From Pseudobdellovibrionaceae bacterium (GTDB taxonomy: Bacteria; Bdellovibrionota; Bdellovibrionia; Bdellovibrionales; Bdellovibrionaceae): a stretch of DNA of 64,000 nucleotides. Location of the stretch: contig JBDHWW010000008.1 in the NCBI GenBank assembly GCA_039810425.1, positions 21,323 through 85,322 of the forward strand. The letters are read 5' to 3'. The position numbers and the translations under genes were made by a program. Of the stretch, positions 1-64,000 are shown in pieces (position 1 is the first letter of the stretch; every line of letters starts with the position of its first letter). The notes under the pieces are model-generated. The model was not told the DNA's origin. It did no database searches and worked only from the letters and a program-made list of their open reading frames with translations.

Positions 1-529
1 GTTCTTTTGAGGGCGTGGCAAAAGACACTTTGATTTCGTAGTCCGACTCCAACTTAGCCTGGGACCAGGAGTCCAACTTCAGAATAAAACCAAGTTTGCC
101 AGCTTCATCCCTCATTGCATCATTCAAATATTTATCCTTAATATACTCATAAGCTTTCTGCTCTTCCACCGGCAGGTCTGGGCTACGGCCGCGCACGTCG
201 ATGCGTTGTAGCAGCTCTTCATAGAACTCGCGCGTTTTCAGCACCTCGAGCTGCTTTCCGATTTGGGTGTTGCCTTTTTTCCCGTCGGCAACGGACTTGG
301 TCATGCCAAAATAAGCGGTTGAAAAAGCTTGCAGCGGGCTATTTTGGGCATCATTGACCAAAAGCCGCCCTTTTCCCACATAGGGTATTTTAAAAACATA
401 AAGTAAGAGGGAAACCACCAAGAGACTTCCAAAAAGTCCCACAAACAACTTCACGTGTCTCTTAAGAAGAGCCAGAAAATCGCCCGCTTGAAATGTCCGT
501 TCTACTTTGCTTTCTAGTAACTTTTCCAT
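1..529 (-). CDS. Wzz/GumC-like polysaccharide chain-length determinant, N-terminal part (runs off the window edge)
   Basis: Open frame from ATG at 529, translated by hand (not in the ORF track): MEKLLESKVERTFQAGDFLALLKRHVKLFVGLFGSLLVVSLLLYVFKIPYVGKGRLLV...; N-terminal TM helix then P-Y-x-G/A-x-x-x-L pattern, later '...QLEVLKTREF' and 'IKVSFATPS', all typical of Wzz/Wzc N-termini. Confidence 0.55.
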   Translation of the reverse strand, partial: MEKLLESKVERTFQAGDFLALLKRHVKLFVGLFGSLLVVSLLLYVFKIPYVGKGRLLVNDAQNSPLQAFSTAYFGMTKSVADGKKGNTQIGKQLEVLKTREFYEELLQRIDVRGRSPDLPVEEQKAYEYIKDKYLNDAMRDEAGKLGFILKLDSWSQAKLESDYEIKVSFATPSKE

Positions 530-639
530 GAAGCCCGTTATGCCACAGACCATACCGGTCGCATAGCGGGCAGAGGTCGCTGGAACAAAGCTTATTATGG
601 CGGTAACACCGCCGTCACAACAGAAACTCCAATGAGCTT

Positions 640-1491
640 CTAGAGGGCGTCAATGCGCGGAAATGTGACGGGGCGAATCACCGGGCCAGTCGCTTTGGCC
701 TCAGGTTTTATTTCGGTTTTCGTAACTGGCTTGTTGCCTTCAACAAAACCTTGGGTCACTTGCTGGAGGTGGTTCGCGGTTTCACAGGCCTGGCGGAAAG
801 CATCACCCAACTTTTTCAGGGCATCTTGATCGGCCTTCGGCACCTCGAACGCCTTCGTCAAATCCACCGGTACTTCGCGGCTGAGTGGAGCCTCTAAATC
901 AATGCGGGACTCCCGGAACGCATCCACGTCGGCGTCCGCCGCTGCGGCCTTCATCGCCGCCGGTGGTTCTGTGGAGGCCTGCGCCCATTCCGGCAGGCTC
1001 TCTTCGCAAAACATCAATTGATCTTTATTCACTTGCGCGATCATCTCGATTTCACCCAAGGAAAGATCGACTTGAGCCGCGATTTCCTGGACACTCATCC
1101 CCTGATGGGCCAGGCGTGCGGCTTTGACGTACTTGATTGTGCTTTGCCTTTCCACGATTTCACTGTGTGGAATGCGGTCTTGAAAAATCTTGGCAACCTC
1201 GAGGCTCTTCTGCATCGCCTGCTCAATTTTCTGAAGCTGCTTGTCCGAATTTTGCACTTGTTGCTGAATCTCGCGCACCTTTTGTTCCAGCAATGTCGTC
1301 AACTGCTGAACTTGAACTTCCGTGCGGTCAGACAAGTCTTCGAGAACCGCGATCTTGCTCTGCAAAAGCTGCAGCCCTTTACTCAAGCGCGGATCATCTT
1401 TTTGAGGGCGTTGCAGGCGAATCCAGGCACCCACGCATCCCGCGACCAGAACTAAATCCACAAATACTTGCGTCAATACCCAAAAGCTCAC
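640..1491 (-). CDS. Membrane-anchored coiled-coil protein with central HTH-like segment (DUF2802-like)
   Basis: 283 aa; N-terminal TM helix, long coiled coil, 'YVKAARLAHQGMSVQEIAAQVDLSLGEIEMI' resembles DUF2802. Confidence 0.55.
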   Translation of the reverse strand: MSFWVLTQVFVDLVLVAGCVGAWIRLQRPQKDDPRLSKGLQLLQSKIAVLEDLSDRTEVQVQQLTTLLEQKVREIQQQVQNSDKQLQKIEQAMQKSLEVAKIFQDRIPHSEIVERQSTIKYVKAARLAHQGMSVQEIAAQVDLSLGEIEMIAQVNKDQLMFCEESLPEWAQASTEPPAAMKAAAADADVDAFRESRIDLEAPLSREVPVDLTKAFEVPKADQDALKKLGDAFRQACETANHLQQVTQGFVEGNKPVTKTEIKPEAKATGPVIRPVTFPRIDAL

Positions 1492-1642
1492 GGGGCCTCC
1501 GTCGTGTCGTTATACAGACCAGTTTAGTGGAAAAGCGCCTGGACCTACAATGGACCAAGGTCTCAGTTTGAGGCAAAAAGTTTTCGCGGACGCGCGTTTA
1601 TGAGACGGCTTATGCTAAGCTAAAGCTAGGGAGAATGAATTC

Positions 1643-2827
1643 ATGACGCCGTCTATTTTACAGAGACTCTTCATTTTGATCGCGTCCGCGATGCTTTTAG
1701 CGTCTTGCGGAAATGTTAAATTCAGCGGTTTCTCCACCGAAAAAGTTGGTGAAGAGGGCATCCACGATGACAATGGAGGTCCCACTCCAGATCCTTCTCC
1801 AGGCGGAGGCTCTCCAACTCCGTCACCTGCTTTGCGAACAGTGACCTACTCGGAAGTGGTCCCGGCAAATCCAAATAAAGTCGACATCTTGTTAGTGATC
1901 GATGATTCGGGCTCAATGAAAACCGATCAGTTGAAACTTGCCAGCAAACTTTCCGGGTTCGCAAATTTGCTGGAAAGCCAAAACGTTCCTATGGACTGGC
2001 AAATGTGCGTGACTGTGACTCGCAGTCAGCTGATTAGCAATAACTACTACTGGGGGGCTTCCGTAAACTGGGTTGGATACTCACCTGCAGCGGGCACGCC
2101 CCAGTACGTTTTGAAAAAGGGCACCGCGAATCTCAATAGTATCTTCACTCAAACAATCAACGCGATTGGCGCCGGTGTTCCTGGCTCGGGCGATGAGCGC
2201 GGCATTAAAGCGGCCTTTCACCACTTCTATAATGGTGAGCCGGGCGTTTCTGGAACGAGCGGCTGTTACCGTAGTGACGCCGCGGTTTCTGTGATCGTGA
2301 TTTCCGACGAAGATGAACGTAGCGTGGGTGGCGATTGCTCTCGTATAAAAACGAATATGAACGAAGATCCGAAAACTTGCTTGCCTCTCGAGGCCGCCGA
2401 CTTGCCAAACAACCTCTTGTCTCAAGCTAAGACAGTCTTCGGCACAAATGTACGCTTCACGTTCAACTCCATCGTGGTCGCGGATTCGGTTTGCGAAAAG
2501 ACTCAAGATGAGACACCAGATGAGCTGAGTCAGCGCTCTCCTAGCCACCAAGGTTTGAAGTACATCGAGACTTCACGCCTGACCAATGGGGGTATCGGCA
2601 GCATCTGTGATAGCGACTTCTCGACTAACTTGAATATCTTTAAAGATAAAATCTTGAACTCGGTCTCATCGCTCACATTAGAATGTGCCCCGGTTTCGGG
2701 AACCCTGGCTGTTGCAATCGACGGAGCCAACACAACAGCTTACACGCTGACTGGCGCGAACTTGAAATTTACCAGCGCGGTTGTCGAAGGTCGACGCGTA
2801 ACGATGACATACAAGTGCACCCCATAG
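1643..2827 (+). CDS. vWA-domain lipoprotein
   Basis: Lipobox LLASC; Pro/Gly linker; MIDAS motif 'VDILLVIDDSGSM', later 'GDERG' and 'VIVISDEDE'; Cys-rich C-terminus. Confidence 0.75.
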   Translation: MTPSILQRLFILIASAMLLASCGNVKFSGFSTEKVGEEGIHDDNGGPTPDPSPGGGSPTPSPALRTVTYSEVVPANPNKVDILLVIDDSGSMKTDQLKLASKLSGFANLLESQNVPMDWQMCVTVTRSQLISNNYYWGASVNWVGYSPAAGTPQYVLKKGTANLNSIFTQTINAIGAGVPGSGDERGIKAAFHHFYNGEPGVSGTSGCYRSDAAVSVIVISDEDERSVGGDCSRIKTNMNEDPKTCLPLEAADLPNNLLSQAKTVFGTNVRFTFNSIVVADSVCEKTQDETPDELSQRSPSHQGLKYIETSRLTNGGIGSICDSDFSTNLNIFKDKILNSVSSLTLECAPVSGTLAVAIDGANTTAYTLTGANLKFTSAVVEGRRVTMTYKCTP

Positions 2828-2982
2828 TTCCTGTTAGTGATTTTACACTCGTAAAATCACTAAACACCCCTGTATAAACAGTAGTCTCGGCCCTTGGATC
2901 GTCACGTCCCAAAGTAGGAACCCCCTATTAATACCTTTGTGTATTTAGTTGGCTATGCTAACTTGTCCTGAGGGGGATAACC

Positions 2983-4296
2983 ATGGCTCAGAATCTTTTT
3001 AAGAGTGTAACTATTTCGTTACTCTTGATGTCTTTTCTGGCGGCGTGTGGAAACGTGCGTTTTTCTGCCAGCCCGTCAACCGACGGAACAAGTGCCAACG
3101 GCAGACCTGGCGATGACGGTGCCATCGTCGGTAATGATGGCGGGCCTCGTCAAGGCGATGACGGCAGCGTGCCAGGAACTACCCCACCCCCACCACCAAG
3201 CGGCGCTCGTGACCTTTCTTATTCGATGCAGGTTCATGCGGCGAGCAACAAAGTCGACTTTTTATTGGTTATCGATAACTCCGCTTCAATGATTGCAGTC
3301 CAACAAAAGATGGCTCAGTCAATGTCCGCCTTGGCTTCCCAAATGAACTCATTGAATATCGATTGGCAAATGTGCTTAACCGTAACTACTGATATGAATA
3401 AAGGTGGTGTTGCTTCTGGCACGGGTACTCACACCTGCACTGGTGACTACTGCACTGGTAGTTATACTAACGGCAGCTGGTTCTGGGGCGTTTCACTTCC
3501 TTGGGTGAACGGTAAATACGCGATCAACAAAGCGGACCTCACAGCCGATGCCAATATCTTTAATAACACGATTCCTAAACTCGGTACCGGTGACTCCGGT
3601 ACCGGTGACGAACGCGGCGTAAAGGCGGCTTACAACCACTTTGCCAATTGGAAAGCCGGCGGCCAGCATAACACGTCAAGCTGTTACCGCCCAGGCTCTT
3701 CTGTCGCCGTAATCCTTTTGTCTGACGAAGATGAGCGCTCTGTTGCAGGTGACTGTTCTCGCGTGAATGCTGATTTGGGTGACAAAGAAGTCCCTGCTTG
3801 CCGGGAGTACGTCACATCTGCATTGCGTGTTCTTGAGTTCCAAGATCAGCCCACAAACTTGGTTTCCCAGGCAAAGGCGGTATTCGGAGAGACAGCACGC
3901 TTTACATTTAACTCGATCATCTCAGACACGGATGCCTGTACGAATCAGTTAAACGCGAACGCGAGCTATGTAAAAAATGGCACTCCTTACTTCTCACCAC
4001 ACTACACGGGAACTGTTTACAAACAGGCTTCTCAGTTAACTGGTGGCGGTGTCGCAAGCTTGTGTTCTTCAGACCTGAAACTGAACTTGTTCAGCGACGT
4101 GGTTTTAAATACGCTCTCTAAACTGACGATGGACTGCGCTCCGACTTCATTGACGGTGAAAAAAGCGGCTACTCAAACAGGCCTTGCAGCCGCGACGCCA
4201 ATGTCCGCCTATAGCGTGAACGGCGCTGTGGTTACTTTCAATCCTCCATTGCAACAAAACGACTGGGTTTCGTTGCAATACCACTGCGCGCAGTAA
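2983..4296 (+). CDS. vWA-domain lipoprotein, tandem paralogue of 1643-2827
   Basis: Lipobox LAAC; 'VDFLLVIDNSASM', 'DWQMC', 'GDERG', 'LSDEDERSVAGDCSR' shared with the upstream gene. Confidence 0.75.
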   Translation: MAQNLFKSVTISLLLMSFLAACGNVRFSASPSTDGTSANGRPGDDGAIVGNDGGPRQGDDGSVPGTTPPPPPSGARDLSYSMQVHAASNKVDFLLVIDNSASMIAVQQKMAQSMSALASQMNSLNIDWQMCLTVTTDMNKGGVASGTGTHTCTGDYCTGSYTNGSWFWGVSLPWVNGKYAINKADLTADANIFNNTIPKLGTGDSGTGDERGVKAAYNHFANWKAGGQHNTSSCYRPGSSVAVILLSDEDERSVAGDCSRVNADLGDKEVPACREYVTSALRVLEFQDQPTNLVSQAKAVFGETARFTFNSIISDTDACTNQLNANASYVKNGTPYFSPHYTGTVYKQASQLTGGGVASLCSSDLKLNLFSDVVLNTLSKLTMDCAPTSLTVKKAATQTGLAAATPMSAYSVNGAVVTFNPPLQQNDWVSLQYHCAQ

Positions 4297-4330
4297 TCTG
4301 GTCATCGGCGCTATTAACTTTAGCTGCCAA

Positions 4331-5530
4331 TCAACGTAGCTGAGCCAAACAAGAAGCCATCCTCTGGATGGCTTCTTTCATTTGCGCTTCCGAGCATGCA
4401 AAGCTCAGGCGTAAATAGCCGTCACAACCGCACTCAGAACCCGGCACGGTCGCCACGAAATATTCATTGAGCAGAATATCCGCAAAGTCCTTCGAGCCTT
4501 CAATCTTGCGGTCCTTATAAGACTTGCCAAAAATCGATTTCATTTCCACCCACAGGTAGAACGCGCCCTGGGGCTCAATCACGCGCAATTGCGGAATTTC
4601 CGCAAAGGCCGCCATCGCCGCTTTTTTGCGCTGAATGAGCGTCTTTACAACTCCGGCTATATCCGGCTCAGAATGCTTGATCGCCGCAACCGCGGCATAT
4701 TGGGAAATACTGGAGGGGGAACCCGTCGATTGGCTTTGGTAATCGCCCATCGCCGCAATCAACTTCTCCGGCCCCACGGCCCAACCGATACGCCAGCCGG
4801 TCATAGAGTACGCCTTCGAACCGCCATTCACGAGAACCACGCGGTCTTTGAGCTCCGGTGCCACATGCAAGATGTGCGGAGCTACGCTCGTACCATCAAA
4901 CATCAGGCGGTTATACATATCATCAGAAATCACCACCACTTTTGGATGGCGCTTTAAAACTTCGGCAAGAGCCTTCAGTTCTTCGCGAGTGTATACAAGC
5001 CCCGTCGGATTGCTGGGTGAGCAAAACAAGAAAGCACGGGTTCTTGGCGTAATGGCTTTTTCGAGCTTCTCCGGAGTCATCTTAAAGTGAACTTCTTCAC
5101 CGCAATCAACCACCACAGGAACGCCGTCAGCCAATTCCACCATCGTTGGATAGCTCACCCAATACGGAGAATTAATGATCACTTCATCGCCCGGGCTGCA
5201 GAGCATCTGCAAAGCACCGAAGATGATGAACTTTGCGCCTGATGCGACCGTCACGTTTTTAACTGTATACTCTAGGCCTATTTCACTTTTGACCTTATCA
5301 GCAACCGCTTGGCGGAGTTCAACGGTGCCGTTGGCGGGAGTGTATTTCGTAATGCCTTTTTCAATAGCCTCTTTCCCCGCATTCGCTGCCACGGGGAACG
5401 TCGGCCAGTCGGGTTCACCCACCGTGAGTGAAATCACCGGATGACCTTTCGCCTGAAGCTCTTTCGCTTTTGCGACGAGGAATAGGGTTGGAGAGGTTTT
5501 TAAATTTTGTGCTCTTTTTGATAACATCAT
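4331..5530 (-). CDS. PLP-dependent aminotransferase class I (aspartate aminotransferase-like)
   Basis: GEPD, 'SPSNPTG', 'SDDMY', 'GGSKAYSMTGWRIG' PLP-lysine motif. Confidence 0.9.
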   Translation of the reverse strand: MMLSKRAQNLKTSPTLFLVAKAKELQAKGHPVISLTVGEPDWPTFPVAANAGKEAIEKGITKYTPANGTVELRQAVADKVKSEIGLEYTVKNVTVASGAKFIIFGALQMLCSPGDEVIINSPYWVSYPTMVELADGVPVVVDCGEEVHFKMTPEKLEKAITPRTRAFLFCSPSNPTGLVYTREELKALAEVLKRHPKVVVISDDMYNRLMFDGTSVAPHILHVAPELKDRVVLVNGGSKAYSMTGWRIGWAVGPEKLIAAMGDYQSQSTGSPSSISQYAAVAAIKHSEPDIAGVVKTLIQRKKAAMAAFAEIPQLRVIEPQGAFYLWVEMKSIFGKSYKDRKIEGSKDFADILLNEYFVATVPGSECGCDGYLRLSFACSEAQMKEAIQRMASCLAQLR

Positions 5531-6015
5531 TTGGACCTCCTCATTTTTTTCGTCAATGCCTCAGCAACAACGTCCGTGACTAAACCAGTGAGAGCGCCGC
5601 CATGCTGCGCGACCTCTTTCACTCCGCGGGAAGAAATAAAATAATATTTTGGATCCGCAAAAACGAGCATGGTTTCAATGTTCGGCGCCAGCATTTTGTT
5701 CATGTTGGCCATCGTTAGCTCGTACTCAAAATCAACAACCGCGCGCAGGCCACGCACGATCACATCAGACTTGATTTTTTTCATGTAGTCCGTCGTCAGG
5801 CCTTCATGGACGTCCACTTTGACGTTTTTTAAATGCGACAGACTTTTTTCGATGAGTTCTTTACGCTCTTGAGCCGTAAACAGTGAGGCTTTATTCGGAG
5901 ATTGCGAAATCAGCACCACGGTCTCTTCATAGAGATGTGAGATTCTTTGGATAATATCCACGTGACCGAGGGTGATCGGATCGAAACTTCCTGGATAAAC
6001 TGCGATCTTACTCAT
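5527..6015 (-). CDS. coaD: Pantetheine-phosphate adenylyltransferase
   Basis: 'YPGSFDPITLGHVDII', 'RGLRAVVDFEYE', 'ISSRGVKE'; start moved to ATG 6015 (MSKIAV), overlapping the rsmD stop. Confidence 0.95.
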   Translation of the reverse strand: MSKIAVYPGSFDPITLGHVDIIQRISHLYEETVVLISQSPNKASLFTAQERKELIEKSLSHLKNVKVDVHEGLTTDYMKKIKSDVIVRGLRAVVDFEYELTMANMNKMLAPNIETMLVFADPKYYFISSRGVKEVAQHGGALTGLVTDVVAEALTKKMRRSK

Positions 6016-6577
6016 GGCTTTCTTTATCCTGTTTTTTCGAGAAGAAAGATAGGACTTTGTCGCCAAACTCGCGATGGTCGTAACGCTCTAGATCGCCGTA
6101 AAGATCTTCCATTTTTTCGCGACGCTCAGACTCAATCGCCATCAAAGTTTGCGGTCCGAAAGCGGCACTTTGACTTGCATGTTCCATGACCGCGTGGGCC
6201 ATTTTCTCAGTAAATGGAGGGTCCGCAAAAATAATATCGAAGGCCGCACCTTGGTAGCTCTTTAAGTAGGCAAGGACTTCCATATTGACGATTTTATAGT
6301 CCGTATTGGGAACTTTCAGTTTCGCCAAGTTCTGACGAAGGATCTCAAGAGACTTCGGATGCTTCTCTACAAAAATCACCTCACGTGCCCCACGAGACAA
6401 AGACTCCAGCCCAAGATTTCCCGTGCCCGAAAATAAATCCACGACACGCGAGGCTTCGATATCAAACATGAGTTTATTAAACAGCGTCTCTTTCACGCGG
6501 TCTGTGGTGGGACGAATGTGACTTGCTTGAAAATCAACAAGTGGATGGCCTTTGTATTTACCGGAAATAATTCTCAT
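6008..6577 (-). CDS. rsmD: 16S rRNA m2G966 methyltransferase
   Basis: 'MRIISGKYKG', 'RPTTDRVKETLFN', 'DLFSGTGNLGLESLSRGA', 'DPPF'; usual rsmD-coaD gene order. Confidence 0.93.
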   Translation of the reverse strand: MRIISGKYKGHPLVDFQASHIRPTTDRVKETLFNKLMFDIEASRVVDLFSGTGNLGLESLSRGAREVIFVEKHPKSLEILRQNLAKLKVPNTDYKIVNMEVLAYLKSYQGAAFDIIFADPPFTEKMAHAVMEHASQSAAFGPQTLMAIESERREKMEDLYGDLERYDHREFGDKVLSFFSKKQDKESHE

Positions 6578-6939
6578 GACGTTGAGCCTTTTGCCATTTT
6601 CTCGGCGACTGATACGATCGAAAAAATATCATCAAACGGCTTTGGTATAAAAAGGTCCGCGCCCATTTGCAAGGCTGTTTCCATGTTATGCTCACCGGAA
6701 AATGCGGATATGAGAATAACTTTGCCGGACCTCTGGTGACCGATCTCTGAAAGGACCTGGGGGCCGGTCATTTTCGGCATGAGGACATCCAAAAAGACCA
6801 AATCGGGCTTCTGCTCGCGCCACATTTGTAGTCCCTGCAGGCCGTCCTCGGCCTCGAGAATGTCGTGACCATAACTTCTAAACGCGCGGCCAAGAGAGCG
6901 GCGTACAAGAGGTTCATCATCGACGACTAAAATCTTCAT
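6574..6939 (-). CDS. Single-domain response regulator (receiver)
   Basis: 'ILVVDDE', 'LDVLMPKMTG', 'KPF'. Confidence 0.9.
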   Translation of the reverse strand: MKILVVDDEPLVRRSLGRAFRSYGHDILEAEDGLQGLQMWREQKPDLVFLDVLMPKMTGPQVLSEIGHQRSGKVILISAFSGEHNMETALQMGADLFIPKPFDDIFSIVSVAEKMAKGSTS

Positions 6940-9005
6940 GCGGCGAACTCTTTAATAGGCAAAGTAATACAGAACACGGCCCCCTTGCCTGACTCGGTTT
7001 CAAAATGGATATCGCCGCCGAATCTCTCGATGATCGACCTCGACATACTTAAACCAAGGCCCGTGCCCAATCCTTCTTTTTTGGTCGTAAAGAAGGCTTC
7101 AAATATTTTATTCTGAATTTCCGGTGGAATGCCCGGGCCTGTATCCGACACGCGCAATTCCACCAGGCGTGGGTTCTTACCCGAAACTCCCGACGTCACC
7201 GTCAACGTACCGGGATCTTTCATCGCTTGGCAGGCGTTATTCACGAGATTAAACACCACCTGCTGCAAAAGATGTGGTTCCACTTCGACCAAGACTTGCC
7301 GGGCGTCGAGGTGCAACTGAAAGCGATGCAAGCGCAAAGCGGTCTTCAACATCGGCAAAGTCTTTTCAACAACCTCATCGACCGAAATAAGCGCCTGTGG
7401 CTGCTTCTCGTTTTGCGAGAATTCGAGAAGGTTCTTGATAATCTTTTGCGAACGAACCGCCGCCTTTTCGATTTCAGCAAGGTCCGAATGCAAGGCTTCG
7501 CCCTTCGGAGCTTCGTGCAACAAAACTTGCGCCAAAGAACGGAGACCTGTCAGCGGGTTATTGAGTTCATGTGCGATATGGCCCGCTAGTTTACCGATGG
7601 CGCCCATTTTTTCGCTCTGCAGAACCTTCAGGTAAAGTTCGCGTGACTCGGTGATATCCACATATTGATTCACCACGGCTGTTGAGCGGCCACCATCCTC
7701 ACTGGCAATAGGATAACTGTAAACTTGATACGTGCGCGGACCGACCTTGATCTGCCCGCTTTCGGAAGTTTTTTCTTTCAAGGCTTGCGCGGCGGGACAG
7801 CCGGTACAAACTTTTTTACCGCCGGTAAAGCTCTCGTGGCATTTCCCATGGCCCAGGAGCGAAAATTTCTTATTGGCGCGAATGACTTCATAGCCCACAT
7901 CCACAATCGCAATAGGATCCTTCATGCTGTCGAACGTTTTCTCCCACCGGTAAGAGAAGCTTGAAAGCTGATTGTCCAAAAGCACACGATCCAAGGCCAT
8001 GCTCAAAGGACCAAGTCTATCATTCATATACTCAAGGAAAAATCCCAGTTCCTTGTCAACGAGCGAACTTTCAAAACACAAAATCGCTTCGGCCTTGCCT
8101 TCGGCAAACTGACGAATCAGTTTCAATTCCAGTGGGAAAATCAGCGTTTTAATAAATGGCCGACCATAGTGATTGGCAAAGTGTTTTACCATTTCCGGAT
8201 GATTCGGTTGATACTTATCCGGGAACTCTATCTCAAGGGCCGTTTCCGATTGGGTAAACTGCCCGCCGTGAAAACTCATCAGGGCGGTCTTTGAGCCGGT
8301 CACACGGTAAGCAAGGATTGGATCGCCCAATTTGTGAAACTTGCGAAGTTCCTTCCGGAGAACCTGCAAAAGGTCCTCAAAAGAACTTTGCCCCGCGAGC
8401 TCTTTGATAAACCGAATCAAGAGGCGCTCACGACTCAGCTTTTCACTCTCTTCAGTATGCGAGATTTCAATATGCAGAGTTCGTTCCTCCACAATCTGCT
8501 CAAGCCCACTGGTCAGGATTTCGAGTTCGCGATTTCTTTGCGAGGACTCTTTTAAAAGCTGTGACTGCTGAGATTTTTGCAGGTGCTTCTCAATCGCGCC
8601 GTTCAGAAAAATACGGAAGGTCTGAATATCGAGTTCTTGCGGGATAATTCGCAGAACTTGCCCCCGATTTATGCCTTCACGCACGACACGCTCGTTAAGA
8701 TCTTGCGAACGTATGATACGGCTGGAAAAAGCCTGATGAACTTTAGCGGCGTAGACGAGATCCAGCGCGATGTTTTCACCAAGGTCGACTGAAATCAGAA
8801 TGACGGAAAAGCGACCGGCCAACAACAGGCGCTCCGCCTGAACGGCAGACTGCGCTTCGGCCCAGTCCACTCGCGCGATCAGCAATAACGCCCGGTACCC
8901 AGGGGGCAAAGGATCTTTTGAGATCCAGAGTATTGGATCAGCGCTTCTTATTGGTTTTACAGCGTCAGTCTTTGCTAGATTCATGAGCTTTAATGCTATC
9001 TTCAA
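6936..9005 (-). CDS. Cytoplasmic sensor histidine kinase (PAS-like + HisKA + HATPase)
   Basis: H-box 'AHELNNPL', N-box 'NLVNNACQA', G boxes 'DTGPGI', 'FFTTK', 'GTGLGL'; no obvious TM helix. Confidence 0.9.
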   Translation of the reverse strand: MKIALKLMNLAKTDAVKPIRSADPILWISKDPLPPGYRALLLIARVDWAEAQSAVQAERLLLAGRFSVILISVDLGENIALDLVYAAKVHQAFSSRIIRSQDLNERVVREGINRGQVLRIIPQELDIQTFRIFLNGAIEKHLQKSQQSQLLKESSQRNRELEILTSGLEQIVEERTLHIEISHTEESEKLSRERLLIRFIKELAGQSSFEDLLQVLRKELRKFHKLGDPILAYRVTGSKTALMSFHGGQFTQSETALEIEFPDKYQPNHPEMVKHFANHYGRPFIKTLIFPLELKLIRQFAEGKAEAILCFESSLVDKELGFFLEYMNDRLGPLSMALDRVLLDNQLSSFSYRWEKTFDSMKDPIAIVDVGYEVIRANKKFSLLGHGKCHESFTGGKKVCTGCPAAQALKEKTSESGQIKVGPRTYQVYSYPIASEDGGRSTAVVNQYVDITESRELYLKVLQSEKMGAIGKLAGHIAHELNNPLTGLRSLAQVLLHEAPKGEALHSDLAEIEKAAVRSQKIIKNLLEFSQNEKQPQALISVDEVVEKTLPMLKTALRLHRFQLHLDARQVLVEVEPHLLQQVVFNLVNNACQAMKDPGTLTVTSGVSGKNPRLVELRVSDTGPGIPPEIQNKIFEAFFTTKKEGLGTGLGLSMSRSIIERFGGDIHFETESGKGAVFCITLPIKEFAA

Positions 9006-10419
9006 GCATATAAACGCTCAAGATTCTTTGCAGCTTTTCGTGGATTTCCAAGCTGCGGCTGGCGACACTGTCTTGCGTGCCGGGCGGGATACGCAGCTTT
9101 TCCGTTTGGTACCACCTGATGATCGGCCCTACCGTCGGAATCATGCGTGCTACAGCCGCCATCACCTCATCCGCACGGTCCAGAAGCGGCCCCATCACTT
9201 CCAGACCTTTGTCTGGAATCGCGCGGATATTGTCCTGGGCAAGCTTGTTCACCTCGGAAATCCTCTCGATGGCCTGGACGAACTGCAGATCATCCACAAT
9301 CGGAAAATCACCACTCAGATAAAGCGCATGAATCAAATTCCAAGTAAAGAGTTCGCGGGGATCTTCATGGGGAACCTGATAGCTTGCCAGACCGACGCTT
9401 CTTTGAATCAAACCGGCCGGAGCTTGCCCGCACAATACCTGGTGTATGTACAACCCAAGCTCTTCAGATACGACATCCTCGGGAAAACTCGCTTTATAGA
9501 TATAACTTTGCGTCGCTTTTGGACCGGTCTCCCAAAAGTTGACTGAATCAAAACTGACATTCAAGCAAGGTGTGTTTGTCAGGCTTGCCATGTGCATCGG
9601 CGCACTGTCGCAACCGACAAGCAGTCGGGCATTTTTAAGCAGGTTAAAAATATCGCGAAGTTGGGTCTGGCCGATCAAGTTAATGATGCGACCACGGCTC
9701 ACGCCGGCCTCAATTGCCTCTCCAAGGTTTCTTTCATTCGATGCACCGATCATCACAATTGGGGTTTCCAGATTATGATCGAAGAAGTTCTTTAGAACTC
9801 GCGCCCACTTAAAGGGCGGCAGAGACTTCTTCGCTTCAGAAGCCCCGATGTGAACCAGTACAAAGCTTGCGGGTAGGCCGAAATCACGGCCATCCAGTTG
9901 AGGGCCGAGCCAATCGTCCTCTTTGTATTCGTAGCCAAGCATAGAAATAAAAATATCCGTCAAGTGAACGCGATTTTGGCCGTGGACACCGACTTGTGCG
10001 TAGAAGTACGCGCTGACTTCGTCTGGAATGCTCAGGAATCCATCGGCATGCCGAGTGTAACCAGTGACCCGTGTTTTCGCAGTGGAAATCGCATGAACCA
10101 GATAGCTCGATGCCGGAGAGAACGTCAAATTGATCACCCAGTCATACTCTTCGAGGCGAAGATCGGCGATAAAATGATCCAGCCGTGCCATAGACCCATC
10201 CACGTCCACGGACGCTTGGATCATGGGTTCCAAAATATTGGACGTTGGCATTTGAATGTGACGGTCGATGGCGCGCACCCCTTCGGTCGCGGCCGCAAAC
10301 CTCGACCGGGTTAAGAAGTGTAAATCTGATTTGGGATGCAAACGTTTGAGCGCCCGTAACACAGGCCAGCTCATGTAAATATCCCCAAGTCTAGCGAGCT
10401 GTATGACTAGAATTTTCAT
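8965..10419 (-). CDS. Glycosyltransferase family 9 (heptosyltransferase-like)
   Basis: 'ILVIQLARLGDI', 'LLVGCDSAPMHMAS'. Confidence 0.85.
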   Translation of the reverse strand: MKILVIQLARLGDIYMSWPVLRALKRLHPKSDLHFLTRSRFAAATEGVRAIDRHIQMPTSNILEPMIQASVDVDGSMARLDHFIADLRLEEYDWVINLTFSPASSYLVHAISTAKTRVTGYTRHADGFLSIPDEVSAYFYAQVGVHGQNRVHLTDIFISMLGYEYKEDDWLGPQLDGRDFGLPASFVLVHIGASEAKKSLPPFKWARVLKNFFDHNLETPIVMIGASNERNLGEAIEAGVSRGRIINLIGQTQLRDIFNLLKNARLLVGCDSAPMHMASLTNTPCLNVSFDSVNFWETGPKATQSYIYKASFPEDVVSEELGLYIHQVLCGQAPAGLIQRSVGLASYQVPHEDPRELFTWNLIHALYLSGDFPIVDDLQFVQAIERISEVNKLAQDNIRAIPDKGLEVMGPLLDRADEVMAAVARMIPTVGPIIRWYQTEKLRIPPGTQDSVASRSLEIHEKLQRILSVYMLEDSIKAHESSKD

Positions 10420-10564
10420 GTGGTCCCTGTTCTTTAACGAGCTCTGCTAAAAGCTTCAATTTCTCTGCTTGTTCATCGTAACCTTGGGTTTTTAAAACTT
10501 CTTTATACGCTTTTTCAAGACGCTTCAGCGCCTCTGACAAATAGTTTTCGAGCTCGTTGTTCAT
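10391..10564 (-). CDS. Small helical protein, 57 aa (below the ORF-track cut-off)
   Basis: ATG at 10564 preceded by AAGGGGG; MNNELENYLSEALKRLEKAYKEVLKTQGYDEQAEKLKLLAELVKEQGPHENSSHTAR*; fills the gap between the two GT9 genes and overlaps both. Confidence 0.6.
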   Translation of the reverse strand: MNNELENYLSEALKRLEKAYKEVLKTQGYDEQAEKLKLLAELVKEQGPHENSSHTAR

Positions 10565-11765
10565 TCGCAACCCCCTTACTTGATTCCGTACGACGATTCA
10601 GTTCTTCCACGATCATCGTTTTGGCTTGTATAACTTCATCAAACTGATTTTTTTGAGCGACCGATAGACATTGCACGGTCCACCCCATCAGATGACGGAT
10701 TTCCGTCTTTAATACATTCAGCTCCGCGTATTTCCGCGCAAAACTTTCCCATGCGGGACGATCCAAGTTTAACAATATTCGGGCGGCTTCATAAACAGCA
10801 TCCACCGGTACCATTTCGCCGCAACGATGGCTTACTTGAGAGCACTTCTCCGAATGCGGGCAGGGACCGCAACTCACACGGCTCTGCAAAATCACTGAAT
10901 TATTCGAGTATGCTCCCACTTGCAGGGGCTGACTGCTGCCCAACGCGAGCTCTAGGATCGCAATATCCTGAAGGGCCGCCAAGTGCTTAACACTCGTGTC
11001 CCCGGTAATCAGTAGCGCGGCGTTTTGAAGGGCTGCTTCGGCTCCTTGAAAATCACAAATCAGTAAATTCTCCTCTGAAAAATGCCCCAAAAGCTGTTCT
11101 TTCTCATAGGGCGCTCCAAGGACTTGAACCCGGTAAGATGTTTTCTGCTGCAACATCCCGACCAGCGTTTTGTACTTTTGCAGAGCCCAGTTCTTCTTCA
11201 CATCGCTGGTGAGCGGTTGAATGACTACGGTCTTTTTGCCGGAAGGCCGGCGCCACTGAACCGCGCTCTGCTCCAATGGAATGTCCAAGGCCTTTGCCAA
11301 CAGTTCCGTATAGTGGAATCCAGCGGCCTCACGACGACCGAAGTAGTTATTGAAGAACTGAATCCATGGGTTCGTCAGCCCATAGAAGGCCCCGTCCCAC
11401 GAGTAAATACCGACACGATTCTGTGTCGAAATCAACCCAGACAAGTGAGCCGTTAAACGATTGTGGGTAAAATTATAAACAGTGTCGTAAGAGTTCTGGT
11501 TTATCCCCTCAACGAACCCGCGAAGGTGCTTAAAGCCCCAAAGAATATTGTATTCTTTTTCGCCACAGCTTTTTTGAAAAGCCTCGCGATCAAAATAAAT
11601 AAATTTGTCGACGAGTCCCGCGAAAAGAAATTCGATTTGGAAAAACTGCTTGTTCACTAGCAAATGAATCTCGCCTTGAGGATGCTTTTTACGCAGTCCC
11701 TCAATCAACGGTCTCTGGAGTATCAGGTCTCCGAGTCTTAATAGCGAGATTCCTAAAATCCTCAT
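10515..11765 (-). CDS. Glycosyltransferase family 9
   Basis: 'ILGISLLRLGDL', 'LLITGDTSVKHLAA', C-terminal CxPC...C...C. Confidence 0.85.
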   Translation of the reverse strand: MRILGISLLRLGDLILQRPLIEGLRKKHPQGEIHLLVNKQFFQIEFLFAGLVDKFIYFDREAFQKSCGEKEYNILWGFKHLRGFVEGINQNSYDTVYNFTHNRLTAHLSGLISTQNRVGIYSWDGAFYGLTNPWIQFFNNYFGRREAAGFHYTELLAKALDIPLEQSAVQWRRPSGKKTVVIQPLTSDVKKNWALQKYKTLVGMLQQKTSYRVQVLGAPYEKEQLLGHFSEENLLICDFQGAEAALQNAALLITGDTSVKHLAALQDIAILELALGSSQPLQVGAYSNNSVILQSRVSCGPCPHSEKCSQVSHRCGEMVPVDAVYEAARILLNLDRPAWESFARKYAELNVLKTEIRHLMGWTVQCLSVAQKNQFDEVIQAKTMIVEELNRRTESSKGVANEQRARKLFVRGAEAS

Positions 11766-12385
11766 CTCAAAAGCTCTTTCAGCGTCTCAAAGTAACCACG
11801 GTTTTCTTGCGCCGTCCGACTGTTGGAGTTTGCAATGATGTCCGTTGCATCTTTGATCGTCAGCGGCTTCTCTGTTTGCTTGAGTGAAGTCAAGGTGCCT
11901 TCGTCAATTTCAATGCCCAAGTTCGCGAAGTGTTTGGCAATCGCATAAACGGAACGGCCAGTGAGGTTTTTCCACATTGAGTAGAAAAGATCCTCCTGCG
12001 CGCCCCACGTCGTTTGCATGAAATAGACCGGCAAAGACTTCATGATCACCGTTTCAAAAACCTCTGAGTCCAACAAAGACTCTAGGCTTTGAAAGCAAGA
12101 ATAGTTTTCAGCATGTGATCTAATTTGCTTTTTATAGATCGGCAAAAGCTGATCACGGCATTCAATCAAGTGAATTTTCAAGTACGGATGCGTCTCTTTC
12201 AACGCATCGATATGAAACCCGCCCCCCAGACCCAAAACGACGATCTCATTGGAAATCGAGAAGTCCTGTTTTACCGCCCAGGCCTCGGCCTCTGCGGCGG
12301 GACTGTTGAAGTCACAAAGCGCTTTACCATCCTCAAATGGAATCAAGTAACCTGCAGGGTTTTCAGAAAAAGAAATAATGCTCAT
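11762..12385 (-). CDS. Protein resembling the N-terminal methyltransferase-like domain of Maf flagellin glycosyltransferases
   Basis: 'SPAAEAEAWA...IVVLGLGGGFHIDAL...IHLIE' resembles the Maf N-terminal pattern (P..EA...GLG.GYH); no catalytic GxGPS domain follows. Confidence 0.45.
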   Translation of the reverse strand: MSIISFSENPAGYLIPFEDGKALCDFNSPAAEAEAWAVKQDFSISNEIVVLGLGGGFHIDALKETHPYLKIHLIECRDQLLPIYKKQIRSHAENYSCFQSLESLLDSEVFETVIMKSLPVYFMQTTWGAQEDLFYSMWKNLTGRSVYAIAKHFANLGIEIDEGTLTSLKQTEKPLTIKDATDIIANSNSRTAQENRGYFETLKELLR

Positions 12386-12388
12386 ATC

Positions 12389-13459
12389 TTATGCTCTCTT
12401 AATATTTTTAAGTTTCTCACGTAAAGAGGCGACTTCTTGATTTTCAGGATTCCACAAAAGCACGCGCTCACACTCAAGCCGCGCTTCAGATATCTGGCTG
12501 TTACTGCAGTAAAGATTGATGAGTGCCAAAGACATGTCCTCATCAAACTCCACTTGGCCGAGATAATTTTGCAAAACTTCAATGCTTTGATCTTCACGTC
12601 GGTCGCGAACGCCCCAACTCGCTAAAAGTAAAACAGCAGTGCGATTGCTTGGATTGATGTCCACCGCAGTTTCCAAATTCGCCCACGCCAAAGCGTGATC
12701 GCCGAATTGAGCGTGAACCATTGCGAGACCCACCCAGGCTTTGTCATTTCTTGAATTTGCTTCAACCGCTTGGCGGAAACAGTATAGAGATTTGTCATAG
12801 TCCTGGCGCTGAACCTCCAGCGTACCGAAGTTCACCAAAAGCGTGTCGCAGCCCGGATTCAAGGTATAGGCCTTATTGTAGTACTCCTCGGCGCCTTCAA
12901 AATCGCCTTGGCGAACCATGATATTGCCAATATTTTTATAAATTTCAAAAAGTGCTTCGTTTTCTTCCGTTAACAACGACAGCGCTTCAAAATAGCGGCC
13001 TTGGGCTTCTTCGTCTTTACCAAGCTTGTAGTAAAGCGTTGCAAGCTTGCGCACTTGTTCAAAGTTGCACGCCACCTTCACGGCGGCACTACGAACGATC
13101 AGCGCCTCATCAAAACGCTGGGTGCGCTCGAGGCATTCCGCTAACAGATTCAAAATCACCGAGTTCTTCGACTGACGGTTGCTGGCACTCCGGAGAAGAT
13201 TCAGCGCCAGAGGGAATTCTTGATGCTTCATTAAGACACGGGCATTGGCCACGAGAAGAGCGGCTTTTTCGTCCAAGATCTCAGTATTTACTTTCGGCTT
13301 TTCCCTCTCGGCTTCGTGATCGAAATCACGAATGGCCTCGGCACGGTCAAAATAGATCGCAGGTGCGGTCGTTTCAGGCTCCGCACCTGGGTGGGTTTCA
13401 GGACCCGTCGAAAGATCGCTGGACTTTTGAAGGTTGTGTAATTCTAGCAACTGGTTCAT
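12389..13459 (-). CDS. Tetratricopeptide repeat protein
   Basis: Repeated TPR units, e.g. 'YKNIGNIMVRQGDFEGAEEYYNKAYTLNP', 'AWVGLAMVHAQFGD..LA...E.AVDINP'. Confidence 0.85.
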   Translation of the reverse strand: MNQLLELHNLQKSSDLSTGPETHPGAEPETTAPAIYFDRAEAIRDFDHEAEREKPKVNTEILDEKAALLVANARVLMKHQEFPLALNLLRSASNRQSKNSVILNLLAECLERTQRFDEALIVRSAAVKVACNFEQVRKLATLYYKLGKDEEAQGRYFEALSLLTEENEALFEIYKNIGNIMVRQGDFEGAEEYYNKAYTLNPGCDTLLVNFGTLEVQRQDYDKSLYCFRQAVEANSRNDKAWVGLAMVHAQFGDHALAWANLETAVDINPSNRTAVLLLASWGVRDRREDQSIEVLQNYLGQVEFDEDMSLALINLYCSNSQISEARLECERVLLWNPENQEVASLREKLKNIKRA

Positions 13460-13511
13460 TGTTCGGCCCTTCTCCTTTTTTTAGACGAATCACGCGTCGT
13501 AAAATTAGAAA

Positions 13512-13528
13512 AGCAACCGCAATGCCAA
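13512..13528 (-). promoter_or_regulatory. Sigma54 (-24/-12) promoter for the TPR-Maf-GT9 operon
   Basis: Minus strand TTGGCAT-TGCGG-TTGCT, matching TGGCAC-N5-TTGC, about 50 nt upstream of the TPR ATG. Confidence 0.7.
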
Positions 13529-13632
13529 AGAATTTCATTTCTGATTTGATTCTAAATTTGATCTGGCGCCCAAATCCGCACAGATGAGCCACAAGTTTGA
13601 CTCCGACCGGGCACCAGACGTCATGAAATTGA

Positions 13633-14058
13633 CTAAGCCTCTTCGTCGAGGCGTTTACTAAAGGTCGGGCTCTTGTAACCACCAACGGCTTTACGGGCTC
13701 GACGCACATCCTGAAGCTCACGGATGATGTTTGATTTAGCCGATTCTATACAGGCAAGAACTTCCAAGTCCTGTTCAATGATACGGCTGACGTATTCATC
13801 TTTCGCCCGCATGGATTCAACAACCTGACGGCGCTCTTCGACTGTTATGCCGCTAAAGTCATGTGCCTCAGAGTTTTCTTGCTCAAGTTGGCCGTCAAGA
13901 TACCTGATGATTTCCAAGATCCGCTCGCGCGTATTATAAAAGTTCTCGAGATTTTCAAAATTTCCTAGAGAGAAATTCAGAATTTCCGTCTCATTCAGAG
14001 AGTAGAATTTTTCCAAGTAATGGTTTTTTTCTTGCAATAAACTGATGATTCTTTGCAT
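13633..14058 (-). CDS. Flagellar chaperone-like helical protein (FliT/FlgN-like)
   Basis: Directly after fliS; all-helical, ends '...RKAVGGYKS...' like FlgN/FliT-type chaperones. Confidence 0.5.
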   Translation of the reverse strand: MQRIISLLQEKNHYLEKFYSLNETEILNFSLGNFENLENFYNTRERILEIIRYLDGQLEQENSEAHDFSGITVEERRQVVESMRAKDEYVSRIIEQDLEVLACIESAKSNIIRELQDVRRARKAVGGYKSPTFSKRLDEEA

Positions 14059-14066
14059 GACCTCTC

Positions 14067-14459
14067 CTATTTCTTAACTTCTTGTTCTTTTTTAAGTTTT
14101 TCCACAGCCTGCACCCAGCCTTCATAGAGGTTTTCTAAAACCTTTAAGCTGGCGTAAAGAGGTTCAGGTGACCCAGAGATATTAGCTTTCGTGAACTGCT
14201 CCATTAAAAACATGTAGAGCTGCTCAAGGTTCTTCGCAATCTCGCCTCCAACTTTGTGGTCCAGCGTATTGTTCAGCTCCATGACGATATCAAAGGCTTT
14301 ACCGATGTTATAGCCACGCTCGGCGATGTTTTTCTCTTCCGCCGCTTTGATTGCTTGCTTAACGAAGCGGATTGCCCCTTCATAAAGCATCAACAACAGC
14401 TTTTCCCTACTCGCACTTTGAATTGATGTATTTTTGTACTTTTGATAAGCGTTCTTCAT
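14067..14459 (-). CDS. fliS: Flagellin export chaperone FliS
   Basis: 'AYQKY..SIQSASREKLLLMLYEGAI', 'GGEIAKNLEQLY', 'L.EGW'. Confidence 0.95.
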   Translation of the reverse strand: MKNAYQKYKNTSIQSASREKLLLMLYEGAIRFVKQAIKAAEEKNIAERGYNIGKAFDIVMELNNTLDHKVGGEIAKNLEQLYMFLMEQFTKANISGSPEPLYASLKVLENLYEGWVQAVEKLKKEQEVKK

Positions 14460-14506
14460 AAATCTCCTTCTATGCCTCCATCCCTGTAATCAGTTTCAAT
14501 TCGCTA

Positions 14507-15880
14507 TTAACCTTTTGCCCCCTGAGCCATCGCCTGGACAGAGCCCATTTGCTGGTTCAGCTGAGACATTTTTGATTCTAAATCAGAAAATTTCCTTCTG
14601 AGACTTTCTTCCTTTTGCACCAACTGGCGTTCTTTGTTGTCGATGCGTTTGTTGATCTGATCAATCTTGTCTTGCATCCCTTTTTTCCGATTCCCGATAG
14701 GACCAAATTGTGAATTCACCATGTTGTTCACGGCATTCTTTACATTGACCACGAATCCAGTTTTAAAACCGTCTCCACGGAAGAACTCGGCAACGCCTTG
14801 GGGGTTTGATTGCAGAACCTTATTGAACTTATCCTGTTTGAAATCCAAGGTGCCATTACGGTTAAACTCGATGCCCAGTTCGTTAATGAGCTTGATCGGA
14901 CTTTCATTTGTAAACATCGGATTCATGATAACGCTACGGAGAGAGCTCTCTACCGTGCGTAACAGACCGTCGCCGCCGAGCGGGCCCATGGTCGGCGTCT
15001 TACTGCCATTTTGAGCTGTGAGCTTGTGTTGCTGCTGAATAAAGCCAAGAACAGAATTATAGGCGTCAACGAAGCTCTTGATCTTGCCGCTAATGACTTC
15101 GTAGTTTTCTTTGACATTGATACGAACCTGCTTGCCCGGCGCCGCCTGTTTCAAGTCCAGAGTCACACCCGGGAAAAGATCGGCCACTTTATTCTCAGGC
15201 AATTCAATTTCAAAGCCATCGACTTTGATTTTCGCATTTTTTGCCGGGCGAGATTCATCGAAGTACATGTCCTGATCCCCGTCGAGCATATAGATCTTCG
15301 GGAACGCGATTTGTTTATCACTCCCCGTCGCCAAACCCGCAACAAGCAGGCGATAGGGATTTTCAGGGTCTTTACGGTCTTCAATGACCGAAGCGCGCAA
15401 GCCAGCATTCGCTGCATTGATTTGATCGGCAACACCCGTGAGGGTTGAGTTTTCACCGTTGATATAAACTTCTTTGGTGCCGTCGGGAGTTTCGAATTTG
15501 ATATAGCCGACACCCATCTGAGCTTTGTCTTTATCAGGAAATCCGTTGGAAATCGCCGAAGGCTTTTCTGCCAGTTGCAGGACTTCCAAACTGTAATCGC
15601 CTGGAACCGCGAAGTTTGGATCCAAAGATCCGTCAGCGATATTTGGATCTCCGCTCGTAAGTTTTTTGTCAGAGAAACCTTTGGTGTTCGTCAACTCACC
15701 GAGGTTTTTAACGATGTCGTTCACTTTGGACTCGAGGTCGGTGACGAGTTTTAACTTGTCCTCGTTTTTGGCTTTCTGTGACTCCATGTTCTTCACGGGA
15801 ATACGCTCAGCGTCCATCAACTGATCGACGATATTCGGCGGTAATCCTGAGGCCATTCCGGAGATACGAATGCCAGCCAC
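14507..15880 (-). CDS. fliD: Flagellar filament cap protein
   Basis: 'SGMASGL...IVDQLMDAER.P', C-terminal 'LRRKFSDLESKMSQLNQQ'; GTG start; upstream of fliS. Confidence 0.93.
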   Translation of the reverse strand: MAGIRISGMASGLPPNIVDQLMDAERIPVKNMESQKAKNEDKLKLVTDLESKVNDIVKNLGELTNTKGFSDKKLTSGDPNIADGSLDPNFAVPGDYSLEVLQLAEKPSAISNGFPDKDKAQMGVGYIKFETPDGTKEVYINGENSTLTGVADQINAANAGLRASVIEDRKDPENPYRLLVAGLATGSDKQIAFPKIYMLDGDQDMYFDESRPAKNAKIKVDGFEIELPENKVADLFPGVTLDLKQAAPGKQVRINVKENYEVISGKIKSFVDAYNSVLGFIQQQHKLTAQNGSKTPTMGPLGGDGLLRTVESSLRSVIMNPMFTNESPIKLINELGIEFNRNGTLDFKQDKFNKVLQSNPQGVAEFFRGDGFKTGFVVNVKNAVNNMVNSQFGPIGNRKKGMQDKIDQINKRIDNKERQLVQKEESLRRKFSDLESKMSQLNQQMGSVQAMAQGAKG

Positions 15881-15885
15881 GTTGT

Positions 15886-15948
15886 GAGTCCTCCTGACTC
15901 GTTTATCTAAGAACCATCCATAGTTCTTAAAATCAGAGCATCCCTGAT
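15886..15948 (-). promoter_or_regulatory. Three tandem GGA-loop hairpins in the fliD leader (CsrA-type sites)
   Basis: ATCAG-GGATGCT-CTGAT, TAAGAAC-TATGGATG-GTTCTTA and GAGTC-AGGAG-GACTC; the last loop is the SD. Confidence 0.7.
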
Positions 15949-16135
15949 AAGTTCATTCTCGCAGAATATTTGTAAAACCGTGAGTCAATCAAATGACCTG
16001 GACAAAGCTCGAAAACCGCTTAAAACAGTTATTTTGAGAGGGAATTTTGACACTGGACAGGACCATGGTAAGGGGGCGTGTTGAGTCCATGCTCCATCAA
16101 CGCCCCCGCAAACTGCGATATCAACTAATCTGCTA

Positions 16136-17089
16136 TTAGATTTTCGCCAACAGTGCTTGCAGCAAAACGGAAATCAACTGTTGCTCTGTCGAGTTAAGTC
16201 CCAACTTACTTAAATTAGCGGACTGCCCGGCAATCACACTTGAAAGCAACTGATTGAGATTCAAGCCCATTGATGAATTAGAACTCAGAAATTGAGACAA
16301 GCCCGACTGGGATCCGGCGGTCAAAGAGTTAATAAGCATTTGTGTGACGCTGCTGCTGTTGGAAAAACCAGAAAGCCCCTGAATGGACCCCGCACCGATC
16401 TTATTTAAAATATCGGATAAAACGCCGGAGCCAATATTGGCAATATTGAGATTGCCGATTCCCAGAACCGCACCCGAAGAAAGGCTTTGCAGTAAAGCCG
16501 AAAGATTTGTCGCCGGAAGGCCGGATGCTCCAAGAGATGAAACCAAGGAACTCATTAGAGTGCTCGACACTGACGACAGACTTCCATTGCTGACTCCTGC
16601 CGCTGAAAGATTCTGGAAAAGTGTCGTTGAGATGTTTTGAATGAGACCACTCGATAGGCCGCCACCGGAAGAAAGCAGCGATGTCTCAATAGCCGACGTT
16701 CCAAGTCCGGAAACAAGCGTCGCGATCTGCGGGCCGCTCAGGCCAGGAACGGTGGCACCGATATTCTGACTCATCCCCTGAATGATAATTGGAATTAAGG
16801 CGTTAACATCGGTACTTGAACTGAGGCCTTTGGCGTTGATGGCAACGGCGCCAGAGTTTAAAAGCGTAAGAAGTTGCGACTCGGATAATAAAGACTTTTG
16901 ACGAAGGCTCGTACCGAAGGTTTGCAATACTTTATTTGACGGAGCGGTATTTTCAGCTGCCGTCGGAGGAACCGCTGCGCTATTATTGACGGGAGCAGAT
17001 TCCGCAGAGACGGGCGCATTAAATTTTCCGCCACAAGCTGATAACATGGAAACTGCAGTGATACTTAAAAGCGCGTAACGTGATTTCAT
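16136..17089 (-). CDS. Ser/Gly/Leu-rich low-charge lipoprotein, unknown function
   Basis: Lipobox MLSAC; SD AAGGAG upstream; hairpin at about 16072-16108 downstream. Confidence 0.7.
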   Translation of the reverse strand: MKSRYALLSITAVSMLSACGGKFNAPVSAESAPVNNSAAVPPTAAENTAPSNKVLQTFGTSLRQKSLLSESQLLTLLNSGAVAINAKGLSSSTDVNALIPIIIQGMSQNIGATVPGLSGPQIATLVSGLGTSAIETSLLSSGGGLSSGLIQNISTTLFQNLSAAGVSNGSLSSVSSTLMSSLVSSLGASGLPATNLSALLQSLSSGAVLGIGNLNIANIGSGVLSDILNKIGAGSIQGLSGFSNSSSVTQMLINSLTAGSQSGLSQFLSSNSSMGLNLNQLLSSVIAGQSANLSKLGLNSTEQQLISVLLQALLAKI

Positions 17090-17324
17090 AGAGGACTCTC
17101 CTTGATATATAAAGGTTAGCTCTCTCTTGTTAGAATGAAAATACTCAGGTAAAAATAAATTTAAATTGTCAAAAATAGCTCCAGATTTTAAAAAAAATTT
17201 GAATAGAACTTCTACGTTTCCAACCTTCCTTTTTTGAAGTGTCTGGTTTGTTTTCGCTATTTAAAAGGTTCATTTAAGAGTGTGGAACCGATCGTCCCTA
17301 CGTGAGACCCGGTGGCAAAGCTAT

Positions 17325-17705
17325 TTAAGCGGACTTCTTAAGGAGTTGGCCTTTTGCGCCTGGCTCATTGCCGGCGGGAAGAGTCCATAAATCAAGTTCA
17401 GGAATACGACGGATCACTGTGCCGTTTGTATCTTTGATGAGAACAAACTTTTTATTTTCGATAAGAAACAGTTCTACTAACCAACCGTGCTCTTTGATGG
17501 CTGAAAAATTTCGGAGTTGTTCGAGGGCTTTTTGGATTTGTTCATCGGTCATCGGCTCACGATGTTGCTGATTACCGGCGCCCGCCTGCTGTCCATTGGC
17601 ATCGCGGTCCGCTGCCGAATCGGATTTAATCGCTCTCTCGGTTTTCGAGGCGCCCCGAATCGGATTCGTTGGTAGCATGTTTCCTAATAGGCCTTTGATA
17701 TTCAT
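17325..17705 (-). CDS. flaG: FlaG-like flagellar protein
   Basis: C-terminal 'VLIKDTNGTVIRRIP' FlaG-type motif; lies between a flagellin and fliD. Confidence 0.55.
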   Translation of the reverse strand: MNIKGLLGNMLPTNPIRGASKTERAIKSDSAADRDANGQQAGAGNQQHREPMTDEQIQKALEQLRNFSAIKEHGWLVELFLIENKKFVLIKDTNGTVIRRIPELDLWTLPAGNEPGAKGQLLKKSA

Positions 17706-17713
17706 CAACCTAC

Positions 17714-17740
17714 TTATCGGCTTTGACCCGAGATTGATTA
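17714..17740 (-). promoter_or_regulatory. Sigma28 promoter (flaG-like gene)
   Basis: TAATCAAT-N11-GCCGATAA (perfect -10). Confidence 0.75.
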
Positions 17741-17871
17741 AATTTCGAGCATAAATCCGGACCTAAGTACCCAGGAGAGCCTAGACGACTCCCCTGGTAG
17801 GTTGGTACTAGGAGGACAATGGAGAACATCCTCCCAGAACTTTTTAAATCTTTTTAAAATTCTTTTAAATA

Positions 17872-18705
17872 TTAACCCAAGAGTTTCAAAGCAAGCTGCG
17901 GTGTCGAGTTAGCTTGACCAAGAACACTTGTATTCGCGTTCAAGAGAATCGTATTTCTAGTCATCTCTGAAGTTGCTGCCGCTACATCTGTGTCACGGAT
18001 ACGAGAGTTTGCTGCCGAGATATTTTCGTACATGACACCCAAGTTGTCAGAAGTGGATTGCAAACGATTTTGGATCGCACCTAGACTTGCGCGGTAGCCA
18101 TTCACTTTGAATTGTGCATCATCCAGTTTTGAAAGAGCGGACTGCGCACCTTCTTTGGAAGTGAAATCGAGGCCTTCTACGCCCAACTCATCAATTGTCG
18201 CGTTGGTCATCGCAGAATCATACGTGATACGATCTTCTGATTCATTATTGTTGATACCGACTTGGAAATCGAATGCGTTGCCAGAACCATTCAGAAGCTG
18301 TGTATTTCCGAAACGAGTTGTTTGAGAGATTCGTTGCATTTCCGCTTTAAGTTGTTGCACCTCTTTGTCAGTGAAACCGCGTTCACGGTCACCTACGGTG
18401 TCGGAAGCGGCCTGGATGCCCAACTCACGAATACGAGTCAAAATGTTGCTCACTTCGTTCAACCCGCCTTCTGCAGTTTGCACCATAGAGATACCATCGT
18501 TAGCATTACGTTGAGCCTGAACCATACTACGGCCTTGAGATTTTAAATTTTCACTGATTGCCAAGCCTGCAGCGTCGTCTGCTGACTTAGTGATACGAGA
18601 ACCTGAAGCCAATTGAGCCATGCTCTTTTGGATTTCGCGCTGGCCATTAGCCATTGTTCGCTGCGCGTTAATTGCTGCTACGTTCGTCGAAATTCTGATT
18701 CCCAT
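17872..18705 (-). CDS. fliC: Flagellin (here fla-A)
   Basis: 'RISTNVAA', 'LASGSRI..SADDAAGLAISE', 'RIRDTD.A....EMTR..IL'; 277 aa with a minimal variable domain. Confidence 0.97.
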   Translation of the reverse strand: MGIRISTNVAAINAQRTMANGQREIQKSMAQLASGSRITKSADDAAGLAISENLKSQGRSMVQAQRNANDGISMVQTAEGGLNEVSNILTRIRELGIQAASDTVGDRERGFTDKEVQQLKAEMQRISQTTRFGNTQLLNGSGNAFDFQVGINNNESEDRITYDSAMTNATIDELGVEGLDFTSKEGAQSALSKLDDAQFKVNGYRASLGAIQNRLQSTSDNLGVMYENISAANSRIRDTDVAAATSEMTRNTILLNANTSVLGQANSTPQLALKLLG

Positions 18706-18876
18706 GTGGGACCTCCATTTTTTTGGCGGTCTTATACCTACTTAGACCGCCTGTTTGTACACGTTGGTGACTTCACTTCTTCCTCTAGAGCCTGCTAGCG
18801 ATGAACTCTCGGCAGTCACTCCTTAAGTCCCTCTCAGCCCGTCCAGGTCGAGGTGTCGTCGTTGCTGTTGACATAC

Positions 18877-18903
18877 CTTTCGGCGAGGTCGTGGAAGTCT
18901 TTA
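18877..18903 (-). promoter_or_regulatory. Sigma28 promoter (fla-A)
   Basis: TAAAGACT-N11-GCCGAAAG; implies a leader of about 165 nt. Confidence 0.8.
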
Positions 18904-19117
18904 GTCGCGTCCGGCAGAACTGGACCATCGTCGCGCGCGAACTAGACTAAGGTTTTGCTTTTCTGGACTTTTTGCGCGGATTTCCCGGCTCTAGGTCGTG
19001 GAAATTTCCACGCCCGACCACAGTCTCGTCGGGCCGGTGCTGGACTATATACTAAGAGATCTTAGTCTTGGCTGATGAAAGGCTTGGTCTGGCCTGGAAG
19101 AAGCTGGTAAAACTCTA

Positions 19118-19573
19118 ATGGTGAAAACAAAAACAGCTGTCCTTATACTTACACTGATCATCACCGCATGCGCCTCTTCAGAAAGTGCGCAGAACGATCC
19201 TACGACAGGTGAAACAATGGCAAAGCTAAAATCCCGCCCGTTGGGCGTGTCCGTGATTGAGTTGCCTAACACCAATGCTATTTCCATTAAATTGAAATTT
19301 GACTGTCAGGATGAAAATTACAAAATCCGTATGCTTAAGTACAAGATCCGCGCGACTGAGAATGACAAAGAGATCCAGACCGATGGCCTGCAAAAAAGCT
19401 GGCTCGATAAAAACATAACCATCGTGAATCTCAAGTACCCTAAAACCCGCCATATCAAGTTTAAGAGCATTGAGATCTCGGCCCACTCTTGGGTGCGCTC
19501 ATTCCCCGATTCGCAGCTTAGCAGCCCCATTGGCCTGACTCTGCAGCAATGCAAGGACTTAGCGCCGTATTAG
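19118..19573 (+). CDS. Hypothetical lipoprotein
   Basis: Signal peptide with lipobox ITAC. Confidence 0.55.
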   Translation: MVKTKTAVLILTLIITACASSESAQNDPTTGETMAKLKSRPLGVSVIELPNTNAISIKLKFDCQDENYKIRMLKYKIRATENDKEIQTDGLQKSWLDKNITIVNLKYPKTRHIKFKSIEISAHSWVRSFPDSQLSSPIGLTLQQCKDLAPY

Positions 19574-19673
19574 TTGTCCTCTCAAAGGTCGCAAGAACCT
19601 TTTTTGCGTTTACTCGATCGTAGCTGCCGCGGCCATGGGCAGCAACTACCACTCACCGTATATTGTGTTTGCT

Positions 19674-20177
19674 CTAGCTATTTTCAGATTTCTCGCGGCG
19701 ATCGCTTCGGGCTCTATAGAAAGCTTTGGTTGCAACGTAAATATTCTTGTCTATGGTTGAGACGATAGCACCCGACTCATCAAACCAACTGACGGATTTT
19801 GCAAACTCATACTTGCCTTCAGAAGCAGTCACGCGTTTGATTTGCTCGACCTCGTCTTCGGTATAGATAAATTCAGCTTTGAGCTTTCCTTTGCCGGGCT
19901 TTTTAAACTGAATCGATGCCGACTTATCCCAAACGACGTAGCCATCGCCAAGAATATTAATCAGCATCACCATGTACATTGGATCCGTGGCAGAAAATTG
20001 GCTGCCACCGAAAATCGTGCCAACATAATTGCGCGTCCAAATATTCAGTGACAAGCGCACAACTACCCTCATCCAATCACCCGCGATAAACAGCACCTTA
20101 CCACCGGTTCCGAAGAACATTGGATATAGATTAATACCATATCTGAAAAATCGCGTTTTTAAAGATTCAGGAGTCAT
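19674..20177 (-). CDS. Hotdog-fold/PaaI-like protein (DUF4442-like)
   Basis: 'NLYP..GTGG', 'TRNYVGTIFGGS', 'YVVWDKSASIQFKKPG'; start taken at ATG 20177. Confidence 0.8.
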   Translation of the reverse strand: MTPESLKTRFFRYGINLYPMFFGTGGKVLFIAGDWMRVVVRLSLNIWTRNYVGTIFGGSQFSATDPMYMVMLINILGDGYVVWDKSASIQFKKPGKGKLKAEFIYTEDEVEQIKRVTASEGKYEFAKSVSWFDESGAIVSTIDKNIYVATKAFYRARSDRREKSENS

Positions 20178-20187
20178 GCTTTTCCTT

Positions 20188-21201
20188 CTAATGCCAAACC
20201 AAAGGATCAGACCAAAGCGCATCAACGAGACTCACTTCCGCCGGCTGGTAGGATCTCATGCCCAATGCTTTCATAAAGCCGAACACCAACGCAAGGTTTG
20301 TCACCTCGGTCGCCGCATAGGGGTCATTAATCTGAACATCCGTCATATTCGCACGAATCTCGAGAGCCGCCTGAATCGTTTCTTGTGTCATCGCACTGGC
20401 GGCAATAATTTGCCGAGGAAGCGACTTTGCCAAAACACCGCCGATACCAACAACCACTGTTTCGGGATTTGCGAATTTTCTTTTGATGTTAGCCGGCACG
20501 GTTGCTGTTGCTTCTACTTCCGCAAGAGCTACTGAAGGCTTCACGTTTTTTTTCTTTAATGGGTTGGGAGAAGTGACTTTGTCCGGATTCATTTTCTGAA
20601 CTTTAGCAATGACCTGATTTTTAAAACTCACCGACGCGAGATTGCCGTAATATACCGTCGGCTTGAGTGCTTCATCCACGCTTGTCATTTGCATGCTGCC
20701 GCCGCCGATATCCCAAACCACCAGATCCCCAATAGGGACTTTGACTTTTTCGCGAGCCACTTGAAAGCCTAAGAAGGCCTCTTCGCTTTGCGAGATCACC
20801 TTTAAGGGAATGGACAGTTTTTCACGAATCACTTTTACGAAGCTGTCGGCATTTTTAGCCTGACGAAAAGCCGCCGTCGCGATGCCTGTGAACCTCTTCG
20901 TCCCTTTGGCCTGAGCTTCACTCTTTAATTTTTCGAGCGCGACTAGCCCCTCGGTTTGAACAGACTCTGAAAACTCCCCAGCCTCGTTCTTTTCAAGCGC
21001 GTCTCGGTAATCGACCTTCACTTGATCCTCGAGCACCGTTTGAGTCACATCCTGTGTGCAAGTATTAAACTCAACGACCTTCATTTTAGTGGCACCGGAT
21101 CCCACATCAAAGGCCGCGCGGATCTCGGGTCCACACTTCGGCGTCGTCTGGCAAGAAACCAAAGAAAGCGATATAAGAAGAAGAAATAAAACATGGTACA
21201 T
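20188..21201 (-). CDS. Ppx/GppA-family phosphatase with lipoprotein signal
   Basis: 'AAFDVGSG', 'ATAAFRQAKN', 'VISQSEEA', 'WDIGGGSMQ'; N-terminal lipobox LVSC. Confidence 0.8.
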   Translation of the reverse strand: MYHVLFLLLISLSLVSCQTTPKCGPEIRAAFDVGSGATKMKVVEFNTCTQDVTQTVLEDQVKVDYRDALEKNEAGEFSESVQTEGLVALEKLKSEAQAKGTKRFTGIATAAFRQAKNADSFVKVIREKLSIPLKVISQSEEAFLGFQVAREKVKVPIGDLVVWDIGGGSMQMTSVDEALKPTVYYGNLASVSFKNQVIAKVQKMNPDKVTSPNPLKKKNVKPSVALAEVEATATVPANIKRKFANPETVVVGIGGVLAKSLPRQIIAASAMTQETIQAALEIRANMTDVQINDPYAATEVTNLALVFGFMKALGMRSYQPAEVSLVDALWSDPLVWH

Positions 21202-21298
21202 AGATCGTCCTTGAAAGATTTCCTCCTATTACAAGCCGTATAGAACGAAACTTCAAGAAACCATCGCGCTGCATCCGAAAAAGGTACGGCGTACCCTC

Positions 21299-21334
21299 AA
21301 AAAAAAAACCCCGAAAGGCTTGCGCCTCCCGGGG
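21299..21334 (-). terminator. Rho-independent terminator downstream of fla-B
   Basis: Minus strand CCCCGGGAGG-cgcaag-CCTTTCGGGG followed by T10. Confidence 0.8.
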
Positions 21335-21566
21335 TGGGCTTAAGAGTAGTTTTTGTGGGCGACTACTCGTAATTATTTGAAACTCCGTTCCCGCTGGAGT
21401 TCCTTTAAAATTTATCTCAAGAGTTCGCGCAATCAATTAGGATTACACCAACTCCTCAAATATTGTCCGCAATGACAAAGCAGTTTTGGAAGGCTCGGCA
21501 GATCTGTGAGCACTCACTCTCACAGATCCACCATTTTGTATCACTGAAGCTTTCAGTGAAATTTTA

Positions 21567-22391
21567 TTATAAGAGCTTCAATGCGACCGCTGGTGTTTGG
21601 TTGGCTTGAGCCAAAACCCCTACCGCCGCTTGTTGCAAGATATTGGCAGACGTCATCTCAGAAGTTTCTTTCGCGACGTCTGTGTCACGGATACGAGAGT
21701 TCGCAGCCGTCAAGTTTTCGTACTGGATGTCCAAGTTGCTTACCGTGGAATCCAAGCGACTTTGTACCGCACCGAAGTTCGCTCTCAGTGAGCTGACCTT
21801 CACGAGGGCATCATCGACGGTTTTCAAAGCAGCGCGCGCATCGGATTTCGTACCTACCTCAAGACCGTCGATACCAAGCTCTGAGCCTGTAGCATCGGCG
21901 CCAAGGTCGTACTTAATAATATTCTCATCACCGGCGAAGGCACCCACTTGGAACTCCATCTTACCGCCAGAGCCATCCAAGAGCCGTTTATCACCAAACA
22001 CCGTAGTTTTCGCGATACGGTCCGCCTCTTGAGTCAGTTGGGTTGCTTCAAGATTCAAGAATCCGCGTTCGCGCTCACCGATATGGTCAGAAGCCGCTTG
22101 GACTCCCAACTCACGCAAACGGATTAAAATATTACTGATCTCATTCAATCCCCCCTCAGACACTTGAATTGCTGAAGTCGCATTGAACGCATTGTTTCTG
22201 GCCTGAGCAATACCGCGCACCTGGCCGCGGATATTTTCAGAGATCGCGAGGCCGGCCGCATCATCAGATGCATGCACGATACGCGAACCAGAAGCTAAGG
22301 CCGCCGTCGCATGTTCCGCACGTTTCTGCTGAACCGACAACACCCTTTGTGCCGATATAGACGCCATGTTGGTCTGAATTCTTAAGCCCAT
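21567..22391 (-). CDS. fliC: Flagellin (here fla-B)
   Basis: 'MGLRIQTN', 'LASGSRI..ASDDAAGLAISE', 'NSRIRDTDVA'; SD TAAGGAGG. Confidence 0.97.
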   Translation of the reverse strand: MGLRIQTNMASISAQRVLSVQQKRAEHATAALASGSRIVHASDDAAGLAISENIRGQVRGIAQARNNAFNATSAIQVSEGGLNEISNILIRLRELGVQAASDHIGERERGFLNLEATQLTQEADRIAKTTVFGDKRLLDGSGGKMEFQVGAFAGDENIIKYDLGADATGSELGIDGLEVGTKSDARAALKTVDDALVKVSSLRANFGAVQSRLDSTVSNLDIQYENLTAANSRIRDTDVAKETSEMTSANILQQAAVGVLAQANQTPAVALKLL

Positions 22392-22612
22392 TGTATCCTC
22401 CTTAGGATGAAGCCAACGCGGTTCCGACCCACCGAAGCTCGCGCTGGAGTTCTAAAAAACTAACTACGTTAAAATGTTTTTTTAGATTGGAGCGGGCCCG
22501 CACTCTCTGACGGGGCGACTGTCCCTTCAGAGAGGCGAGCTATCCGCCTAAGGAGGATTCTGTCGAGTGACTGCTAGACAAAGGTCCCGAGGTTTTAGCT
22601 CCAACGTGTACG
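22392..22612 (-). promoter_or_regulatory. Structured leader of fla-B, about 220 nt (candidate RNA switch)
   Basis: 12-nt anti-SD at 22547-22558 complementary to the SD region 22395-22406; competing helix 22593-22606 with 22442-22457; internal hairpin 22503-22534. Confidence 0.6.
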
Positions 22613-22618
22613 CAATAC

Positions 22619-22645
22619 TTCTCGGCCTTGGTCCAGGAAACTTAA
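22619..22645 (-). promoter_or_regulatory. Sigma28 promoter (fla-B)
   Basis: TTAAGTTT-N11-GCCGAGAA. Confidence 0.8.
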
Positions 22646-22782
22646 GGCCCTTGGTCTAGCTTTTCTTTGGATGCGACGCGTCTTGTATGTGAAAATATTG
22701 AGAATGTGGATTAAAAAAATATTTTAAAAACACCTACTTAGGTCTAGGTCGAACTAGACCTTGCAGCAATTATGTTACGGAG

Positions 22783-22822
22783 TTTGGGCGGCGAAGAACG
22801 CCATTAGCGTCTTCGCCGCAAA
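22783..22822 (-). terminator. Hairpin downstream of fla-C (probable terminator)
   Basis: GCGGCGAAGA (22788-22797) / TCTTCGCCGC (22810-22819) stem; weak U-tract. Confidence 0.5.
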
Positions 22823-22851
22823 TTCAGTCGCCCCCAAATATATTCATAAAT

Positions 22852-23676
22852 CTAAGCGATTAATCGCAGCAGAACTTCATTCGACATATTGGACTGGGCC
22901 AATACCGATGCCTGATATTGCTGCAAGATCTGACCACGGCGAACCTCGCTCACCGCTTGCGCGACATCAGTGTCGGCCATTCTCGAGTGCGCGGCTTCGA
23001 TGTTCTCGATGCCCACCGCGAGATTGTTGGCGGCGCTGTCCATACGTGATTGGACGGCTCCGTATTTGGCGCGTGCCTCGGCCACCTTCATCATCGCTTC
23101 ATCGATGTCCTTCAGGTTACTGCGGGCATCGCTCTTGGATTCGATATCGCCGCCAGCCACGCCCAGTGAAGAGCCCGTGGTGTCGGTGTCCGAAGTGTAC
23201 TTAATGATGCTGTCGCTGCCACCCGAAGTTCCGACTTGGAATTCGTAGTCTTTCGATCTTCCATTCAGCAATGAGGTGGAACCATAAGTGGTCGTCTTTG
23301 CAATACGATCCAACTCTTGCGACAGTTGAGTGTATTCAAAGTTAAGGTATTCGCGCTCTTTATCAGAGTACGTATCACTCGCTGCCTGAACCGCTAGCTC
23401 GCGCATACGGATCAGAATATTATTCTGCTCGTTGAGAGCCCCCTCAGCGACTTGAATAAAACTCGTGGCATTGTCGGCATTGTTCAATGCCGCCCTTTGG
23501 CCTCGCATTTGACCTTTGAGTTGCTCTGCGATTGCAGCGCCAGCGGCGTCGGAGCCGGGCGTATTGAAGCGGGTTCCGGAAGCCAAATCCTTCATAGCCT
23601 TTTCAGTAGACCGTTGGGTCGAGCCCAGGTATCTCTGCGCCATGAGAGATGCCGAAACAGGAGAAATACGTAACAT
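22852..23676 (-). CDS. fliC: Divergent flagellin (here fla-C)
   Basis: 'LASGTRF....DAAGAAIAE', 'RMRELAVQAASDT', 'SRMADTDVA'; start taken at ATG 23676 after GGGAGG. Confidence 0.93.
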   Translation of the reverse strand: MLRISPVSASLMAQRYLGSTQRSTEKAMKDLASGTRFNTPGSDAAGAAIAEQLKGQMRGQRAALNNADNATSFIQVAEGALNEQNNILIRMRELAVQAASDTYSDKEREYLNFEYTQLSQELDRIAKTTTYGSTSLLNGRSKDYEFQVGTSGGSDSIIKYTSDTDTTGSSLGVAGGDIESKSDARSNLKDIDEAMMKVAEARAKYGAVQSRMDSAANNLAVGIENIEAAHSRMADTDVAQAVSEVRRGQILQQYQASVLAQSNMSNEVLLRLIA

Positions 23677-23780
23677 TGAAGCCACCTCCCCTTCCCCGAG
23701 TGCCTCGCCCCGAGACATTATGGAAGGAAAAAAGCGCCCACATTTAAACTCTTAAGACCTTTGTCTAGCAGTCACAATTC

Positions 23781-23807
23781 TTTTCGGCGCATTGCGTTAA
23801 AACTTTA
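23781..23807 (-). promoter_or_regulatory. Sigma28 promoter (fla-C)
   Basis: TAAAGTTT-N11-GCCGAAAA, near consensus. Confidence 0.85.
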
Positions 23808-23842
23808 GGATCATTGCGAATTATTAGACCTTACGACTCATT

Positions 23843-25096
23843 TTAAGGCATCGGAATCGGACTCATCAGATCTTCTGAAGAAACACTGGATGAACTATCG
23901 AACGGCAAGAAGCTTTGCGCTGTATAGGCGAAGGGGTGCCGGCCGCCATACTGCTGGATTATATCCATTACTTTGTTTCGAATCTGGTCACGAGCGTTGC
24001 TCCAATCTGCCGGGCTCTCGGTGTTCATGAAAATGCCGAAATAGACATCGCCCTGAGTTGTGGAAAGGACCCCCGTTAACGTGACGGCAGGGTCCACTGT
24101 GCCCGTCTTCGCCACCATACTGTTCGGGATAGGATCAAATCGCGGACTCAGAGTTCCACCATCCGCGCCAGAGACTGCCATCACATCCTTTAAGCTCATT
24201 CTGTATTTCGTCTGAAGCTCAGATTGCATTTGGTACTGAACACGAAGAATTGCTTCACAAGTGGCTCGGTTGTATGTTTTGGTGCCACCGTCTACGCCAG
24301 AAATAGAGTTCCCTGAGCCATTCACAAAGACGAGATCAAGATCGTTCAGATTTAAACTACTTTGTATAAAGCTGCGGAAATGAGGTGTCCCGCCGAGGAT
24401 TTCAAAAAGTTTGTCGGCAACGTGATTGTTAGAAACCGTGTTCATTTCTTTGAGGTAGCGGAAAAGCGGCGCTGACTTCACGACAAAGGACTTTGTGGCA
24501 GATGAGGGTTGGAATGCCGCTGCCGGGACCAGCTCCACGGTTTGAGCGGTCAAACTGAGTGTCTTGGGCAGTGTCATACCGAGATTCGCAGCCTCTTGGC
24601 GTGTTCGAGGGTATTCGGTCGCTAATGCCCTGATATGCCGAGCAATTGAGCCCGCAATTTCTTGGGGGGTTGGCTCCTCCGGCTCCACGCTGTCTGTAAC
24701 AACAAACCAGCGGAAACCGAGATTCTCGTCAAAACTTAATTTCCGGATTTGACGAACTCCATTTCGATTCAACTCCGAAAATAAAAAATGGGTGAGCTGG
24801 CGACCCCAGAACGGATCTCGTGCTCCTTGAATGTGCACGTCGAAAACGTCGTGGCCCAAAGGCGTTATGAAAATACGAGTACTAAAACGAAATTGAGGGC
24901 CTAATTGGTAAAGTGCCCAATAGGAAGTAACAACTTTGGAAACTGAGGCGATCTCAAAAAGTTCGTTGCTGTGCACGCCTTGAATTCTTGAGTGGCCGCC
25001 TTCATCGAGCATATAGCAAACGGAGTTGAGACTCGTTTTCGCCTCTCCCAGGACTGTGAGGCTCAATAGAATGCTGAAAAGAACTATTCCCTTCAC
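23843..25096 (-). CDS. Secreted D-Ala-D-Ala carboxy/endopeptidase (PBP4/DacB, peptidase S13)
   Basis: Signal peptide; SxxK 'ASVSK', SxN 'SNN', 'NGSG', 'AKTGT'. Confidence 0.85.
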   Translation of the reverse strand: MKGIVLFSILLSLTVLGEAKTSLNSVCYMLDEGGHSRIQGVHSNELFEIASVSKVVTSYWALYQLGPQFRFSTRIFITPLGHDVFDVHIQGARDPFWGRQLTHFLFSELNRNGVRQIRKLSFDENLGFRWFVVTDSVEPEEPTPQEIAGSIARHIRALATEYPRTRQEAANLGMTLPKTLSLTAQTVELVPAAAFQPSSATKSFVVKSAPLFRYLKEMNTVSNNHVADKLFEILGGTPHFRSFIQSSLNLNDLDLVFVNGSGNSISGVDGGTKTYNRATCEAILRVQYQMQSELQTKYRMSLKDVMAVSGADGGTLSPRFDPIPNSMVAKTGTVDPAVTLTGVLSTTQGDVYFGIFMNTESPADWSNARDQIRNKVMDIIQQYGGRHPFAYTAQSFLPFDSSSSVSSEDLMSPIPMP

Positions 25097-25355
25097 AGGA
25101 TCTCCTTTCCAAAGTCATCTATATGCATGTTAGCGCCCTCGGCAATATATAAAAGTTATAAATTCTTCTTCGATAATCATGTTCAGAGTCCTTCTAGAAT
25201 TTTCCTAAAGGGTTAGAAAAATTGCCTTTAAATGTTTTTTTTCTGGTTTGGCGGCCCCTTATCATTTACAACATAAGGGTATTTTTACTTTCAGTTAGAT
25301 TAGTCATACTCAGATAAAACACCATTGATGTAACAACTCGAAGCACAGGATTAAT

Positions 25356-25637
25356 ATGAAAGAGAATAAACTTCTGGCCGATTTCCTGAGAGATAAACGG
25401 ATCGAATCCGGACACTCTCAAATGGATGTCGCCAAAAAGCTGGGCTACACCTCAGCTCAATTCGTTTCCAACTGGGAGCGAGGCCTCTCTAGCCCTCCGA
25501 TTCACACTCTAAGAAATCTCAGCGAGCTGTATCAAATTCCTCCTGATGTGCTTTTCGATATCACTCTTAAGACGATGATCAATCAAGTGACCATGGACTT
25601 GCGTAAAAAATTTTACGGCAAAAGAGGCAAAGGCTAA
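25356..25637 (+). CDS. XRE-family HTH regulator
   Basis: 'SQMDVAKKLGYTSAQFVSNWERG'. Confidence 0.9.
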   Translation: MKENKLLADFLRDKRIESGHSQMDVAKKLGYTSAQFVSNWERGLSSPPIHTLRNLSELYQIPPDVLFDITLKTMINQVTMDLRKKFYGKRGKG

Positions 25638-25645
25638 TTTAGCAG

Positions 25646-26326
25646 TTAGGGGATATTGGGGTATGCCCGGTATTCCCTAACTATCTTAGCGATGTCCTCG
25701 CTCACTTTTTGATAGCCGAATCGATGTTTCTTGTCTCCTAATCCTATTTCCGCAAAGACATTGCCTTTGTCGAAGGGACCAAAGAAACCGGTGAAAAAAT
25801 CGAATCGTCCTTCACCGAGAATTGCGCCGCCTTGATCGCGCACCACCAAGTAACCATTGTGAGCCTTTCCGTCAGGCAGCCGCACACCCACAAGCCTCGG
25901 TACGAAAATCACGTCACCTACTTTATGAATACTCAGATCCGCCGCCACTGAATAGAAGGGATCCAAGCACAAGGCTTGAACGCCGTAGCCATAGGGGCAA
26001 CGGGCTTCTTTCTTCTCGGCAAAGCGGCTAATGCCGTCTTTCTTCCTGGTGAAGTTGAAGTTGCGTGTGCGCTGCCCTTCAACCACATAGCAAGAACCTT
26101 GCAGCAAACAGTTGTCGTAATTTTTTTTGCAAAGTGAGATCAAAATTTTATCATTCTCATCAATGAGATCTTTAAGGTCGTTACCCGCGCAGACATCTTT
26201 TTCCTTATAGATCACCGGTTTGTAGTAAATCGTCGGCGTTATCATTGGCAAATTGTCACCCACGCTGCGGGCACAAGCCGTCGTGAGCAGAGAAAGAATG
26301 AAAAGAATTAGAAGCTGTCTTACCAT
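25646..26326 (-). CDS. 3D-domain (MltA C-terminal-like) lipoprotein
   Basis: Lipobox TTAC; 'SVAAD...GD', 'VRDQGGAI.G..RFDFF' three-Asp pattern. Confidence 0.7.
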   Translation of the reverse strand: MVRQLLILFILSLLTTACARSVGDNLPMITPTIYYKPVIYKEKDVCAGNDLKDLIDENDKILISLCKKNYDNCLLQGSCYVVEGQRTRNFNFTRKKDGISRFAEKKEARCPYGYGVQALCLDPFYSVAADLSIHKVGDVIFVPRLVGVRLPDGKAHNGYLVVRDQGGAILGEGRFDFFTGFFGPFDKGNVFAEIGLGDKKHRFGYQKVSEDIAKIVREYRAYPNIP

Positions 26327-26485
26327 GAGATACTGGATCTACCATGAAGACCTCATAAGACCAACGCAGATCATATCTTGTTTTGTTGAAAATAGCCTGA
26401 AGGGTCCGTCATAACCGTGTCTGTTGCGGGAGCGTTCAAAGATGCGGCGCCGCCGAGAGGCGTTTTATTTCGGATGCAGCTCTGC

Positions 26486-27136
26486 TTAGCGAATTCTTCT
26501 GTCCTCTACGATCGACCCGTTGCGAAGGATGCTGACTTTATTTGCGAGGGCCTCCACATCGGCCGGATCATGAGTCACCAGAACCGTCGGGATTTTTTCT
26601 TTCTCGATCACACTCTTAATGAGGGCGCGGCTTTCTTGACGAAGCTCTTGATCCAAAGCCGAGAATGGTTCATCCAGCAACAAAATGCGTGGGTCCCCGC
26701 TCAGCGCGCGCGCAATCGCCACACGCTGCTTTTCCCCGCCCGACAAGACGCTGGTAGGCCGGTTTAGGAACGACGTCATCTGAAGCACCTTGGTAAGCTC
26801 CTGGAGCCGCTCAAAAGACTGCTCTGGTGGAATCTCGCGGGCCTTTGCCGCAAAGAGGATGTTTTCTTCCGCTGTCATGTGCGGAAAAAGATCCAGAGTT
26901 TGAAAAACAACTCCCAAGCGCCTTTGCGGAACAGCCATTTTTGCCAGATCATGATCTTTAAACATCCAACGAAAATCCGGCGCGGTCTCAATCCCGATGA
27001 GCAAGCGAAAGACCGACGTTTTTCCCGACCCCGAAGGACCCGAAAGAACCGTGACGCCTTCGTCGAGGATTTCCCAGGAGGGAATGTCGATTTTGAAATC
27101 GCCGTAATTTCTAAATAGATTTTCGACTAAAGACAT
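26486..27136 (-). CDS. ABC transporter ATPase (ThiQ-like)
   Basis: Walker A GPSGSGKT, LSGGEKQR, 'LLLDEPF', H-loop. Confidence 0.85.
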   Translation of the reverse strand: MSLVENLFRNYGDFKIDIPSWEILDEGVTVLSGPSGSGKTSVFRLLIGIETAPDFRWMFKDHDLAKMAVPQRRLGVVFQTLDLFPHMTAEENILFAAKAREIPPEQSFERLQELTKVLQMTSFLNRPTSVLSGGEKQRVAIARALSGDPRILLLDEPFSALDQELRQESRALIKSVIEKEKIPTVLVTHDPADVEALANKVSILRNGSIVEDRRIR

Positions 27137-28571
27137 TTCCCACTCCCACCATGACAAAGAAACAAATCACACCACAAGCGACCAGGCTCAAACTCAAAAC
27201 GGTTGCAAGCCCCAGGCGATAACCCGACATCAAAGTCTCAGTCATCATCGCAAGCGTCACATCCCGGTGCGCGAGAATCCGCGAAACCGAATAGTCGCCG
27301 CACGCCCACACAGCTGCGACTCCCGCAAACAGCGCCGCGCGTTTTGAGATCTGTGGCATAAGCACTTCTTTAAATATTTGCGTGCTGTTGGCACCGAGGA
27401 TACGCGCAATCGTGATCTGCCCTTCCAGCGATCGCAAGACCCCGTCCCAGCCCATGCGATGCAAGCTCGCGAGGCAAAGCAGATTAAATGCCAGTGGAAT
27501 TTTAATAAATGGCCAGAAAGATTCGTTCGTACCGACAATCAGAAAAGCAAAACAGCAAAGAGCCGTGCTCGGCGCCATATAGCCTGAAAGGAATTTTTCA
27601 AACCACGCCTTGGGCCAACAATAAGCAATCACCAACAGACTGCCGTAAGCGAGCAACCCCACTAAGATGCCCATCACAAGGCTGCCTAAGAAATTCCACA
27701 GCAATGGCGATTGCAATTCATAGAAGGCACTGATCTGGTGAAAACCTTCCACCACTCCCTGAACATAGCCCAAGAAACCAAATGCCATGATCAGCAACAA
27801 AGCCCCAATGCCCGAAAAGGACCGAAGGATGCGCAGATTCACAACACGGCTGGGACCCGCGGCCCCACCGCGTTTAGCAAAGAATGAAACCGCAAAAATA
27901 AATGCGGACTGAATCACAGCCAGCACCACCGCTTCACTCCAATTGCTGGAAAGACGAATCTTTTCATAGATCAAAACTTCCATGGTCGTGCCTTTACCGC
28001 CCCCGACGATCAGCGGAATCGCAAAGCTTCCGAAACAGACGGCGAAGATAAAAAGGGTCAGCAGAAAGATGTCGTTTTTAAGAAGAGGCCAGAAAGCTTT
28101 TCGCAGAAACTGCCAACGCGTCGACCCCTCGATATAGGCGAGTTCCGCAAGACTCCCGATTTTGTTCTCGATAATATTCGCCATCATCACGGCCACCAGG
28201 CCAAAGTTGAGAATAGTATGGGCAATAGTGATTCCCGCAATTCCCATTGGGAAGGGATCGATGAAATTCAAAATCGACAGCAAAGTAAAAAGTGGGGGTA
28301 AAAAATTTGGAAGCAGGCAAAGAATCTCCAAAATCATTCTGTAGTGCCGGCGGAAGCCGCCCGTAAAGGAAATCAATCCGAACGCAACCCAAGTCCCGAG
28401 GAGTAATGAAAAGACCGCTGAAAAAAATGCCTGAAGAAATGAATTCTTAAACGCCCAGAGGAGTTCCCGCCACTCTGGCCAATTGGTGATATGAAAATGC
28501 GACAACAGAAATAGAAATGGGAAAACCAAGTAAACCAGCAATGCGGAACGCATCAGATTGCGTGGGCTCAA
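27111..28571 (-). CDS. ABC transporter permease (ThiP-like, two halves)
   Basis: Multiple TM helices, two EAA-like loops, 'GG.GTTMEVLIY'. Confidence 0.8.
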   Translation of the reverse strand: MSPRNLMRSALLVYLVFPFLFLLSHFHITNWPEWRELLWAFKNSFLQAFFSAVFSLLLGTWVAFGLISFTGGFRRHYRMILEILCLLPNFLPPLFTLLSILNFIDPFPMGIAGITIAHTILNFGLVAVMMANIIENKIGSLAELAYIEGSTRWQFLRKAFWPLLKNDIFLLTLFIFAVCFGSFAIPLIVGGGKGTTMEVLIYEKIRLSSNWSEAVVLAVIQSAFIFAVSFFAKRGGAAGPSRVVNLRILRSFSGIGALLLIMAFGFLGYVQGVVEGFHQISAFYELQSPLLWNFLGSLVMGILVGLLAYGSLLVIAYCWPKAWFEKFLSGYMAPSTALCCFAFLIVGTNESFWPFIKIPLAFNLLCLASLHRMGWDGVLRSLEGQITIARILGANSTQIFKEVLMPQISKRAALFAGVAAVWACGDYSVSRILAHRDVTLAMMTETLMSGYRLGLATVLSLSLVACGVICFFVMVGVGNVFSRKSI

Positions 28572-29608
28572 GTGCCGTCTCCACGGCGGACTTCAGACCA
28601 CTTCTTCAACAATCTCTCCACTTCTTGCGCCGGCGGAATTTGGAAGTCTCCCAAAGTTTTAAATTGCGGAATGTCTGCAAACGGAGTTCCCTCTTTGACG
28701 TTCTTGATAATCGGGAACATATAGTTCTTTTGCATGATGAGCTTCTGCCCTTGATCCGACAACATCAAGTTCACGAATCTTTCGGCAAGCTCACAGTTTT
28801 TGCAGAAATCAGGAATGCCCATGAATTCGTACTGAATTGGATGACCTTCCTTGAATTCCAAAGCCACGTAGTCGTTATTTTTTTCTTCCACCTGATGGTA
28901 AACCGGAGACGTCACGTATGAAAGCGCCAGCTTTGCCTGTTTTTTCGTAAACAGCCCGTAAGCGGCGGACCATGTCGGTGAATAGCTGTGCACTTGGTCC
29001 ATGATTTTTTGAATAAACTTGAAACCTTCGTCTTCGCCTTTCGCTCGGACCACCCAGTACAAGAACTGCATGCCCGGAGAACTCGTGCGCGGATCTTCAA
29101 TCGCGATCTTACGTTTTAGCTCAGGCTCCATCAAATCATCAAGACTTCGTGGAGGCTGGTTCAGCTCCCCTTTACGGGCGACAAAAGCAATGACTCCCCA
29201 GTCAAAAGGAACAAAGTAACTGTTTTGCAAAGCCGGCTTCACTTCATCGTACGCATCCAGGCCCGAGATATTGAGTTCACGCCACTTTTGTTCCGACAAT
29301 GCTTTCTGTAAATCAAATTGATCAAGACCGACAACAAGATCGGCGCCAAGGCTATCGCCTTCGATTTTCAAACGCTGAAGAAGGATTCCAGAGTCACTGC
29401 CTTCGATATACTGGACTTGGCACTCGCAGTCTTTTTCGAAAAGCTCTTTCAAGCCGGGGCCCGGGCCCCACTGACCTGTAAAAGAACTATAACCGAATAC
29501 GCGCAAAGTGGGTTTCACTTCCTGCGGCTTGGTTTCGTCGTTCTTATTCAGCAGCGCTAAGAAGAGACCGACAAAAACGACTGTAACGAATAAAATAAAG
29601 TGCTTCAT
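28568..29608 (-). CDS. thiB: Thiamine ABC transporter substrate-binding protein
   Basis: 'YSSF.GQWGPGP', 'ADLVVGLD', 'DPRTSSPG', 'WSAAYGLF', 'SYVTSP.YH'. Confidence 0.85.
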   Translation of the reverse strand: MKHFILFVTVVFVGLFLALLNKNDETKPQEVKPTLRVFGYSSFTGQWGPGPGLKELFEKDCECQVQYIEGSDSGILLQRLKIEGDSLGADLVVGLDQFDLQKALSEQKWRELNISGLDAYDEVKPALQNSYFVPFDWGVIAFVARKGELNQPPRSLDDLMEPELKRKIAIEDPRTSSPGMQFLYWVVRAKGEDEGFKFIQKIMDQVHSYSPTWSAAYGLFTKKQAKLALSYVTSPVYHQVEEKNNDYVALEFKEGHPIQYEFMGIPDFCKNCELAERFVNLMLSDQGQKLIMQKNYMFPIIKNVKEGTPFADIPQFKTLGDFQIPPAQEVERLLKKWSEVRRGDGT

Positions 29609-29615
29609 GCTTCAG

Positions 29616-30098
29616 TTACCACCAAATACCGCGGCGACGTTTAAAGAAGTAGTAGTCAAAACCCAAGCAACGACCGGCTCCCACCCACGCCATGATAAAG
29701 TGAATTGCCAAAAAGGTCTTATAGAGGTCCTCGTTCATCGGACCCGAAAAAAACAACATGTTGAAGCAAAGCAGAACACCCAAAAGAGCCACAGGACGAA
29801 CCACATACCCGGCAATGTAAGAAATCGCAATTGTGAATTCCAAACCGACAATGATGAAAGCCACGGTCTGCCAGTGCGGAATGATTTGGCTGCTCACGAA
29901 AAGTTTATACCAGTTCGGAGCGTGACTCGCCGGAAGCCATTCGGCGATTTGATCAGCGATACGCGGACGGGACAAGAAGTCGCCCTTAAATTTGCTCATC
30001 GCCTGCTGCAAATAATAATAGCCCAAGAAAACTCTCAGGAATGAAATTGGCAACAGATGACCGACATATTTAACACTTTCAAAAAAGGCTACGAGCAT
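29616..30098 (-). CDS. DoxX/DoxD-family membrane protein
   Basis: 'LRVFLG', four TM helices, 'GAGRCLGFD'. Confidence 0.75.
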   Translation of the reverse strand: MLVAFFESVKYVGHLLPISFLRVFLGYYYLQQAMSKFKGDFLSRPRIADQIAEWLPASHAPNWYKLFVSSQIIPHWQTVAFIIVGLEFTIAISYIAGYVVRPVALLGVLLCFNMLFFSGPMNEDLYKTFLAIHFIMAWVGAGRCLGFDYYFFKRRRGIWW

Positions 30099-30106
30099 GT
30101 GTCTGA

Positions 30107-30742
30107 TTAGACACCTTTTTGCGGGCAATGCTCAAGAAGAAAACACCTCTCACAGAGAGGTTTGCGCGCCTTGCAAACTTGCCGGCCGTGGAAAATCAAT
30201 TCATGTGACAGCTTAATCCAATGGCCTTTGGGGACGAACTCACAGAGACGCTTCTCAATAGCCACGGCGTCCTCCCCCTTCACCCAACCGAGGCGGTTGC
30301 TTAAACGAGTGACATGAGTATCCACAACAATACCGCTGGCGATATCAAAAGCATTTCCGAGCACGACATTCGCTGTTTTGCGACCCACCCCTGTCAGCGC
30401 CACAAGCTCTTCCATCTTGTCAGGAACTTGTCCCTGATGCTTTTCAACCAGCGCTTGAGCACAAGCCTTGATGTTTTTAGCTTTGTTTTTATAAAAACCC
30501 GCGGACCGGATCAGCTCTTCAAGGTTTTCTTGCTTGGCTGCGGCCATTTTCTCCGGCGTCGGATACTTGGCGAAAAGGCCCTTCGTCACGATATTCACGC
30601 GGTCGTCGGTACATTGCGCGGAAAGGATTGTTGCAATCAGAAGCTCAAAGGCATTCTTATGATCAAGAGCACAGTGAGCATTGGGATAATATCTCGGCAG
30701 GAGCTTCAGAACGATGGCGGCATTCGCCGGCGCTTTTTTCAC
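30107..30742 (-). CDS. nth: Endonuclease III
   Basis: 'LSAQCTD', HhH 'GVGRKTANV', 'VDTHV', C-terminal 4Fe-4S CxxxxxxCxxCxxxxxC. Confidence 0.95.
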   Translation of the reverse strand: MKKAPANAAIVLKLLPRYYPNAHCALDHKNAFELLIATILSAQCTDDRVNIVTKGLFAKYPTPEKMAAAKQENLEELIRSAGFYKNKAKNIKACAQALVEKHQGQVPDKMEELVALTGVGRKTANVVLGNAFDIASGIVVDTHVTRLSNRLGWVKGEDAVAIEKRLCEFVPKGHWIKLSHELIFHGRQVCKARKPLCERCFLLEHCPQKGV

Positions 30743-30753
30743 CGACTTAGGTC

Positions 30754-30993
30754 CTAGGCCTTATCGCCGAAGTCGCCGATAGCTTCCACCGGGCAGCCTT
30801 CCATTGCTTCTTTGCAAGCCGCTTCTTCTTCGGGCGTTTCAGGCTGTTTGGTAACAAAAGCATGACCATCGTCTTCGTGCATCGAGAAGTTTTTTGGAGC
30901 TGTTAAAACGCAGGCATCACAAGCGATACAAGACTGATCGACGAACATCTTGCCGTGCGCGTTTTCTTTCCATTTTTGATCTAACTCAGCCAT
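30754..30993 (-). CDS. Ferredoxin
   Basis: CIACDAC...CPVEAI. Confidence 0.9.
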   Translation of the reverse strand: MAELDQKWKENAHGKMFVDQSCIACDACVLTAPKNFSMHEDDGHAFVTKQPETPEEEAACKEAMEGCPVEAIGDFGDKA

Positions 30994-31159
30994 TTCAAGC
31001 CTCCAAGAGGGCCTCAATATAATGCAAGACCATAAAAAGTCAATTTCCGCCTCAGGACTGAGGTCGCATTTAGGGCCGGAAGAGGGTTAATCCCCCGAAC
31101 AAACACTGAAGAAAAGGGACGATTTCGCTAAACTGAAAGGGACATTCTAAGGAGGATCC

Positions 31160-32251
31160 ATGGAAGGACCGCGTTCACCGGCAGAGTCGGAATTGCCCTC
31201 AGTTCTTAATTTTTTGACCCAAAGCCTTCGTTCCGCAGCTGATTGGTCGATTGCCGCGGAATACCCCACGGCGTTATCGAGTTCGAACCTCCACAACATG
31301 CGCATTATCACCGAGGCTGATGAGATTGTTTCGCACGCTGTTTTAAAACCGCTTGTTGTAAAATCTCCCCATGTTATTTTCAAAGTGGGAGCGATTGGGT
31401 CAGTTGTTACCAACGAAAATCATCGCAACAAGGGACTCAGCACGCAAATTATTGAGGACTGCATCGCCCAGGCGACCCGCCAGCAATGCGATATCGCGAT
31501 TCTTTGGACGAACTTGTACGACTTCTATCGCCGTATTGGTTTTGAGCTGGCCGGGACAGAAATCAGCATCGTGGTCGAAGAAGAATTCCAAGTTCCAGAC
31601 CCTTCTTTGCGCTTGTCGAAAGACTCCAAAGTGGCGGCGGAAGCCATCCACCGCCTTTACTCGACCCACACCGTAAACTCAGTCCGCACGGTGGAAGAAA
31701 CACGTAAGTATCTTTCCATACCACAGACACAAGTTTATACTGCTTGGGACGCCTCAGGCCAACTCGCGGCCTATGCGATTGAAGGCAAAGGCGTTGATTT
31801 GAGCGGCTACATTCACGAATGGGGCGGCTCTGTCACCGCAATCATGACTTTGCTCAGCTTTATCCGCCGCGAAAAACAACAGCCGATCACGATCATTGTT
31901 CCTCGTCATTCGCAAAACCTGATCCAGAGGCTGCGTGAGAAGCCCGTGACTTATAATCAAGGCTATTTAGGCATGATCAAAATTTTGAATTTCGATCAAC
32001 TCTCAGCGAAAATCAAACGCGCCTTCCGAGCAGAGGGTGTCTCTGACATCGTGCTTGAAAAGCAAAATGGCAAATTCGTCTTCGGCGCGGGTCAAGACCT
32101 CGCGGTCCTGAATGGCGAGCAAAACCTGACTCATCTGCTTTTTGGCCCGGTGAACATAGCAGACCTTGAAGTTTTCAAACCGGAAACCGCCGAAAAGCTC
32201 TCTCGGATTTTACCTCTGAACTTGTGGATTTGGGGCTGGGACTCTATATGA
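31160..32251 (+). CDS. GNAT acetyltransferase (Eis-like)
   Basis: 'IGSVVT...RNKGLS', 'FYRRIGFE'; SD AAGGAGG. Confidence 0.8.
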   Translation: MEGPRSPAESELPSVLNFLTQSLRSAADWSIAAEYPTALSSSNLHNMRIITEADEIVSHAVLKPLVVKSPHVIFKVGAIGSVVTNENHRNKGLSTQIIEDCIAQATRQQCDIAILWTNLYDFYRRIGFELAGTEISIVVEEEFQVPDPSLRLSKDSKVAAEAIHRLYSTHTVNSVRTVEETRKYLSIPQTQVYTAWDASGQLAAYAIEGKGVDLSGYIHEWGGSVTAIMTLLSFIRREKQQPITIIVPRHSQNLIQRLREKPVTYNQGYLGMIKILNFDQLSAKIKRAFRAEGVSDIVLEKQNGKFVFGAGQDLAVLNGEQNLTHLLFGPVNIADLEVFKPETAEKLSRILPLNLWIWGWDSI

Positions 32252-33141
32252 TCGGGGCCCTCCGCCGTTCAGCAATGTTAGGTCTTCTCATTGTGGCCAC
32301 CAGTTGTTTAAAGCCGCCCTCCATGAGCGACAATAACGGTCCTGAAGTGCCCGCAGATGACGTTCAAAAGGCGGTTCTCGTCGCTTGGGACTCTGCAGAT
32401 TTCAATTCGATCAAACTCAATGAGTTTTTGTACGTTGAGCAAGATCAAAAGATCAGCACTCTCGAACCAAAAGTGGTTTACAAAGAGGCCAGCAAAATCA
32501 TCGCTCGTACCGTAAAAGCAGATACGATCGACTACAAGTTTCTGGTTCGTTCCCAGGCGATGGAAAACGGCAGCTTTAAACCTGTGACTTCATATGAAGA
32601 TAATATTTCTGCGGCTAAAACAACCCCATCAGTGATGGCGCCGCCAACGACATCGGCGATTCAAGGCAAAGGCCTCCCCGGCTCGGTCGACGAGTTGCAA
32701 AAATCAATGGCCAATGGAACCGTGGGTGTCCGCTCCGGCACCGGAACGAGTCACTTCCTTGGCGTCCTCATGGTGCAGAACATGCTAAGTGCTTGCGTTA
32801 AAAGCGAAAACTGGGATGTGACATGTCACAACCTTAAAACTTCAGAAGGCGTGATGTCTCCGCCGACAGGAGTCTCCGGCCAGCAAGATTGCGGCGGCAT
32901 TCCGAACTGCCAGATCCGTTACAAAAAAGTGGCGTTTGATCTCGTCGTAAACTTTAAAGACGCAGACACTGGAGATGCCCGCACGGAGAAAGTCGTTTAC
33001 GAAATGACTTTCAGCCCCGACGTTCCTTACTTGTCGCGCCTGACTGAATTCTGCTATCAAGGTATGGTGCCGACTTTTTCTCAAAAAGTTCTCGTTAAGA
33101 TTTGCAATCGCGTCCAAAATTTCGAACCTGGCGACAATTAG
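32248..33141 (+). CDS. Hypothetical lipoprotein
   Basis: Lipobox ATSC; ATGA overlap with the upstream gene. Confidence 0.6.
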   Translation: MIGALRRSAMLGLLIVATSCLKPPSMSDNNGPEVPADDVQKAVLVAWDSADFNSIKLNEFLYVEQDQKISTLEPKVVYKEASKIIARTVKADTIDYKFLVRSQAMENGSFKPVTSYEDNISAAKTTPSVMAPPTTSAIQGKGLPGSVDELQKSMANGTVGVRSGTGTSHFLGVLMVQNMLSACVKSENWDVTCHNLKTSEGVMSPPTGVSGQQDCGGIPNCQIRYKKVAFDLVVNFKDADTGDARTEKVVYEMTFSPDVPYLSRLTEFCYQGMVPTFSQKVLVKICNRVQNFEPGDN

Positions 33142-33208
33142 TTTCATAGACATTTCCAGCCGCCTTCGTTAGAGTTGAAAGATCTCTTTTACTCTCACGG
33201 AGGACCCT

Positions 33209-33862
33209 TTGAAAAAAGTAGCCGTCGTTCTTGCGGGCTGTGGCAACAAAGATGGGGCTGAAATCACCGAGGCAGTGAGCCTCTTGATTGCCCTCAGCCA
33301 AAATGGTGCCGGGTATATGTGTTTTGCCCCTAGCATGGAATTCGAAGCTTTGAATTTCACCAATGATCAGGCCCTGGGCCAGAAGCGTAATGTTCTCACT
33401 GAGGCGGCGCGTATCGCTCGTGGCAATATTCAGGACCTGAAAACTCTTGATGTTAAAAACTACGATGCATTGGCCTTTGTCGGCGGCTTCGGCGCCGCGA
33501 AAAATCTCAGCGACTGGGCGTTCAAGGGCGCCCAATGCACGGTTCTTCCGGACGTAGAGAAACACATCAAAGCTTTTCATCAAGAAACAAAGCCGATTGC
33601 GGCCATATGCATCGCCCCGGTGTTGCTGGCGAAAGTTTTGGGCAGCGAACGGGTCACGGTCACACTCGGTGATGATAAAGAAACTATTGCCGAGGTTTTG
33701 AAAACGGGGGCACAGCACGAAGTTTGCCCTGTGGATGATTATGTCACTGACCGCCAAACAAAAGTTATTACAACACCGGCTTACATGTATGGTAATGCAA
33801 AACCTCACGAAATCTTTAAAGGGATTTTTGGGCTGGCAAAAGAACTTGTGGAGATGGCATGA
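33209..33862 (+). CDS. elbB: ElbB/ES1 glyoxalase (DJ-1/PfpI family)
   Basis: 'LAGCG.KDGAEI.EAV', '[12 protein letters not shown]', '[10 protein letters not shown]', 'CIAP', 'TTPAYM'. Confidence 0.9.
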
Positions 33863-34956
33863 AGAAAACAATAGCACTCATTTTTGGCGGGAAATCTTCA
33901 GAACACGAAGTGTCCATTCGCTCGGCCAAAAACGTTGCCAACGCCCTTGATAAAACAAAATACGACTTTATCCTGGTCGGCATCAGCAAAGAAGGCTCTT
34001 GGTATCGCTTTCACGGCCTCGAAGTTTTTGACCAGGTGGTTCGCTTGTCTGACAAGTCTTTGCCGGCGGGTTCGGATCCTGTGGCACTGATTTCTGAAGG
34101 CGGAAAACCCTGGTTTTTCTCTCTGAAAAACCAGGCAAAGACAGCAGTTGACTGCGCCTTCCCCGTTTTGCACGGCACGTTCGGTGAAGATGGTACGATC
34201 CAAGGTCTGTTTAAAATGATGAATTTACCGTTCGTAGGTTGCGGTGTTTGGTCATCAGCAGCGGGCATGGATAAAGAGGTGATGAAACGTCTTTTGGCGG
34301 TGGCACAAGTTCCGAATGCGAAGTACGAACTTCTGACTCCAGAGCATACACCGGCTTACGATGAGCTTGTGAAAAAACTCGGCACACCTTTCTTTATTAA
34401 GCCAGCGAACGCGGGCTCTTCCGTCGGCGTGCACAAGATCAAAGACAAGGCCGGTTTCGAAAAGGACTTGAAAGATGCTTTTGCCTACGACACCAAAGTT
34501 TTGGCTGAAGAATTCATTCAGGGCCGCGAGATCGAGTGCTCCGTCATGGGTCTTAACGCCACGGCCAGGGCTTCTTTGCCGGGCGAAGTGATCGCGCACC
34601 ACGAGTTCTACTCATACGATGCGAAATACACGGACTCAAACGGCGCTTCGATTGTGATCCCGGCGCAATTGACGCCGCAAGAAATTGAAAAAATCCAGAA
34701 GATGGCCGTGAAGACCTTTCAAGTGATGGGTTGCGATGGCCTCACACGTGTCGACTTCTTCTTGAAAAAGAATGGTGATCTCTGTGTAAACGAGATCAAT
34801 ACGATTCCTGGCTTCACCAAGATTTCAATGTATCCAAAGATGTGGGAAGCTACCGGTGTCAGTTACACCGAGCTGATTTCCAAACTCGTCGGCTTCGCTT
34901 TTGAAAAGCACGCCGCAGATGAAAAGCTGATGTTCAGCTACGCTGCTCTGAACTAA
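33859..34956 (+). CDS. ddl: D-alanine--D-alanine ligase
   Basis: '[10 protein letters not shown]', 'LHGTFGEDG', '[10 protein letters not shown]', '[14 protein letters not shown]'. Confidence 0.95.
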
Positions 34957-34980
34957 AACAAAAAAAGGCCGGGATGACCC

Positions 34981-35413
34981 CTTACTATTACCCACATTTT
35001 TTACTGGATGTGGGTAATAGTAAGGGGTCATCACCTCATACATTTCAGCAGCTTCGATCAGTTTAAGCCACGTCATCCATAAGATCCGCCAAGCAACAAT
35101 CGACATCACATTTAAATAACGAATAATTCTTTTACCAGCTTCAAGTCGGCAACGCTCAACCCCACAGCCTGTTTTTAAAGCCTTAAAGTAGAGCTCCACT
35201 TCCCAGCGCATACGATAAGTATTCCCCACGCTGAAGGATCACGTAAAAATGCATTCTGAATACCTAGGACTTCTAAGAGTAATCTCTTAGAAGTAACCAA
35301 CGAGCCATAGGACCTTGATGCAAGGAAAGGTAAACACGAGGCGGTATGCACCCAGAAATATGTTCTAAATAAAACAAAACCCACATCTTTTACCAGATGT
35401 GGGTAATAGTAAG
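34981..35413 (-). mobile_element. Internally deleted IS4-family element (433 bp, MITE-like)
   Basis: 17-bp terminal IRs CTTACTATTACCCACAT (34981-34997) / ATGTGGGTAATAGTAAG (35397-35413); 10-bp target duplication GGGATGACCC (34971-34980, 35414-35423); transposase fragment with the IS4 YREK signature 'YRMRWEVELYFKALKTGC'. Confidence 0.85.
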
Positions 35414-35432
35414 GGGATGACCCGGCTTTTCT

Positions 35433-36137
35433 TTATTCCTGACAGTGGAATGTCTCCGCATTTCCTAATTTTAAACAAACTTGACCTTTAAGCTGCCCTG
35501 GCAGTCCCGGTACCGAGTCTACGCGATCTCGAGAGCATCCCCCCTGACCGATTTGGTCTCTCGGTGTGCTGTCATTGGCGGCTCCTTTGACTCCTGCTTC
35601 ACCCGCTTCTCCGACCGTGTTCGTCCAGTTAATATTAAAACTATTATTATCAGCGACCTCCAAGTTGAGGCTTCCAGGGTTCCCTCCATTAGCTCCATCG
35701 GTAGGACACCCGCCGTGTCCTCCCTCAGACAGATAGCCATTCTTACCATGGCCGCCGCCTTCGCCATTCAGTTGAACATCAAGGGTGCCACGCGCCCTCC
35801 GGACTGAAATAGTCACGGCCCCCCCAGTTCTTCCATTCATCGCAAAGTAAGCTTTTGCACCCGACGGAAAATTACTGATCCTTGCGCCTTCGGTGACTAG
35901 CTCCTTAGCAATAATGGTGAGAGTCTTATCTTCCGTGGTTATCACGGCATTCTCGGTTAGAATCACGCGGTCCGCCTCAATTTTTAAATGCCGAGTCAGT
36001 TTCAACGGCCCATCAATTACGTAGTCGGGCTCCACCGCTGCCTGGACTTTTAACTCATCTTTGGGTTTATCTTTCAGCTCCACCGCGCAGCCGGCAAGTA
36101 AGTTGATCATCAGTAAAATACAAATTTTATGTTTCAT
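35433..36137 (-). CDS. Gly-rich lipoprotein of unknown function
   Basis: Lipobox LAGC; beta-rich N-terminal half, then G-x-x-G repeats. Confidence 0.65.
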   Translation of the reverse strand: MKHKICILLMINLLAGCAVELKDKPKDELKVQAAVEPDYVIDGPLKLTRHLKIEADRVILTENAVITTEDKTLTIIAKELVTEGARISNFPSGAKAYFAMNGRTGGAVTISVRRARGTLDVQLNGEGGGHGKNGYLSEGGHGGCPTDGANGGNPGSLNLEVADNNSFNINWTNTVGEAGEAGVKGAANDSTPRDQIGQGGCSRDRVDSVPGLPGQLKGQVCLKLGNAETFHCQE

Positions 36138-36258
36138 AGCAATCCCTCCGCCTCGAGGTTGCTTACAAAGCTGAGACCAAGGTCTGATTCACTTTATTGC
36201 GTTTCAGTATCCGGAAACTGGAGGACGTCCGGACCTTGGCCTGTGAACGGATCTTGCA

Positions 36259-36510
36259 GTGAAGTCTCTGGTACAGAGGAGTTACATCTTGGATAAATCG
36301 CAAAACATTACTGAGAAGATGCAATATTTTGAAAATGCAGGCTGTGACAAGCATCGTGAGTTTATAAATTCCCAAAACAATTGCGTACTTTGCGGCACTG
36401 TTCTGGAGCTTTCGCATGCGGTAGATCATATCGTAGGCCATATCCGAGAAGAAGCTCACTGCCCTTCTTGCGAAGTTCGCACCCGCGCTCGCTTCCATCC
36501 TTTGAATTAA
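36259..36510 (+). CDS. Small zinc-ribbon-like protein
   Basis: CVLC...CPSC pair. Confidence 0.55.
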   Translation: MKSLVQRSYILDKSQNITEKMQYFENAGCDKHREFINSQNNCVLCGTVLELSHAVDHIVGHIREEAHCPSCEVRTRARFHPLN

Positions 36511-36552
36511 CGACAAATCTCTGACTGCTGTTTCGCCAAAGTTTTGCCGGTT

Positions 36553-37953
36553 TTATAAGCCCGTCAAAACTTTGACGTCGGAGTAGAATCGTCCCCAAGG
36601 TCCCGTATTGATCAGACCAAATGATGTCTGACGATGACCCGGCTCAAATTCCGCGGGAAACCACGAGTTCACAGACACGGTCCCAACATCAATCTTCTCA
36701 GCAATCTTTAATGCCTTTTCGGAATTCGGCGCCCAAATCACTGCCGAGTGGCCGTAGTAACCGGTATTAGCCCACTTCACCATTTCATGCTGGTATTTCA
36801 CCGCGGTTAAAATTAACAACGGCCCACGAATCTCTTCTTGTTGCATCTCTGAACAGTTTGGCAAATCCAGACTGACTGTTGGTTGGAAGAAGTAACCATT
36901 ACTGTCGGCTTTTACACCACCAGCAATAAGCTTACCCTCTTCCATCTTTATTTGCTGTGATTTTGCCTCGAGCTGCTGCAAAACTTCCGCGTTGATGGCG
37001 GGAGTCCACGGACTCGTGTCCTTCGGAGAGGTTGCTGGTTTTAAACTCGCTAAATACTCTTTAAGTTTTTCAGTGAACTCTTTCTGGAAAGACTCCAAAA
37101 CAAAAATCCGCGTCATATTCCAGCAAAGCTGCCCTTGTCCGATGAGAAAACTCTCGAGAATTTGTGGCATCTTCGTTTGAAAATCGACCTCGTTCAAAAC
37201 AAAGATACTGTTCTTCACGCCTGAGTTAATTTGCACTTTTTTAAACTGTGGCAAAGCACCTTGAATAATTTTTTCGGCATTTGTAAGCTTGCCAACGAAA
37301 TTCACTGCGCGAATTGATGGGTGCGCCGCCAGCAAGGCTCCCACTTCAGAGCCACGACCTTGGATAAATTGCACCAAACCTTTTGGCACTCCTGCGGCGG
37401 TCAGAACCTCGCCCATAATCACCGCTGTAATCGGAGAAAGTTCTGACACTTTCACAAGACAGATGTTTCCGGCAGCCAATGCCGAAGCCAAACGTTCTGC
37501 TAACAACCGTAAAGAAAGATTCCAGGATAACACGATGGAAATAATTCCTGTCGGCTGCACTTGCAGCTCAGGAATTTTATTCTGATCATACTTCGTTACG
37601 GCCTCGGAAATAATTCTGAATTGGTGGATCGCATACTGAAGACTTTTCTCTCGAACAAAATTTGCAGGCAGTCCCTGATGAAGAGCTTCCTGGTAAGCAT
37701 AGTCTTCGATCTTCTCTTCAAGTTTTGTCGCAACCTTGCTAAGAAGCTCTGCTCGCTGAGCAAGCGTCCACTTCTCCATTTCCACTTGAGCACGCTTAGC
37801 CGCTTGAATAGCCCGAATCACATCCATCGCATCAGAAGCCGCAACATTTCCTAGCAACTCGCCAGTAAATGGACTCATCTTCGCAAACGAAGCTTTGCTT
37901 TGTGCCGGAACAAATTCACCATCAATAAAATTCAGAAATTCTTGAGCGCTCAT
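36553..37953 (-). CDS. Aldehyde dehydrogenase-family protein (atypical active site)
   Basis: 'FIDGEF', 'WN', 'K.SE.SP', 'GQLC', 'QEEIRGP', 'AN.GYG'. Confidence 0.8.
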   Translation of the reverse strand: MSAQEFLNFIDGEFVPAQSKASFAKMSPFTGELLGNVAASDAMDVIRAIQAAKRAQVEMEKWTLAQRAELLSKVATKLEEKIEDYAYQEALHQGLPANFVREKSLQYAIHQFRIISEAVTKYDQNKIPELQVQPTGIISIVLSWNLSLRLLAERLASALAAGNICLVKVSELSPITAVIMGEVLTAAGVPKGLVQFIQGRGSEVGALLAAHPSIRAVNFVGKLTNAEKIIQGALPQFKKVQINSGVKNSIFVLNEVDFQTKMPQILESFLIGQGQLCWNMTRIFVLESFQKEFTEKLKEYLASLKPATSPKDTSPWTPAINAEVLQQLEAKSQQIKMEEGKLIAGGVKADSNGYFFQPTVSLDLPNCSEMQQEEIRGPLLILTAVKYQHEMVKWANTGYYGHSAVIWAPNSEKALKIAEKIDVGTVSVNSWFPAEFEPGHRQTSFGLINTGPWGRFYSDVKVLTGL

Positions 37954-38029
37954 GGCCCCAAGATCCAGCAATTCCCTGCAAAAAGCAAGGAATTGCAAAG
38001 TCAATTCGGAAAAGCGACCTGGTACCTTT

Positions 38030-39595
38030 TTAGAAGACGGATTGGTTGCGGTATTGCATTAGGTGTGTGGCGATGGCGTTGGTTTCAAGGATTTGTTCGG
38101 CGACGCCGACCTCGATGGCTTTCTGTGGAGCGTATGGGAACTGCGCGTCCTCGGGATGCTGAACCACCGTCATGCCACCTTTGTTTTGAATCGACGTCAG
38201 CCCGTCGACGCCGTCGGCGCCAAAGCCTGCAAGCAGAATTCCGTAAACGCCGCCGCCATATGCTTGCGCCGCCGATTGGAATAGGACGTTTGCTGATGGC
38301 AGCTGCGAAGCCACCGGGATCCCTTTTTCGATTTTAAGCTGGGGGCCGTTGGTCGTTTGCACTACTTTGCCGTGATGACCTGCGGGAATAAAATAAACAT
38401 TCCCCATTCGCAACCACTCGCCGTCTTTTGCGGTGACTAAACTCACCTTTGTCTTAGATTTCATCTTCTGGAAGAAACTCTCGAGGAAATTTGTCACGAT
38501 ACTGCAAGCCACCACCACAGAAGGCGTATCCACCGCCAGGCCCTCGAGGATTTTCTCGAGCGCGGGCGCGCTTCCGGCATTCCCGCCCAACACCACGACT
38601 TTGAGCTCTGAAGATTTTTTCTTCGCTTTAAGTGGCGTTGGATTTGCATCGGCCACAGGCGCCGTTGCCGGTCTTTCTTTAATTTTCTTAAGCACGTTCA
38701 CAGAGGCGGCAGCGCGAACTTTCTCTACCAAAGTGCCGGCAAGATCTTTGAGGATCTGCGGATCAAACTGCGAGGGTTTATGAACAAACTCCACAGCACC
38801 AAGCTCCAAGGACTTCATTGCCGCTTCCCCAGTGCTCCCCAAAGAAGACACCATCACCACTGGAGTGGGCTGAAACTTCATAATTTTTTCTAAGAACATC
38901 ACGCCACTCATTCGTGGCATCTCGATATCTAATGTCAGCACATCGGGCTTTTTCGAAGCAATCAGCTCTCGAGCCTGATAAGCATCCGCGGCCGCGCCGA
39001 CAACTTCCAGCCCGCTACTCTGAAAGATCTTTGTGAAGAGCGTTCTAACCGTAGCCGAATCGTCCACAATCAAAACCTTAACGGCCTTCGCCACTTGCAA
39101 AGGTTTAAATCCTGAAACATCGACCGTTGATCCACTCGAGGCACTTTCGTTACTAAAACTATGCAGAACCTCAAAAGTAGCCGTGTTTAGCTTTAATGTA
39201 CGTCCGGATTCGCCACCGACATTTTTTTCGACGATGCGAATTCCTTTGGCACTTAAAAGTTCTTCTGCCACTTCGATATTTCTGCGGCCAATGCTCTCGC
39301 CAAGAGTAGATATCGCAATTACACTACCGCCGCCATAGACTTTTGCCTGCAAACGATTGAGCGAGGCCCCTAGGCACAACATCTCATCAATGAGCATCTC
39401 AATGGCCGCCTTTCCATAACGTGGATTCGCGACGTCATTCGGACCTAACTCCGGGAGCAGATAATGATTAAGCCCACCAATACGCATTTCGGGATCAAAC
39501 AATGCCACCGCAACACAAGAACCCAACAGGGTTGAAATCTGCGTTTCTTCTTTAAAGGCCGCAAGTTTTCCCGGAAAAAGATAGTGCTTATTCAT
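38030..39595 (-). CDS. CheD-receiver-CheB-like fusion protein
   Basis: N-terminal CheD 'TLLGSCVAV..GGLNHYLLP...RYG...IGRRN...VGG.SGR'; REC 'VDDS...LDIEMPRMSG...KP'; degenerate methylesterase domain. Confidence 0.85.
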   Translation of the reverse strand: MNKHYLFPGKLAAFKEETQISTLLGSCVAVALFDPEMRIGGLNHYLLPELGPNDVANPRYGKAAIEMLIDEMLCLGASLNRLQAKVYGGGSVIAISTLGESIGRRNIEVAEELLSAKGIRIVEKNVGGESGRTLKLNTATFEVLHSFSNESASSGSTVDVSGFKPLQVAKAVKVLIVDDSATVRTLFTKIFQSSGLEVVGAAADAYQARELIASKKPDVLTLDIEMPRMSGVMFLEKIMKFQPTPVVMVSSLGSTGEAAMKSLELGAVEFVHKPSQFDPQILKDLAGTLVEKVRAAASVNVLKKIKERPATAPVADANPTPLKAKKKSSELKVVVLGGNAGSAPALEKILEGLAVDTPSVVVACSIVTNFLESFFQKMKSKTKVSLVTAKDGEWLRMGNVYFIPAGHHGKVVQTTNGPQLKIEKGIPVASQLPSANVLFQSAAQAYGGGVYGILLAGFGADGVDGLTSIQNKGGMTVVQHPEDAQFPYAPQKAIEVGVAEQILETNAIATHLMQYRNQSVF

Positions 39596-40355
39596 AATCT
39601 ACCAGCTTTTTAATATCCAAGAGCATCAGCGACTTTTCTTCACGGATGACGAATTGATCCACGACCGGAGAAAGCATGCTCGAGTCAGAGCATTTCTGAA
39701 ACTGCGATGATTCAAATTCTAAAACTTCTTCTGTCGCATTCACTTCAAGTGCAAAGAATGCTTCTTTATAGTCACATACCACGAAGTATGTTTTACGCCG
39801 TTCATCGCCCTTCTGGCGAGAAAAACCAAAATCACTCAAATTAACAACAGGAACCCCCTGCCCGCGGAATCCTATCAATCCACTAATTCCGGATTGGGGC
39901 ATTGGCAGCGGATAAATTTTTTTATTGTTTACGATCTCGATTACATTTCTTACCGGCACAAGAAAGTTATGCTCATCCTTCGTACATTGTAAATAGAGCT
40001 GAGCCGCCTCGGCCAAATGAATCCTGAAAACATTGTGATACTTTTCGAAAAAAATCGGAGAATCAGCGCGTGTTTTTAATACCTCTAGATATTCTAACAA
40101 GGCTCGAGAAACCCAGAGCGAGTCTTCTTTCGATGAAAGTCGCTCCGTGGCAATAGCGCCTTTGAGGATTTCTAATAAACCCGTAAAATGGTTCATATCA
40201 TTAGAGCGTGCCTCGGCAATCCAATCATCAACCGCCAACTTCACTTCTACGAAATAATTTTCATAACTCTTGAAACGATCCAAAGACTCCATCGTCGTTG
40301 TGATATAGTGTTGTCGCATTTCAAGCGTGAATTCATCTAATGCCAAGGCACTCAT
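39588..40355 (-). CDS. CheW-domain protein with N-terminal helical extension
   Basis: 'V.EIV....I.PLP.....I.GLI.FRG..VPVVNL'. Confidence 0.8.
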   Translation of the reverse strand: MSALALDEFTLEMRQHYITTTMESLDRFKSYENYFVEVKLAVDDWIAEARSNDMNHFTGLLEILKGAIATERLSSKEDSLWVSRALLEYLEVLKTRADSPIFFEKYHNVFRIHLAEAAQLYLQCTKDEHNFLVPVRNVIEIVNNKKIYPLPMPQSGISGLIGFRGQGVPVVNLSDFGFSRQKGDERRKTYFVVCDYKEAFFALEVNATEEVLEFESSQFQKCSDSSMLSPVVDQFVIREEKSLMLLDIKKLVDYE

Positions 40356-42073
40356 GCGACCTCCTTTTGCAATAAGGACTGCAACTCGGCAGAATCCACG
40401 ACGTATGCAATCTGCTCATCCGACAATATGGAATTCCCTTTAAAGCCGGGAGCCTTCTTCATAAGGCCGCTAAAGGCTTTAATCACCAAATCTGTCTGAT
40501 ACTCAATTTTCTCAACTAAAATAGCTAAATGAAAATCCTGGATCCGCAGGAATACCGCAGACATCTTTTTAACCTGATCCATACCGGTTATTTTTTTAAA
40601 CTGATAAATCTCGGCAAACGTCATTAAAAGCACTGTGCGGCCTTCATACTGACAAAAACGAAGGTCACCGACGTCAGTGACCTGCAGTTCCTCACACGAA
40701 CTGATGTGTGAAACCTCCGATAGTGGGAATGCCACAGACAACTCTCGCCAATGCGCCAACAAGCAGCGCTCCACCAAAAGTTTTTTCGGGACAGGGATAC
40801 GCAAATGAATTTCCGAACCTTCACCAGGAGTAGACTTTATTTCTATGTGGCCATGGTACTTGATCACGATATTGTGAACGACATCCATGCCCACCCCACG
40901 GCCAGACATGGTGGTGATTTTTTCTTTGGTCGAAAAGCCCGGGTGAAAAATAAAGCTAAAAATTTTTTCTTCTGGCATCTGTGAGGCTTCAAGCGCGTTG
41001 GTCAGGCCTTTTTCTAAAGCTCTTTGCAAAATACGCTCGCGATCCAAGCCTTTACCGTCGTCTTTTACGATGCAGTGGATGACAGACGACTTCTCTTCAA
41101 CCGAGATGCGCAGCAAACCTTGAGCGGACTTATTGGCTTCAATACGGGCTTCTGTTTTTTCAATACCGTGATCTAAGGAGTTCCGCACCATGTGCATCAA
41201 AGCTTTATACATGTCATGAGCAAGAACTTTGTCGACTTGCAATTCAAAGCCGATGTCCTCAAAACGGACTTCCTTCTTAAGCTCATACGCCGCCTGACGA
41301 ATCAGAGGGAAAAGACCCGAAAAAGCCTCTTTCAAAGGAACTTTCTGAGCCTTATCTAAAATTCCTTGAAACTGATCCGACAGCGTATTCAATGAGTGCG
41401 ATAACGAACTTTGCTTCTCTTGAAACTTTTGCACCGTCGCATTTTCTTGAGACTGAGTCAGTGTCTGGAATGAGTTCTTTAAAATAATAAAGTCACTCGA
41501 AAGCTGCATCAAAGAAGCCATCTGCTCTTTGGAAAGCCAGATACCATCTTTGTTTCTTGGTCCTTCATTCTCGGCCGCGCCCACAATGCCAACACGCTCC
41601 GACGCTGTCTCTATCGAAGTATTCAACTGGAAGGTCCCATACCGGGCGATCAACTCGATCGCCTCGCTAAGCTCTTCGGGATAAATTTCACGATGAGTGC
41701 GTAAGTTCTCAGCTAAGATTTTTAGAATCCGCGAGCTGTGCAAAAATATCTCAATGCATTCTTTGTTAGGGATGATCTTCTGCTTGCGCAAACGATCTAA
41801 CAAAGTTTCAAACTCATGCGACAACGAACCTAAAAGCTGCCCGCCGGGAACGGCCCCTACGCTGCCTTTAAGAGTGTGCACTTTGCGGAAAAGACCTTGT
41901 AAGAGAATTTCATCATGGGGATGAGACTCGAGACGAAGGATATGTTCGTCGAGATCTGAAAGGATCTCTTCGGATTCTTTGAAGAAAGCCTCAGAGACTA
42001 CTTGAACCTCGTTGAAATCGAAATCGAGTTCAATGATTTGCTGTGATTTATTGCCTTCTTCAGAATTCGACAT
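40352..42073 (-). CDS. cheA: Chemotaxis histidine kinase
   Basis: Hpt 'FRKVHTLKGS', 'HMVRNSLDHGIE', 'DDGKGL', 'PGFST....SGRGVGMDVV', C-terminal CheW domain. Confidence 0.93.
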   Translation of the reverse strand: MSNSEEGNKSQQIIELDFDFNEVQVVSEAFFKESEEILSDLDEHILRLESHPHDEILLQGLFRKVHTLKGSVGAVPGGQLLGSLSHEFETLLDRLRKQKIIPNKECIEIFLHSSRILKILAENLRTHREIYPEELSEAIELIARYGTFQLNTSIETASERVGIVGAAENEGPRNKDGIWLSKEQMASLMQLSSDFIILKNSFQTLTQSQENATVQKFQEKQSSLSHSLNTLSDQFQGILDKAQKVPLKEAFSGLFPLIRQAAYELKKEVRFEDIGFELQVDKVLAHDMYKALMHMVRNSLDHGIEKTEARIEANKSAQGLLRISVEEKSSVIHCIVKDDGKGLDRERILQRALEKGLTNALEASQMPEEKIFSFIFHPGFSTKEKITTMSGRGVGMDVVHNIVIKYHGHIEIKSTPGEGSEIHLRIPVPKKLLVERCLLAHWRELSVAFPLSEVSHISSCEELQVTDVGDLRFCQYEGRTVLLMTFAEIYQFKKITGMDQVKKMSAVFLRIQDFHLAILVEKIEYQTDLVIKAFSGLMKKAPGFKGNSILSDEQIAYVVDSAELQSLLQKEVA

Positions 42074-42108
42074 ACACCCTTGCGATCGACGTTAACCTGT
42101 TTGATAAA

Positions 42109-42135
42109 CTATCGGAATTACAAAAGGTTGCCTTA
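42109..42135 (-). promoter_or_regulatory. Sigma28 promoter (cheA operon)
   Basis: TAAGGCAA-N11-TCCGATAG, about 35 nt upstream of the ATG. Confidence 0.65.
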
Positions 42136-42199
42136 ACGATGGAAATGGCAAGTTAGTGAAATTTGACAGAACTGTCTAATAGAAGGGCTTGTAAACAAA

Positions 42200-42360
42200 C
42201 TTGAAAGTGGCGGGACGGCCTGGATCCTTTCGGCGTTTCAGCCGTCCGCCTGACAAAGTTGGCGAAGGTCTAGTACGGCTAAGAAGCCGCCACCTCCGCC
42301 TTGGTTATGTCATATGATTGAACCATAAGCACCACCTCCTTCCCAGCCACCAGAGTAGCT
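42200..42360 (-). ncRNA. Candidate structured small RNA / 15-aa micropeptide gene
   Basis: AAGGAGGT SD plus ORF 42326-42279 (MVQSYDITKAEVAAS); enclosing helix; GC-rich 3' hairpin 42209-42250; TAATAT -10-like box at 42368-42373. Confidence 0.4.
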
Positions 42361-42442
42361 TTACTTTATATTACCTTTTTACGAATTTCGTCGCTACAAG
42401 AAAGAAGTCTAGTTGTCAGTTCTCAATGTGAGACGTGTCGAT

Positions 42443-42838
42443 TTAAACGTCTAAATTCTTAATAATTTCAGCTTGGATTTTTTTCATCTCCGCTTCAGAG
42501 CGACGTTGCGCTCTTTTGAAATCGAGGTCTGGGATAGACCACGCTGGAATGAGATGCAGGTGATAGTGAGGCACTTCAAAGCCGGCAACAATTTGTCCCA
42601 CACGAGGACTGCCCGAAGCTTTCAGAATCGCTTTACCGATTTTCTGCGAGACAACGTGCAGCCTTGCATAGACATCTGTTGGGACTTCCGTCCAATGATT
42701 GATCTCTTGCTTACAGATAACGAGCGTATGACCAAGATTCACTTGATCCAACGCCAAGAAAGAAAAGATCTCATCATCTTCATAGATTTTATAGCAAGGC
42801 AGTTCGCCGCTGATAATTTTTGTGAATACAGACGCCAT
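42443..42838 (-). CDS. HIT-family nucleotide hydrolase
   Basis: 'SVFTKII.GELP', 'GHTLV', 'VPHYHLHLIP'. Confidence 0.9.
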   Translation of the reverse strand: MASVFTKIISGELPCYKIYEDDEIFSFLALDQVNLGHTLVICKQEINHWTEVPTDVYARLHVVSQKIGKAILKASGSPRVGQIVAGFEVPHYHLHLIPAWSIPDLDFKRAQRRSEAEMKKIQAEIIKNLDV

Positions 42839-42913
42839 GGTGTTCTCCTTGAAATCCCCACTATTATTCCCAGAAGGATATCAAGGATCAATACTTTACG
42901 CCCCAAACCACAA

Positions 42914-44458
42914 TCAAAGCGCTTTCATCGCACTGAGAATGTCGGTGTTCTGGCCATAGATATCATCGGTGAAGCGAATGATGTTATCACTGCTCAAGAA
43001 AGATGTCAGAAACGCCGTATAGACCGGTATAGGATTGGCAAGATTGATCTGAATCGATTTATCCGCCACCTCTCCTGGTTTCAAAGTCGAGGCTTCAATT
43101 TTTGCACGATCCCATTCCGTGCCTTTCAAAAGATACTCCGCCAGATCAAACGGCTTTTCCAGGCGGATGCAGCCAGAACTCAGCAGCCTCTGCGGCTCCC
43201 AGAAAAGATCCCTCTGATTCGTATCATGCAGATATACCGAGAAAGGGTTTGTCAGTTCGAACTTGATCACGCCCAATGCGTTCCAATAATTTGGCCTTTG
43301 ACGAATATAGATATCCGCATCCAAGCTCGCATCATAGGACCACCAGTCGATCGTGGTTGGATCTAAGCGGCGACTCATCTCTTTGTTCCAAACCTCATAG
43401 TTATGAGAGTCAAAGTAGTACTTGATCTGGTAGCGTGGCAGATTGCGGATTTCGGCCACTTTGTCTTCAATAAAAATCGTTGGAGGCACGATCCAAGAAG
43501 GATTTAGAATCACGCGCACGATTTTATCTTTCATCGTCGGGGATTTTCTTTCTTCGCGGCCGTTGATCGTACGGAAACTTGTGAGGTACGTCGGATTTTG
43601 CGTTTTGTCGACCAGCACAAAATACGTCATCGCCAAGTTGATGAAGATATACCGGTCTTCAAACTGACTCGGAAACCAACGCATCTTCTCCATATCTGCT
43701 TGCAATTGCCGGACCCGGTCCATGCAGCTGACAGTCAAGAACTTCGCCACCCTGCCGCCAGGGTGAATTGCACTATCAGGTTTGAGGTGTAAGTTCCACT
43801 CGATATCGTTGTTGGCCTTGATGGCTTCTTGGTCAAAGATATCGTCAAGCCTTGAAATGGGATAGCCCATCAATATCAGACGGCGTTTCAGAGATGGAAC
43901 AGCCGGATCTTTCACTCCGAGCTGAAGGACTTTGTTAATTTTTTCAATGGGTGCCCACTGTCCATTCGCACAAGCGGGATAGATCCTTAACAACGCCGTC
44001 CTTAGCGAGACATACGGAGAATTCTGAGGCGCCATCGACTCAATCAACAGATCCGCCCTCTGTCCCGTGGACACAACCACCGCCTGCAACTGCTGTGGCG
44101 TTAAGAACTTCTTTCGCTGGAATTTAATATCGCCTGTGAGAGCTTCAGGATCGACGGAGCCAACCGAAATATCGCTCAATAGGCGCAAGAAGTTCTGATT
44201 CACGCGCTCTTTCATCTTCACACGCTGATCCGGTCCCTTCATATAAGCCTTTTCCATGTCGCCAGTCCAATACTGCGCCGGATTCAGCCCATGCCTCCAG
44301 ACTTCGCTGAGGGCCGCCCTCATATCATCAAGAGGGAGCACATCAATCACCGTGTCATACTGGAGTTTGACTTCAGCCTTAAGCTCTTCATCGTAGTCGA
44401 GCGGCAAAGCATGAGCGGTTGGAGAGAGCAGCAACATCAGAGCAAGAAAGATTCCCAT
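42914..44458 (-). CDS. L,D-transpeptidase (YcbB/LdtD-like)
   Basis: Signal peptide; 'NPSWIVP', 'NALG.IKF', 'VYLHDT...SSGCIR'. Confidence 0.88.
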   Translation of the reverse strand: MGIFLALMLLLSPTAHALPLDYDEELKAEVKLQYDTVIDVLPLDDMRAALSEVWRHGLNPAQYWTGDMEKAYMKGPDQRVKMKERVNQNFLRLLSDISVGSVDPEALTGDIKFQRKKFLTPQQLQAVVVSTGQRADLLIESMAPQNSPYVSLRTALLRIYPACANGQWAPIEKINKVLQLGVKDPAVPSLKRRLILMGYPISRLDDIFDQEAIKANNDIEWNLHLKPDSAIHPGGRVAKFLTVSCMDRVRQLQADMEKMRWFPSQFEDRYIFINLAMTYFVLVDKTQNPTYLTSFRTINGREERKSPTMKDKIVRVILNPSWIVPPTIFIEDKVAEIRNLPRYQIKYYFDSHNYEVWNKEMSRRLDPTTIDWWSYDASLDADIYIRQRPNYWNALGVIKFELTNPFSVYLHDTNQRDLFWEPQRLLSSGCIRLEKPFDLAEYLLKGTEWDRAKIEASTLKPGEVADKSIQINLANPIPVYTAFLTSFLSSDNIIRFTDDIYGQNTDILSAMKAL

Positions 44459-44555
44459 AGCATCTCCTTAGATGTCTTAATTAAAAGAAATCCAATTCGC
44501 CCTCCTATGAAAACTTTAGAACGCAAAGAGAGAGATTCTGGAAGTTTTAAAGAAC

Positions 44556-44876
44556 CTATTTTGTCGTGGAAGGCGTCAGCGGTTGTTGATCAGGAGCCTG
44601 TGGAGCTTCGGCATCGATACGAATTGTGCCCACGGGTTTCTTTTTAAGAGTCTTGCGATGATAGGACGCTCCCCCGGGATCGACAGCGGTCACATCAGGA
44701 CCACCCATTGCACTATTCGGTCCCAAAACACCACCATCGTAAACCGGCCCCTGCTGTGTGGTTCCCGCAGAACCACCAGAGCCTGCTCGCAGGGTGTCTT
44801 CTGGTTGTGCCTGGACAAAAATGGAATTCAGAAAAACTGCAGACAGTACAATGAAAGCTTTGCGGAAGGAACTCAC
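44556..44876 (-). CDS. Small secreted hypothetical protein
   Basis: Signal peptide ending VQA; AAGGAGG before GTG. Confidence 0.55.
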   Translation of the reverse strand: MSSFRKAFIVLSAVFLNSIFVQAQPEDTLRAGSGGSAGTTQQGPVYDGGVLGPNSAMGGPDVTAVDPGGASYHRKTLKKKPVGTIRIDAEAPQAPDQQPLTPSTTK

Positions 44877-44992
44877 GGCATGCCTCCTTGTGGGTCGTAC
44901 ATCCCTAGAATAAAACCGTACGCCCTCAAAGCCCAGTGACGTTCAGACGAAAGCTAAGAAGATAGGATTTGATTTCCGCGAAACCCGAAATG

Positions 44993-45025
44993 AAAAAAAG
45001 GAAAACGTTTCCGTTTCCCTTTTTA
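44993..45025 (-). terminator. Terminator downstream of citrate synthase
   Basis: Stem GGAAAACG/CGTTTCCC flanked by A and T runs. Confidence 0.6.
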
Positions 45026-45049
45026 TAAACCTGTTTTCTTAGGCTGCAA

Positions 45050-46189
45050 CTAGCGTTGCGCTACGGGCTTCCAAGTAAGGCCTTCTTTACCAGCCCATTT
45101 ACCGCGAGGGCGGTAGATACGATTGTTAGCGTATTGTTCAAACGCATGAGCACACCAGCCCGAAATACGAGAAGCCGCGAAGATCGGCGTAAATAAATCA
45201 GTTGCGATTCCCATAGAGAAGTACACCGTCGCAGAATAGAAATCCACGTTCGGCATCAAGCCTTTTTCTTTGTACATGGTGTCGTCGATCAAAGTCGACA
45301 TTTCGTACATGTGGTGGATGCCAGCATCTTTGGTCAGTTTATCAGACATGCCACGCAAGATGCGGGCCCTTGGATCGCCGTTTTTATAAACGCGGTGCCC
45401 GATACCCATGACTTTTTCTTTTGCTGCCAAAGCATCTTTAACGAACTGCTGAGCTTTCTCCATGTTGCCGATTTTTTGCAACATCAAGATCACTTGCTCA
45501 TTCGCTCCGCCGTGCAACGGACCTTTCAAGGCGCCGATTGCCGAAACGACTGCCGAGTGCAAATCAGACAAAGAAGAAGCCGTCACGCGTGTTGCGAACG
45601 CAGAACAATTCAATTCGTGGTCCGCGTGCAAGATCAAGCAAGTATCCATCACTTTTACGTGATCTGTTTTTGGCTCCGCGCCACCACCCAACATGTACAT
45701 CATATTCCACGCGATGGATTTGTCTGTTTTAGGAGCTACGGGTTCCTTGCCTTTGCGGATGGCATCGAAGGCGCAAAGAAGAGTCCCCATTTTCGCCGTC
45801 AAACGCACTGATTTACGCAAATTTGCTTCTGGGGAGTTGTCGTTAGCATCCGAATCCCAGTGGGCCATCAAAGAAACAGCTGTGCGCAACCAACCCATCG
45901 GATGAACATCGGTTGGAATGCCTTTCAAAATTTTGATGAATTCCGGGCTCAAAGCCATCTCTTTGTGAAGATTCGCTGAGAATGCCGAAAGCTCGGAAGC
46001 ATTCGGAAGTTTGTCGTTCCAAAGAAGATAAGTTACTTCTTCGAAAGTCGAATTTGCGGCTAAGTCATCAATTGTGTAACCACGGAAATTCAAGTGATCG
46101 CCAACGATAAATGAAACTTTAGTAGTACAAGCTACTACGCCTTCCAGGCCCTTATCCAAGGCGCCTTCGTAAATAGTCACGTCTGCCAT
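45050..46189 (-). CDS. gltA: Citrate synthase
   Basis: 'KGLEGV', 'LHADHELNCS', 'GPLHGGAN', 'GIGHRVYK.GDPRA', 'PNVDFYS'; start at ATG 46189. Confidence 0.92.
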   Translation of the reverse strand: MADVTIYEGALDKGLEGVVACTTKVSFIVGDHLNFRGYTIDDLAANSTFEEVTYLLWNDKLPNASELSAFSANLHKEMALSPEFIKILKGIPTDVHPMGWLRTAVSLMAHWDSDANDNSPEANLRKSVRLTAKMGTLLCAFDAIRKGKEPVAPKTDKSIAWNMMYMLGGGAEPKTDHVKVMDTCLILHADHELNCSAFATRVTASSLSDLHSAVVSAIGALKGPLHGGANEQVILMLQKIGNMEKAQQFVKDALAAKEKVMGIGHRVYKNGDPRARILRGMSDKLTKDAGIHHMYEMSTLIDDTMYKEKGLMPNVDFYSATVYFSMGIATDLFTPIFAASRISGWCAHAFEQYANNRIYRPRGKWAGKEGLTWKPVAQR

Positions 46190-46265
46190 GAGTTGAGTGT
46201 CCTTTCTATAACCATCTATGTAAAACAATTCTTCTTATCAAAAATTTCGTAAACAAGTCACATAC

Positions 46266-47159
46266 TTAATTTTTTACAAGCTTAATGACTCGGTCTTTAA
46301 CTTCCATCGCAATCACCGTTTGATCCCTGAGAGGGGTCTGGCGGCCGGTGAATTTCTCGTTCTGATGGAGAATCTCATTGCGAAGCTCATGAACTCCCTG
46401 ACGTGGCGCCATACGAACCGCCTCACGCAGTCCCTCCCCGCCCCACATTTTATCTTGCGCACCTTGCGCCTGAGTCAATCCCTCAGTGGCAAGAATCAAG
46501 CGATCGCGCGGGTTTAGTTGCAGCTTCATACTATGTGGCTGCGTGTTAAAGCCCTTCGCAAACGCCGGCCCGCAAGACTCGAGGGTTTGCAGACTTTCCT
46601 GACCGTACACCTGCAAACAGGCCTCGACACGACCGACCCCGCAATAACTCAGCTCATATGAACGACGATCAATCACGCCATAGAAGACGCTGGCTTTGTC
46701 ATGGTTCTGAATATTCGGGACCAGCTCCTTTGCCAGGAGCTCAATCATCTTGTGAGGTTCAAGACCGCGGCGGGCCTCAATCTGAGAAGAAATCTTAATC
46801 AACACCGATAAAAAAAGCGCCGACATGGTATAGCCCGAAGCACTGGCGACCACGACACCAAATTTGAGCTTGTCCTCGTGCTCAAAAATATCGAAGTAGT
46901 CACCGCCATACCGATCCCCCGGCTGATACTTTGTGCTGCAATCAAAGCCGGCGATGTTTGGAAGCTGCGTTGGCGAAAGCATTTTCTGGATGAGTCCCGC
47001 CATGCGGATCTCTTCGGTGATTTGCCCGATCAGATTTTCCAAAGAAACATTGGCGCGGCCGAGTTCCTGACGATATTTCAGAAGTTCGCGGTCTTTTGCG
47101 ACAAGTTCCATTTCAAGTTCTTGAAGACGTTCTTTAAGCTGATCGATTTCTTTTCCCAT
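46266..47159 (-). CDS. SpoIIE/PP2C-like protein with N-terminal coiled coil (degenerate active site)
   Basis: 'A..IQ..L.P', 'GGDYFDI', 'L.P.DRLIL.TEGL', 'RDQT'. Confidence 0.75.
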   Translation of the reverse strand: MGKEIDQLKERLQELEMELVAKDRELLKYRQELGRANVSLENLIGQITEEIRMAGLIQKMLSPTQLPNIAGFDCSTKYQPGDRYGGDYFDIFEHEDKLKFGVVVASASGYTMSALFLSVLIKISSQIEARRGLEPHKMIELLAKELVPNIQNHDKASVFYGVIDRRSYELSYCGVGRVEACLQVYGQESLQTLESCGPAFAKGFNTQPHSMKLQLNPRDRLILATEGLTQAQGAQDKMWGGEGLREAVRMAPRQGVHELRNEILHQNEKFTGRQTPLRDQTVIAMEVKDRVIKLVKN

Positions 47160-47303
47160 CGCCCCTATCTTAGAACCGATTCCAGACCCGGCCAAGCACG
47201 GAAAATGACTATCGCGGAACCTGGAACATTTCCCGACTTTCGCCGGGTCTAGTTTTCAAAAAACATTCTTGAAATACCATCGCTACTTTTGTACAGTTTT
47301 TTC

Positions 47304-47891
47304 ATGGCAAAGCGCTCCTCCCGAACCGGGCAGAAATATGAAAAACCCGGATCTACTGGTCCTTTGAGGGCCTCCGAGCTGAGACGAATGTTTCAGTTCG
47401 GAGGCCCATTGCTCAAGAAAAGCAACGCCAAAACCGCCCGCCCCCTCAGCACCAAAAAGGCCATGCATGTGGTTTTGCAGTCGTCGAGGGCAACGGGTGA
47501 GTGGTCTTTACGGAATCTGCGGAATCAAAAGATCGTGGAACGAATACTGAGGCGGCTCGCCAAAGAATATAGCATCAAAATTCACGAATTCGGCAATGCC
47601 GGGGACCACTTGCATCTGCTAATACGGCTTAAAAACCGGGCAAGTTTTGCGCCTTTTATAAGGGCTTTGAGTGGCATGATCGCCCTGCAGGTGACGAAGG
47701 CAAATAAGCTTACGAAGCTGAAGGAAAAGTTCTGGGATTGCCGTCCCTGGAGCCGAATTTTAGAACTCAAAAGGTCCTATTCCTTGGCCAAAGATACATT
47801 GATACAGAACCACCTCGCGGCCATAGGTTATCTCGCCTATCGGCCGCGAACCCTTTATGAAAGTTACTTCCTCAAAGGTGCACCAAGTTGA
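47304..47891 (+). CDS. IS200/REP-associated Y1 (HUH) transposase-like protein
   Basis: 'RPLS.K..MHVVL.S', HUH 'GDHLHLLI', 'KFW..RP.SRI'. Confidence 0.7.
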   Translation: MAKRSSRTGQKYEKPGSTGPLRASELRRMFQFGGPLLKKSNAKTARPLSTKKAMHVVLQSSRATGEWSLRNLRNQKIVERILRRLAKEYSIKIHEFGNAGDHLHLLIRLKNRASFAPFIRALSGMIALQVTKANKLTKLKEKFWDCRPWSRILELKRSYSLAKDTLIQNHLAAIGYLAYRPRTLYESYFLKGAPS

Positions 47892-49510
47892 CGAAGTTTT
47901 TCTTGGGAGCTCCAGGCGAAGACAGAGGATATCCCTGAACCATCATTCAGCCATTCCATCAAATCCAGCCGCGCTTTCCACGGATCTTTCCCCATCAGAA
48001 GTGAAGCATCCGGCTGAAAACTCAAGATGTTTGACTGATTCGGATCAAACGGCATCCAGGTGGGTTGCCCGGTACCATTCGGGTCGCCTGTCTTTGCAAA
48101 AACGCTGACGTAGTTATTGAGCATGCTTCCCATGGATTGGTCGGCGGAGGAAACATCTTTGCCATAGCGGACGTCGAGTGTTTCAAACAGGAATGGCAAT
48201 TCACTCGCGTGAGTCGCGCCCTTCGCACTGGATTTCGCGACATCTGCCACATAGTAGAAGCGATAAACCCAAGTTTTATTTCCAGCAGTCGTCATGGCTT
48301 TTGCCGCAAATCTTGCGGGCTCGTTCATCAATTGGTCAGAACCGACTTCTTGATTGATCTCATCTGCAGGTTTCTGCCCGTCAGGATCATAGACTGCGCG
48401 GGCCTCCACAGATTTCTGCCCAAAGAGCGAAAATACATCCTCTTTGCTTTTACCCATCAGAATCGAGGCATCCCGCCCCGTGGTTCCGATCACAAGTGGA
48501 ATCTTCGCAGCTTTTCCGTCACGAAAAACAGTCTGGGGCTGTTTAAGAAAGATCTTGCCATCAACAATGGGCCCACCAGCATAGATCTTCGCTTCGCTTC
48601 CTAAAAACAGCGAAGTCAGGTTCAAATCGCCGCGAATATCTTCAGCCGGCAATAATCGCAGGGCCGCTAAGGCCTGTACTCCGGCGCCTTGAATTCCATG
48701 AGCTACGGCAAAATTCACTCCGGTATCTTCCGCCGTCATTGTCGGTCCAGTATTGAGTTTCAATCCACCAAGGACCGTGTTGCGCCCGCCGCCTGACATA
48801 ACAACGGCGCGATCAAAAAGTTTTTTGTCCGCCTGCGAAGTCATCAATGCCAAAACGGAGATCCCTCCGGCGGACTCCCCGATCGCCGTCACCTGATTGG
48901 GATCGCCACCAAAGGCTGTGATATTTCGGCGAATCCACTGAAAGGCATAAATCTGATCCATCAAGCCGTAATTTCCAAGCGCGCCCTCTTGCGCAGCTGT
49001 CAGTGCTGGATGCGCGAAGAACCCGAATCTTCCCAAGCGATAATTGAAGCTCACGAAGATCACTCCTTTGCGTGCGAAGCTCGATCCATCATAAATCGCG
49101 GGTGAAGATCCACCATTGACGAAACCTCCGCCATAAATCCACACAAGCACCGGAAGAGCCTGTCCCATCGGCACAATGGCTGGTCGCCAAACATTCATGT
49201 AGAGACAATCCTCAGACGGAGTCGTTCCCGCAGGAGCGGCATCTTGCGGATCCGGTTTCTGCATACAATCCGCTGCAAAGTCCATGGTTTTACGCACGCC
49301 AATCCAAGCGGGCATCGGTTGAGTATCACGCCAGCGGAAATGCCCCACAGGAGGAGCCGCGTACGGAATTCCTTTAAATGACATGACATCAAGATTTACC
49401 GAACCCTCGATAAAGCCCGTATCGAGCTCAACGACGGTTGCTCTCTTTGGCTCAGCAGCCATGACTCCAGCAAAGATCAACAGACTCAATACCACGAGGT
49501 AGATTTTCAT
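47864..49510 (-). CDS. Carboxylesterase type B (secreted)
   Basis: 'FKGIPYAAPPVG', 'SEDCLYMNVW', 'GESAGG', 'HASEL'. Confidence 0.92.
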   Translation of the reverse strand: MKIYLVVLSLLIFAGVMAAEPKRATVVELDTGFIEGSVNLDVMSFKGIPYAAPPVGHFRWRDTQPMPAWIGVRKTMDFAADCMQKPDPQDAAPAGTTPSEDCLYMNVWRPAIVPMGQALPVLVWIYGGGFVNGGSSPAIYDGSSFARKGVIFVSFNYRLGRFGFFAHPALTAAQEGALGNYGLMDQIYAFQWIRRNITAFGGDPNQVTAIGESAGGISVLALMTSQADKKLFDRAVVMSGGGRNTVLGGLKLNTGPTMTAEDTGVNFAVAHGIQGAGVQALAALRLLPAEDIRGDLNLTSLFLGSEAKIYAGGPIVDGKIFLKQPQTVFRDGKAAKIPLVIGTTGRDASILMGKSKEDVFSLFGQKSVEARAVYDPDGQKPADEINQEVGSDQLMNEPARFAAKAMTTAGNKTWVYRFYYVADVAKSSAKGATHASELPFLFETLDVRYGKDVSSADQSMGSMLNNYVSVFAKTGDPNGTGQPTWMPFDPNQSNILSFQPDASLLMGKDPWKARLDLMEWLNDGSGISSVFAWSSQEKLRQLGAPLRK

Positions 49511-49656
49511 AGCGTCCCCCATGTCAGAAGCAAACCACAAACTGTCGACGGAGATGCTCCCGCGCTTTCAAGATTTGACGAAAACTTCTCTGCCAAAACT
49601 GTTATCTGCGATAAGTTTTTGAAATGCTTTAGGGAGCCACTCCGTCAGGAGGTTCC

Positions 49657-49947
49657 ATGAAGACAATCATCATTCTTTTTGCTTTTGCTATTTTCGCCGA
49701 ACCTGTTTTTGCCAGAAGGCCGCAGCCCTCTCCGACGCCTTCATGGGGAGTCAACGGAGACTGCGTACAGCTAGGCTGCTTCTATGGTCACTGCGATTTT
49801 GATTCAGACATTCAAGCTGTGACGAAAGCCTGCGAGTTTGTCCAAGACGGAACCTGCGTACGGACTCTCTGCAATCAGAAAAACGACTGCTCAATGCTGA
49901 GCCGCTTTGTGAAATATGCCAACTGGTGCGCCGGCCGGAACTACTAA
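49657..49947 (+). CDS. Small secreted Cys-rich protein
   Basis: AGGAGG SD; signal peptide; eight Cys in the mature part. Confidence 0.6.
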   Translation: MKTIIILFAFAIFAEPVFARRPQPSPTPSWGVNGDCVQLGCFYGHCDFDSDIQAVTKACEFVQDGTCVRTLCNQKNDCSMLSRFVKYANWCAGRNY

Positions 49948-50073
49948 CGGTGTTTGGACGCCATTCTAATTCTAGTATTCAGAAACGCTGGCCCTAAAAA
50001 TGCAAAAAGCGAGATCGGGTTTTCCCTTTCTCGCTTTTCGACTTCAGACTCTTCAATAACCTTGGAGGTCAAA

Positions 50074-50196
50074 ATGAAGAAACTACCTACCAACCATAGG
50101 AAGTTTCGACGTTTTTTGGATTTTTCTAAACGATTGCTAAGTCTAGTTTTACTAGTTCTCGCAATCATTGAACGAATTCTCAGACTGATAGGCTAA
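50074..50196 (+). CDS. 40-aa basic/hydrophobic peptide, type I toxin-like
   Basis: TTGGAGG SD; MKKLPTNHRKFRRFLDFSKRLLSLVLLVLAIIERILRLIG; flanking UTRs are complementary to each other. Confidence 0.55.
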   Translation: MKKLPTNHRKFRRFLDFSKRLLSLVLLVLAIIERILRLIG

Positions 50197-50287
50197 AATC
50201 GGAGGTTAACTCCAACGTGTACACCGACCTAAGAAGGGGCGTAAACCCCGAGGAGCTGAATTCAAGGAAGAGGCTGGGAAAGCCCGC

Positions 50288-50746
50288 TTAGTGCTGCCCG
50301 AGGAAATCCGGAGTCAGCGTCAATTTCATAAGGATGTACTTCTTGTCAGGGTACTTTGAGCTAAAAGTGGCAATTCGCTCTTGCAAAAATTCAGGTGCTT
50401 GATGAGCATCAATCTTTTTAAAACCAACATTGCCATAGAAATCTTCAAGATGAGTATAGGGAATGCAGTAAACTTCAGTGAGGTTTAACTCTTCAACACG
50501 TTGACGGAAACGGTTTAGAATTTCCAAACCCAAACCGCGGCGCTGGTAGCTTTCAGCAACCTGCATGGTTCTTAATGTATACACACCTTCTTCATTGCAA
50601 AGACGAACAGAACCGATGAATTTTTGATCTGCATAAGCCACCACAAGCTCTTCTTCGGCGGCAATCTCTGCTGTGCGCGAATGAGTTTGATAAAATTCGC
50701 TGATTTCATTCAAAATATGCTGAGCTGAGATAACAGAGATTTCCAT
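50288..50746 (-). CDS. GNAT acetyltransferase
   Basis: 'LRTMQV...YQRRGLG', 'FYG.VGF'. Confidence 0.8.
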   Translation of the reverse strand: MEISVISAQHILNEISEFYQTHSRTAEIAAEEELVVAYADQKFIGSVRLCNEEGVYTLRTMQVAESYQRRGLGLEILNRFRQRVEELNLTEVYCIPYTHLEDFYGNVGFKKIDAHQAPEFLQERIATFSSKYPDKKYILMKLTLTPDFLGQH

Positions 50747-50747
50747 C

Positions 50748-51944
50748 TTAAATCCTTTTTTCGTTTTGGCTTTCTTCGAGAGCTTTTGGCAACCACAAAG
50801 CCAATTGAGTAATTTCGTTTTCGTGCTCAGCAAGGAATGCTGTCGGAATCTGAGCCCGATCCTTTGAATCTAGTTCTTTTTTCTGCGCAAGCAACAAGTC
50901 CAAACGAGTCGCGATTTTCTTTAGTATAAAGTCCAGGATCTCTTTCGAAAGCAGCATGAAAGTGATCCAGCTGATTGGAAAATATTCTCCTTTTTGAACT
51001 TCGTCGACTTTCTTCTGAGCAGCAAAGTGACCCCAAGCTAAAACAACGAGCGCCTGGACAACAACGATCGCAAAATACAGACTAAAAAATTGCAAACTCT
51101 TCTCGGTCAGCTGACTACCTTCGAAAGTAAAGCTCCAGGCAAAAGCGTCTCGCAATAAGCCCGCAACAAAAAACGCTACAACCAATCCCACGGAACTTAC
51201 CACGGCGTAGGATTTTGTGATCTCGCGAACATCTTGATTCAATTTACGCGAGCGCCACAACAGCAACCAAACATGACCTAGCATCTCGCCGATGATCAGC
51301 GCAACCGCACCGTTCAACGATAAAGATCCCGCAACGACCAGAACCAGCGCCAAGATCACGGCCCAAGACTCGATACCAATCAAAAGCGTCACAGCAAAAG
51401 CCACTGCCAACCACAGAAGCTGAGCTGGGAAACGGCCGTCAGCCAAAAGGAAGTGCAAATCACTTTCTCCAAGGGTCGTCATCAAAACCGACTGATTCCG
51501 AAGCACCCAGCGCATAGCGATCAACACCAAAGCAAAATCACCAAATGGACGGTACCAAGCCAAAGTGCGCTTGCGCCACATTTCATAAATAGCGCCGGCA
51601 AGCCATGGAAGGAGCAGCAATAGAGGTTCAAACTGCCACGAAAGCAGTATCACCAGCATTGTGGCCCAGGTTCCTGCACTGCTAAGACATAAAAGTAAAA
51701 GAGCATGACTGCGTGAAAAAGCCCGCGAGTTGAGTAAGGCCACGGCGCTATACTGAGTTCGTACAAAACTGCCAACAGAGACTCCGCAGAGTTTCGTGGT
51801 GAGCATTGTTTTCACCTTCGGCGCGGACTCTGGAAGAGCCAAAAATCTTTTTTGTAATCCAGACAGAGCCATACTTGTTGAAATAGCAAACCGACGGAGC
51901 CAATACACTGCTAAAATAAAAGGTCCCAACCACATTAAAATCAT
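50748..51944 (-). CDS. Multi-pass membrane protein, possibly a divergent Na/Pi cotransporter
   Basis: About 9 TM helices; 'QYSA' and 'IIGEMLG' weakly recall Na/Pi cotransporter repeats. Confidence 0.4.
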   Translation of the reverse strand: MILMWLGPFILAVYWLRRFAISTSMALSGLQKRFLALPESAPKVKTMLTTKLCGVSVGSFVRTQYSAVALLNSRAFSRSHALLLLCLSSAGTWATMLVILLSWQFEPLLLLLPWLAGAIYEMWRKRTLAWYRPFGDFALVLIAMRWVLRNQSVLMTTLGESDLHFLLADGRFPAQLLWLAVAFAVTLLIGIESWAVILALVLVVAGSLSLNGAVALIIGEMLGHVWLLLWRSRKLNQDVREITKSYAVVSSVGLVVAFFVAGLLRDAFAWSFTFEGSQLTEKSLQFFSLYFAIVVVQALVVLAWGHFAAQKKVDEVQKGEYFPISWITFMLLSKEILDFILKKIATRLDLLLAQKKELDSKDRAQIPTAFLAEHENEITQLALWLPKALEESQNEKRI

Positions 51945-51946
51945 AA

Positions 51947-52678
51947 TTACCTCATATAGACATCGTAGCGCACGACCTTGCCTTCGTAAGCATGGCGTAC
52001 GCCGGGTAAAAGCTCTTCAGCAGCCAAAGGGCGTTTTACAACGACACGGCTCACCGGCCACTTCATGGCTTCTTCCAGCACGCGAGCGGCATCTTCATCA
52101 TGGCCGACGAGCTCACGAAAGACCACCATCTCTTGCTTTGGCAGAGCGGCTTTTTTCTTGTGCGGATACATAGGGTCAAAAAAGATCGCGTCGACTTCGC
52201 GTGAGCTTTCAGGTGACCGCAAGTACTCGTAACTATCGGCAGACACAAACTGCAGCTTCGACTGAAGCTCTGGCGCACGCCCTAAGGCTTCGTTCAACAA
52301 AACAAACAACAGCTTGGACCTTTCCACCGAGGTCACTTGAAACCCGAGTTGGGTCATAAAGACCGCATCGATTCCCAGGCCGGCTGACAAATCCAGGACG
52401 CGATGAACGCCCTTTGCGTAGCCAAGAGCTTTTGCCAGCAACTCGTTCTTTCCACGCAGACCGCGACGCTGGTAATTAAGATGATCCTTGATGAAATCGA
52501 TCTCAAGCAGCCGTTTTTGCGCATCCACAAGGCGGAGGCCTTCACTGGAAAGCTCTAAGCGGAAAGAAAATTCTTCGCGATCTTCGGGATTCACCGGAAT
52601 CTGCAAGAACTCCGCAAGTCTCTGGGCCTTTGCCGATAAAAATGCTTCCGAAAAAGCAAGACAGGCTAAACTGCTCAT
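51947..52678 (-). CDS. rsmJ: 16S rRNA m2G1516 methyltransferase-like
   Basis: 'ELLAKALG', 'VLDLSAGLG.DA', 'DPMYP.KKK.ALPK.EM', 'RVVVKRP', 'VRYDVY'. Confidence 0.85.
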   Translation of the reverse strand: MSSLACLAFSEAFLSAKAQRLAEFLQIPVNPEDREEFSFRLELSSEGLRLVDAQKRLLEIDFIKDHLNYQRRGLRGKNELLAKALGYAKGVHRVLDLSAGLGIDAVFMTQLGFQVTSVERSKLLFVLLNEALGRAPELQSKLQFVSADSYEYLRSPESSREVDAIFFDPMYPHKKKAALPKQEMVVFRELVGHDEDAARVLEEAMKWPVSRVVVKRPLAAEELLPGVRHAYEGKVVRYDVYMR

Positions 52679-53751
52679 ACCTGCCACTCGGCCCAATACC
52701 AAATATTTTCCAGAGCCCACAGAAAAATCACTACAAGCACCAGGTTGTAACCACGGCGGCGGACGCGCAAAAGATCGGAGCCCGCCGGGCTGTGCAGGTT
52801 GTTAATACCGATAAAGAACGGAAAAGAACTAAACGCCACAGTGGTGCCCACAAACCACGTCCAGAAATTGCCAGCATAGTGCATGTGATACCATATGAAC
52901 ATCGCCAGAAATGAAACCCACCATACTTTGAGTAAGATCTTCGATTTATCAAAGCCCAGCCAGGTCACCGTATTATGGAAACCCGCTTGCGAATTCACCA
53001 TGATGAATTCAAAATTCTTAATATGCTGGAGAAACACCACGAGCCAACCCCACATCACGCCGAGGTACAGAGACTCCAAGTCCCAAGAGCCGGCAATGGA
53101 AATGTGATAGCCTGTCGTCAAAAGGGGGCCGAGCAGCAGGAACACGAAGATCTCGCCACCTTTGTGATATTTGAAAGAGCCCTTTTGCAGAAACTGAGCC
53201 CACATGCCGACAAGGAACGTCAGCATCACAACGCCAATCACCACCGGAAAGGCAAAGATCACAATCACTGCAAGTAAGAGCGACATCACCACAAAGAAAT
53301 TCGCCCAGCTTTTTACCTGCGCAGCCGTCATCCAGCCATTTTGAATCACGCGGCTGCCCGCTTGGGCATTGATACGATCAATGCCCTTCATGTGATCGGT
53401 AAAATCATTGCGAAGGTTCACGGCAATGTAGGCAAACAAGATCCCGAGCGTGCTTAAGACCACCACCAACGGATCACGAATGGTTTTGTCAGCGGTGTTC
53501 TTGACCAAAACAAGGTACATCGGAAAAAGAACCAGTATGAAAGTCCGCACCTTCAAAAGATGCAGCAAGATCACCGGCAGCTTAGGACGCGGGATCTCGT
53601 TGACCGATTTTACTTCAAAGGTGACGGTTTCAAGGGACGAGTTCGCATTCAGAGTCTGTAAAGGCAAAGCGCGCTGGTCCTTTGAAAACGTGCCCAAAAG
53701 ATAAGCCTCAAAATTCGCAGATTTTCTAGAAAGTGTCACGATCTCGCTCAC
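52675..53751 (-). CDS. UbiA/MenA-family prenyltransferase (second paralogue)
   Basis: 'NLRNDFTDHMKGID', 'GSRVIQ.G', 'FKY..GGE..VF...GP'. Confidence 0.75.
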   Translation of the reverse strand: MSEIVTLSRKSANFEAYLLGTFSKDQRALPLQTLNANSSLETVTFEVKSVNEIPRPKLPVILLHLLKVRTFILVLFPMYLVLVKNTADKTIRDPLVVVLSTLGILFAYIAVNLRNDFTDHMKGIDRINAQAGSRVIQNGWMTAAQVKSWANFFVVMSLLLAVIVIFAFPVVIGVVMLTFLVGMWAQFLQKGSFKYHKGGEIFVFLLLGPLLTTGYHISIAGSWDLESLYLGVMWGWLVVFLQHIKNFEFIMVNSQAGFHNTVTWLGFDKSKILLKVWWVSFLAMFIWYHMHYAGNFWTWFVGTTVAFSSFPFFIGINNLHSPAGSDLLRVRRRGYNLVLVVIFLWALENIWYWAEWQV

Positions 53752-54704
53752 GACGGCTTCTTTCTCCAGTAGAGAATATCCGTCAAAGGATTCAAATATG
53801 TGAAAAGCTTTTCTTCGCCAGGACGCAAATGAGACTTCAGGCGGTCCATATGATGGAAATAAAGCTGAATGAGTTTTTCGTTAGCCGCATCGAAGGCCTT
53901 CAGCTTCTCATCGAAGTAAGTCTTGCCGCCGATGCTGTTGTAAAAAGAATCCATGTCGCGAGAACGCACCACTTGATCAATCTGGTGGCGAGTCAGGCCC
54001 TTGCAAACAAACGCGCCGAAAGAATTCAAGTAACCTGATTTTAAATCTCCTAAGATCGCTTTGCCTTCGTAGTTCCGTACGTCGTAGTCGAGCAAATCAT
54101 CACTGCGCTGAAAGAGCTGGCCGAGAATCGTGCCCATCTCTTCAAGCGTGCGATGAAGGTCCTCTTCATAGCGCTCCAGCGCGGTAAACGGCGCCCGCAG
54201 GCACCACTTAAACAACGAAGCGGTTTTCAGATTGTGAATACGATCGAGCTGGTCCAATGTAACGAAGAAATCTCCGACCACGGAGTCCTGCAACCACTCC
54301 CCTTCCAGCAAATCCGAAATCACCTGCGAGGTGTATGCAACCAGCTTGATGTTGCCGAAGCTTGAAAGGTTGACCATCACGCGTGCGAGCAAATAGTCGC
54401 CCGCAAGAACCGCATATTCCGGAGTGTACTTCAGCCACGCCGTCGTTTTTCCGCGACGAAGGTGAGAACGGTCTACCAGGTCATCATGCAAAAGAGACGC
54501 ATTATGAATAAACTCTATCGTTTGCGCCAAAAGCAGCTCGGTTTTGGCAGCAATTCTCAAAGAATCGCTCATCATCCAGATCATTTTTGCGCGGAAACCC
54601 TTACCGCCCGAGAACAAATCGTCATAAAGCGAGTTCAATTTGGGAAGATAAGCTGGAAAGTCTTTTGAATCGTAGACTTTGAGATCTATGACATTGCGCT
54701 GCAA
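53748..54704 (-). CDS. Polyprenyl diphosphate synthase
   Basis: 'GGKGFR', FARM 'LLHDDLVD.S.LRRG', 'KTASLF', SARM-like 'FQRSDDLLD'. Confidence 0.9.
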   Translation of the reverse strand: MQRNVIDLKVYDSKDFPAYLPKLNSLYDDLFSGGKGFRAKMIWMMSDSLRIAAKTELLLAQTIEFIHNASLLHDDLVDRSHLRRGKTTAWLKYTPEYAVLAGDYLLARVMVNLSSFGNIKLVAYTSQVISDLLEGEWLQDSVVGDFFVTLDQLDRIHNLKTASLFKWCLRAPFTALERYEEDLHRTLEEMGTILGQLFQRSDDLLDYDVRNYEGKAILGDLKSGYLNSFGAFVCKGLTRHQIDQVVRSRDMDSFYNSIGGKTYFDEKLKAFDAANEKLIQLYFHHMDRLKSHLRPGEEKLFTYLNPLTDILYWRKKPS

Positions 54705-54793
54705 AATAAGCTCCTAGAGTCCGTTTCGGAAGGTCGTAAGATTTCAAATTTATGTGCTTGCTGTCAAGGAGTCCTTCATCTTACAAGTTAAAA

Positions 54794-55219
54794 ATGAGCC
54801 TAAAATTCAAGACCCAAATCCGCATTAAGTTCCGTGAGGCCGATCCAGCCCAAATCATGTATTTCGCTAACATTTTTAGCCTTGCCCATGACACCTTTGA
54901 AGAGTTTATTGTGGCGGCCGGCTACAAGTACCGCGAATGGTTCAGCGCGAACGATCACATAATACCGATTCGTCATGTCGAAGCGGACTACAAAGCCCCG
55001 TTTGTTCCGGGTCAAAATTATGAGGTCACAGCCACGGTCGAGCACCTGGGAAGCACATCTTTCAAAATGAAATACCTGTTTGAACAGAACGGCCGCTTGC
55101 ATGCAACGGTCCACATGGTTCATGCTGTCTTGGATCCTAAAACCAAAGACAAAATGCCGTTGCCGGAAATCATGAAGCAGCGCCTGAGTCCTTACCTTGA
55201 GGCACCTGCCAATGTCTAA
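54794..55219 (+). CDS. Acyl-CoA thioesterase (4HBT-like; possible DHNA-CoA thioesterase)
   Basis: 'F.EADPA.IMYFAN', 'PI..VEADYKAP'; near the men genes. Confidence 0.7.
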   Translation: MSLKFKTQIRIKFREADPAQIMYFANIFSLAHDTFEEFIVAAGYKYREWFSANDHIIPIRHVEADYKAPFVPGQNYEVTATVEHLGSTSFKMKYLFEQNGRLHATVHMVHAVLDPKTKDKMPLPEIMKQRLSPYLEAPANV

Positions 55220-55664
55220 AGCTGAAGCTAAAAATGAGTGGTGGAGAGATGGAGTCCAATTTCAATGCCAGGGTTCGGGCCAGTGTTGCACCTCCCACGG
55301 CGAGTTTGGCTTTGTCTTCATGACTCTCGAGGACCGCCAACGCATGGCCAAGGTTTTGAAAATGCGTACAGCGGAGTTTACAAAAAAATACTGTGAAAAA
55401 ACCGGCGGCATCTATCATCTGATCGAAGAAAAAGGCAAACCAGACTGTCTGTTCCTCAAAGGCAAACGCTGCGGCGTCTACGAGGGCCGTCCCACCCAAT
55501 GCCGTACGTGGCCGTTCTGGCCTGAAGTGATGGAAGCCAAAGCGTGGAAGAAAGACGTGGTCGAGTTCTGCCCAGGCGTCGGTAAAGGTAAAATTTGGTC
55601 CGGCGATGAAATCGAAAAAATTCTAAACGAGCAAATCAAAAGCGAAAAAGGGTTCGGTAAATGA
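55212..55664 (+). CDS. YkgJ-family Cys-cluster protein
   Basis: 'FQC...GQCC', 'CLFL....C.VYE.RP.QCRTWPFW'. Confidence 0.85.
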   Translation: MSKAEAKNEWWRDGVQFQCQGSGQCCTSHGEFGFVFMTLEDRQRMAKVLKMRTAEFTKKYCEKTGGIYHLIEEKGKPDCLFLKGKRCGVYEGRPTQCRTWPFWPEVMEAKAWKKDVVEFCPGVGKGKIWSGDEIEKILNEQIKSEKGFGK

Positions 55665-56710
55665 CAGATTCACAAAAGTGGCTCACCTTAGTCCTCATCG
55701 CAATTACCGGCGGTTTGGTTTATCTTCTCGCGCCGATTTTGATGCCGTTCGTAGTGGGATTTTTGCTGGCATATCTTGGAAACCCGCTGGTGGAACGCTT
55801 GAGCCGCTGGAAACTTCCCCGCGTACTCTCCGTCACCATCGTTTTTGCCGGAATCACTCTCATCTTTTTGATCTTGATCGGCATCTTGGTGCCGTTGATC
55901 CGCGACCAACTCATCTACCTCAATACTAAAATGCCGGATTTCGTGAAGTGGATCAACACCCAAGCGATTCCTTGGATTCAGAAAACATTCCAAGTGGATC
56001 TGATGCATTTCGATGTTGAGGCGTTTACAACGATGCTCACGAACTCGTGGCAAGAGGCCGGCTCCGTTGCTGGTCAAGTGATCGCTCGTATCGCCCAAGG
56101 CGGCATGGCGATTGTCGGGACCTTGGCGAGTATTGCATTGATCCCGGTAGTGGCCTTTTACCTGATGCTCGATTGGCAAAGACTCATGGCCTCATTCTAT
56201 GAGCTCTTACCCCGCCAAATGGAAGGCAACGTTAGAACTATCGCCGGCGAAATCGACGATGTGCTCAGCGCTTTTTTTCGTGGGCAATTCATTGTGATGA
56301 TCTGCTTGAGCCTCGTGTATGGACTGGGCTTGAAAGTCGTTGGTCTTGACATCGCAGTCATCGTCGGTTTGATTGCAGGCCTTGGCAGCATCATTCCTTA
56401 TTTCGGTTTCACTATCGGTATTGTTATCGCGACGATTGCCGCGATCTTCCAGTTCCAGGATTTTCTCCCAGTGGTGTGGGTTTGGACGGTATTCGGTATT
56501 GGACAGATCATTGAAGGCTGGGTCCTGATCCCTTACTTGGTGGGAAATAAAGTAGGTCTGCATCCTGTCGCCGTAATCTTTGCCATCCTTGCCGGTGGCC
56601 AGTTATTCGGCTTCTTCGGAATGCTCCTCGCAATCCCCGCAGCTTCTATGATCGTTGTCTTATTGAGACACGTTCGCCGTAAATACTTCGCCAGCGAACT
56701 TTATAAGTAA
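55661..56710 (+). CDS. AI-2E family transporter
   Basis: 'LAY..NP.V..L', 'IPY.G', 'P..VG.KVGLHP', 'G..G...AIP'. Confidence 0.88.
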   Translation: MTDSQKWLTLVLIAITGGLVYLLAPILMPFVVGFLLAYLGNPLVERLSRWKLPRVLSVTIVFAGITLIFLILIGILVPLIRDQLIYLNTKMPDFVKWINTQAIPWIQKTFQVDLMHFDVEAFTTMLTNSWQEAGSVAGQVIARIAQGGMAIVGTLASIALIPVVAFYLMLDWQRLMASFYELLPRQMEGNVRTIAGEIDDVLSAFFRGQFIVMICLSLVYGLGLKVVGLDIAVIVGLIAGLGSIIPYFGFTIGIVIATIAAIFQFQDFLPVVWVWTVFGIGQIIEGWVLIPYLVGNKVGLHPVAVIFAILAGGQLFGFFGMLLAIPAASMIVVLLRHVRRKYFASELYK

Positions 56711-56775
56711 AAAATGCGAATCGAACGGTTCTTTTTTGTGAACTCGTGACAAAGCCCTTGAGATAGCCGCATTCT

Positions 56776-57519
56776 ATGGCCATGCGGCTTTGTCTACTTG
56801 TTATCGCCTCTCTACTTTTGTTTGCGGGCTCTGTATTTGCCAAAACAAAGACGCTTTACTACGGGGTCGCCAACGAAACCAACTCGCCGTTCGTTGAAGT
56901 AGACTCCAGCAAGGGACGGCCCGAAGTCATTGGCGGCATCCTCAAGAAAATCGCTGACGCTATTACCGGCGAACTCAAGCTCAAAGCTGATGTCATTCTC
57001 TTGCCGCAAAAACGTGTTGGTCCTGATCTTGTCGCGGGCGATATCGACATGGTTTGTTTTGTTCATGAATCCTGGTTTCCTCCGGAGTTTACCAATCAAC
57101 TCCTTTGGAGCGATGAAATCGCAACGAATGTAAATCTCATTGCAACAGTCAACGGTAAGCCCGTGAGCAAGGTCGAGGACCTCTTCGGCAAGCAAGTCGG
57201 TACCATCGTTAACTATTATTACAAAAAAATAGATCCCTACTTCGAGAACGGAAAGATCACTCGAGAAAACGCCCCTAGCACCGCAAGCAATATTCAAAAG
57301 CTGCTTCATGAACGCATCGATTACATGATCGTCTCCAACATGGAGTTTGATTACTACAAAAAGAAAAATTCGGAACTGCGGTCTTTCGACTTGGGAATGG
57401 ACACCGTGAAAGTGAAATGCGCGCTATCTAAAAAAGCCCGCGTCACATTGAGCGAACTCAACCAAGCCATTGAAAAACTTAAGAAATCCAAACTTTTAGA
57501 TAAAATATTCCGGCCTTAA
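56776..57519 (+). CDS. Orphan periplasmic substrate-binding protein (family 3-like)
   Basis: Signal peptide; 'PF', 'LP.KR....L.AG.ID', 'KLL..RIDY'. Confidence 0.7.
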   Translation: MAMRLCLLVIASLLLFAGSVFAKTKTLYYGVANETNSPFVEVDSSKGRPEVIGGILKKIADAITGELKLKADVILLPQKRVGPDLVAGDIDMVCFVHESWFPPEFTNQLLWSDEIATNVNLIATVNGKPVSKVEDLFGKQVGTIVNYYYKKIDPYFENGKITRENAPSTASNIQKLLHERIDYMIVSNMEFDYYKKKNSELRSFDLGMDTVKVKCALSKKARVTLSELNQAIEKLKKSKLLDKIFRP

Positions 57520-57544
57520 AATCGGCTGCTCGACAATATTGGGA

Positions 57545-57880
57545 TTACTTCTTCAAAGTCCCAATAAGATAATTCAGTAACTGTTCACGGTCTTCTTCCG
57601 GATGCACCGTGAACGTCTGCTGGGGATGCCGAGTGGTGTCGATCGGATTATAGCTCACGGCCACCTCGTTCTTAATGCAAATATCCAGGCAGCCGGAATT
57701 GATCACGCGGATCTGCTTGCCGTGACCGAGCTCCTTCATTTGGCCTTTTAAATATTTTTTTAAATTCTCCGAAGCGTTGCCCTCTTCTTTGAGCTTCAAA
57801 CCATCAAGGCTCTTGCCGCACTTTTCGCAGATCAATACGACGGCATCGGACCAGGCATTCTCTTGTTTTTCAATGGCCAT
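57545..57880 (-). CDS. Thioredoxin-like (2Fe-2S) ferredoxin-domain protein
   Basis: 'LICEKC...SGCLDIC'. Confidence 0.6.
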   Translation of the reverse strand: MAIEKQENAWSDAVVLICEKCGKSLDGLKLKEEGNASENLKKYLKGQMKELGHGKQIRVINSGCLDICIKNEVAVSYNPIDTTRHPQQTFTVHPEEDREQLLNYLIGTLKK

Positions 57881-59057
57881 ACAAATCCCTTTTCAGCTGT
57901 TCCCAAAGAACCTTCCCCAGACTGGAACGAGGAATAGAAGAAACATACTTCACTTCACGGATTCTTTCAAAGGGTAGCACTTCACGGTTGAAGTTTTCTT
58001 GTAACTGAGAAATGAAATCATTCCTATTTTCGATTGTCGTAATTAAATGAATCTCGCAACCCAACCGTGCTGAAGGCGCATCCGCAAGCAAGACCTGTTG
58101 GCTGACACCCGCATCCAGCGTTGCAACCACGCGATCAAAAATTTCACGCAAGCGACCCATCGAGCTGCCTTCACCGCCGATTTTGATAAAATCACTCTTG
58201 CGCCCCGAAAAACGAATCGTATCATTTTCAAGAGTGACAAAGTCCTCAGTCTCGAGCCAACCACTATCTTTTGGATCCCAGTCGCGGATCTGCCCGTCTT
58301 TTTGAAGTTGACCGTAACACGTCAACAGCGACGGGCCCCGCACTTGTAAAAGACCTTCAGGAGTCGTGCGCCATTCAATATGACTCAGTCTTTGCGCCAG
58401 AGGCGTCTTATCTGATTTTAAAGTCGCAAGAGAGGCCGTGGCAATCTGCGAACAGGTCTCGGTCATTCCATAGCTCGGCAATGCCGGCCAGCCCAGCAGG
58501 CGCGCTGAGTGGTACAAACTTTCATTCAAAGCTCCGCCACCGACGATCACCGCGCGCAAACCCGGCGGCGACCTCAACTCGGCCCGCACCAAATCAAACA
58601 CTTGAGCCGGCACCATCGCGGCAATGGTGATTTTATTTTCTGCCATGAGTTTGTGAATACGAAGAGGATTCCACTTTTCAAAATCGGAAACGACTTTGCT
58701 GCCCGAAAGCATCGCACGCACTTCGACTCCCAAGCCACCCACGTGAAAGCGCGGCAGAACTTGCAGCCAAATATCCGACGGAGTTGCTCCCAAATGCTGA
58801 TTTACGGACTTTGCAGAGGCCAGGAAGGCTTGCTTAGAAAGAGCGACGAGCTTGATGTAACCGGCTGATTCAGAGGTCGATCCTGAAGTGGCGATCCAAA
58901 GGTGACCTTGTAAACCACGACGTTCACCCACCGTTCGCGCGACCTCAAAAAGCACATCGGCCTCCGCCGCTGTCCAGCGGGGGTTCAACAGGGCTGAGTT
59001 CTCAGGGCCCAGCCAATCGATGACATCAGGATTTAGCGAAGTTTTAGTTGAGCCCAT
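57870..59057 (-). CDS. menE: O-succinylbenzoate-CoA ligase
   Basis: 'TSGST', 'LP.FHVGG', 'SYGMTETCSQ', 'GR..D.IKIGGE'; follows menC. Confidence 0.85.
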   Translation of the reverse strand: MGSTKTSLNPDVIDWLGPENSALLNPRWTAAEADVLFEVARTVGERRGLQGHLWIATSGSTSESAGYIKLVALSKQAFLASAKSVNQHLGATPSDIWLQVLPRFHVGGLGVEVRAMLSGSKVVSDFEKWNPLRIHKLMAENKITIAAMVPAQVFDLVRAELRSPPGLRAVIVGGGALNESLYHSARLLGWPALPSYGMTETCSQIATASLATLKSDKTPLAQRLSHIEWRTTPEGLLQVRGPSLLTCYGQLQKDGQIRDWDPKDSGWLETEDFVTLENDTIRFSGRKSDFIKIGGEGSSMGRLREIFDRVVATLDAGVSQQVLLADAPSARLGCEIHLITTIENRNDFISQLQENFNREVLPFERIREVKYVSSIPRSSLGKVLWEQLKRDLYGH

Positions 59058-60025
59058 GGTTCCCTTGACAGCAGCATATCAAAACCAATACCTTTGCCGG
59101 CCGGCCGTTTCAAGAATGGCCCGGAAGTTACCACTTCAGCTGAGTAAGAGTCCATTTGGAAAAGTTTTAATGTCATGCAGCCCGCATCGAGGATGCGTTG
59201 CGGATGGGCCTTTTTCAACTCACTGGCGATGGCCAACGCGTGTACCACGCCCACGGGGTGATCCATATAACTGGTGACGGTGATTTTGAAATCATGGATC
59301 ACACTTTGATGTAAAACAGAGTTCACGTCGGTCTTTGCCGGTTTCAAAATCAAAACATCGAAGGGCTTCCCTTTGAGCGTTTTCAAATTCACTTTAGAAA
59401 GTTCGTTGTCAATGGCAACCGGGGCGAAGCGTTTTGCTTCTGTCCAGGCTTGAGCATCGAAAGGAAAAGGATCTTCGACATACTGAATACGTTGCAAAGC
59501 AACTTTGTCGATCGACGACATAAAGCGTTCGTAAGTCTGCCAACTTCCCATGGCATTGAAATCCAAGCGCAGTTTAAAGGCTCCATCCCGGCCAATGATA
59601 CTGATAAACTCAGCCTCAGCCCTCAGATCGTGGCCCACTTTGATTTTGACTGTGTCAAATCCATCGGCCTTCATACGGTCCGCAAAATCTTCAGCTTCAC
59701 TCGCAATATCCGAAACGATGTAATTATTTTTTACCGTCACGAGGCCTTCGAAAGCGTTTTTACCTTGCTTGCGAAGTTGGGCATCTTTGCGCGCAAGCCA
59801 GATTGCTTGTTCCATCATCGGTGAAATCCGCCCCTGGCGAACTCCGGCAAGTTGATCTTCCCATGAAGCATCACCAAGTTCTGGCCATGGATGAAGATCC
59901 GAGAATCCAACAAGCCCATCTGGCCATTCAATCTTCAGCAAAACGCCTTTGCGATCACCTATGTGGGCAACATTGTTAAGGTGCTGAATCGGTTTGAGCG
60001 TGTAAGGGCTATAGCTAATAATCAT
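59033..60025 (-). CDS. menC: O-succinylbenzoate synthase
   Basis: Enolase-superfamily 'KIKVG', 'LRLDFN', 'YVEDP', 'LKP'; between menA and menE. Confidence 0.85.
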   Translation of the reverse strand: MIISYSPYTLKPIQHLNNVAHIGDRKGVLLKIEWPDGLVGFSDLHPWPELGDASWEDQLAGVRQGRISPMMEQAIWLARKDAQLRKQGKNAFEGLVTVKNNYIVSDIASEAEDFADRMKADGFDTVKIKVGHDLRAEAEFISIIGRDGAFKLRLDFNAMGSWQTYERFMSSIDKVALQRIQYVEDPFPFDAQAWTEAKRFAPVAIDNELSKVNLKTLKGKPFDVLILKPAKTDVNSVLHQSVIHDFKITVTSYMDHPVGVVHALAIASELKKAHPQRILDAGCMTLKLFQMDSYSAEVVTSGPFLKRPAGKGIGFDMLLSREPWAQLKLR

Positions 60026-60903
60026 TCTAAGAAAAATCCTAAGCTAAGGAGCAATCCAAATGATAAATGCAAGAGTGCGGACTGCCCTAAGAACTTATTG
60101 TAGACCGAGCTGGGCTCGGTTTGAAATACGTTTTTTGTAACAATCAAGGCTAAAGGCAAGGTCAAAAGCGGAATCACTGTCGTCGCCTTATAGTCTACTG
60201 TCCACCAATACGCATTCATCACAAACGGGACCAACGCCAGCATCGCAATCTCGTAACGGGCGAAACTCTTCCCCATGCGAACTGCCAGTGTTCGCTTATT
60301 CACAACCCGGTCCTGGTCGGCATCACGAAGGTTATTAATCGCAATCAAAACCGTCGCATGGAAACCAATTTGCAGCCCCAACCAGAACGATTGGAAAGTC
60401 CACTCGTGGGTGTGCAGATAGAAGGTTCCCATCACCGCAATCAGACCAAAGAAAATTATCACGAACAAGTCACCAAAACCAAAATACGCCAAAGGCATTG
60501 GCCCCATCGTGTAGCCATAGCCCATCAAGACCGATAAAATCCCGATAACGATAATTGCCGTGCCGCCTTTCATCACAAGTGGAATACCGCAAAGAACCGC
60601 GAGCAAAAAACAAAGTCCCGCACCAAACATCACTTGGCGGTAGGTAAAAAGCCCCGACTGAGTCACACGCTGAGGACCAATACGCTTTTCCGTATCGGCG
60701 CCCTTTTTAAAATCCACGGCATCATTGACTAAGTTCGTACCGATCTGGATCAAAAAACTCGCGAGCAGAGCGTAAAGCACAACTTCGCCATCAATGGGAA
60801 GATGCATTGCTTTCACCAGTGCCGTGCCAACGACAACAGGCACTAAACAAGCAGTTAGAGTTTTTGGACGGAATGCCATGAGCCAATTTTTGATACTTTG
60901 CAT
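60022..60903 (-). CDS. menA: DHNA polyprenyltransferase
   Basis: 'W..AFRPKTL.A', '[14 protein letters not shown]', 'NNLRD..QD....KRTLAVR.G'. Confidence 0.93.
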
Positions 60904-60962
60904 TAAAGCCTCGGATATGGTTTATAGTAGTATCAGAGTTTAAATCGTCTGTGGAGACTTTT

Positions 60963-62126
60963 ATGACATCGATTGTTTTAGCGTTTTTTGCCGGAGCTCT
61001 TCTCACTGCCGCGGCGGCGTGGGTCCTCTATCGAATCAAGCAACAGAGCTTCGATTTGCAAACTGATTTCACCGCGAAAAGTCTGCTGCAATTGCAAGCC
61101 CAACAAAGCGAACTGCAAAACAAGATGTCTCAACAGTTCGAAAACATGGCTCATAAGATCTTTGAAGAAAAGAGTTCAAAATTCACCACGCAAAACATGC
61201 AAAATCTCACCACAGTTTTGGAACCCCTCAAAGAGCGCATCAAAGATTTCGAAAAAAAAGTTGAAGACACATATGGCCACGAACGTTCTGAGCGCGGCGC
61301 GCTTCGCGGTGAATTGACGAAACTCATGGAACTGAACCGCTTGATGTCGAGTGAGACTTCCAATCTCACAAAAGCTTTGAAGGGCGAAGTCAAGACCCAA
61401 GGGAACTGGGGCGAGTTGATTCTTGAAAACATTCTTGAACGTTCGGGACTTCGAAAAGGTGAAGAGTACATTATCCAGGGCACGGGCATGGATCTGCGCG
61501 ATGACGAGGGCAACGTGCTCAGACCTGACGTGATCGTGAATCTTCCTGACGGCAAGCACTTGATCGTCGACTCGAAGATGACTTTGACCGCGTACGAAGC
61601 TTATTCCGCAGCGACGACGCCCGAAGAGCAAGAGCGCATGGGTAAGCTGCACGTCGAGTCTTTGAAAAAGCACATCACGGGTTTGAGTGATAAGAAGTAC
61701 TACGCCCTCGACAAGCTCGTGACCCCGGACTTTGTAATTCTGTTCATGCCGTTAGAACCGGCCTTCGCCTTGGCGTTCAAACTGCAGCCGGATTTGTTTC
61801 AATCCTCTTGGGATAAGCAAGTGGCCGTTGTGAGCCCGACAACTCTTCTCACGACTCTCAGAACCGTCGCGGCATTGTGGAAGCAAGACCGTCAACAGAA
61901 GAATGCGCTGGACATCGCAAAACGCGGCGGGGCTTTGTATGATAAATTTGTAGGCCTTGTTAAAGATATCGAAGCCTTGGGCGATAAATTGTCCGCAGCG
62001 CAAAAAGCACACGACGACGTGATGGGAAAACTCGCGACCGGCAAAGGCAACCTTATCCGCCAAGTCGATGAATTGAAAGCCATGGGCGCGAAGACGGAGA
62101 AGTCGTTGCCTCAGATTGAGGGCTAA
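60963..62126 (+). CDS. rmuC: DNA recombination protein RmuC
   Basis: 'K.QGNWGE..LE.ILE.SGL', 'RPDVIV.LP', 'VDSK', 'SPTTLL'. Confidence 0.92.
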   Translation: MTSIVLAFFAGALLTAAAAWVLYRIKQQSFDLQTDFTAKSLLQLQAQQSELQNKMSQQFENMAHKIFEEKSSKFTTQNMQNLTTVLEPLKERIKDFEKKVEDTYGHERSERGALRGELTKLMELNRLMSSETSNLTKALKGEVKTQGNWGELILENILERSGLRKGEEYIIQGTGMDLRDDEGNVLRPDVIVNLPDGKHLIVDSKMTLTAYEAYSAATTPEEQERMGKLHVESLKKHITGLSDKKYYALDKLVTPDFVILFMPLEPAFALAFKLQPDLFQSSWDKQVAVVSPTTLLTTLRTVAALWKQDRQQKNALDIAKRGGALYDKFVGLVKDIEALGDKLSAAQKAHDDVMGKLATGKGNLIRQVDELKAMGAKTEKSLPQIEG

Positions 62127-62138
62127 GGATCCGCCGGC

Positions 62139-63518
62139 CTAATCAATTCTGACCTTATCTGACCTTAGGAAGGTCTTACCAGGCGATGCAAGGCGGAATG
62201 CAAAAGGGAGTTCGTTTTCAATAAAGAGATTCTCTGATTCGCTATCAAGAAGCGAAGAGTATCCATACAGGTTTTTGTACTTCACTCCGTCTTTAATACT
62301 AATCTCTTCTTCAAAGCTGTACCATACCTGAGTGTTGTAGATCACTTGAAAGATCTCGGGATTTTCTTTATCCGCAAAATTCAACATAAGGAACAACATC
62401 TGTGATTTCAATCCCTCGACGGCAGGTACATTCGGCATGCTCGGCCAGTTAGCGGTAAAGCCCATCGGCGTTGCTTTTACAACCGGGCCGAACTGACTTG
62501 AGAAGAGCTTAATTTTTTGATCCTGCGGAATGAGCGGATAAGAAAATTCTTGCGCGAAATTTTTTTGATCACTCTCTCTGATGATCGTCAGTTTCACATA
62601 GACCTGCTTGACCGTTCCATTAGGCCCAATTGTCAAATCTCGAATGTCGGCCACGACTTGAGTTTTACATTTACTGCTGCTCACATTCGTGACGGCATCA
62701 AAATGACAAAATTGTGGGAAGGCCTGTGTCCACTGGTACTTTTTAAACATGCGAATGATCACTTGTGGATCAACGGAAATTTCTTCGGACTCGCTACTCA
62801 TTGTTTTAAAGCGTTTATCAAAATCATGCGCTTCTAAGATCTTGCCGAAGTTCTCCAGGGTCAGAGCATCTTTTTGTGCTAATAACCAAGCAGTTACGCT
62901 TCTGATTTTTTGATGATCATCTCCATCCAAAGGACGGTAGGGCTCAGGGCGATACATCTTCCAGTTGCTGACAACACGAATATCGCTACTACAGCTTCCA
63001 GTGATTTTACACATGTCCTCAATACTCAAGTACTTCATCAGGTAATAACCCATCACCATTTCGTGGAGTAAAAGCTTACCCTTTTCTTCTTTAGCCATTG
63101 AAGCATAAGCTTTGGAATCGATGAAAACCTCGCGGCTTGTATGGATCGCCGCTTGGTAGGACTCGAGGAAAAGTCCTTTACGTTCTTTCGGAATATCCTG
63201 AAGCTTACAATTGATGATGTACCAGTTCTTCATCTTCGGAGAAAACATGAAAGGCGAAGTGGTCTTTTTATCATCTTTAGAAATAAGCTTATCCAAGATC
63301 GGCTGGACGACTTCCTTGTATTCGTCCAGCTCAGTGATATCCACACGGTAACTCTCAATCAATTTACCATTGCAGATGTCGCCGCCGCCGCCATCACTGG
63401 GTCCTTCATAGGTACTACGGCCTCCGACTTTTGCAGAAGACGTTTGACTACTATTTTGACAAGCAGACAAAAAGTTCACTAGAACTAAGGCCAACACGGC
63501 TATATTGAGTTTACTCAT
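62139..63518 (-). CDS. Hypothetical lipoprotein
   Basis: Lipobox LSAC; 'GGGGD' motif; 'LLHEMVMG' (imperfect HExxH). Confidence 0.65.
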   Translation of the reverse strand: MSKLNIAVLALVLVNFLSACQNSSQTSSAKVGGRSTYEGPSDGGGGDICNGKLIESYRVDITELDEYKEVVQPILDKLISKDDKKTTSPFMFSPKMKNWYIINCKLQDIPKERKGLFLESYQAAIHTSREVFIDSKAYASMAKEEKGKLLLHEMVMGYYLMKYLSIEDMCKITGSCSSDIRVVSNWKMYRPEPYRPLDGDDHQKIRSVTAWLLAQKDALTLENFGKILEAHDFDKRFKTMSSESEEISVDPQVIIRMFKKYQWTQAFPQFCHFDAVTNVSSSKCKTQVVADIRDLTIGPNGTVKQVYVKLTIIRESDQKNFAQEFSYPLIPQDQKIKLFSSQFGPVVKATPMGFTANWPSMPNVPAVEGLKSQMLFLMLNFADKENPEIFQVIYNTQVWYSFEEEISIKDGVKYKNLYGYSSLLDSESENLFIENELPFAFRLASPGKTFLRSDKVRID

Positions 63519-63556
63519 TCTTTTCCTCGCTTTACCTCTAATGCAATATCCGTACT

Positions 63557-63756
63557 CTAGAACGTGTATCCCAGGGCTACGTTAGCTCCCACGTCGTGGT
63601 AACCAGCCTGCAAGGCCTTGGTGTCTCTTCGATGCCCACAACCCCACGGCTGCCAAAGAGTCCCACGCCTCCCATAAAGTTGACGTCTTTTTCTTTAAAC
63701 GCCTGAGAATTCACTGCCGAAAAAATAATAGCTAAAATCACGCAAAACTTTTTCAC
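63557..63756 (-). pseudogene. Internally deleted outer-membrane beta-barrel gene remnant
   Basis: GTG-start signal peptide MKKFCVILAIIFSAVNSQA plus a Gly-rich strand, then a frame change into ...VGANVALGYTF* (aromatic C-terminus typical of OMPs). Confidence 0.5.
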
Positions 63757-64000
63757 AATTTCACCCTATTGTTGTGTGCACGACAATGTCGCGCCATTAG
63801 CCATCAAGATTGTTTGGCCAGCTTGAATTCCCACACCAAATGACAAGTCAGCATATTGAATTTGACCTTGGATGCCTCTTTGAACAGTTCCGAGATACAA
63901 CTGAGTTCTACCTTGCTCGAAGCTGGAGATGTCTCATTTTTAGTTGAAAGTCGCGAACCGCTTTCGTGAAGTGATTCCGACTATGCTGCCTTTTTGATTT

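What the first reader, a model, noticed from the sequence alone, without database searches (positions are those of the whole stretch)
18757..23775. Flagellin mRNA leaders are mutually complementary: candidate RNA-RNA circuit among paralogues
Seen: all three flagellins are on the minus strand, each with a sigma28 promoter. (1) The first 20 nt of the fla-C transcript (23775-23756, GUGACUGCUAGACAAAGGUC, after a 5-nt spacer from the -10 box) are the exact reverse complement of 22586-22567 in the fla-B leader. (2) The first 11 nt of the fla-B transcript (22611-22601, GUACACGUUGG, after a 7-nt spacer) are the exact complement of CCAACGUGUAC in the fla-A leader (18767-18757). (3) fla-B GCAGUCACUC (22574-22565) is complementary to fla-A GAGUGACUGC (18821-18812), and a third, imperfect block lies between them in register (fla-A GCUAGCAGGCUCUAGAGG). 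The matches are antisense, not same-sense, so simple gene duplication does not explain them, and two begin at the predicted +1. Established: Bdellovibrio builds its filament from several flagellins in ordered segments, and flagellar sRNAs are known in other bacteria (E. coli FliX/MotR, Vibrio FlaX). Inference: the first ~47 nt of fla-B act as a hub that pairs in trans with the fla-A and fla-C leaders, setting which flagellin is translated. I do not know of a described example of such a leader-to-leader circuit.
Basis: partly seen in the sequence, partly recalled or inferred. Interest (0 to 1): 0.88.

Follow-up and report, generated by a model that had tools for sequence, protein, structure and literature searches.

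The report
Flagellin leader RNA pairs with paralogue leaders
The first ~125 bases of one flagellin gene's transcript form a conserved folded RNA whose exposed parts are complementary to the leaders of two neighbouring flagellin genes, and the matches change together across a whole bacterial family, which suggests RNA-to-RNA control of which flagellins are made.

Summary
The complementarities are real. The 20-nt match between the flaC 5' end and the flaB leader is exact, extends to 31 nt and is unique in the 3.5-Mb genome. The 11-nt and 10-nt flaB/flaA matches are at the stated coordinates.

Across Bdellovibrionaceae the flaC-flaB-flaA order, the sigma28 promoters and all three pairings persist with many compensatory changes. 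The flaB "hub" is a structured ~125-nt RNA with a free 5' end, a closing helix and two loop-presenting hairpins. It is the homologue of APsRNA3, an abundant FliA-dependent 128-nt RNA of unknown function mapped upstream of fliC1 in B. bacteriovorus.

Best reading (0.7): trans RNA-RNA pairing that tunes paralogue expression, without Hfq or ProQ. The direction of the effect is unknown.

Caveats:
- No TSS data exist for this genome.
- The reported APsRNA3 5' end lies 4 nt inside the 5' block.
- An unbiased G·U versus A·C count cannot separate RNA-level from DNA-level selection.

The closest precedent is Vibrio FlaX, so this is a new variant of a known kind.

The parts
22619..22645 (-). flaB (fliC1-like) sigma28-type promoter, TTAAG-N14-GCCGAGAA
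   Evidence: Regex scan. The promoter is conserved in 60 of 65 family flaB upstream regions. The promoter plus first bases matched in 69 of 121 family genomes and 34 of 41 genera.
22484..22611 (-). Hub RNA, the APsRNA3 homologue: a free 5' end, a closing helix, two hairpins and a 3' CUCCAAU followed by an A/U-rich tail. The 5' and 3' limits are predicted.
   Evidence: Fold z-score -3.9, with the same architecture in three genera. The consensus structure has 10 of 15 pairs with compensatory changes. Position, size and FliA promoter match APsRNA3 (561,854-561,981) upstream of Bd0604.
22601..22611 (-). Hub seed 1 (GUACACGUUGG). The 5' six bases are single-stranded. GUUGGAGC (22605-22598) forms the closing helix with GCUCCAAU (22493-22486).
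   Evidence: It is complementary to flaA 18767-18757. Four helix columns carry two or more Watson-Crick pair types across 26 distinct pairs.
22559..22597 (-). Hub hairpin 1 (stem UUUGUC/GACAGA, loop UAGCAGUCACUC) plus its 5' flank. Bases 22597-22567 are antisense to the flaC 5' end.
   Evidence: The cognate flaC/flaB pair was the best of all other-genus pairings in 22 of 37 genomes.
22497..22539 (-). Hub hairpin 2 with the apical loop ACAGUCGC (CAGUCACC in most relatives)
   Evidence: The loop covaries with the flaA GUGACUG motif.
22547..22558 (-). AUCCUCCUUAGG, an exact complement of flaB's own Shine-Dalgarno region (22406-22395). The extended form is found only in this genus.
   Evidence: The match is 10-12 nt in 7 of 7 genus genomes, but 7 nt or more in only 20 of 59 family leaders.
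21567..22391 (-). flaB, a 274-aa flagellin and fliC1 (Bd0604) counterpart
   Evidence: Same length as FliC1 and same position relative to the fliC2-like gene.
23781..23808 (-). flaC sigma28-type promoter
   Evidence: found in 40 of 51 family flaC upstream regions.
23745..23775 (-). flaC mRNA 5' element, antisense to hub hairpin 1. The start is predicted, not measured.
   Evidence: In relatives the pairing begins 1-9 nt after the -10 box.
22852..23676 (-). flaC, a 274-aa divergent flagellin. No counterpart was seen next to fliC1 in the B. bacteriovorus-type genus.
18877..18904 (-). flaA sigma28-type promoter. The +1 is inferred at 18869.
   Evidence: The homologous Bd0606 TSS was measured, and the string GCCGAAAGGTATGTCA is identical.
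18812..18821 (-). flaA site S2 (GAGUGACUGC), complementary to the hub loops
   Evidence: It may pair locally with AAGUCACC at 18773-18766 (that fold is not significant).
18757..18767 (-). flaA site S1 (CCAACGUGUAC), complementary to hub seed 1 and lying 52 nt upstream of the flaA AUG
17872..18705 (-). flaA, a 277-aa flagellin and fliC2 (Bd0606) counterpart
21308..21368 (-). flaB 3'-UTR hairpin (loop UCGCCCACAAAAA) followed by an intrinsic terminator. It corresponds to the region of B. bacteriovorus APsRNA4. The loop is complementary to the flaC leader UGUGGGCG (23742-23735).
   Evidence: This part is a side observation.

Best explanation
The sigma28 promoter of flaB (fliC1-like) produces a structured RNA of about 125 nt. 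This RNA is both the 5' part of the flaB leader and, by homology with B. bacteriovorus APsRNA3, probably a stable short RNA in its own right. It presents three contact surfaces. (i) Its single-stranded 5' end plus the 5' strand of its closing helix pairs with site S1 in the flaA (fliC2-like) 5' UTR. (ii) Its hairpin loops (CAGUCAC) pair with GUGACUG in the flaA 5' UTR. (iii) The loop and 5' arm of hairpin 1 pair with the first 20-30 nt of the flaC mRNA. I take these to be trans RNA-RNA duplexes, formed without Hfq or ProQ, that couple the output of the flaA and flaC flagellins to the amount of flaB transcript. By analogy with FlaX-flaB in Vibrio, I judge the most likely effect to be lowered or delayed translation or stability of the minor paralogues. 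Shown here: the complementarity, its covariation, the hub structure, and the homology with a detected RNA. Inferred: that pairing occurs in trans, and its sign and consequence.
For: - Uniqueness: the exact 20-nt match, extending to 31 nt, is unique in the genome.
- Synteny: the flaC-flaB-flaA order holds in 6 of 6 genus relatives and widely in the family.
- flaC 5' end versus hub: the sequence changes but complementarity is kept, for example CUAGACAAAGG/CCUUUGUCUAG, UGUUGAUGAGUUCC/GGAACUCAUCAACA, UAUUGGCGAG/CUCGCCAAUA and GCUAGUCAGUCCAAG/CUUGGACUGACUAGC. The cognate pair beat every pairing with another genus in 22 of 37 genomes.
- Hub 5' end versus flaA S1: there is an exact complement of 9 nt or more in 31 of 39 genomes. 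This becomes 33 after correcting two mis-set promoters. The site is usually about 110 nt into the flaA leader. Four helix columns carry two or more Watson-Crick types.
- flaA GUGACUG versus hub loops: four kinds of joint change were seen, GUGAUUG/CAAUCAC, GUGAUGA/UCAUCAC, GUGACAG/CUGUCAC and UUGACGG/CCGUCAA. An exact complement of 7 nt or more occurs in 30 of 40 genomes.
- Hub structure: z-scores of -3.9 to -4.6 in three genera, with the seeds exposed, and 10 of 15 consensus pairs compensatory.
- Local duplexes against dinucleotide shuffles: hub 21-60 with the flaC 5' 45 nt, 0 of 300 shuffles as good; hub 5' 20 nt with the flaA leader, 1 of 300.
- Experimental support in a relative: APsRNA3 (128 nt, FliA promoter, 14,726 RPKM in attack phase) lies directly upstream of Bd0604. 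The Bd0606 TSS gives a 164-nt 5' UTR that contains both sites.
- Consistent with repression: FliC1 is abundant and FliC2 scarce in the filament, and Bd0604 has 11,984 RPKM against 1,932 for Bd0606.
- Chaperones: no Hfq or ProQ was found in a 99.9% complete genome, which fits long chaperone-independent duplexes.
- Distance: the flaB-to-flaA spacing ranges from about 1.2 kb to about 7 kb with other genes between, which argues for action in trans.
Against: - There is no transcript mapping for this genome. The only runs holding similar sequence were short metagenome contigs that show no ends.
- The reported APsRNA3 5' end lies 13 nt after the -10 box, against 8 nt for Bd0606. It sits 4 nt inside seed 1, which would leave 6 of 12 paired bases in that strain.
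- With G·U and A·C scored alike, the flaC/hub helices hold 8 G·U and 5 A·C, so wobble tolerance does not prove RNA-level selection. The 36-to-4 count came from a scoring scheme biased towards G·U.
- The cognate flaB/flaA pair was best in only 4 of 39 genomes, because the block is nearly invariant.
- Full-length RNAduplex energies do not differ from shuffles: hub with the flaC leader z = +0.4, hub with the flaA leader 18 of 300.
- Three genomes of one genus have a weakened flaC/hub match.
- None of the pairing sites covers a Shine-Dalgarno sequence, and in the cofold the flaB anti-SD:SD helix is unchanged. No mechanism of action therefore follows from the anatomy.
- Related genomes are not independent, so the counts overstate the number of evolutionary events.
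Confidence: 0.7

Rival explanations
1. The pairing is the same but the direction is reversed. The flaA and flaC leaders are the regulators and flaB is the target. Binding to the hub's 5' end opens its closing helix, or alters hairpin 1 next to the anti-SD. This changes early termination or processing at the hub's 3' end, or changes flaB translation.
For: The hub ends in a hairpin followed by CUCCAAC and an A/U-rich run. In the B. bacteriovorus-type genome the run is U-rich, and the reported 128-nt RNA ends there. Bd0604 has no TSS of its own in the published AP table, which lists Bd0606. The flaB mRNA may therefore read through the hub. Seed 1 overlaps the closing helix. In this genus a 10-12-nt anti-SD sits 8 nt after hairpin 1.
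Against: The cofold keeps the anti-SD:SD helix with either partner. The extended anti-SD is limited to one genus. The pattern scan found no canonical terminator in the window's hub. flaB is the far more abundant transcript in the relative, which fits a regulator better than a target.
Confidence: 0.2
2. The complementary blocks pair in cis within long read-through transcripts (flaC through flaB, or flaB through flaA). These would be long-range helices of one RNA, not contacts between separate mRNAs.
For: The three genes are co-directional and adjacent in many genomes. A metatranscriptome contig covers 22521-22694, across the flaB promoter. That contig may be DNA or come from another organism.
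Against: Each gene has its own conserved sigma28 promoter placed so that the block is at or near the 5' end. Strong hairpins follow flaC, and flaB ends in a canonical terminator. flaB and flaA are separated by up to about 7 kb and by unrelated genes. One genus relative has a 1.7-kb insertion between flaC and flaB with the match intact. The Bd0606 TSS and the short APsRNA3 were measured as separate transcripts.
Confidence: 0.08
3. The repeats act as DNA. They would be inverted repeats for a site-specific inversion of the flagellin segment (Hin-like phase variation), or binding sites of a coevolving DNA-binding protein, kept alike by recombination.
For: Inverted repeats flank flaC plus the flaB promoter. 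Concerted evolution of recombining repeats would mimic covariation. The unbiased G·U versus A·C count does not exclude DNA-level selection.
Against: None of the 10 ORFs scanned around the locus has a recombinase domain. In the 44 genomes where a co-directional flaC upstream of flaB was scored, the orientation is the same, and no inverted form was seen. The repeats are 7-31 bp, vary freely between genera outside a short core, and tolerate bulges, unlike recombinase core sites. There are three different partner pairs, each at a transcript 5' end or in a hairpin loop of a structured, abundantly expressed RNA.
Confidence: 0.04
4. The leaders are mainly targets of the FliW-CsrA flagellin checkpoint. 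The conserved blocks would be protein-binding elements, and their mutual complementarity would be secondary.
For: CsrA and FliW genes lie side by side in this genome. GGA-containing motifs occur in seed 1 (UUGGAGC) and at the Shine-Dalgarno sequences. From recall, CsrA binds flagellin leaders in Bacillus subtilis and Campylobacter jejuni.
Against: Binding to a shared protein predicts conservation, not joint change of two distant sites. The covarying positions lie outside the GGA cores. This layer may well coexist with RNA pairing without replacing it.
Confidence: 0.1

Closest known systems
APsRNA3 of Bdellovibrio bacteriovorus (Karunker et al. 2013, PMC3627812; passages, Table 2 and supplement rows read)
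   Same: It lies directly upstream of the fliC1 counterpart. It has a FliA/sigma28 promoter, is about 128 nt long, and ends after a long hairpin plus CUCCAAC and an A/U-rich run. Its 5' sequence ...ACGUUGG is conserved.
   Different: It was described only as an attack-phase transcript with no homologues and no target. The B. bacteriovorus-type version lacks hairpin 1, and that genus showed no flaC next to fliC1. Its reported 5' end is 4 nt inside the block that pairs with the fliC2 leader.
FlaX of Vibrio cholerae (PMC11879080; abstract and passages read)
   Same: FlaX is an RNA derived from a flagellin mRNA UTR. It base-pairs at several separate sites in the 5' UTR of a paralogous flagellin mRNA and sets filament composition. 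Its authors propose this as a general concept for multi-flagellin bacteria.
   Different: FlaX is cut from a 3' UTR by RNase E, depends on ProQ, is RpoN-class, and covers the flaB ribosome-binding site. Here the RNA comes from a 5' UTR with a sigma28 promoter, no ProQ or Hfq gene was found, the sites do not cover an SD, and there are two different paralogue targets. No Rfam family matched.
Sigma28-dependent UTR-derived sRNAs of E. coli: UhpU, MotR, FliX, FlgO (Melamed et al. 2023, PMC10578931; abstract and outline read)
   Same: They are sigma28-controlled, UTR-derived RNAs that modulate flagellin level and flagella number by base pairing.
   Different: They are Hfq-associated. MotR and FliX pair within coding sequences of ribosomal-protein mRNAs. 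They are not directed at the leaders of paralogous flagellin genes.
Dual-function flagellin mRNA leader with CsrA-FliW (Campylobacter jejuni flaA, Bacillus subtilis hag; recalled, no call)
   Same: A flagellin 5' UTR serves both as a cis-regulatory target and as a trans-acting regulator. CsrA and FliW genes are present here.
   Different: That system works through protein titration, not RNA-RNA duplexes.
mRNA-mRNA pairings such as Listeria hly-prsA2 (recalled, no call)
   Same: One mRNA's untranslated region pairs with another mRNA and alters its fate.
   Different: Those pairs are not paralogues, are not organised as a multi-seed hub, and are not flagellar.

Membership tests
APsRNA3 (B. bacteriovorus attack-phase sRNA) | Lies immediately upstream of, and co-directional with, the fliC1 (Bd0604) gene | tested here: met
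   APsRNA3 spans 561,854-561,981 and Bd0604 starts at 562,130. The window's hub lies at 22611-22484, upstream of a 274-aa flagellin, with a 277-aa fliC2-like gene downstream.
APsRNA3 (B. bacteriovorus attack-phase sRNA) | FliA (sigma28) promoter | tested here: met
   TTAAG-N14-GCCGAGAA at 22645-22619. Table 2 marks APsRNA3 'FliA promoter: yes'.
APsRNA3 (B. bacteriovorus attack-phase sRNA) | Sequence and structure homology of the RNA body | tested here: met
   The 5' block is shared. The architecture is also shared: a closing helix, a long hairpin with a CA(G/A)UCACC loop, and a 3' CUCCAAC. The folds are alike. Hairpin 1 is absent from the B. bacteriovorus-type sequences.
APsRNA3 (B. bacteriovorus attack-phase sRNA) | Accumulates as a discrete RNA of about 128 nt | not testable with these tools
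   No raw RNA reads exist for this organism, and the contigs laid show no ends.
FlaX-type flagellin-UTR RNA acting on a paralogous flagellin mRNA | Multi-site base pairing with the 5' UTR of a paralogous flagellin mRNA | tested here: met
   Met in silico only. There are two sites in the flaA leader and one at the flaC 5' end, and all covary.
FlaX-type flagellin-UTR RNA acting on a paralogous flagellin mRNA | Dependence on ProQ; 3'-UTR origin through RNase E processing | tested here: not met
   No ProQ domain was found in the genome, and the hub lies in a 5' UTR. A separate conserved 3'-UTR hairpin does exist downstream of flaB.
FlaX-type flagellin-UTR RNA acting on a paralogous flagellin mRNA | Blocks 30S binding at the target ribosome-binding site | tested here: not met
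   Sites S1 and S2 lie 52 and about 107 nt upstream of the flaA AUG. The flaC site is at the 5' end, about 70 nt upstream of its SD.
Hfq-dependent sigma28 sRNAs (MotR/FliX type) | Hfq association | tested here: not met
   No Hfq domain was found in a genome that is 99.88% complete.
Hin-type invertible flagellin switch | Inverted repeats flanking an invertible promoter segment, an adjacent recombinase gene, and both orientations found in nature | tested here: not met
   Inverted repeats are present. None of the 10 neighbouring ORFs has a recombinase domain, and only one orientation was seen in the genomes with both genes.
Any Rfam family | Covariance-model match | tested here: not met
   cmscan of 16000-26000 at E up to 1 gave a single weak hit: NsiR1, 23.9 bits against a gathering score of 39, at the flaB terminator.

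The most novel reading that the evidence does not exclude
One flagellin mRNA (flaB/fliC1) would act as a post-transcriptional organiser of the whole flagellin set in Bdellovibrio-like predators. Its 5'-UTR RNA (APsRNA3 family) would use separate seeds to address the flaA/fliC2 leader and the flaC 5' end. Its 3'-UTR hairpin (APsRNA4 region, loop CGCCCACA) would address a conserved UGUGGGCG motif in the flaC leader. Both ends of one mRNA would then regulate its paralogues, without Hfq or ProQ. This would write the ratio and order of flagellins along the tapered filament into RNA-RNA contacts.
Probability: 0.35. Interest if true: 0.82.

Novelty: new variant of a known kind. Interest (0 to 1): 0.68.

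Why it matters
Bdellovibrio builds its filament from several flagellins laid down in a fixed order and in unequal amounts (FliC3, 5, 1, 2, 6). Most of these genes share one sigma factor, and how order and ratio are set is unknown. The finding gives two orphan attack-phase RNAs published in 2013 (APsRNA3 and possibly APsRNA4) concrete, testable targets. It extends the idea that flagellin mRNA UTRs regulate paralogous flagellins from Vibrio to an unrelated phylum, with a different RNA, a 5'-UTR origin and no known RNA chaperone. It also offers an unusually rich natural covariation data set for intermolecular RNA helices.

Tried and rejected
- RNA evidence from public runs: the runs found held only small shares of the stretch and are kept as contigs. 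Laying 4 of them gave short pieces from related organisms, with no ends and no strand. They say nothing about start sites.
- Full-length RNAduplex against shuffles: not significant (hub with the flaC leader z = +0.4; hub with the flaA leader 18 of 300; flaC with flaA 77 of 300). The program sums many loose pairs on long inputs, so only the local tests are informative. The absolute energies are inflated for the same reason and were used only as ranks.
- G·U versus A·C as a test of RNA-level selection: a first count of 36 to 4 came from a scoring scheme that favoured G·U. The unbiased repeat gave 8 to 5, so the test was dropped.
- Cognate versus non-cognate ranking for flaB/flaA: best in 4 of 39 genomes, and in 1 of 20 when one genome is taken per genus. 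The block is too conserved for this test.
- A family-wide anti-SD in the hub: only this genus has the 10-12-nt match, and elsewhere it is no better than shuffles.
- An antisense sigma28 promoter reading out of the flaB leader on the + strand: none was seen in the sequence.
- Hairpin 1 tied strictly to the presence of flaC: 42 genomes have both, 2 have flaC only, 6 have hairpin 1 only and 5 have neither; 5 could not be judged. The motif definition was made after seeing the data, and one genus keeps hairpin 1 without an adjacent flaC. This is an association only.
- Shared hairpin in all paralogues as a trivial source of complementarity: neither flaC nor flaB holds a second copy of the 20-mer in either sense at up to 3 mismatches.
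- Earlier notes of this scan: nothing relevant was returned.
- Literature: no paper in the held library mentions APsRNA3 apart from the original. Searches for Bdellovibrio flagellin UTR and for mRNA-mRNA interaction with flagellin found no description of this pairing.

Full report
WHAT IS THERE. Three flagellin genes lie on the minus strand: flaC at 22852-23676, flaB at 21567-22391 and flaA at 17872-18705. Each has Pfam Flagellin_N and Flagellin_C domains. Each is preceded by a TAAA-N15-GCCGAxAx promoter. Two unrelated genes, a Ppx/GppA-family gene and a DUF4442 gene, lie between flaB and flaA. The genome holds seven flagellin genes in all.

CHECK OF THE OBSERVATION.
- The 20-nt match between 23775-23756 and 22586-22567 is exact and extends to 31 nt at 84%. 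At up to 3 mismatches it has two copies in the window (0 expected) and two in the 3.54-Mb genome. It is therefore not a dispersed repeat.
- On their own these two are not far from chance. The 11-mer occurs 4 times genome-wide against 1.7 expected, and the 10-mer 11 times against 6.8.
- The "third block in register" is not supported. It varies among genus relatives with no counterpart change in flaB and is unpaired in the cofold.

RELATIVES. The window belongs to the Bdellovibrionaceae/Pseudobdellovibrionaceae, and a same-genus relative is an isolate with a complete genome.
- All 6 same-genus genomes carry flaC followed by flaB. flaA follows in the 5 whose fetched stretch reaches that far. One genome has a 1.7-kb insertion between flaC and flaB.
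- A search with the flaB leader found the promoter plus the first transcribed bases in 69 of 121 family genomes and 34 of 41 genera.
- I fetched about 11 kb around 60 of these matches. I annotated flagellin genes and promoters in 67 genomes, counting the window and the six genus relatives.
- Promoters were recognised upstream of 40 of 51 flaC genes, 60 of 65 flaB genes and 43 of 43 flaA genes.

COVARIATION.
(a) flaC 5' end with the flaB leader.
- The flaC transcript is predicted to start with a GACUGC-type core a few bases after the -10 box in nearly all genomes.
- The flaB leader carries the complement, with a different flanking sequence in each genus. One genus has replaced even the core: UGCUAGUCAGUCCAAGG pairs with CUUGGACUGACUAGCA.
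- The cognate pair had a better duplex energy than every pairing with a flaB leader from another genus in 22 of 37 genomes. Three genomes of one genus are clear exceptions.

(b) flaB 5' end with flaA site S1.
- An exact complement of 9 nt or more lies in the cognate flaA leader in 31 of 39 genomes. This becomes 33 after correcting two mis-set promoters. The site is usually about 110 nt from the -10 box.
- Variants include GUACACGUUGG/CCAACGUGUAC, AUACACGUUGG/CCAACGUGUAU, UGUAACGUGUUGG/CCAACACGUUACA, UACUUGUUGG/CCAACAAGUA and GUACAUGUUGGAG/CUCCAACAUGUAC.
- Four columns of the helix carry two or more Watson-Crick pair types among 26 distinct pairs.
- Because the block is so conserved, the cognate ranking test is weak, with the cognate best in 4 of 39.

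(c) flaA motif GAGUGACUGCC with loops of the flaB leader.
- In this genus the best match is the hairpin-1 loop (10 nt). Family-wide it is the hairpin-2 loop CAGUCACC.
- Joint changes were seen: GUGAUUG/CAAUCAC, GUGAUGA/UCAUCAC, GUGACAG/CUGUCAC and UUGACGG/CCGUCAA.
- An exact complement of 7 nt or more occurs in 30 of 40 genomes. Four genomes lack the motif, and in two my pattern picked the wrong site.

THE HUB IS A FOLDED RNA THAT IS ALREADY ON RECORD.
- The first ~129 nt of the flaB transcript fold far better than shuffles, with z = -3.9 here and -4.5 and -4.6 in two other genera. The plan is the same in all three: six free bases at the 5' end, a closing helix (GUUGGAGC with GCUCCAAU), hairpin 1 and a long hairpin 2, both with open loops.
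- A consensus fold of 30 family sequences keeps the closing helix. It shows changes on both sides in 10 of 15 pairs, mostly in hairpin 2. No Rfam family matches.
- Karunker et al. 2013 list APsRNA3 in B. bacteriovorus: 561,854-561,981, plus strand, 128 nt, FliA promoter, 14,726 RPKM in attack phase. That places it directly upstream of Bd0604 (fliC1, 562,130-562,954; 11,984 RPKM). They also list APsRNA4 at 562,984-563,081, just downstream of Bd0604.
- One genome of the B. bacteriovorus-type genus (G103, locus L208) reproduces the promoter string printed for Bd0606 at the printed coordinates, so the published positions can be read on it.
- The reported 3' end of APsRNA3 falls just after hairpin 2, CUCCAACC and an A/U-rich run, which is exactly the hub boundary inferred from conservation.
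- The reported 5' end is the A in UAC|ACGUUGG. That is 13 nt after the -10 box (8 nt for Bd0606) and 4 nt inside seed 1.
- The measured Bd0606 TSS gives a 164-nt 5' UTR that contains both flaA sites. It corresponds to window base 18869.
- By length and position, flaB corresponds to fliC1 and flaA to fliC2.
- The original authors reported no homologues and no targets. I found no later paper on APsRNA3 in the held library.

HOW IT MOST LIKELY WORKS. Shown here: three intermolecular complementarities that covary, a structured hub that exposes them, and expression of the homologous RNAs in a relative. Inferred: the hub pairs in trans with the flaA leader (5' seed to S1, loop to S2) and with the extreme 5' end of the flaC mRNA.
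- Seed 1 looks like a toehold. Six free bases are followed by bases that must be pulled out of the closing helix, and flaA S1 (CUCCAACGUGU...) mimics the hub's own 3' strand.
- In flaA, S2 may be held by a local AGUCACC lying directly 5' of S1 (that fold is not significant). Hub binding at both sites would then remodel the leader.
- In flaC the duplex would make the 5' terminus double-stranded. That could change 5'-end-dependent decay or create an RNase III site.
- Neither Hfq nor ProQ was found in this genome, which is 99.9% complete. This fits long duplexes and loop contacts.
- By analogy with FlaX-flaB, I favour repression or delay of the minor paralogues. Two further facts fit this: FliC1 is abundant and FliC2 scarce in the filament, and Bd0604 has about six times the RPKM of Bd0606. 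The sign of the effect remains untested.
- None of the sites covers a Shine-Dalgarno sequence. The cofold leaves flaB's own anti-SD:SD helix intact. That helix, 10-12 nt long, is a feature of this genus only.

RIVALS.
- Reversed direction: flaA and flaC RNAs act on the hub to alter early termination or flaB translation. This reading is live. The hub ends like an attenuator in the B. bacteriovorus-type genome, and Bd0604 has no TSS of its own in the published table.
- Cis pairing in read-through transcripts: unlikely, given separate promoters, terminators, variable spacing up to about 7 kb and separately measured transcripts.
- A DNA-level role (inversion, or a coevolving DNA-binding protein): not excluded by the wobble test, which gave 8 G·U to 5 A·C when scored without bias. 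Four points argue against it. No recombinase lies nearby. Only one orientation is seen in the genomes with both genes. The repeats are short, bulged and free to vary. The blocks sit at RNA 5' ends and in the loops of a structured RNA.
- CsrA-FliW control: the two genes lie side by side on another contig. This probably coexists with the pairing but does not explain joint changes at distant sites.

WEAK POINTS.
- There are no transcript ends for this organism.
- The APsRNA3 5' end lies inside seed 1.
- Full-length duplex energies do not differ from shuffles, and only the local ones do. Hub 21-60 with the flaC 5' end gave 0 of 300 shuffles as good, and the hub 5' 20 nt with the flaA leader gave 1 of 300.
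- My covariation counts are not corrected for phylogeny.
- Several motif definitions were made after looking at the sequences.

COMPARISON AND NOVELTY. The hub belongs with APsRNA3 by position, promoter, size and structure. It works like FlaX of Vibrio cholerae, a flagellin-UTR RNA that pairs at several sites in a paralogue's 5' UTR. It differs from FlaX in origin (5' UTR), in sigma factor, in chaperone (no ProQ gene found) and in site placement. It also resembles the sigma28-dependent UTR-derived sRNAs of E. coli in logic, though not in targets or Hfq dependence. The concept is therefore known. The RNA, its targets, the two-target hub layout and the depth of covariation are new. I rate it a new variant of a known kind, with interest 0.68.

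Noticed in passing
window 21308-21368 (-), with 23735-23742 (-): The flaB 3' UTR ends in a conserved hairpin (GAGUAG-UCGCCCACAAAAA-CUACUC) followed by UUAAGCCC and a canonical terminator. GCCCAC occurs within 420 nt downstream of flaB in 46 of 65 family genomes, mostly in this hairpin context, including the B. bacteriovorus-type genus, where it falls inside the published APsRNA4. The loop is complementary to UGUGGGCG, a motif conserved in flaC leaders. It also occurs where no flaC was seen, so it must have other targets too.
   Followed up: partly
window 22617-22659 and 22740-22775 (-): CTAGACCAAGG / CTGGACCAAGG-type words are repeated upstream of and inside the flaB promoter spacer. A palindromic AGGTCTAG...CCTAGACCT hairpin follows flaC. 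Similar TAGACC words recur upstream of flaB in many relatives. They could be an operator or a terminator.
   Followed up: no
G000 contig C10:3126-3953: FliW and CsrA genes lie side by side. No Hfq or ProQ domain was found anywhere in the genome, which is 99.88% complete.
   Followed up: partly
window 18725-18751 (-): A hairpin (GGCGGUC ... GACCGCC) sits just upstream of the flaA Shine-Dalgarno sequence, with a loop containing AAGUAGGUA. The AGUAGGU word recurs in flaA-type leaders of other genera.
   Followed up: no
window 22598-22611 with 23665-23684 (-): In the cofold, the hub's 5' block can also pair with the flaC start-codon region (GCUUCAAUGUUAC): 13 bp with one bulge and two G·U pairs. 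I did not check its conservation.
   Followed up: no
L033 (G005), between flaC and flaB: One same-genus genome has about 1.7 kb inserted between flaC and flaB, while both complementary blocks are unchanged. I did not examine the insert's content.
   Followed up: no
G000 contigs C2, C4, C27: The four further flagellin genes have no strict sigma28 promoter match in the 400 nt upstream and none of the hub or target blocks. They may be under different control.
   Followed up: partly
window 22395-22406 and 22547-22558 (-): A 12-nt exact anti-SD/SD pair lies in the flaB leader. It is 10-12 nt in all 7 genomes of this genus but is not extended elsewhere in the family.
   Followed up: yes
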